DNA from: Desulforegula conservatrix Mb1Pa
GTDB lineage: Bacteria > Desulfobacterota > Desulfobacteria > Desulfobacterales > Desulforegulaceae
Direction of reading: 5' to 3'
Assembly (NCBI RefSeq): GCF_000426225.1
Contig: NZ_AUEY01000092.1
Location: 1 to 13,985, forward strand
DNA length: 13,985 nucleotides
A model generated the notes under the pieces. That model was given only the letters and a program-made list of their open reading frames with translations. It was not told the origin of the DNA and did not search any database. The translations under genes and the position numbers were made by a program. Below, piece after piece: positions 1 to 13,985 of the stretch. How positions within the stretch are numbered: the stretch's first letter is position 1; every line of letters starts with the position of its first letter.

Positions 1-144
1 TCTTCAATAGTTTCTCCACTGAATCAAGATCTCCGCCTATGCTTCCGTAGTGCCTGACCTCTCCTGAACGACCTTCTTCTGCGAGTGCCACATCTATACT
101 ATTTTTATGTACATCAAGGCCTACATATATGTTATTCTTCTTCA
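1..144 (-). CDS. IS110-family (DEDD/RuvC-like) transposase, N-terminal 48 aa only; the CDS continues beyond the window start
   Basis: Reverse-complement of 1-144 translates as MKKNNIYVGLDVHKNSIDVALAEEGRSGEVRHYGSIGGDLDSVEKLLK. The YVG(L/I)DV(H/S)K..IDVA motif with the first catalytic Asp is the hallmark N-terminus of IS110/IS1111 transposases. ATG at 142-144 is preceded by GGAGG (revcomp of 150-154) at a 7-nt spacing. It is absent from the ORF track because it is truncated by the window edge. Confidence 0.7.
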
Positions 145-525
145 TACCTGCCTCCATGGTTTTGGCTCTGTGTTTTTAGTCTCTAAAAATATAATCCACG
201 TTTGCATGGATGGCAGGTTCTTTCTTTAGATGACAACCATGTTATCTACGCATCACACTTTTTTGATGGCACATTGACCATAAAAGGCACTTCTTAACTG
301 AATATCAGGCAGAGCCATAAAGAATAATGGCCTTCCAATAAAGTTAGCATAATCTGTAGATGTCCCTTACGGATCGCTTTTTGGGAAAAAATTCGGCAAA
401 AATTTGTTCTTTTACAACTGTGGGCGCCTGCCAAAGTTTAGCCTTAAATCAGCCTGGGCAGGGCCGGCAATGTTGCTGAGTGCAGGTCGGATTAGAGCGT
501 CCTTTGCTCGTAATCCGACATAAAG
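1..525 (-). mobile_element. IS110-family insertion sequence, left (5') end: transposase 5' portion plus ~380 nt non-coding left end. The boundary near 525 is approximate.
   Basis: Transposase start at 144. A long AT/GC-mixed non-coding stretch 145-~525 contains a strong hairpin (487-520, gtcggatta...taatccgac). Similarity to an unrelated intergenic motif (see repeat 535-564) begins right after ~530, suggesting native chromosomal sequence resumes there. Confidence 0.4.
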
Positions 526-534
526 CTTAAGCCA

Positions 535-564
535 TTTTTAGACTTTTTGCGACTCCATCAATAT
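535..564 (+). repeat. ~30-nt intergenic motif TTTTTAG-N2-3-TTTTTGCGA(C/G)TCCATCA(A/G)ATA, copy A
   Basis: catttttagactttttgcgactccatcaatat here, versus cctttttagttttttttgcgagtccatcagatact at 11463-11493 (20/22 identical over the core). A partial third copy, ctttttgcgattctgtcag, sits at 1251-1269. Confidence 0.45.
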
Positions 565-676
565 TAGCGATAGTTGGAATTCCAAATTCCCCAAAACTAC
601 AAAGAGCACAAGTTTTTTTAATTACAGTCTGTTAGAACGTCAGATTAACATTCCTTATTATTATAAAGGCATTTAC

Positions 677-1126
677 ATGCAAAAATCTGTTTTGGTTGTC
701 TGCTTTCTAATTACTCTTACTGGCTGCACATGGGTAACGGGAAGAATGGAAGACTGTCCCTACACTCCCAACTGCGTTTCATCGAAAATGCAAAATCCGA
801 TTCACGGTATTGATCCTATTCCTTTTAGGGGTAGTCCTGAATCTGCAATGTCCCGCATTGAAAAAGTCATTCTTTCGATGCCTCGTACCGAGATCGTGGA
901 GAAGGAGCCGGGATACATTCGGGCTATTTACATTTCTCTTGTTTTCAGATTTAGGGATGACGTCGAATGCATGGTAGATCCTGAAAAAAGTGTTATTCAC
1001 ATAAGATCGTCATCACGCCTCGGAATATCAGATCTCGGAGCAAACAGCCGAAGGGTAAAAGAAATAAAACGACTGTTTGACGGAGGTCTGGAGGCTGATA
1101 AAAAGCAAGGTGAAGAGTCGAAATGA
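677..1126 (+). CDS. Lipoprotein, DUF1499-like
   Basis: 149 aa. Signal peptide with lipobox LTGC (Cys17). CPYTPNCVSS motif as remembered for the DUF1499 family. Weak RBS AAAGG 6 nt upstream. Confidence 0.75.
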   Translation: MQKSVLVVCFLITLTGCTWVTGRMEDCPYTPNCVSSKMQNPIHGIDPIPFRGSPESAMSRIEKVILSMPRTEIVEKEPGYIRAIYISLVFRFRDDVECMVDPEKSVIHIRSSSRLGISDLGANSRRVKEIKRLFDGGLEADKKQGEESK

Positions 1127-1214
1127 TGTTGTATTTTAGGAGCGGTAATAATTGACGGCCTTGCAAAAAAGGCGGCGGTGTCATGCCGGACTTGATCCGG
1201 CTTCAGCCACTTCT

Positions 1215-1257
1215 GGATGTCGGCCTGCGCCGGAATGATGGACATCCTGCCTTTTTG
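1215..1257 (+). terminator. Candidate intrinsic terminator after the DUF1499-like gene: 7-bp stem ggatgtc/gacatcc enclosing the repeated GC core, then tgccTTTTT
   Basis: Inverted repeat 1215-1221 / 1241-1247, followed by a T5 run at 1252-1256. The loop is long (19 nt) but contains an inner ccggc/gccgg hairpin. Confidence 0.35.
1221..1241. repeat. Near-palindromic GC-rich core CGGCCTGCGCCGGAATGA(T/C)GG, copy 1
   Basis: cggcctgcgccggaatgatgg here, versus ccggcctgcgccggaatgacgg at 11503-11524. Contains ccggc-ctgc-gccgg (5-bp stem, 4-nt loop). In both copies the core lies next to the TTTTTGCGA motif, but on opposite sides of it. Confidence 0.45.
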
Positions 1258-1342
1258 CGATTCTGTCAGTTCTAAACGAATTGTTATTGTCATGTTGCAG
1301 CAATAATAAGCAGTTAAACATTTTCAAATAAAGAGGATATTT

Positions 1343-2053
1343 ATGAAGATCAATGGAAAGCTGGCCTTGTTGTCCTTATCTGTTTTTATGGCATTTTCTC
1401 TTACAGCATGTATGAACACCAAGCAGGCAAGATACATGGATGAAAAAACAAAAACCGTTCTTGTTGACCGTTCATTGCTGGATTATGGCGGATATGATGA
1501 GGCCCTTCTTCGGTATGCCAATCCAAAGGCAGACTATAAGAAATACACAAGTGTGATAATCGATCCGGTAATGATGTTTAAACCCAAAAATGCTTCAAAA
1601 GAAGAAATTGCGGATTTAAAAACTCTTTCTTCAAACTGCTATGGGTATCTTGTTAGAGAGTTAGGCAGTGATTTCAAGATTGTTAAAGATCCAGCGCCTG
1701 GAGTTCTTAAGATACAGGTAGCAATTCTGGACGCAGAAACGTCAGATCCTACTATGGATATGCTTTCAACTGTACTTCCTTTTGGGGCTGCTTTTTCTGT
1801 CGCTAAAACTTTTGTTACAGGAAAGCCTAGTGCTGTTGGTGAAATAAGCGGTGAAATGAAAATTACAGATGCAACCACAGGCGAAGTTCTGTTTGCAGGT
1901 GCAGATAGAAGAGCTGGCGGAAAAGGTATGAGCGGAATTTTTGATTCATGGCATGATGCAAACGCCGGAATGGAATATTGGGCAAAAAAAACCCGTTACG
2001 TTCTTTGTAAAGAACGCGGCGGAGACAAATGCGACAGGCCTAGTAATTTCTGA
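1343..2053 (+). CDS. Lipoprotein of unknown function (possibly DUF3313-family; the family call is uncertain)
   Basis: 236 aa. Signal peptide plus lipobox LTAC (Cys23). RBS AAGAGGA 7 nt upstream of ATG. No recognisable catalytic motifs. Confidence 0.7.
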   Translation: MKINGKLALLSLSVFMAFSLTACMNTKQARYMDEKTKTVLVDRSLLDYGGYDEALLRYANPKADYKKYTSVIIDPVMMFKPKNASKEEIADLKTLSSNCYGYLVRELGSDFKIVKDPAPGVLKIQVAILDAETSDPTMDMLSTVLPFGAAFSVAKTFVTGKPSAVGEISGEMKITDATTGEVLFAGADRRAGGKGMSGIFDSWHDANAGMEYWAKKTRYVLCKERGGDKCDRPSNF

Positions 2054-2291
2054 TTTGAACAAAATCATAATGATGCTTAACTCTGATAAAATCCATCAGA
2101 TAGACAGGATTGGCTTACCCGATGATCCTGGATTTTTTAAATCAAGATTAAAACAAACGATTCAACGGGCCGCATCTGTCTCAATTGAGGCGGCCTTCCT
2201 TAAGACTCTATTTCAGGAGTGAATGAACTCTGTGCTCCTGAAATCCGCCAGCAAGGGAAAGATGAAGATCTGTCTGGAAAGGAGAGGGACT

Positions 2292-2942
2292 ATGAATCGA
2301 CAAGAATCGGAAAACAACCCTTTGATTATCCACAACAAAAACGATGATGTTCTAAACGCAGACGAAGCGCTTGTGCGTCTGATGGAAGGGAATGAGCGTT
2401 TTCTGAGGGGCGAGCCACTACACACGAGGACATCCATGGAGGTTCTCGCAGATCTCGTCAAAGGCCAGAGACCCTATGCTACCATAGTGGGCTGCAGTGA
2501 TTCGCGGGTGCCGCCGGAGCTTCTGTTTGACGCAGAATTCGGAGACCTGTTCGTCATCCGTGTGGCTGGCAATGTGTGTACGCCGGAGATTATGGGCAGC
2601 ATCCAGTATGCAGGAACACATCTTAATATTGAATTGTTCATGATTCTTGGCCATGAAAACTGCGGTGCGGTCCAGGCTGCTCTATCTGCAAAGTTTCAGG
2701 GCGCTCAGGATCGTTCGCGCATACAGTTGCTGCTCCAGTCAATACTTCCGGGCCTTGATGATATCGATCCTCAGCTGCCACCACAGCGTATGCTTGAGTG
2801 CGCCGTCGAGGCCAACATCAGATGGACTATTCGTCAACTCAAGGAAACACCTGAAGGCCGTGCGCGCATAGCAGAAGGCCGCATCAAACTTGTGGGCGCG
2901 GTCTTTGAGATCACGACCGGAAGAGTGCGACTGATTCATTAA
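2292..2942 (+). CDS. Beta-class carbonic anhydrase
   Basis: CSDSRVPPELLFDAEFGDLFVIRVAGN and HENCGAV match the beta-CA zinc-ligand motifs CxDxR and HxxC. Start is placed at ATG 2292, which has GGAGAGGG immediately upstream. The longer ORF from 2223 has no RBS. Confidence 0.88.
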   Translation: MNRQESENNPLIIHNKNDDVLNADEALVRLMEGNERFLRGEPLHTRTSMEVLADLVKGQRPYATIVGCSDSRVPPELLFDAEFGDLFVIRVAGNVCTPEIMGSIQYAGTHLNIELFMILGHENCGAVQAALSAKFQGAQDRSRIQLLLQSILPGLDDIDPQLPPQRMLECAVEANIRWTIRQLKETPEGRARIAEGRIKLVGAVFEITTGRVRLIH

Positions 2943-3022
2943 TATACATGATACAGATACGTTTAGGTTGTTGTCTACGGTTCGTTTTTTATCCTCCTCA
3001 CTTTGAATAAAGGAATTTAGGC

Positions 3023-4744
3023 ATGTCTCTCGAAAAATTTATAAAAGTTGCATTAGGGGACTCTCCTGCGGATCTTCTGTTGAAAAACTGCATGATAATA
3101 AACACATTTTCATCCGAAGTTTTGAAGGGCAGCATTGCCATATGCGAAGACAGAATTGCAGGATTGGGAGAATATGAGGCCCTTGAAGTAATAGATATGA
3201 AAGGCATGTTCGCAGCACCAGGATTCATTGACGCCCATGTTCATATAGAAAGTTCCATGGCAGGGCCTGCCGGTTTTGCAAAGGCTGTACTTCCCCACGG
3301 AACAACTGCTGTCGTGGCTGATCCTCATGAAATTGCCAATGTTCTTGGATCAAAAGGCATAAACTATATGCTTGATTCGTCAGAAGGTCAGCCCATGAGC
3401 TTCTATTTTGCTCTGCCTTCATGTGTTCCGGCAACTCATATGGAAACATCCGGCGCTGTTCTTGATGCGGAGGATCTGCGGAATTTTTACAGACATCCGA
3501 GGGTGATCGCTCTTGCAGAAGTCATGAACTATCCGGGAGTGATTAACTGTAGCGTTGATATTCTCGACAAAATTTCAGATGCCATTGCGCTTGGCAAAAA
3601 GGTTGACGGACACGCCCCCCTTCTTGCTGGCAAGAGGCTTTGTTCATACGTTTCGGCAGGAATCGGAAGCGATCATGAGTGCTCTATGGCTGACGAAGCC
3701 ATGGAAAAAATCCGTATGGGCATGCATATAATGATAAGGGAAGGCACCTGCGCCAGGAATCTGCAGGAACTTCTGAAGGCCGTCAATCCAGGTACATCCC
3801 GGAGAATGATGTGGTGCACAGATGACAGGCATCCCCATGATTTGTTGGATGACGGCCATATTGACGCCATAATTAGAAAAGCCATAAAAAATGGTCTTGA
3901 CCCTGTGACAGCCATTCAAATGGCAACGCTTAATCCCGCAGAATATTTCGGTTTGAGAACTCATGGTGCGATAGCTCCTGGAATGAGGGCAGACATAGTA
4001 TTTTTTAAGGATCTGATGGAGCCTGTCCCTGAAATAGTTTACAGCGGAGGAAAAAAGGTCGCTGAAAAAGGGGCGATGCTTGAGAGCGTTGTTTTCCCCG
4101 AAGCAAGCAATACTCCACCTTCCATGAACGTGAAAATTGAGAATCTGGATCTTAAGGTAAAGGCTGAACCTGGAAAAATAAAGGTGATAACTTCCGAGGT
4201 GGATCAGCTTATTACTGGAATTGAAATGGCAGAGCCCCTTGTCAGGGAGGGTCTTGTTGTTTCAGATCCAGAGCGTGATATTCTAAAGATAGCTGTGGTG
4301 GAAAGGCATTCTGGCAAGGCTGGGACAGGAATTGGATTCATAAAGGGATTCGGACTCAAGAATGGGGCCATGGCTTCAAGTGTCTGTCATGATTCCCACA
4401 ATCTTATTTCAATCGGTACATCTGACGAAGACATGAAGGCAGCCATTGCTGAAATTATTCGAATGGGCGGAGGGCTTGCCGTGGCATGTAATGGTGAGAT
4501 TGCCGCCTCTCTTCCGCTTGAAATGGCAGGACTGATGTCTTTTGAATCTGTGGAAGATATAAGGACAGGGCTTGATGCTGTCCTTGTTGCTGCCAAAACG
4601 ATTGGGGCAGTGATGAAAGACCCTTTCATGACCATGTCTTTTATGGCTCTTCCTGTAATACCCGAGCTTAAGATAACCGACAAAGGGCTTGTAGATGTGA
4701 ACTCTTTTTCAATAGTAAGTCTTTTTGGGCCTCAATGTTGTTGA
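3023..4744 (+). CDS. ade: Adenine deaminase
   Basis: 573 aa. N-terminal GFIDAHVHIESSM metal-binding motif of the amidohydrolase superfamily. Length and C-terminal domain (ERDILKIAVVERHSGKAGTGIGFIKGFGL...CHDSHNLI) are typical of Ade/AdeC. RBS AAAGGAA. Confidence 0.88.
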   Translation: MSLEKFIKVALGDSPADLLLKNCMIINTFSSEVLKGSIAICEDRIAGLGEYEALEVIDMKGMFAAPGFIDAHVHIESSMAGPAGFAKAVLPHGTTAVVADPHEIANVLGSKGINYMLDSSEGQPMSFYFALPSCVPATHMETSGAVLDAEDLRNFYRHPRVIALAEVMNYPGVINCSVDILDKISDAIALGKKVDGHAPLLAGKRLCSYVSAGIGSDHECSMADEAMEKIRMGMHIMIREGTCARNLQELLKAVNPGTSRRMMWCTDDRHPHDLLDDGHIDAIIRKAIKNGLDPVTAIQMATLNPAEYFGLRTHGAIAPGMRADIVFFKDLMEPVPEIVYSGGKKVAEKGAMLESVVFPEASNTPPSMNVKIENLDLKVKAEPGKIKVITSEVDQLITGIEMAEPLVREGLVVSDPERDILKIAVVERHSGKAGTGIGFIKGFGLKNGAMASSVCHDSHNLISIGTSDEDMKAAIAEIIRMGGGLAVACNGEIAASLPLEMAGLMSFESVEDIRTGLDAVLVAAKTIGAVMKDPFMTMSFMALPVIPELKITDKGLVDVNSFSIVSLFGPQCC

Positions 4745-4758
4745 ATTAACGATTTCCC

Positions 4759-4836
4759 GTAGGGGGCGTGCCGTCCTTGCACGCACCATCTGGTTGAAAA
4801 TGGTGCGTGGAAAAGCGCCACGCACCCTACTTTTGC
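4759..4836. terminator. Compound palindrome between convergent ade and the flotillin gene; likely bidirectional terminator
   Basis: Inner perfect 10-bp hairpin cacgcaccat(4780-4789)/atggtgcgtg(4800-4809) with loop ctggttgaaa. Outer imperfect 13/16 stem gtagggggcgtgccgt(4759-4774)/gcgccacgcaccctac(4815-4830). Followed by TTTTG at 4831. Confidence 0.5.
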
Positions 4837-4875
4837 ATTATCCCCGGATGTTCCAATGCTTATAAAGCTGGTCTG

Positions 4876-7386
4876 TTATTCTGAAAGAGTATCGCTTGAT
4901 GACTTGCCGGACTTCTTCAGAAGAGCTGAAACATCAATACCTGGCAGAAGCTTTGTCAACATGCCCATAAGTCCGTCAGTTGCGTTGCCTCCGCCTGCCA
5001 CAAGAACATCCGGGACAATCTTGATTTTGCCTTTTTCTATGGATGAAGAAATCAGCTCCACGATCTTGATCTGCTTGATGGCATCTTCGCCAATGGCCGC
5101 CTTCTGTTTGCTGTAGGCCTGGGCAGTCGCCTCACCTATAGCGGCAATCTTGGACGCCTCGCCGTCACCTATGGCTATCAGGCGCTTGCCTTCTCCGGCT
5201 CCTTCAAGGGCTTTTGCCTCTGCCGTACCTTCGGCAAGGGTGATCATTTCCATTTTCTTCTGGGACGCCACTTTTACCGCAATTTCCGATGCAACCAGGG
5301 TGGGCTGCTGATCCGCTGTGGCCCTCATCTTTTCCATCTCGGTTCGTTCAGCCTGGGATTTCTGCTCCATCTTGTACATTTCCTGCTGCTGTTCAGCTAT
5401 GATGCGCTTGGTCTGGGTCTGCATAAGATCTTCCGGAAGACGGATCTGGCAGATAAGGACTGATACGCATTCCACATGGTATCTCTCAAGATCTGCCCTG
5501 GCCCTTGTTTCAGCCTTTGCCTGCTCTTCGGATCTGCTCTGGAGAAAATTCATGGCTGAAGCCGTGGATGCCTGATTCCTGAACGACGAGTCTATCATAG
5601 GATGAATAACGTGTTGAATGAGGTTGTCTATGGAGCCGACCTTGGCCACCATGTATGGCGCCTGATCCGGCCTTACACGAATAACCACCTTGACTGCCAC
5701 CTGAATTGGAAAACCGTCCTTGGATATGACGGTCAACTGGTCAAAGCGGGTGTCGTCCTGATCGTCCCAGTCTATGGTGATGTTTGTGGTGTCAATGATA
5801 TACACCATAAATGCCCGGCGGTTGAGGTAATAGCGGCCAGGCCCGGCCACTTCTTCCTGAATTCCCCTGAAACCTTTTGGTACGACATATTTTTCTTTAC
5901 CCTCTTCAACGGAAGCGCCGATCTGGGTTGATCCGAGACGTTTTTTCATCTCTTCAGTGGGATCATCGCCGACGTTTGATACGACAACTCCGACCTGACC
6001 ACGCTCAATTACTGCGACATCATCGACTTCCACGCTGAACATGAATGGGTTGATGTAATATGTTCCGGGTCTGAGAACGTCAAGCTGGGGGCCACGTTGC
6101 CCCTGCTTGGACAGAAACGCTGAGCCGTCCTGATAATCATTATGGCCGGTGATGGGGCAGGCCACATATTCACGTTCAGGCAATGGAATACCGTCAAGAG
6201 CTGTGACCAGACCGACCTTGTTGGCTGCTATGACAACGGCCGGCGCGATCTGTATCTGAAAAAGATTGAGATTGATACGGTATGTTCCGGGCAGAAGCAC
6301 ATCGATCTGAGGGCCTTTCTGTCCGCCATTTTTAAGGAACGCTTCGCCATTTTCATAGTTTGAATGCCCAGGAACACTTTGTGCCAAGAGTCTGCCCATG
6401 GGTATTGGAGCTCCGTCCTGGGCTGTGACCATGCCGACTTCACCCTTGGCGATTACCACGGCCTTGGTATTGGTCACCTTGAAAAGATTTGGATGAATAC
6501 GGTAAACACCTGGAGGAAGGATTTCAGTCTGAGGCCCTTTCTGGCCCCCATTTTTGATGAAATCAGCACCTGACTGGAATGAATTGTGGCCAGCCACAAC
6601 ATTTGCGAAAATGCGGCCAGCAGGAATTGATGTGCCGTCAGCCGACTCAATTAAGCCGATCTCACCTTCGCTGATCTTGGTGGCCTTGTTTTTTGTCACC
6701 TTGAACAGATAAGGATTGATACGATAGTTTCCAGGCGGAATGATTTCAATCTGAGGCCCTTTTTGTCCTCCATTTTTGATAAATGCTTCTCCGTTCTGAA
6801 AAGATGAGTGCCCTTCCACGGCCTGGGCAAATATCTTTCCTTCAGGAATGGCCACACCGTCCACAGACTCAACAATCCCTATTTCGAAATCCTTGATTGA
6901 GGTCACTGCACCCATGGTCAGCTTGAACAGATAAGGGTTGATACGGTATTTACCCGGAGGCAGCACCTCGATCTGAGGCCCTTTCTGTCCGCCATTTTTT
7001 ATGAATGCCTCGCCGTCCTGATAGGAATTATGGCCTGCCACAACAGCGGCAAAGATATTTCCCGCAGGAATGGATGACCCGTCCACTGATTCGATCAGTC
7101 CGATTTCATTTTCCAGAATTTCTGTAAAAACGCTTTTTTTCGCCTTGTAGATAAACGGTATCAGGAAATGCAGACCAGGGCCGAGCGTCCTAGCCTGAAT
7201 ACCTACTTCATTGCCAAGCGCAACAACCCTGCCCTGGGGCATTTTCCGGCCAAACCACCGGCGCTCGATCAGGGCGATTTCATTACCTCCCACCACGACC
7301 ACAGACGCATACAGCAGAATGGCAAAACAAACTGCCAGGGCCGCATACTCCCAGTTAATCGATAAAATAAAATCAAAAAAAAACAT
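4876..7386 (-). CDS. Flotillin-family / SPFH (band-7) membrane protein with an expanded N-terminal repeat array
   Basis: 836 aa. N-terminal TM anchor (aa 12-33). C-terminal SPFH core (…GFPIQVAVKVVIRV…VSVLICQIRLPEDLMQTQTKRIIAEQQ). Flotillin-type Ala/Glu-rich coiled-coil tail (…AEGTAEAKALEGAGEGKRLIAIGDGEASKIAAIGEATAQA…). Strong RBS GGAGG 8 nt upstream of ATG 7386. Confidence 0.85.
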   Translation of the reverse strand: MFFFDFILSINWEYAALAVCFAILLYASVVVVGGNEIALIERRWFGRKMPQGRVVALGNEVGIQARTLGPGLHFLIPFIYKAKKSVFTEILENEIGLIESVDGSSIPAGNIFAAVVAGHNSYQDGEAFIKNGGQKGPQIEVLPPGKYRINPYLFKLTMGAVTSIKDFEIGIVESVDGVAIPEGKIFAQAVEGHSSFQNGEAFIKNGGQKGPQIEIIPPGNYRINPYLFKVTKNKATKISEGEIGLIESADGTSIPAGRIFANVVAGHNSFQSGADFIKNGGQKGPQTEILPPGVYRIHPNLFKVTNTKAVVIAKGEVGMVTAQDGAPIPMGRLLAQSVPGHSNYENGEAFLKNGGQKGPQIDVLLPGTYRINLNLFQIQIAPAVVIAANKVGLVTALDGIPLPEREYVACPITGHNDYQDGSAFLSKQGQRGPQLDVLRPGTYYINPFMFSVEVDDVAVIERGQVGVVVSNVGDDPTEEMKKRLGSTQIGASVEEGKEKYVVPKGFRGIQEEVAGPGRYYLNRRAFMVYIIDTTNITIDWDDQDDTRFDQLTVISKDGFPIQVAVKVVIRVRPDQAPYMVAKVGSIDNLIQHVIHPMIDSSFRNQASTASAMNFLQSRSEEQAKAETRARADLERYHVECVSVLICQIRLPEDLMQTQTKRIIAEQQQEMYKMEQKSQAERTEMEKMRATADQQPTLVASEIAVKVASQKKMEMITLAEGTAEAKALEGAGEGKRLIAIGDGEASKIAAIGEATAQAYSKQKAAIGEDAIKQIKIVELISSSIEKGKIKIVPDVLVAGGGNATDGLMGMLTKLLPGIDVSALLKKSGKSSSDTLSE
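5776..7107 (-). repeat. Six in-frame tandem 222-nt (74-aa) coding repeats inside the flotillin gene
   Basis: Repeat starts at aa 94, 168, 242, 316, 390 and 464 (E[IV]G[LIMV][IV].[SA].DG..IP.G.IFA..V.GH..[YF]Q.G.AF[IL]KNGGQKGPQ.[ED][VI]LPPG.YRINP.LF). The DNA-level repeat is visible: cctttctgtccgccattttt at 6314 and 6980, exactly 3x222 apart. Similarity decays from copy 1 to copy 6. A shorter degenerate copy 0 lies at aa 36-90. Confidence 0.85.
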
Positions 7387-7788
7387 AAATGCCTCCTCTT
7401 TATTTCATGAATTTAAACAATGCTTGTTCAGTTTCTGAATGAAATTTTTAGATTAAAATCAGAGCCAAGGTTGTAGAAATATTTTGGTTTGGGTTTAGAG
7501 CTAACGCAAGGTTTTGCCGTTACTGCTTGTATGGGAAATCGGTACATTTTCTTACCTGCCATACTTTATATGAAGGCCATCCACGTAAGCAAGGCAAAAA
7601 CAAGAGAATGTAAAACAAGCTCGTAAAAATTATATGATACCCAAGAAGTATGGTCTTTGTTGATTTATAATGATATTTTGTTGAATGTGTGGTCTTAACA
7701 TACAGAAATAATTGTGTATGACGGTTTTGTGACTACAAATCAATATTTGTTAAAATTGTTACTTAAAATTAAATATGCGGGGTGCGCA

Positions 7789-8484
7789 ATGAGGCTTCAC
7801 TGGGTTCAGCATGTGCCTTTCGAGGGATTGGGGCATATCGGGGCATGGGCAACAACAAAAGGGTTCAGCGTTTCAGTAACAAAAACATATGAAGATGCAT
7901 CTTTCCCTGAAACTGATGGGATCGATCTTCTTGTGATCATGGGCGGTCCCATGGGTGTTTATGATACTGATGTTTACCCTTGGCTTGCCCCTGAAAAGGG
8001 TTTCATCGGAAAAGCAATAAAAGATGGCGTTAAAATAATCGGAATCTGTCTTGGGGCGCAGCTTATTGCCGATGTTCTTGGCGCAAAAGTTACTCAAAAT
8101 CCTGAAAAGGAAATAGGCTGGTTCAGATTAAATACTGAAAAAAAATATAATGGCCTGCTTAAAGGCCTGTTTGATGATTCTCCAGAAGCCTTTCACTGGC
8201 ACGGCGATACCTTTGCTATTCCATCCGGAAGCGAGCTTGTCTGTTCAAGCGAAGGATGTGTAAATCAGGCCTTTGATTATCAGGACAGGGTTTTTGGTCT
8301 GCAATTCCATCTTGAAACAACACCATCTTCTGCCCAGGATCTTATCATGAACTGCGGCGATGAAATAAAAGCTGGTGGCAGATATATTCAGTCTGAAAAA
8401 GAGGTTGCAGCAGATTCATCAAAATTTCAAAAACTGAATACTATCATGGAAGATGTTCTTGAGAGAATTATTGCTGCGGTATGA
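7789..8484 (+). CDS. Class I glutamine amidotransferase-like protein (GMP-synthase-type GATase1 domain)
   Basis: Nucleophile-elbow motif IGICLGAQL, a conserved His (…FHWHGDTF…) and …LQFHLE typical of GATase1. Start chosen at in-frame ATG 7789 (MRLHWVQHVPFEGLG, the typical family N-terminus) rather than the track start 7714, which lacks an RBS. The start is uncertain. Confidence 0.75.
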   Translation: MRLHWVQHVPFEGLGHIGAWATTKGFSVSVTKTYEDASFPETDGIDLLVIMGGPMGVYDTDVYPWLAPEKGFIGKAIKDGVKIIGICLGAQLIADVLGAKVTQNPEKEIGWFRLNTEKKYNGLLKGLFDDSPEAFHWHGDTFAIPSGSELVCSSEGCVNQAFDYQDRVFGLQFHLETTPSSAQDLIMNCGDEIKAGGRYIQSEKEVAADSSKFQKLNTIMEDVLERIIAAV

Positions 8485-8630
8485 TTGTGACTTTGGTCAA
8501 ATATTTTTTAATGTGCGAGGCATACAAAAACCTGTTTTTATTGAACTTGCAAATGGAATGATATTATGAAAAACAGTGTCACTTGATTTGAAATAATTCA
8601 CTTATTTGAATAAAAACAGGACTTGAAGAT

Positions 8631-9728
8631 ATGAAAGAAAAAAATCAGAAACCTATCTGGTTCAAGGAAGACGGCATTGTCTGCGCCATTGATCAGAGGC
8701 GGTTGCCCCATGAGTTTACCGTTCTTGAACTTAAAACCGTAGACGATGTAATCCACGCCCTAAAGACAATGGTTGTCAGGGGCGCTCCTTTGATTGGTCT
8801 CAGTGGCGCATGGGGAGTTTATATCGCTGTCTTTTCTGCTCCTGTTTCTGAAAACAGGGAAGAATATATAAAGTCAGAATGCCTCAGGGTAAAAAACGCA
8901 AGGCCTACGGCCGTCAATCTCGCATGGGCTGTTGATATGTGTCTTGAAGCAGTTCTTGAGGAAAAAGATCCTGCTTCCCAGCTAAGAATTGCAAAGGAGA
9001 AAGCTCTCTGGGTTGATGATTATGAATCAGAAAACTGCCGAAAAATAGGCGTTAACGGACTGGATATCATTAAAAAGATTTCAGAGGCAAAAAAAGGAAA
9101 GACAGTAAATATCCTCACCCACTGCAACGCAGGCTGGCTTGCATGCATTGCCCACGGTACGGCAACAGCTCCTGTCTACGCTGCATTTGACGCTGGAATC
9201 GATGTGCATGTCTGGGTGGATGAGACTCGTCCTTTAAATCAAGGCTCAAGGCTGACAGCGTGGGAGCTTGGTAAGCACGGAGTAAAGCATACTGTGATAG
9301 CAGATAATACCGGCGGCCATCTCATGCAGCATGGAATGGTCGATATGGTCATTGTAGGCACTGACAGAACAACCCGTGCAGGAGACGTGGCAAACAAGAT
9401 AGGAACCTACCTCAAGGCTCTGGCAGCAAAGGATAACGGAATTCCATTTTATGTCGCTCTTCCTTCTTCGACCTTTGACTGGACAATCACAGACGGATTG
9501 AAAGATATTCCTATAGAAGAACGTAATCCCGATGAAATCAGATATGTGCAGGGATTTAATGACGGAAGGATAATTAGTGTCCTTGTTCCGCCCGAGAACA
9601 GTCCTGCCGCAGATTATGCCTTTGACGTAACGCCTGCAAGACTTGTTACCGGCTTTATCACTGAAAATGGCGTTTGCGGGGCAAGCGAGAAAGAAATTCT
9701 TTCATTATTTCCAGATAAAAAGAGATGA
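8631..9728 (+). CDS. mtnA: S-methyl-5-thioribose-1-phosphate isomerase (eIF-2B alpha/beta/delta-like family)
   Basis: 365 aa. RGAPLIG, THCNAGWLAC (catalytic Cys) and VGTDRTTRAGDVANKIGTY (catalytic Asp) match MtnA signatures. RBS AGGA 9 nt upstream. Confidence 0.82.
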   Translation: MKEKNQKPIWFKEDGIVCAIDQRRLPHEFTVLELKTVDDVIHALKTMVVRGAPLIGLSGAWGVYIAVFSAPVSENREEYIKSECLRVKNARPTAVNLAWAVDMCLEAVLEEKDPASQLRIAKEKALWVDDYESENCRKIGVNGLDIIKKISEAKKGKTVNILTHCNAGWLACIAHGTATAPVYAAFDAGIDVHVWVDETRPLNQGSRLTAWELGKHGVKHTVIADNTGGHLMQHGMVDMVIVGTDRTTRAGDVANKIGTYLKALAAKDNGIPFYVALPSSTFDWTITDGLKDIPIEERNPDEIRYVQGFNDGRIISVLVPPENSPAADYAFDVTPARLVTGFITENGVCGASEKEILSLFPDKKR

Positions 9729-9930
9729 TTTAAAATGATTTTGGTTCTGTTTTATTTTCGTTTGCGAGAGCCTTCGGCGAGTCGCTTTTTAAAAAAGCTC
9801 CGCAAAAACTTTATGCTTATGTGTTTTAGCGAATAAATTATGCAAGCATAGCTTGGAAACGCCAATTTTTTCGTTCCTAAAAATAAGACTGAAAATAGAG
9901 CATAGCCACGAAAATAATTTTGGGTTGTTT

Positions 9931-9990
9931 CAGGAAGTGCGCCGGTGAGCGGAAAACAACCCGGTGCACTTCCTTATTGTTTTTTAACAG
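9931..9990 (+). terminator. Strong plus-strand intrinsic terminator ~200 nt downstream of mtnA
   Basis: ggaagtgcgccgg / ccggtgcacttcc form a 13-bp stem (one G·U), with loop tgagcggaaaacaac, followed by TTATTGTTTTTT. The reverse strand has no T-run, so it acts on the plus strand only. Confidence 0.55.
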
Positions 9991-10006
9991 AAGGAGAGGG
10001 AATCTG

Positions 10007-10894
10007 TTAAAAAATGTAAGTATATCTTGCTCCGAAACGGCTTGTTTTTGAGCCGTTTTCCACGCTCAAGTCTTCGAGGTACTGGAGAAGAAGTCTTTGT
10101 TTTGGCGCCGGTGTAACTCCAAGTGTAAACTGAAGAGAGTGGGTTTCAGCCTCATCATCCATTGCGACATCTGCCACTGTGGTTTCCCCGCCTTTTTTGT
10201 AATAGTGGTCGAGTGAAACAAGCACGGTTTTGCTTATGTCATAGCTAAGATGGGTTTCCATTGCGAATGTCGGATCTTTTTCAAGAGTCGCACTGGCAGC
10301 TCCTGAATCACTGTTGTCAGTATAGAATTCAATATAAGGTGAAAGCTCAAGATAGAAATCACCCCAGCCTTTAACGAATCCAATCTCTGATTTGAAAGCC
10401 CATTGATTTGCCCCCATATTGAGGACTCTTTTATTGTCATACTCACCCAGCGGCATCTTGAACCATTCAGTTATACCAAGCCATGTTTTTGTCTCCGGAT
10501 TACTGATGGGCCATATGCCTGCAAGGATTGTGGGGTCTGCGAGTCCTGACGAAGAAAACGATTTGTTGCCTACGCTGGTACCGTCAACTGTTATGTCTCC
10601 AAATGGTATTAGGGCCTGGATTGTCGCAGGCATGGAAGCAAGGGTAGTGTAATAGACGGGCCTGAATATCTGGGTATTTGCTGAAAGATTGAAGTCGTCA
10701 GCAACCTTGTCGCCATCTTTGTATTTTTCAAAACCCGAAGTGTGCCAGTAATAAAAAAGAACGCCAACCGTATCAGCCGGTGCAGGAATATATCCCCTTG
10801 TGTCACCAGCCATTGAGGCTGTCCACGTTGTAGCAAGGATAAGGGTGGATAACAGGAACGATTTTGTGAAAGACGTAAATTTATTTCTGGCCAT
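10007..10894 (-). CDS. Outer-membrane beta-barrel protein (possibly MetA-pathway/phenol-degradation-like transporter family; family uncertain)
   Basis: 295 aa. Cleavable signal peptide (…ATTWTASMA/GD). Alternating amphipathic strands. C-terminus …GARYTYIF ends in Phe, the beta-barrel signature. RBS AGAGGAG 7 nt upstream. Confidence 0.6.
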   Translation of the reverse strand: MARNKFTSFTKSFLLSTLILATTWTASMAGDTRGYIPAPADTVGVLFYYWHTSGFEKYKDGDKVADDFNLSANTQIFRPVYYTTLASMPATIQALIPFGDITVDGTSVGNKSFSSSGLADPTILAGIWPISNPETKTWLGITEWFKMPLGEYDNKRVLNMGANQWAFKSEIGFVKGWGDFYLELSPYIEFYTDNSDSGAASATLEKDPTFAMETHLSYDISKTVLVSLDHYYKKGGETTVADVAMDDEAETHSLQFTLGVTPAPKQRLLLQYLEDLSVENGSKTSRFGARYTYIF

Positions 10895-11462
10895 GTAATA
10901 CTCCTCTCTTGAATTCTGGTTTGTTTAAGTTTCAATCAAATTGTTATCATCCGAATGATTTGGACAGGCCTGTATAGTCAGGCCTGATTTTTCCTTGGAT
11001 TGGAAACCGATTTAGTTGCTTAATTAGCCCGGTTTTTTATGTGAATAAGACTGATGCTCGACGCCGGTTTTATCGTCTGTAAAAAAAATCAAAATCCAGG
11101 AAGGAGATTGAGGTTGTTTTATGCAAACGGTGTTTTGTTTACAGACAATAATAAACTTAGCAATACGCATGCCGGATTAAAGTGAATGAAGCAATTTATA
11201 CTTTTTAATCATAAAAAGCCATACTAAAGCCCGCTTTTATAAGTCTGTATAGGCTATGGGCATATTCGGAAAAACGTTGCGAATAGATTTGTCACGTTGT
11301 TTTGTCGCCATATGGTTATTTATTGTCGTATTATTAGACAGAAGAGGGTTGAGATATTTGGAATAATAGAATGCTATTTTCCATAAAGCGATTAAATCTC
11401 TAATGAGATGTAAAGGTGTTATGGGTAACTGAAAAGATTGGATGCAGGATCAATCAAGTCCT

Positions 11463-11493
11463 TTTTAGTTTTTTTTGCGAGTCCATCAGATAC
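11463..11493 (+). repeat. ~30-nt intergenic motif, copy B (see 535-564)
   Basis: cctttttagttttttttgcgagtccatcagatact. Confidence 0.45.
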
Positions 11494-11502
11494 TTCAGGT
11501 TT

Positions 11503-11524
11503 CCGGCCTGCGCCGGAATGACGG
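11503..11524. repeat. Near-palindromic GC-rich core, copy 2 (see 1221-1241)
   Basis: ccggcctgcgccggaatgacgg. Confidence 0.45.
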
Positions 11525-11550
11525 TAATAGGACTGTCAGGATTGATAAAT

Positions 11551-11583
11551 AAAAAAAGCCCTGCCTTTACAGCAGGGCTTTTT
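11551..11583. terminator. Bidirectional intrinsic terminator downstream of dsrC copy 1
   Basis: AAAAAAA-gccctgc-ctttaca-gcagggc-TTTTT. Perfect 7-9 bp GC stem with an A-run on one side and a T-run on the other. It terminates minus-strand dsrC and any plus-strand transcript. Confidence 0.7.
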
Positions 11584-11623
11584 AAAATCTGATATTCAAA
11601 CAGATTCAACTAAAACAATCTGG

Positions 11624-11944
11624 CTATACGCAACCGGTTGGTTTTGGGAGACCAGCCATTTTGCAAGCTCCTTTTCCTGGTCCTGAAGGGAACAGTTCAT
11701 AGATGTGCTTAAGCTTGAAACCTGTGAGTTTTGAAAGAACGCGAACCATTGGTGCAATGCCGTTCTTCTTGTAGTAATCCTGAAGAACGTTAATTACCTG
11801 CCAATGTTCGTCAGAAAGAGTTTCGATACCTTCTTCCTTTTTGCAGTAATCAACCCACTCTGCAGTGTAGGTATTGAAATCTTCGAGGAAACCATCCTCA
11901 TCAACTACGAACGTCTTGCCCTGAAAATCTACATTTGTTGCCAT
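11624..11944 (-). CDS. dsrC: DsrC (dissimilatory sulfite reductase gamma subunit, sulfur-carrier protein)
   Basis: 106 aa ending …IAPMVRVLSKLTGFKLKHIYELFPSGPGKGACKMAGLPKPTGCV. Both conserved C-terminal-arm cysteines (CysB 11 residues before CysA, CysA penultimate) are present, which distinguishes true DsrC from TusE. RBS AAAGGAGAG 5 nt upstream. Only 12 nt separates it from the upstream IscA-like gene. Confidence 0.93.
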   Translation of the reverse strand: MATNVDFQGKTFVVDEDGFLEDFNTYTAEWVDYCKKEEGIETLSDEHWQVINVLQDYYKKNGIAPMVRVLSKLTGFKLKHIYELFPSGPGKGACKMAGLPKPTGCV

Positions 11945-11956
11945 GATCTCTCCTTT

Positions 11957-12280
11957 TTAGTTGCTGCCGCATGAGCTTCCGCAGCTGCAGCCAGAGCATC
12001 CGCCACTTTCAAACTTCATGGGCGAGTTCACAGAAAAACCGTCCGCTTCTGTGAATTCAACGGATATTGGCTGAGCAGCAGCAAAAAACTCTTTTTCAAT
12101 TATATAGGTTATATCTTCTATTTTTATGACCTCGTCGCCTTCGCTGAGTTCATCAAAAGCCATAGCTATCTGTGGGCCACCACATCCTCCGGAATGGAGA
12201 AAAATTCTTACAGGAGCCGCGTCCCTGTTTTCAAGAAAAATTTTTATCTGTTTTGTGGCAGCTGGTGTAACAGTTAACAT
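11957..12280 (-). CDS. IscA/HesB-family (A-type Fe-S carrier-like) protein with a C-terminal Cys/Gly/Ser-rich extension
   Basis: 107 aa from ATG 12278-12280 (RBS AGGAAA 7 nt upstream; the track's longer ORF begins at a TTG with no RBS). Aligns to IscA: LTVTPAATKQIKIFLENR ~ ITLSDSAAARVNTFLANR; HSGGCGGPQIAMAFDE ~ TSGCSGMAYVLEF; tail …ESGGCSGCSCGSSCGSN replaces the canonical CGCGESF. Confidence 0.62.
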   Translation of the reverse strand: MLTVTPAATKQIKIFLENRDAAPVRIFLHSGGCGGPQIAMAFDELSEGDEVIKIEDITYIIEKEFFAAAQPISVEFTEADGFSVNSPMKFESGGCSGCSCGSSCGSN

Positions 12281-12545
12281 TTTGTTTCCTGATATCGGAT
12301 AGTTGTTAAAAACCTTGGCACCAGGGTGCTTCAGGAATGAATCCAAGAACTCTTACACTATTTATTTCTGAATGCAAACAATATATGCCTTTATAGCTCA
12401 TGACTCTTTGAAAAAAATGAATAACCCGGATAATTTAAGTGTTTGTCTTTCTAAAAATGGCCACTGGCATTCAAATATGTATTTAAGAATCATTCATCCA
12501 TTACCATGCCCGTGTTATTGAATACGGATTGAGCATCTATCGGTT

Positions 12546-13604
12546 TTATTCCATAGGAACAGTGCCGTCCTTGCTTTTTTTCATTTTTTCCATAAATGCG
12601 TCCGGGGATAGCTTTAAGACTTTTTTCCTTGCATCTTCTTCCTCTGCTTTTACCTTGGCATTTCTTTCAGATTCTTCAATTTTGATGGCTTCTGTATCAA
12701 ACTCTTTTATCAGCTTTGCTATTTGAGGATCTTCAGGCATTTCAAGGGCAAGTGTAATATTTTCAAGTGTACAAGATTCGGGGATATTTTTTTCATTCAA
12801 ATGTATTTTTAACATTCCGATACTTTCGCCGGACATGCTGTTTTGCACCATATAAGTATTTTTGATAAGTCTGGGCTCGAAGCTCAAATGCCGTCCATGC
12901 CCTGCTATTGCTACAAAAACTTTTTCCAGATCATTCATTTCCAGATAGTTTTTTGTCGCGTCGTCTCCCAGATGGGAAAGCAGAATTGAAAAATCTGCTT
13001 TCTTGTTCATTTCGGAAAGGGCTTTCTGCAATGCTCCATTCATGTCTCTATTAATTGAAACTTCTTTATTGATTGCTTCATCAGTAAAATATATGGAAGG
13101 AGTGATGCCTGTAATGCCAACTTTTAATCCGTTTAAATTAATGATTTTATATGGTTGGATGATATTGCCTTCATTTTTGCTTTTTTCTTCAGGTAAGCTT
13201 ATATTGGCTGATACAAAGGGCAGTGAATTCTTTTTCGCAATCCCAGTGAAAAACTGTTTGCCAAACCCAAGATCATAATCACCGATATTGACGGCGTCGT
13301 ATTTCATTATACCCATTGCCGTTGCTATGGTTTTGGCCCTTAGCTCGCCCGGGTTTTTATTTTTAAGAAACATGTCACCGCAATCAAGAACCAGAACGTT
13401 TTCGTTTTCCTTGCGGATTTTTTCAATAAATGCCGCCCTTCTTGATATACCGCCCTTTCTAGGGCTGCAACCACATGGCTCAATGGATCCGGCTGTGTCA
13501 CCTGAAAACAAAATAACAAGATCATTAGACTTTGCATACGACGGGGCTTGAAAAATTAATAAGCATAAGGCTGACAGCGCGGACAGGATAATCATTTTTT
13601 TCAT
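12546..13604 (-). CDS. Secreted 5'-nucleotidase/SoxB-family metallophosphatase N-terminal domain only, with degenerate active-site motifs and a K/E-rich C-terminal tail
   Basis: 352 aa. Signal peptide (…IFQAPSYA/KS). Aligns motif-by-motif to the UshA N-domain: ILFSGDTAGS (vs NDHHGH), VLDCGDMF (vs SGGDIN), AVNIGDYDLGFG (vs AIGNHEFDN), LPFVSANISL (vs PLLSANIYQ), LSHLG (vs ATHMG), IAGHGRH (vs VGGHSQD). An EPCGCS insert follows motif I. RBS AGGAGAAAGG. GC content is visibly lower than in neighbouring genes. Confidence 0.62.
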   Translation of the reverse strand: MKKMIILSALSALCLLIFQAPSYAKSNDLVILFSGDTAGSIEPCGCSPRKGGISRRAAFIEKIRKENENVLVLDCGDMFLKNKNPGELRAKTIATAMGIMKYDAVNIGDYDLGFGKQFFTGIAKKNSLPFVSANISLPEEKSKNEGNIIQPYKIINLNGLKVGITGITPSIYFTDEAINKEVSINRDMNGALQKALSEMNKKADFSILLSHLGDDATKNYLEMNDLEKVFVAIAGHGRHLSFEPRLIKNTYMVQNSMSGESIGMLKIHLNEKNIPESCTLENITLALEMPEDPQIAKLIKEFDTEAIKIEESERNAKVKAEEEDARKKVLKLSPDAFMEKMKKSKDGTVPME

Positions 13605-13670
13605 GGAAGACCTTTCTCCTATAATATGTTTTGTTAGCCAAGTGAAGGAACTTGGTTGCAGCTCTCCCGA

Positions 13671-13712
13671 ATAAAAAAGGATATTTTCCGTTTATAGAAA
13701 AATATCCCTCTT
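13671..13712 (-). terminator. Intrinsic terminator of dsrC copy 2 (minus strand)
   Basis: On the minus strand: ggatatttttc-tataaacg-gaaaatatcc followed by TTTTTT (plus-strand A-run 13673-13678). It sits 40-80 nt after the dsrC-2 stop. Confidence 0.65.
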
Positions 13713-13752
13713 TTAATTTAAATCCGAGCTTTCATGAACAGATTTTCTTAAC

Positions 13753-13985
13753 TATACGCAACCTGTCGGTTTTGGAAGTCCGGCCATTTTGCAAGCTCCC
13801 TTTCCTGGTCCTGACGGGAACAGTTCATAGATGTGCTTAAGCTTGAAACCTGTGAGTTTTGAAAGAACGCGAACCATTGGTGCAATGCCGTTCTTCTTGT
13901 AGTAGTCCTGAAGAACGTTAATTACCTGCCAATGTTCGTCAGAAAGAGTTTCGATACCTTCTTCCTTCTTGCAGTAATCAACCCA
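13753..13985 (-). CDS. dsrC: Second dsrC copy (3' 77 codons; the 5' end lies beyond the window)
   Basis: Stop at 13753-13755 (cta on plus). Translates …VDYCKKEEGIETLSDEHWQVINVLQDYYKKNGIAPMVRVLSKLTGFKLKHIYELFPSGPGKGACKMAGLPKPTGCV, identical in protein to copy 1 over the visible part. 13822-13985 is ~99% identical in DNA to 11688-11851. It is not in the ORF track because no start codon lies in the window. Confidence 0.9.

Follow-up and report, generated by a model that had tools for sequence, protein, structure and literature searches.

Two dsrC copies, a HesB/IscA-like neighbour and an intervening UshA-like gene in Desulforegula conservatrix

Introduction

The locus studied here, from the described sulfate reducer Desulforegula conservatrix, raises the question of why two dsrC genes should bracket a gene for a Cys-rich HesB/IscA-like protein and a gene for a UshA/5'-nucleotidase-like protein. 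A preliminary description, made from the DNA alone, saw in this arrangement a sulfur-trafficking unit attached to the Dsr pathway. Its gene calls and the coupling of the HesB-like gene to dsrC held up, and all genes show purifying selection, but the three-component module, the tandem three-gene unit and the analogy to SoxB did not. As argued below, the locus is a lineage-specific variant of a known theme and no new sulfur-trafficking system.

Organization of the locus

The window, that is, the whole stretch of DNA analysed, is a complete contig of 13,985 nt from D. conservatrix (proteins WP_027360435/6/7). Gene calls, coordinates, order and terminators are all present as first described. On the minus strand the order is dsrC-2 (cut), terminator, UshA-like gene, HesB/IscA-like gene, 12-nt spacer, dsrC-1 and terminator:

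11553..11583, minus strand: intrinsic terminator of dsrC-1, a stem of 13 bp, 6 of them G-C, with a T-run behind it
11624..11944, minus strand: dsrC-1, 106 aa (WP_027360435.1), matching PF04358 and TIGR03342
11945..11956, minus strand: 12-nt spacer between the stop of HesB-like-1 and the start of dsrC-1, with the ribosome-binding site aaaGGAGagatc, by direct reading of the sequence
11957..12280, minus strand: HesB/IscA-like copy 1 (HesB-like-1), 107 aa, matching NF038090 with 98.5 bits
12281..12389, minus strand: conserved block of about 105 nt 5' of HesB-like-1, defined by its near-invariance among the window, L005 and L006
12546..13604, minus strand: UshA/5'-nucleotidase-like gene, 352 aa, matching NF041198 with 184 bits
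13467..13475, minus strand: C44-G45-C46 motif of the UshA-like protein; C46 aligns with the Sec of homologues
13673..13713, minus strand: intrinsic terminator of dsrC-2, an A+T-rich 17-bp hairpin with a U-run, from RNA folding
13752..13985, minus strand: dsrC-2, 3' part only (77 codons and stop), cut by the contig end, matching PF04358 with E 9.7e-28

The four genes are contiguous and in the same order in the window, L001 and L005; in the latter two dsrC again flanks the UshA-like/HesB-like pair on both sides, and L006 carries the UshA-like gene, the HesB-like gene and dsrC. L001 and L005 are independent assemblies, and the arrangement is real and not an artefact of assembly. On balance, we read the region as two HesB-like/dsrC bicistrons with a separate gene between them, whose product is predicted to be exported.

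The HesB/IscA-like protein and its genomic context

Starting at the ATG used by every homologue, HesB-like-1 has 107 residues. It passes the cut-off of 85 bits of NF038090 (IscA_HesB_Se), a family related to TIGR01911 and a branch of the A-type carriers IscA, SufA and ErpA; the second HesB-like copy, found in L007, does so with 95.6 bits. The profile of the family matches the solved A-type carriers aq_1857, HI1723, IscA and SufA, and alignment to aq_1857 and HI1723 supports a three-Cys pattern, made up of a cysteine in the loop GGC(G/S)G and a C-terminal pair, all of which are present in HesB-like-1. Its cysteines are C33, C95, C98, C100 and C104, and C33, C95 and C98 are invariant among nine HesB-like sequences. 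The Cys-rich tail, GGCSGCSCGSSCGSN, corresponds in the alignment to the CxC region of ErpA and aq_1857, and C98-S-C100 fits the CxC pattern; instead of the canonical CGC, however, the protein has an invariant C-terminal CxxC and further cysteines.

C33 lies at the first ligand position in a [C/U]xGP motif and corresponds to the Sec position of the family. In L053, L054 and L061 its codon is replaced by TGA, and published lists of selenoproteins include this family with the motif UxGP. Because Sec takes this place in homologues, the position suggests a reactive, probably redox-active residue. The HesB-like and the UshA-like protein are the Cys forms of the catalogued selenoprotein families NF038090 and NF041198, respectively. 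Selection on HesB-like-1 is purifying, with a dN/dS of 0.14-0.17.

What is the usual neighbourhood of such a gene? In 50 genomic loci of HesB-like homologues from other Desulfobacterota genomes, neither dsrC nor a UshA-like gene was found within 8 kb (0/50). At the level of the family this is the very outcome that the preliminary description had named as refuting its view. Genes for AsrA-like and AsrB-like proteins lie immediately 5' of the HesB-like gene in 19 of the 50 loci, and in 15 the full series HdrA-like, MvhD, FeS protein, AsrA-like, AsrB-like and HesB-like was recovered by clustering and blastp. These 15 related loci, all outside the window, thus encode HdrA, MvhD/FlxD and an NAD(P)H-binding FlxA-like protein together. 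About 12 further loci have HmcF/TmcB/DsrK-like proteins on the flank of the HesB-like gene. Such CCG proteins are confined to this second type of context; genes for HdrB, HdrC or a CCG-domain protein were absent from the HdrA-context loci. The slot behind the HesB-like gene is occupied by an unrelated ParE-like gene of 167 aa in 30/50 loci, which counts against the reading favoured below. Our literature searches turned up no report of a consistent linkage of HesB-like to Hdr-type genes.

The operon that ends with the HesB-like gene resembles FlxABCD-HdrABC and HdrL/MvhD-dsr in its HdrA-type, MvhD (FlxD)-type and NAD(P)H-binding HydG/FlxA-type subunits, and a functional or genomic link to DsrC is on record for these systems: DsrC interacts with FlxABCD-HdrABC of D. 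vulgaris directly, according to a passage of PMC10504309 that cites Ferreira et al. 2023, and in Desulfobacterium autotrophicum hdrL1-mvhD is followed by dsrABC (PMC2702500). It differs from them in its reversed order, an additional FeS protein of 315 aa and the terminal HesB-like gene, and dsrC is attached to it only in the Desulforegula clade. It also has no HdrB and HdrC, the known disulfide-reducing subunits, an observation that speaks against the proposed link to Hdr/Flx-type enzymes.

From these data we lean towards the following history: dsrC joined an Hdr/Flx-type operon downstream of its terminal HesB-like gene, and the two genes were subsequently duplicated as a pair. In Desulfobacterales, the HesB/IscA-like gene (GG[C/U]GGP, Cys-rich tail) would typically be the last gene of a soluble operon for an HdrA2-like protein, MvhD, an FeS protein, HydB/AsrA-like and HydG/AsrB/FlxA-like proteins or, alternatively, adjoin a gene for an HmcF/TmcB/DsrK-like CCG protein. 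In the Desulforegula lineage dsrC, together with its ribosome-binding spacer, would have been placed directly behind the HesB-like gene. A later duplication of the pair may have given rise to a second copy that gained its own conserved upstream region, and one sub-lineage would have the UshA-like gene between the two pairs. Such a recruitment fits the notion of DsrC as substrate of soluble Hdr-type complexes. The NAD(P)H-linked Hdr/Flx-type complex encoded nearby would then use DsrC as its thiol/disulfide (trisulfide) substrate, and the HesB-like protein could assist the Hdr-type enzymes, be it as an Fe-S carrier dedicated to them or as a redox relay based on Cys/Sec; a tie to the redox chemistry of DsrC is plausible. 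Gene order, its conservation and the family assignments are plain from the sequences; co-transcription, electron flow from Hdr to DsrC and this role of the HesB-like protein are what we infer.

A narrower reading, which is a sub-case of the recruitment of dsrC and compatible with it, is that the HesB-like protein is only an Fe-S carrier for the maturation of Hdr/Flx-type enzymes and never contacts DsrC, their co-expressed substrate. The clear homology to A-type carriers, which includes the cluster-ligand cysteines C33 and the C-terminal CxxC/CxC, and the linkage to operons encoding many Fe-S proteins argue for it, and DsrC itself is devoid of an Fe-S cluster. Sec at the first ligand position of some members would, however, be unusual for a simple cluster ligand, and copy 1, a duplicate, accompanies dsrC at a distance from the Hdr-type genes. 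We regard the carrier-only role as rather unlikely.

Placement and duplication of dsrC

Both dsrC copies of the window are bona fide, with the DsrC domain and the CysB-X10-CysA arm. DsrC-1 matches PF04358 over residues 7-106 (122 bits, E 1.6e-35) and TIGR03342 with 112 bits at a cut-off of 53.5, but reaches only 63.8 bits on the TusE equivalog NF008562, whose cut-off is 191. Its C-terminal arm, ACKMAGLPKPTGCV, has CysB at C94 and CysA at C105 of 106 residues, and the arm of dsrC-2 is identical. Both copies share over 90% identity with the DsrC proteins known from other Desulfobacteraceae, the family in which D. conservatrix is placed (PMC11887813), and dN/dS is at most 0.014. Starting exactly at the stop codon, the two genes form a direct repeat of 234 nt with 96% identity.

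The 12-nt spacer aaaggagagatc is identical in L005, L006 and L010 and has one change in L007 and L008. Both pairs have a HesB-like/dsrC spacer of 12-15 nt, as do at least 10 independent contigs from the clade; the tight coupling of the two genes noted at the outset is thus corroborated. Here DsrC departs from the lone monocistronic gene: there are at least two copies, each putatively translationally coupled to an upstream HesB-like gene through the 12-nt spacer. The G+C-rich hairpin behind dsrC-1 recurs with identical sequence 3' of the dsrC copy in L010, and the terminator of dsrC-2 folds with -22.6 kcal/mol (z = -2.55 against shuffles) and has a homologous hairpin 3' of dsrC-2 in L007 and L009.

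The preliminary description had raised the possibility that dsrC-2 belongs to another copy of the same three-gene unit. The relatives do not bear this out: 5' of dsrC-2 they have a second HesB-like gene and, before it, genes for AsrB/HydG-like and AsrA/HydB-like proteins (sulfhydrogenase gamma and beta), and their loci contain no second UshA-like gene upstream of dsrC-2. The order AsrB/HydG-like, HesB-like-2, spacer of 12-15 nt and dsrC is seen in L007 and L066-L068; L009 has HesB-like-2 and then dsrC, and L065 and L069 have the HesB-like-2/dsrC order of L007 with a partial ORF upstream. L007, which begins within the AsrA-like gene, has AsrA/HydB-like upstream and UshA-like downstream and overlaps the window across dsrC-2 and the UshA-like gene. 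AsrA/HydB-like and AsrB/HydG-like are the only genes of the operon seen directly in the Desulforegula clade; we infer HdrA and MvhD genes from L034, whose AsrB-like protein is 91% identical. HesB-like-2 of the D. conservatrix type strain was not found in the protein collection searched; both points weaken the case for the recruitment of dsrC to such an operon.

For a duplication of the pair speak the position of HesB-like-1 and HesB-like-2 as sister branches in a neighbour-joining tree, the block 5' of copy 1 and the terminators 3' of both dsrC genes. The window, L005 and L006 are nearly identical across this block but cannot be aligned over the remainder of the 265-nt intergenic region. A consensus sigma-70 site was not called in the block, which may represent the promoter and 5'-UTR of the HesB-like-1/dsrC-1 pair.

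The placement of dsrC in the Desulforegula clade is promiscuous, and the adjacency to HesB-like genes could be a piggy-backing on expression rather than a functional coupling, which weighs against the proposed Hdr/Flx link. In its strong form, this amounts to a mobile cassette of ribosome-binding spacer, dsrC and terminator copied behind well-expressed operons for the sake of dosage, with the HesB-like genes as merely two landing sites and no functional link between HesB-like protein and DsrC. In L010 the dsrC-1 cassette, with identical spacer and terminator, indeed stands behind atpD, with homology limited to about 435 nt; in L011 and L012 dsrC directly follows the AsrB-like gene with no HesB-like gene between, and elsewhere it follows two different HesB-like paralogues. 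The dsrC copies differ by 9 synonymous changes whereas the synonymous divergence between HesB-like-1 and HesB-like-2 is saturated, which points to recent copying or gene conversion of dsrC alone; the linkage is, moreover, lacking outside the clade in the 50 loci. On the other hand, most landing sites, namely the AsrB-like gene and the two HesB-like paralogues, are part of a single operon type or derive from it, and relatives of this type are proposed or shown to act on DsrC; this exceeds random placement. In addition, HesB-like-1 and dsrC-1 have stayed together, along with a conserved upstream region of their own, in lineages that are 72-100% identical. We regard placement for dosage alone as unlikely. 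Under the recruitment of dsrC to the Hdr/Flx-type operon, too, two copies would raise the dosage, DsrC being a very abundant protein.

The UshA-like protein

The best family of the UshA-like protein is NF041198 (UshA_like_PCGU; COG0737 UshA-like, motif given as CxU in PMC13188914 and PMC2398784). It covers profile positions 8-271 of 519 and its 184.1 bits stay below the cut-off of 275 for the full 519-position model; the cytochrome-fused homologue P0015 passes with 282.5 bits. With the family it shares the fold of the 5'-nucleotidase N-domain and the motif EPCG[C/U], seven residues after the degenerate DxH, and probably also a signal peptide, as predicted by inspection. It differs as a short Cys form without the C-terminal part, which in P0015-P0017 is a multihaem cytochrome domain; instead it ends with a long charged helix and a conserved tail (LKLSPxxFMEKMK..VP). 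The motif reads EPCGCSP in the window, is EPCGC also in P0015 and P0016 and EPCGU with an in-frame TGA in L002, L003 and L004. The N terminus MKKMIILSALSALCLLIFQAPSYA|KS shows, by eye, the n-, h- and c-regions of a Sec signal peptide in residues 1-24 (MKK, a hydrophobic core, SYA|KS), and an AlphaFold2 model has a helix spanning residues 2-18 and, after it, a linker of low confidence. The protein is accordingly predicted by inspection to be exported to the periplasm. Its gene is under purifying selection as well (dN/dS 0.06-0.13).

The preliminary description had seen a SoxB-family fold in this protein. Common to both are the metallophosphatase superfamily fold and a periplasmic location, predicted for the UshA-like protein. 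However, it scores 63.6 on TIGR04486 against a cut-off of 550 and resembles SoxB no more than it does ordinary 5'-nucleotidases. The model (pLDDT 86.4) has its best fold matches in 5'-nucleotidase N-domains (E 1e-22); 5'-nucleotidases and 2',3'-cyclic phosphodiesterases fill the first 47 places of the Foldseek list, and SoxB (4uwq) comes 48th. The ligands of the di-metal (Mn) site and the catalytic His are replaced, DxH being D36-T-A38 (His lost) and GNHE being G-D-Y-D (Asn and His lost), and only GD, SHLG and GHG are kept; PF00149 gives 19.7 where its cut-off is 21.5. The protein lacks the C-terminal domain, and the window contains no sox genes. The protein may act independently in the periplasm, with a Cys/Sec-based site in place of the di-metal phosphatase centre.

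All this bears on the idea of a single module for sulfur or metal-sulfur trafficking on the Dsr pathway, composed of DsrC, the Cys-rich HesB-like protein and the SoxB-fold protein. In it, a sulfur adduct bound to a cysteine of a carrier would be the substrate of the SoxB-like enzyme. The contiguous, conserved order of the four genes, the purifying selection on all of them and the conserved reactive Cys motifs in all three protein types, two of which are Sec/Cys families, would be in line with it. But the predicted compartments differ, as neither DsrC nor the HesB-like protein has a signal peptide on inspection and both should be cytoplasmic, and the UshA-like gene is set apart, with a terminator upstream of it and 265 nt of intergenic DNA downstream. 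Instead of lying between dsrC genes, its relatives (37-54% identity), which contain Sec (EPCGU), lie within a different conserved operon of secreted proteins that has neither dsrC nor a HesB-like gene, and in L008 and L065 HesB-like-2 and dsrC occur without a UshA-like gene downstream. Together with the 50 family loci and the absence of a specific relationship to SoxB, this makes such a module very improbable.

Integrity of the second dsrC copy

The contig end lies within dsrC-2, and short-read contigs of the region break at dsrC in all samples; as the break falls inside the dsrC repeat, the repeat accounts for the end of the window. A reading of dsrC-2 as an artefact of assembly or, as the preliminary description had considered, as a pseudogene truncated upstream has next to no probability and is effectively refuted by the exclusively synonymous differences (9/9 in 234 nt) and by the orthologues in L007 and L009, besides the different sequences downstream of the two copies and a second full-length DsrC in the same species (WP_027360296.1). 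The dsrC-2 genes of L007 and L009 are complete, and the window copy differs from them at 4-5 positions in 234 nt, compared to 9 in 234 nt from dsrC-1, which identifies it as their positional orthologue.

Organization of the dsrC locus

The genes under study are encoded on the minus strand. From the contig end onwards, that is in the direction of transcription, the order is as follows.

Features of the dsrC locus of Desulforegula conservatrix
13752..13985, minus: dsrC-2, partial, 77 codons, runs off the window end (ORF listing, reverse-strand sequence)
147 nt, minus: gap between dsrC-2 and the UshA-like gene, with a 17-bp hairpin and U-run
12546..13604, minus: UshA-like (5'-nucleotidase-like) ORF, 352 aa (ORF listing)
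265 nt, minus: gap between the UshA-like gene and HesB-like-1 (reverse-strand sequence)
11957..12280, minus: HesB-like-1 ORF, 107 aa, encoding a Cys-rich A-type-carrier homologue; the ATG is the start common to all homologues
12 nt, minus: spacer between HesB-like-1 and dsrC-1, aaaggagagatc (reverse-strand sequence)
11624..11944, minus: dsrC-1, complete, 106 aa (ORF listing)
11583..11553, minus: strong terminator after dsrC-1

The gene order given in the preliminary description was borne out by the ORF listing, the reverse-strand sequence and the Pfam and NCBIfam assignments. Terminators are present downstream of both dsrC copies, all genes of the arrangement are under purifying selection, and the rest of the window is occupied by unrelated housekeeping genes. 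A block of ~105 nt upstream of HesB-like-1 (12281-12389, minus) is almost invariant in the window and in the homologous loci L005 and L006; in the relatives that share it, identity of the UshA-like coding sequence amounts to only 75-85%. The remainder of this intergenic region is unconserved among the three. Since only the ~105-nt block stays near-invariant, the comparison suggests that the HesB-like-1/dsrC-1 pair has its own promoter and 5'-UTR. A sigma-70 scan of the block gave no convincing promoter, and an Rfam scan of 9500-13985 gave sub-threshold matches alone, all on the dsrC-1 terminator and none in the block. A search for the Rex operator (TTGTGAAN6TTCACAA, <=3 mismatches) returned chance-level matches elsewhere and no Rex-like site in the block, and no upstream RNA or DNA motif common to HesB-like genes was seen across 50 loci.

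The two dsrC copies are distinct genes

Both copies are assigned to DsrC by Pfam and NCBIfam, and the functional cysteines C94 and C105 are located in the C-terminal arm ACKMAGLPKPTGCV. The copies form a direct repeat of 234 nt with 96% identity that starts exactly at the stop codon, and 9/9 nucleotide differences are synonymous. Exact look-ups identified the window proteins as WP_027360435, WP_027360436 and WP_027360437 of D. conservatrix. The window is the whole contig carrying these proteins and, therefore, the contig end is an assembly break at the dsrC repeat. A second full-length DsrC of D. conservatrix, WP_027360296.1, with D6E as the sole difference, is encoded on another contig (19,330 nt).

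The arrangement is reproduced in independent assemblies: L001 matches the window with 100% identity, L005 (UshA-like protein 84% identical) has dsrC on both sides, and L006 (72%) carries the UshA-like, HesB-like and dsrC genes. Exact look-ups of the window UshA-like protein and of the second DsrC (P0047) matched only short metagenomic contigs. The window dsrC-2 differs from dsrC-2 of the related loci L007 and L009 at 4-5 positions in 234 nt, but from its own dsrC-1 at 9 in 234; because it is closer to the former, dsrC-1 and dsrC-2 are distinct, positionally orthologous genes. The synonymous differences and the positional orthologues in L007/L009 led us to reject the possibility that dsrC-2 is an assembly artefact or a pseudogene.

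A probable duplication of a HesB-like/dsrC pair

What precedes dsrC-2 can be seen in close relatives. L007, a metagenomic contig of 3.5 kb with 87% nucleotide identity to the window across dsrC-2 and the UshA-like gene, encodes an AsrA/HydB-like 4Fe-4S protein, an AsrB/HydG-like FAD/NAD/2Fe-2S protein, a second HesB-like protein (HesB-like-2, with the tail GGGCSSCGTTGSCCSN), a 12-nt spacer, dsrC and the UshA-like protein. HesB-like-2 followed by dsrC is also found in L009, in L066-L068, where an AsrB-like gene precedes the two, and in L065 and L069, where the upstream ORF is only partial. In L008 and L065, the UshA-like gene is absent downstream of HesB-like-2 and dsrC. HesB-like-2 starts only 42 nt from the AsrB-like gene in L007 and is, because of this short distance, probably co-transcribed with the Hdr/Flx-type (heterodisulfide-reductase-type) genes.

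It had been considered that a unit of three genes is repeated in tandem. In the relatives, however, dsrC-2 is preceded by a HesB-like gene and not by a second UshA-like gene, and thus the duplicated unit is the HesB-like/dsrC pair. By analogy with these relatives, HesB-like-2 would also precede dsrC-2 in D. conservatrix itself; when the protein collection was searched with the L007 copy, no HesB-like-2 of this species came up, a result that does not speak for its absence.

In a neighbour-joining tree, HesB-like-1 and HesB-like-2 (58-63% identity) group as sisters, and copy 1 is the more diverged. Synonymous divergence between them is saturated but only 9 synonymous sites separate the dsrC copies, indicating that dsrC was homogenised or copied more recently. 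Between the window and relatives, dS is 0.24 and 0.65 for HesB-like-1 but 0.65 and 2.4 for the adjacent UshA-like gene; dsrC is also much lower than the latter. The low values suggest either strong codon constraint via high expression or recombination of HesB-like-1/dsrC-1 among strains.

Two further placements of dsrC were observed. In L011 (1-916) and L012 (1-922) the AsrB/HydG-like gene, with 97-98% nucleotide identity to the L007 copy, is followed by a unique 148-nt spacer and then dsrC; a HesB-like gene is missing here, and the locus represents either variation at the strain level or a third site of dsrC. In the metagenome contig L010 (1-748), the 3' end of an ATP synthase beta gene is directly followed by a segment of ~435 nt that has 97% identity to the window. 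It spans ~20 nt from the end of HesB-like-1, the 12-nt spacer, dsrC-1 and the terminator; both outer flanks are unlike the window. A mobile dsrC cassette is suggested by this arrangement, although the contig might also be a chimeric assembly. Mobility of dsrC supports a dosage or piggy-back component, and its presence in several placements weakens, yet does not remove, the case for a specific coupling of HesB-like and DsrC.

HesB-like genes are neighbours of Hdr-type genes

A scan with the HesB-like alignment, restricted to one genome per species, yielded 50 loci, all from Desulfobacterales except a few Desulfovibrionales-type MAGs and MAGs unclassified below phylum or class. The adjacency to dsrC did not recur: tblastn detected dsrC within 8 kb in 0/50 loci, and likewise the UshA-like gene in 0/50. 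AsrA-like and AsrB-like genes are immediately upstream in 19/50 (tblastn). Clustering of neighbours together with Pfam and NCBIfam defined a conserved operon that encodes an HdrA2-like protein (~1025 aa), MvhD/VhuD, a 315-aa FeS protein, sulfhydrogenase-beta (HydB/ShyB/AsrA)-like, sulfhydrogenase-gamma (HydG/AsrB)-like and HesB-like proteins. In a second recurrent context the partner is an HmcF/TmcB/DsrK-like CCG protein, often together with a 2-hydroxyacyl-CoA-dehydratase-like protein and its activase. In L034, the closest genome (91% identity in AsrB-like), the operon is complete but carries no dsrC and, therefore, the attachment of dsrC is recent and clade-specific.

Directly 3' of the HesB-like gene, 30/50 loci have a gene whose 167-aa product weakly matches a ParE-like toxin domain (PF24732, 25.1 bits vs a cut-off of 24.4; examples among L013-L060 are L034:8479-8982 and L020:8558-9052). 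It follows HesB-like under both HdrA-type and HdrD-type upstream contexts, and the two look like a conserved two-gene unit. Its slot is held by dsrC in Desulforegula; a remote relationship of the ParE-like protein to DsrC was rejected (hhalign probability 0.1%).

The 107-aa protein of the window matches NF038090 (IscA_HesB_Se) with 98.5 bits, above the curated cut-off of 85, and the family profile matches the solved A-type carriers aq_1857 (E 1e-13), HI1723, IscA and SufA. C33 (within GGCGGP), C95 and C98 are invariant in the alignment. The "poly-Cys tail" coincides in part with the region of A-type carriers that holds the canonical CxC ligands; it is shared by the family and not peculiar to this gene. 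In L053, L054 and L061 the C33 codon is replaced by TGA, in agreement with the catalogued UxGP family of HesB-like selenoproteins of unknown function (PMC13188914, PMC1794560). The same loci have tandem HesB-like pairs (L053:1323-2089, L054:8001-8776, L061:4643-5320), one member of each being the TGA (Sec) form. In a subclade (L018, L019, L023, L024, L027, L028) the frame ends with GSCCSD-TGA-STING-TAA. Here the TGA comes right after the Cys-rich tail, and the short in-frame extension beyond it is conserved; the TGA may be an ordinary stop or encode a second Sec.

The recurrence of HesB-like genes beside HdrA-type and DsrK/HmcF/TmcB-type proteins, of which our literature searches gave no description, suggests that the family serves Hdr-type enzymes as Fe-S carrier or Cys/Sec relay. 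We regard this association as the most interesting by-product of the analysis.

The UshA-like protein is probably unrelated to the HesB-like/dsrC pair

The best family of the 352-aa protein is NF041198 (UshA_like_PCGU), matched over the N-terminal half only and with 184 bits vs a cut-off of 275. Its AlphaFold2 model is confident (pLDDT 86.4) and is most similar to the N-domains of 5'-nucleotidases (E. coli c4898, CD73; E about 1e-22, TM about 0.7). SoxB, to which the protein had been likened, ranks only 48th in the fold search, and sequence searches agree. In the alignment the canonical DxH histidine is lost (D36-T-A38) and the asparagine and histidine of GNHE are replaced (G-D-Y-D), but an EPCG[C/U] motif is kept. 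This shows the PCG[U/C] proteins as predicted pseudo-phosphatases with a Cys/Sec site.

"UshA-like, CxU" is catalogued as a selenoprotein family (PMC2398784, PMC13188914). L002:5223-6284, L003:3647-4708 and L004:5812-6912 each contain one such gene (EPCGU), annotated as ORFs of ~48 and ~290 aa. Gene callers routinely split Sec genes at the in-frame UGA, which is why many database entries of the family, P0004-P0011 among them, seem N-terminally truncated. The Sec form shares with the window protein a predicted signal peptide, the degenerate phosphatase domain, the charged helix and the LKLSPxxFMEKMK..VP tail. Immediately upstream of its genes, a conserved operon (L002:2138-5226, L003:589-3650, L004:2698-5811, L063:3-299) encodes secreted proteins, ~215 and ~800 aa long, that have no known function and no NCBIfam match; neither dsrC nor HesB-like was near the Sec-form genes at the loci examined. 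A convergent gene for a ~147-aa lipoprotein lies downstream. A metagenome scan with the UshA-like alignment gave two short loci only, both in the secreted-protein context. It is in this operon that the subfamily has its true conserved context.

A proposed role for dsrC at an Hdr/Flx-type operon

How DsrC is re-reduced, and whether a soluble Hdr/Flx-type enzyme has a role alongside the membrane complex DsrMKJOP, is an active question in the bioenergetics of sulfate reducers. Desulforegula is a natural case of dsrC appended to an Hdr/Flx-type operon, behind a HesB-like gene of a family with unknown function and with selenoproteins among its members. In the best-supported scenario, dsrC would have been recruited to the 3' end of the operon behind the usual terminal HesB-like gene, the pair would then have been duplicated, and the unrelated gene for a predicted periplasmic Cys/Sec pseudo-phosphatase would have come to lie between the copies in one sub-lineage. 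In Desulfobacterium autotrophicum, dsrABC is downstream of hdrL1-mvhD (PMC2702500), and a direct interaction of D. vulgaris DsrC with FlxABCD-HdrABC is attributed to Ferreira et al. 2023 in PMC10504309.

The preliminary description had combined DsrC, the HesB-like and the SoxB-fold protein into one sulfur-trafficking module. A coupling of HesB-like and dsrC and a link to DsrC redox chemistry are still plausible. No support was obtained for a module of three parts, for the likeness to SoxB or for a tandem unit of three genes: the UshA-like protein is predicted to be exported and its partners are not, none of the 50 HesB-like loci has dsrC or the UshA-like gene nearby, and the kin of the latter are found elsewhere. 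A direct relay among the three proteins is unlikely since DsrC and HesB-like have no signal peptides.

Two leads follow: DsrC may be the substrate of an HdrA-MvhD-sulfhydrogenase-beta/gamma-like complex, and the HesB-like protein may be an accessory that is associated with Hdr. It is tempting, although rather a long shot, to speculate that, in Desulfobacterota, the Cys/Sec proteins of NF038090 are dedicated to soluble Hdr-type enzymes (HdrA-MvhD-HydBG-like complexes without HdrBC, and HmcF/TmcB/DsrK-like CCG proteins) as their thiol/selenol or Fe-S relay partners and are not general Fe-S assembly factors; the order Hdr/Flx-type operon, HesB-like, dsrC in Desulforegula would then mark HesB-like as the missing adaptor for a cytoplasmic reduction of the DsrC trisulfide/disulfide independent of DsrMKJOP. 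The advance is useful but incremental, as all components fall into families that were already catalogued, and only one genus-level clade shows the linkage to dsrC; two orphan selenoprotein families, HesB-like and UshA-like, gain a genomic context.

Elsewhere in the window (4876-7386, minus), an 836-aa SPFH/Band-7 protein is encoded in which five tandem repeats of ~75 aa precede the SPFH domain, with the rough consensus EIGxxESxDGxxIPxGxIFAxxVxGHxxxQxGExFIKNGGQKGPQxExLPPGxYRINPYLF.

Follow-up and report, generated by a model that had tools for sequence, protein, structure and literature searches.

An UshA-like family of selenoproteins with a C-x-U motif appears in each of the prokaryotic selenoproteome censuses consulted, with no known function attached to it (PMC2398784, as 'COG0737 UshA-like, CxU'; PMC9312934 and PMC13188914, as 'UshA-like protein, CxU'), and most prokaryotic selenocysteine (Sec) residues are located in redox sites (PMC13188914). 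The curated profile NF041198 (UshA_like_PCGU) has a P-C-G-[U/C] motif and, at about profile positions 350-519, a tetrahaem (c554-like) domain. The gene that we describe here lies in a window of 13,985 nucleotides, the whole stretch of DNA analysed, from Desulforegula conservatrix, a cultured sulfate-reducing bacterium, and encodes a haem-less Cys form that is a variant within this known family.

The gene is complete (12546..13604, minus strand, as are all protein features given below) and was identified as that of an UshA-like C-x-C protein from the ORF list, an exact-sequence look-up and its match to NF041198. Its 352-residue product, read from an ATG start with an AGGAGA ribosome-binding site upstream, is RefSeq WP_027360437.1. 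Direct reading of the sequence gives a Sec-type signal peptide at residues 1-24 (13533..13604), with MKK, a hydrophobic core and a SYA/K junction; the AF2 model has a helix over residues 2-18 and then low pLDDT over 19-24, and signal peptides also stand at the N-terminus of homologues, so that the description of the protein as secreted in the initial annotation is upheld. The same annotation was right about base composition: at 0.384 the GC content of the gene is the lowest among the ORFs of the window (0.41-0.52 for the others, 0.437 for the whole window). An Rfam scan of the window returned no match, and the literature on Desulforegula held nothing relevant to this protein.

Residues 25-292 (12729..13532) form a degenerate calcineurin-like/5'-nucleotidase N-terminal domain. 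With the AF2 model of the protein (pLDDT 87.9), Foldseek retrieves CD73, UshA, 3IVD and other 5'-nucleotidase N-domains (E 4e-23 for CD73, TM 0.68-0.72), and phmmer against PDB 5'-nucleotidases gives E 1e-13, in agreement with the earlier assignment to an N-terminal domain of the UshA/SoxB type. In Pfam, Metallophos scores 19.7 bits, under its gathering threshold of 21.5; the metallophosphatase fold is nevertheless confirmed by the other two methods. No match to 5_nucleotid_C was found in the Pfam search and the chain stops after a helical tail, which bears out the claim that the C-terminal domain of 5'-nucleotidases is absent.

Motif equivalences were taken from an alignment with canonical relatives (P0012-14, P0020, P0022). 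The remnant of motif I, F33-S-G-D36-T-A38-G-S40 (13485..13508), whose residues S34 to S40 stand against the canonical N-D-x-H (HTNDxH in these relatives), keeps the Asp and has Ala in place of the ligand His. Motif II, D74-C-G-D77 (13374..13385), keeps the bridging Asp, and motif III reads G108-D109-Y110-D111 (13272..13283) instead of G-N-H-E, the ligand Asn having become Asp and the catalytic His of GNH[ED] being Y110. Further on, S210-H211-L-G (12966..12977) retains the site-2 His, and G235-H236-G-R238-H239 (12888..12902), compared with the canonical G-H-x-H, retains the first His and has Arg at the site-1 ligand position. Of the canonical dimetal set (D, H, D, N, H, H, H/Q), the protein keeps D36, D77, H211 and H236, and at the other three of the seven positions A38, D109 and R238 stand in place of H, N and H/Q. 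The substitutions first reported in motifs I and III are therefore real. The accompanying statement that the downstream His residues are kept is correct for H211 and H236 and fails for the second ligand position of GHGRH, which is R238; H239 is out of register and not conserved among relatives. Nor is GDYD itself conserved among homologues, in which motif III follows the pattern G-[DE]-x-[ED]. With site 1, the Asn and His of GNHE and the C-domain all lost, the protein is not expected to hydrolyse nucleotides, as the annotation had already argued, and the match of its fold to CD73 and UshA N-domains together with the loss of catalytic residues supports the idea of a repurposed metallophosphatase scaffold.

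The feature that sets this domain apart is the loop E42-P-C44-G-C46-S47 (13464..13481), which we examined by comparison of codons and SECIS-like elements. The codon of C46 is TGC (13467-13469; that of C44 is at 13473-13475), and homologues of four loci (L001, L002, L003 and L005) have an in-frame TGA exactly at this position; the homologues that read EPCG-TGA in frame are 37-54% identical to the Desulforegula protein, and the translations of L001, L002 and L003 give EPCG and a stop. A conserved SECIS-like hairpin, GGCCCGG[A/C]GGGCC, lies about 20 nt 3' of the TGA in the Sec loci and was absent, in the locus comparison, from the Cys loci, the Desulforegula one included. Judged by its TGC codon and the missing hairpin, our protein is a Cys homologue and not a selenoprotein, and by alignment its C44-G-C46 corresponds, with Cys in place of Sec, to the C-x-U motif of the UshA-like selenoprotein family already named. 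In most relatives the position of C46 is selenocysteine. Among the representative relatives, 75 start just past the Sec site, as expected of gene callers that stop at UGA, and for this reason the Sec members of the haem-less clade are mostly truncated in public gene calls.

The Cys pair is conserved among homologues: among the surveyed domains with their N-terminal part present, a CxC, CC or CxxC pair occurs in 60 of 65 non-canonical domains versus none of 35 canonical GNH[ED] domains. Across the non-canonical set the ligands specific to site 1 are lost and those of site 2 mostly kept. The idea that EPCGCS is an insert did not stand, as canonical relatives carry IEP at the same position and their loop is the longer one (IEPVPESDKYNPDLGG against IEPCGCSPRKGG). 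In the AF2 model the loop (residues 41-50) is of lower confidence, with a pLDDT of about 72.

Within the lineage, the protein matches NF041198 over profile positions 8-271 with an E-value of 4e-54 and contains its motif as P43-C44-G45-C46, yet it scores 184.1 bits where the cutoff is 275. This is common to all haem-less relatives (147-189 bits), the cutoff being passed only by the tetrahaem forms. No CxxCH was found in the Desulforegula protein, and four such motifs are present in each of P0015-17, P0021 and P0025-27. Its 5'-nucleotidase N-domain homology and a CxC in register with Sec place it in the broad UshA-like C-x-U lineage, in which, from the profile scores, it is a haem-less short form covered by no curated model. 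Membership of NF049981 (UshA-like selenoprotein family 2, CxxU) was rejected, since that profile reaches 67 bits over residues 29-110 only, below its cutoff of 140, and the motif is CxC and not CxxC.

After the domain comes a Lys/Glu-rich helical tail (residues 293-352, 12549..12728), delimited from the AF2 structure and from conservation in P0001-P0011. It had been taken for low-complexity sequence; K/E-rich it is, yet it is modelled confidently as a long helix (293-330), at the position of the inter-domain linker, and a short one (334-343), and its terminal motif, LKLSPDAFMEKMK...VP (LKxSPxxFxExMK...VP), is conserved down to 37% identity. The dN/dS of the tail is 0.13-0.32. Sec homologues align to the NF041198 profile up to positions 323-350, in the linker that precedes the haem domain.

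Upstream of the gene lies the 3' part of a dsrC copy cut off by the end of the contig (13752..13985, minus; its translation ends ...CKMAGLPKPTGCV and a stop). Downstream come a HesB/IscA-like gene (11957..12280, minus, ATG at 12280), which at 97.6 bits on NF038090 (cutoff 85) represents the IscA_HesB_Se selenoprotein family in its Cys form, and a second, complete dsrC (11624..11944, minus; PF04358, TIGR03342) followed by a terminator-like hairpin found in a terminator scan (11553-11583). The stretches 13752-13985 and 11624-11857 are a direct repeat of 234 nt, 96% identical. Between the upstream dsrC and our gene, RNA folding gives a terminator-like hairpin with a U-run (13665..13715, minus; -17 kcal/mol, z -4.65), which suggests that the gene has its own promoter. 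The order dsrC, UshA-like gene, hesB-like gene, dsrC recurs in L007 and L008, which are close relatives (72-84% identity), and the HesB/IscA-like gene also follows the homologue in L009. We rejected DsrC and the HesB-like protein as functional partners, as they have no signal peptides and hence belong to another compartment, and a hairpin precedes the gene. Elsewhere a secreted TGase_elicitor-like gene precedes the Sec short forms, the tetrahaem forms belong to a BatA/VWA/DUF4159 cluster, and the neighbours of P0027, P0018 and P0021 are unrelated. Scans for further loci covered genome contigs (one locus) and metagenome contigs (two loci). Across clades the neighbours are not homologous to one another and give no consistent clue to a substrate, and an assignment of function from gene context was abandoned because neighbourhoods differ between clades.

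We propose, with a probability of roughly 0.55, that the protein is a periplasmic thiol oxidoreductase, of selenol type in its relatives, built on the repurposed phosphatase scaffold. Two observations favour a redox-active dithiol or selenothiol: the Cys pair outlasts the metal ligands, and thioredoxin or multihaem domains are fused or adjacent to it. An N-terminal AhpC-TSA/Redoxin domain occurs in six 50%-identity cluster representatives, one of which (P0076, the one scanned against NCBIfam) also matches ResA; P0048 combines a DsbA-like domain with a cytochrome c554 domain; and in L010-L012 the 3' end of the gene for the tetrahaem form is overlapped by one of the thioredoxin family. In the Desulforegula protein we found no electron donor fused or adjacent. 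From these comparisons we infer a redox cycle of C44 and C46. The functional centre would be the C44-G-C46 pair, whose loop joins strand 1 to helix 1 and lies on the face of the fold that holds the active site. C46, a thiolate here and a selenolate in relatives, would attack an oxidised periplasmic substrate, and C44 would resolve the adduct, leaving a C44-C46 disulfide or, in Sec forms, a selenenylsulfide, which a separate electron donor would re-reduce. In other clades this donor may be built in, as the fused TlpA/ResA-like thioredoxin domain or the tetrahaem cytochrome c, and beside the Cys pair the retained site-2 residues D77, D109, H211 and H236 may bind either a single metal or an anionic substrate group.

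As to that substrate, our guess is a compound of sulfane sulfur or a chalcogen (polysulfide, thiosulfate or polythionate, selenite), made because of the physiology of the host and of SoxB as a sulfur-acting relative; the sulfur-binding role first put forward for the protein is likewise a guess. A bolder version, which we offer tentatively, would make the C-x-C/C-x-U domain a new class of periplasmic reductase, in which the pair replaces one ancestral metal and a chalcogen substrate is reduced. The leftover metal or anion pocket would bind a tetrahedral or chain substrate (thiosulfate or polythionate, polysulfide, selenite, arsenate) and the selenolate or thiolate would reduce it, a change comparable to the one by which phosphatase folds gave rise to arsenate reductases.

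The alternative that fares best is the one contained in the initial annotation, a Cys-ligated metal, with Sec as the ligand in relatives. C44 and C46 would here rebuild site 1 beside site 2, together with D36 and D77, giving a heterobimetallic or thiolate-bound centre for catalysis or metal binding. It has in its favour that D36, D77, D/E109, H211 and H236 are all conserved alongside the Cys pair in the close clade, and that the Cys loop begins only six residues past the lost ligand position. Some enzymes, [NiFeSe] hydrogenase and formate dehydrogenase among them, use Sec to coordinate a metal. Possible metal-binding Sec residues have also been noted in other families (PMC13188914). However, the Cys pair persists in some clades that lack D36, D77, H211 and H236 and where nearly all metal ligands are gone: P0025-27 read GMTNG and DxGQ, P0015-17 read AFAD and GGKV, and both retain the pair. 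Besides, position 238 has either a conserved Arg or some other residue that is no ligand, which resembles a filled-in site rather than a rebuilt one, and the recurrent thioredoxin-fold fusions suit a dithiol better. We therefore regard a Cys-ligated metal as doubtful and do not favour it over a thiol oxidoreductase.

A SoxB-like hydrolase, acting without redox chemistry on a sulfur compound such as a thiosulfonate, with one retained metal and purely structural Cys residues, is improbable. The SoxB model TIGR04486 does align over residues 50-303 (E 1e-17), the host reduces sulfate and dsrC genes flank the locus. Yet the score of 63.6 bits is far below the cutoff of 550, so that the SoxB resemblance that had been claimed does not extend to membership, the C-domain, metal site 1, catalytic His and, within the window, any sox genes are missing, and structural Cys residues would not be swapped for costly Sec in most relatives. 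Less probable still is a decaying pseudo-enzyme or non-functional relic, to which the lost catalytic residues and the lowest GC of the window might point: the gene is under purifying selection, and its dN/dS of 0.07-0.13, from comparison with orthologues that are 84% and 72% identical, excludes decay, the signal peptide and ribosome-binding site are intact, the Cys pair is conserved, like the tail motif, to 37% identity, and relatives have Sec with SECIS-like hairpins. A genuine bifunctional UDP-sugar hydrolase/5'-nucleotidase, the name that RefSeq gives to this clade and that a weak family-level similarity to UshA-type models might recall, is hardly credible with three of seven metal ligands and the catalytic His replaced, Pfam Metallophos sub-threshold, 42.5 bits on the UshA model (cutoff 600) and no 5_nucleotid_C, which supplies the phosphate-binding arginines and base-stacking residues; on its sequence, the protein is wrongly labelled.

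Taken with the thioredoxin and cytochrome fusions, the gain of a Cys pair and the loss of GNH probably represent a hydrolase fold recruited to redox chemistry. As a naturally Cys-containing, haem-less representative of the family from a cultured sulfate reducer, the protein should need neither Sec nor cytochrome-maturation machinery for expression in E. coli, making the chemistry of the family testable. If the domain were indeed a new class of reductase, the Desulforegula form would be a tractable entry to a selenoprotein family orphaned since at least 2008. The survey also exposed a clade misnamed in RefSeq, a haem-less clade that lacks a curated model and Sec members miscalled at UGA.

Among known systems, UshA and CD73 (PF00149 and PF02872) share with our protein the fold of the N-domain (TM about 0.7) and a colinear order of motifs, and some bacterial 5'-nucleotidases share GGxxRR at the start of helix 1 and IEP after motif I. 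CD73 has a disulfide, C51-C57, in what we take to be the equivalent of the Cys-pair loop. Unlike UshA and CD73, the Desulforegula protein has no C-terminal substrate domain, no site-1-specific ligands and no GNH Asn and His, and it has the Cys pair. SoxB belongs to the same superfamily and has a sulfur compound as its periplasmic substrate, showing that a metallophosphatase scaffold can turn to sulfur chemistry, but it keeps its dimanganese site and C-domain and is hydrolytic. Close Cys/Cys or Cys/Sec pairs form strained, reactive disulfides or selenenylsulfides for electron shuttling: the C-G-C of Erv2p is a shuttle disulfide, CGC peptides are PDI mimics and thioredoxin reductase has a C-U pair. 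The pair described here stands in a different protein context from these, and its redox role is putative. MccSep/ExtKL, the pentahaem selenoprotein that is the polysulfide reductase of Geobacter (PMC13510729), is likewise a redox enzyme that depends on Sec, is found in the periplasm of Desulfobacterota and has counterparts of the Cys type. In function it sets a precedent for sulfur compounds being acted on by Sec/Cys chemistry that c-type haems supply. Its fold and family are unrelated (NF040886) and its catalysis takes place at a Cys-ligated haem; the comparison is an analogy only, and we set that paper aside as a functional assignment since it concerns ExtKL, an unrelated pentahaem family. 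The closest system is NF041198, with which the protein shares a degenerate metallophosphatase N-domain, an E-P-C-G-[U/C] loop at the same position and secretion. It differs from it in having Cys where many members have Sec, in keeping site-2 His residues that are gone from some of the tetrahaem members, and in carrying a conserved K/E-rich helical tail in place of the C-terminal tetrahaem c554-like domain.

The initial annotation missed the key identification, which is that the CGC motif of the protein encoded at 12546-13604 on the minus strand (352 aa, WP_027360437.1) is the cysteine form of a C-x-U selenoprotein motif. Among curated models, this protein best matches NF041198, the NCBIfam UshA-like (seleno)protein model with a P-C-G-U motif; the alignment covers profile positions 8-271 of 519 and scores 184 bits (E 4e-54). 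Homologues with 37-54% identity (P0004-P0011) all have public gene calls starting right after the CGC position. In three of the contigs bearing relatives (L001, L002 and L003), an unbroken frame runs from a signal peptide through (F/Y)SGDTLG(Y/H)VEPCG and a TGA codon into SPKKGG(V/L)ARRA or QNKRGGLARRA. A strong GGCCCGG[A/C]GGGCC hairpin lies about 20 nt past the UGA in these contigs and in L005, and is absent from the Cys loci compared (the window, L007 and L008). Given the in-frame TGA and hairpin in homologues, and the lack of the hairpin at Cys loci, C46 is the Cys equivalent of a selenocysteine. In a rough neighbour-joining tree, the Cys clade of the window protein falls among Sec forms.

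The gene has an AGGAGA ribosome-binding site upstream of its ATG and encodes a Sec-type signal peptide (residues 1-24, ending in SYA before K). Its GC content of 0.384, already noticed as lower than that of the flanking genes, is the lowest among the window's ORFs (0.41-0.52 for the others). The AlphaFold2 model (mean pLDDT 87.9) retrieves CD73, E. coli UshA and other 5'-nucleotidase N-terminal domains with Foldseek (E 4e-23, TM 0.68-0.72), and a phmmer search of PDB sequences reaches E 1e-13; this evidence outweighs the Pfam Metallophos test proposed for the fold, which fell just under threshold (19.7 versus 21.5 bits) and so leaves the refuting condition set for it formally borderline. Alignment with canonical relatives bearing HTNDxH, DAGD, GNHE, SHxG and GHSHT showed that the earlier description of the residues was essentially right, with four corrections. 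The motif I Asp (D36) and the bridging D77 are kept, the motif I ligand His is replaced by A38, and GNHE reads G108-D109-Y110-D111, its Asn and His being lost as described; across homologues this GDYD is a single case of a wider G-[DE]-x-[ED] pattern. Two of the downstream His said to be retained are indeed present, the site-2 H211 of SHLG and H236, but the second His of GHGRH is out of register, and R238 stands in the canonical GHxH position (G235-H236-G-R238). EPCGCS is not an insert, canonical relatives also carrying IEP followed by a longer loop. A domain search of the 352 residues detected no 5_nucleotid_C, in agreement with the reported loss, but the K/E-rich tail is not low-complexity: it forms a confidently predicted long helix and a short one, and its terminal motif LKxSPxxFxExMK...VP is kept in homologues down to 37% identity.

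Exhaustive profile searching yielded 389 representatives with E < 1e-30, and 232 domains from the relatives' proteins retrieved were realigned, pair counts being limited to those with the N-terminal part present. A Cys pair in the loop after motif I occurs in none of 35 canonical GNH[ED] domains versus 60 of 65 non-canonical ones (as CxC, CC or CxxC); another 75 non-canonical proteins begin right past the site, which is how Sec forms would look if gene callers had truncated them. The CGC motif is conserved, as a Cys pair or an aligned Sec. In the non-canonical set (n=142), the site-2 ligands are largely preserved (D77 in 95, D/E109 in 104, H211 in 110, H236 in 108), whereas those specific to site 1 are lost (D36 in 20/65, H38 in 5/65), and position 238 is mostly Arg, Gln or Lys, being His in none of the common classes. 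Tetrahaem clades may lose even the site-2 ligands, with altered motifs such as AFAD and GGKV (P0015-17) or GMTNG and DxGQ (P0025-27), and still present EPCGC. Because the motif persists where the ligands of both sites vanish, the Cys/Sec pair, and not the metal centre, would be the invariant functional element.

In six 50%-identity cluster representatives the C-x-C domain is preceded by a fused N-terminal AhpC-TSA/Redoxin (TlpA/ResA-like) thioredoxin domain that has its own CxxC. P0048 carries two C-x-C domains along with a DsbA-like and a cytochrome c554 domain, and the tetrahaem form in L010-L012 is overlapped at its 3' end by a thioredoxin-family gene. These thioredoxin-fold, DsbA-like and cytochrome partners are all periplasmic electron carriers. 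The best-supported reading, to which we give a probability of roughly 0.55, is that of a periplasmic thiol-based oxidoreductase. C46 (Sec in relatives) would be the attacking nucleophile, C44 would resolve the intermediate into a C-G-C disulfide, and a separate donor would re-reduce it. Fold topology would place the Cys loop, which connects strand 1 to helix 1, on the active-site face. The retained D77/D109/H211/H236 pocket may bind one metal or else an anionic moiety of the substrate. For that substrate we guess at a sulfur or chalcogen species, by analogy, because the host D. conservatrix is a sulfate reducer (Desulfobacteraceae), SoxB is a relative of the fold that acts on sulfur, and MccSep/ExtKL, an unrelated periplasmic multihaem selenoprotein, was recently shown to be a polysulfide reductase (PMC13510729).

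The Cys-ligated metal protein initially proposed, which would here be a Cys/Sec-ligated site, is less supported than the redox reading and we consider it unlikely. A SoxB-like hydrolase, despite that kinship of fold, is quite improbable. The gene is not decaying, with dN/dS of 0.13 and 0.07 relative to orthologues that are 84% and 72% identical (0.13-0.32 for the tail alone), making a relic very hard to credit. A true nucleotidase is practically untenable, lacking the catalytic residues and the C-domain. The initial observation is confirmed and its interpretation partly supported: the metallophosphatase scaffold is repurposed and the protein is no nucleotidase, but redox chemistry has better support than metal binding.

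Downstream of the gene, after a 265-nt spacer (12281-12545) in which a terminator scan and Rfam found nothing, lies a HesB/IscA-like gene (11957-12280, minus; NF038090, 97.6 bits versus a cutoff of 85), which represents another selenoprotein family, IscA_HesB_Se, in its Cys form (GGCGGP versus UxGP in relatives). Cys versions of two selenoprotein families hence sit side by side. The HesB/IscA-like C-terminus is unusual and Cys-rich (GGCSGCSCGSSCGSN). The pair is flanked by dsrC segments, one complete and followed by a terminator (11624-11944, minus) and one the 3' end of an upstream copy at the contig edge (13752-13985, minus), with a terminator-like hairpin between this copy and the target gene at 13665-13715 (minus; -17 kcal/mol, z -4.65). 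The dsrC segments make up a direct repeat of 234 nt (96% identity, 2128 nt apart), with identical protein over 77 visible residues. The window takes in the whole of a 13,985-bp contig, which stops within the upstream copy, and the repeat is probably where the assembly broke. Between a Phenol_MetA_deg-like outer-membrane gene and the dsrC terminator, some 690 AT-rich nt (10936-11623; GC 0.35 in 11001-11500) hold no ORF of at least 80 aa and no Rfam match. The dsrC-flanked arrangement recurs in L007 and partly in L008, but it is a weak hint of a sulfur-metabolism link, since neither DsrC nor the HesB-like protein has a signal peptide and the loci that share it belong to close relatives. Pairwise comparisons of other clades show differing, mutually non-homologous neighbourhoods. 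Upstream of the Sec short forms lies a conserved secreted pair of ~215 aa (no family match) and ~800-855 aa, the latter with a TGase_elicitor-like segment (L001 2138-6284; L002 2698-6912; L003 589-4708; L018 855-5128), with translational coupling to the preceding gene through an ATGA start/stop overlap in L001, L003 and L018; this pair may serve the C-x-U protein as a functional partner or client. Tetrahaem forms close a cluster of BatA/VWA, 749-aa, ~890-945-aa and DUF4159 genes (L010-L012 7288-10233; L016).

It appears that gene callers systematically break Sec forms in two at UGA. About 75 representative relatives (P0004-P0011, P0030-P0060 and others) start immediately past the C-x-U site in public protein sets, and a separate 46-50-aa ORF is called upstream at every locus inspected. 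One 326-aa relative, P0129, has EPCGW: Trp occupies the Sec/Cys position (TGG versus TGA or TGC), possibly through a genuine substitution, an error in sequencing or recoding of the site. The target's RefSeq and UniRef names ("bifunctional UDP-sugar hydrolase/5'-nucleotidase", the RefSeq label, and "bifunctional metallophosphatase/5'-nucleotidase") clash with its lost catalytic residues and missing C-domain.

Selenoproteome surveys have included the family from 2008 at the latest, as "COG0737, UshA-like, CxU" (PMC2398784) and "UshA-like protein, NF041198, CxU" (PMC13188914), with no function given, so that we are not dealing with a new kind of system. In the curated form, NF041198 positions ~350-519 are a tetrahaem, cytochrome c554-like domain, and P0015-17, P0021 and P0025-27 have four CxxCH each; the window protein has none, its linker helix running on past the point where the haem domain would start and into the conserved tail. 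Among the forms scored, P0015, P0016 and P0097 pass the 275-bit cutoff, whereas every haem-less relative tested, whether Sec or Cys, stays at 147-189 bits, and the haem-less clade therefore lies outside every curated model. This probably explains the generic nucleotidase name, likely an over-annotation of what is, compared with the known family, an uncurated haem-less, tailed variant.
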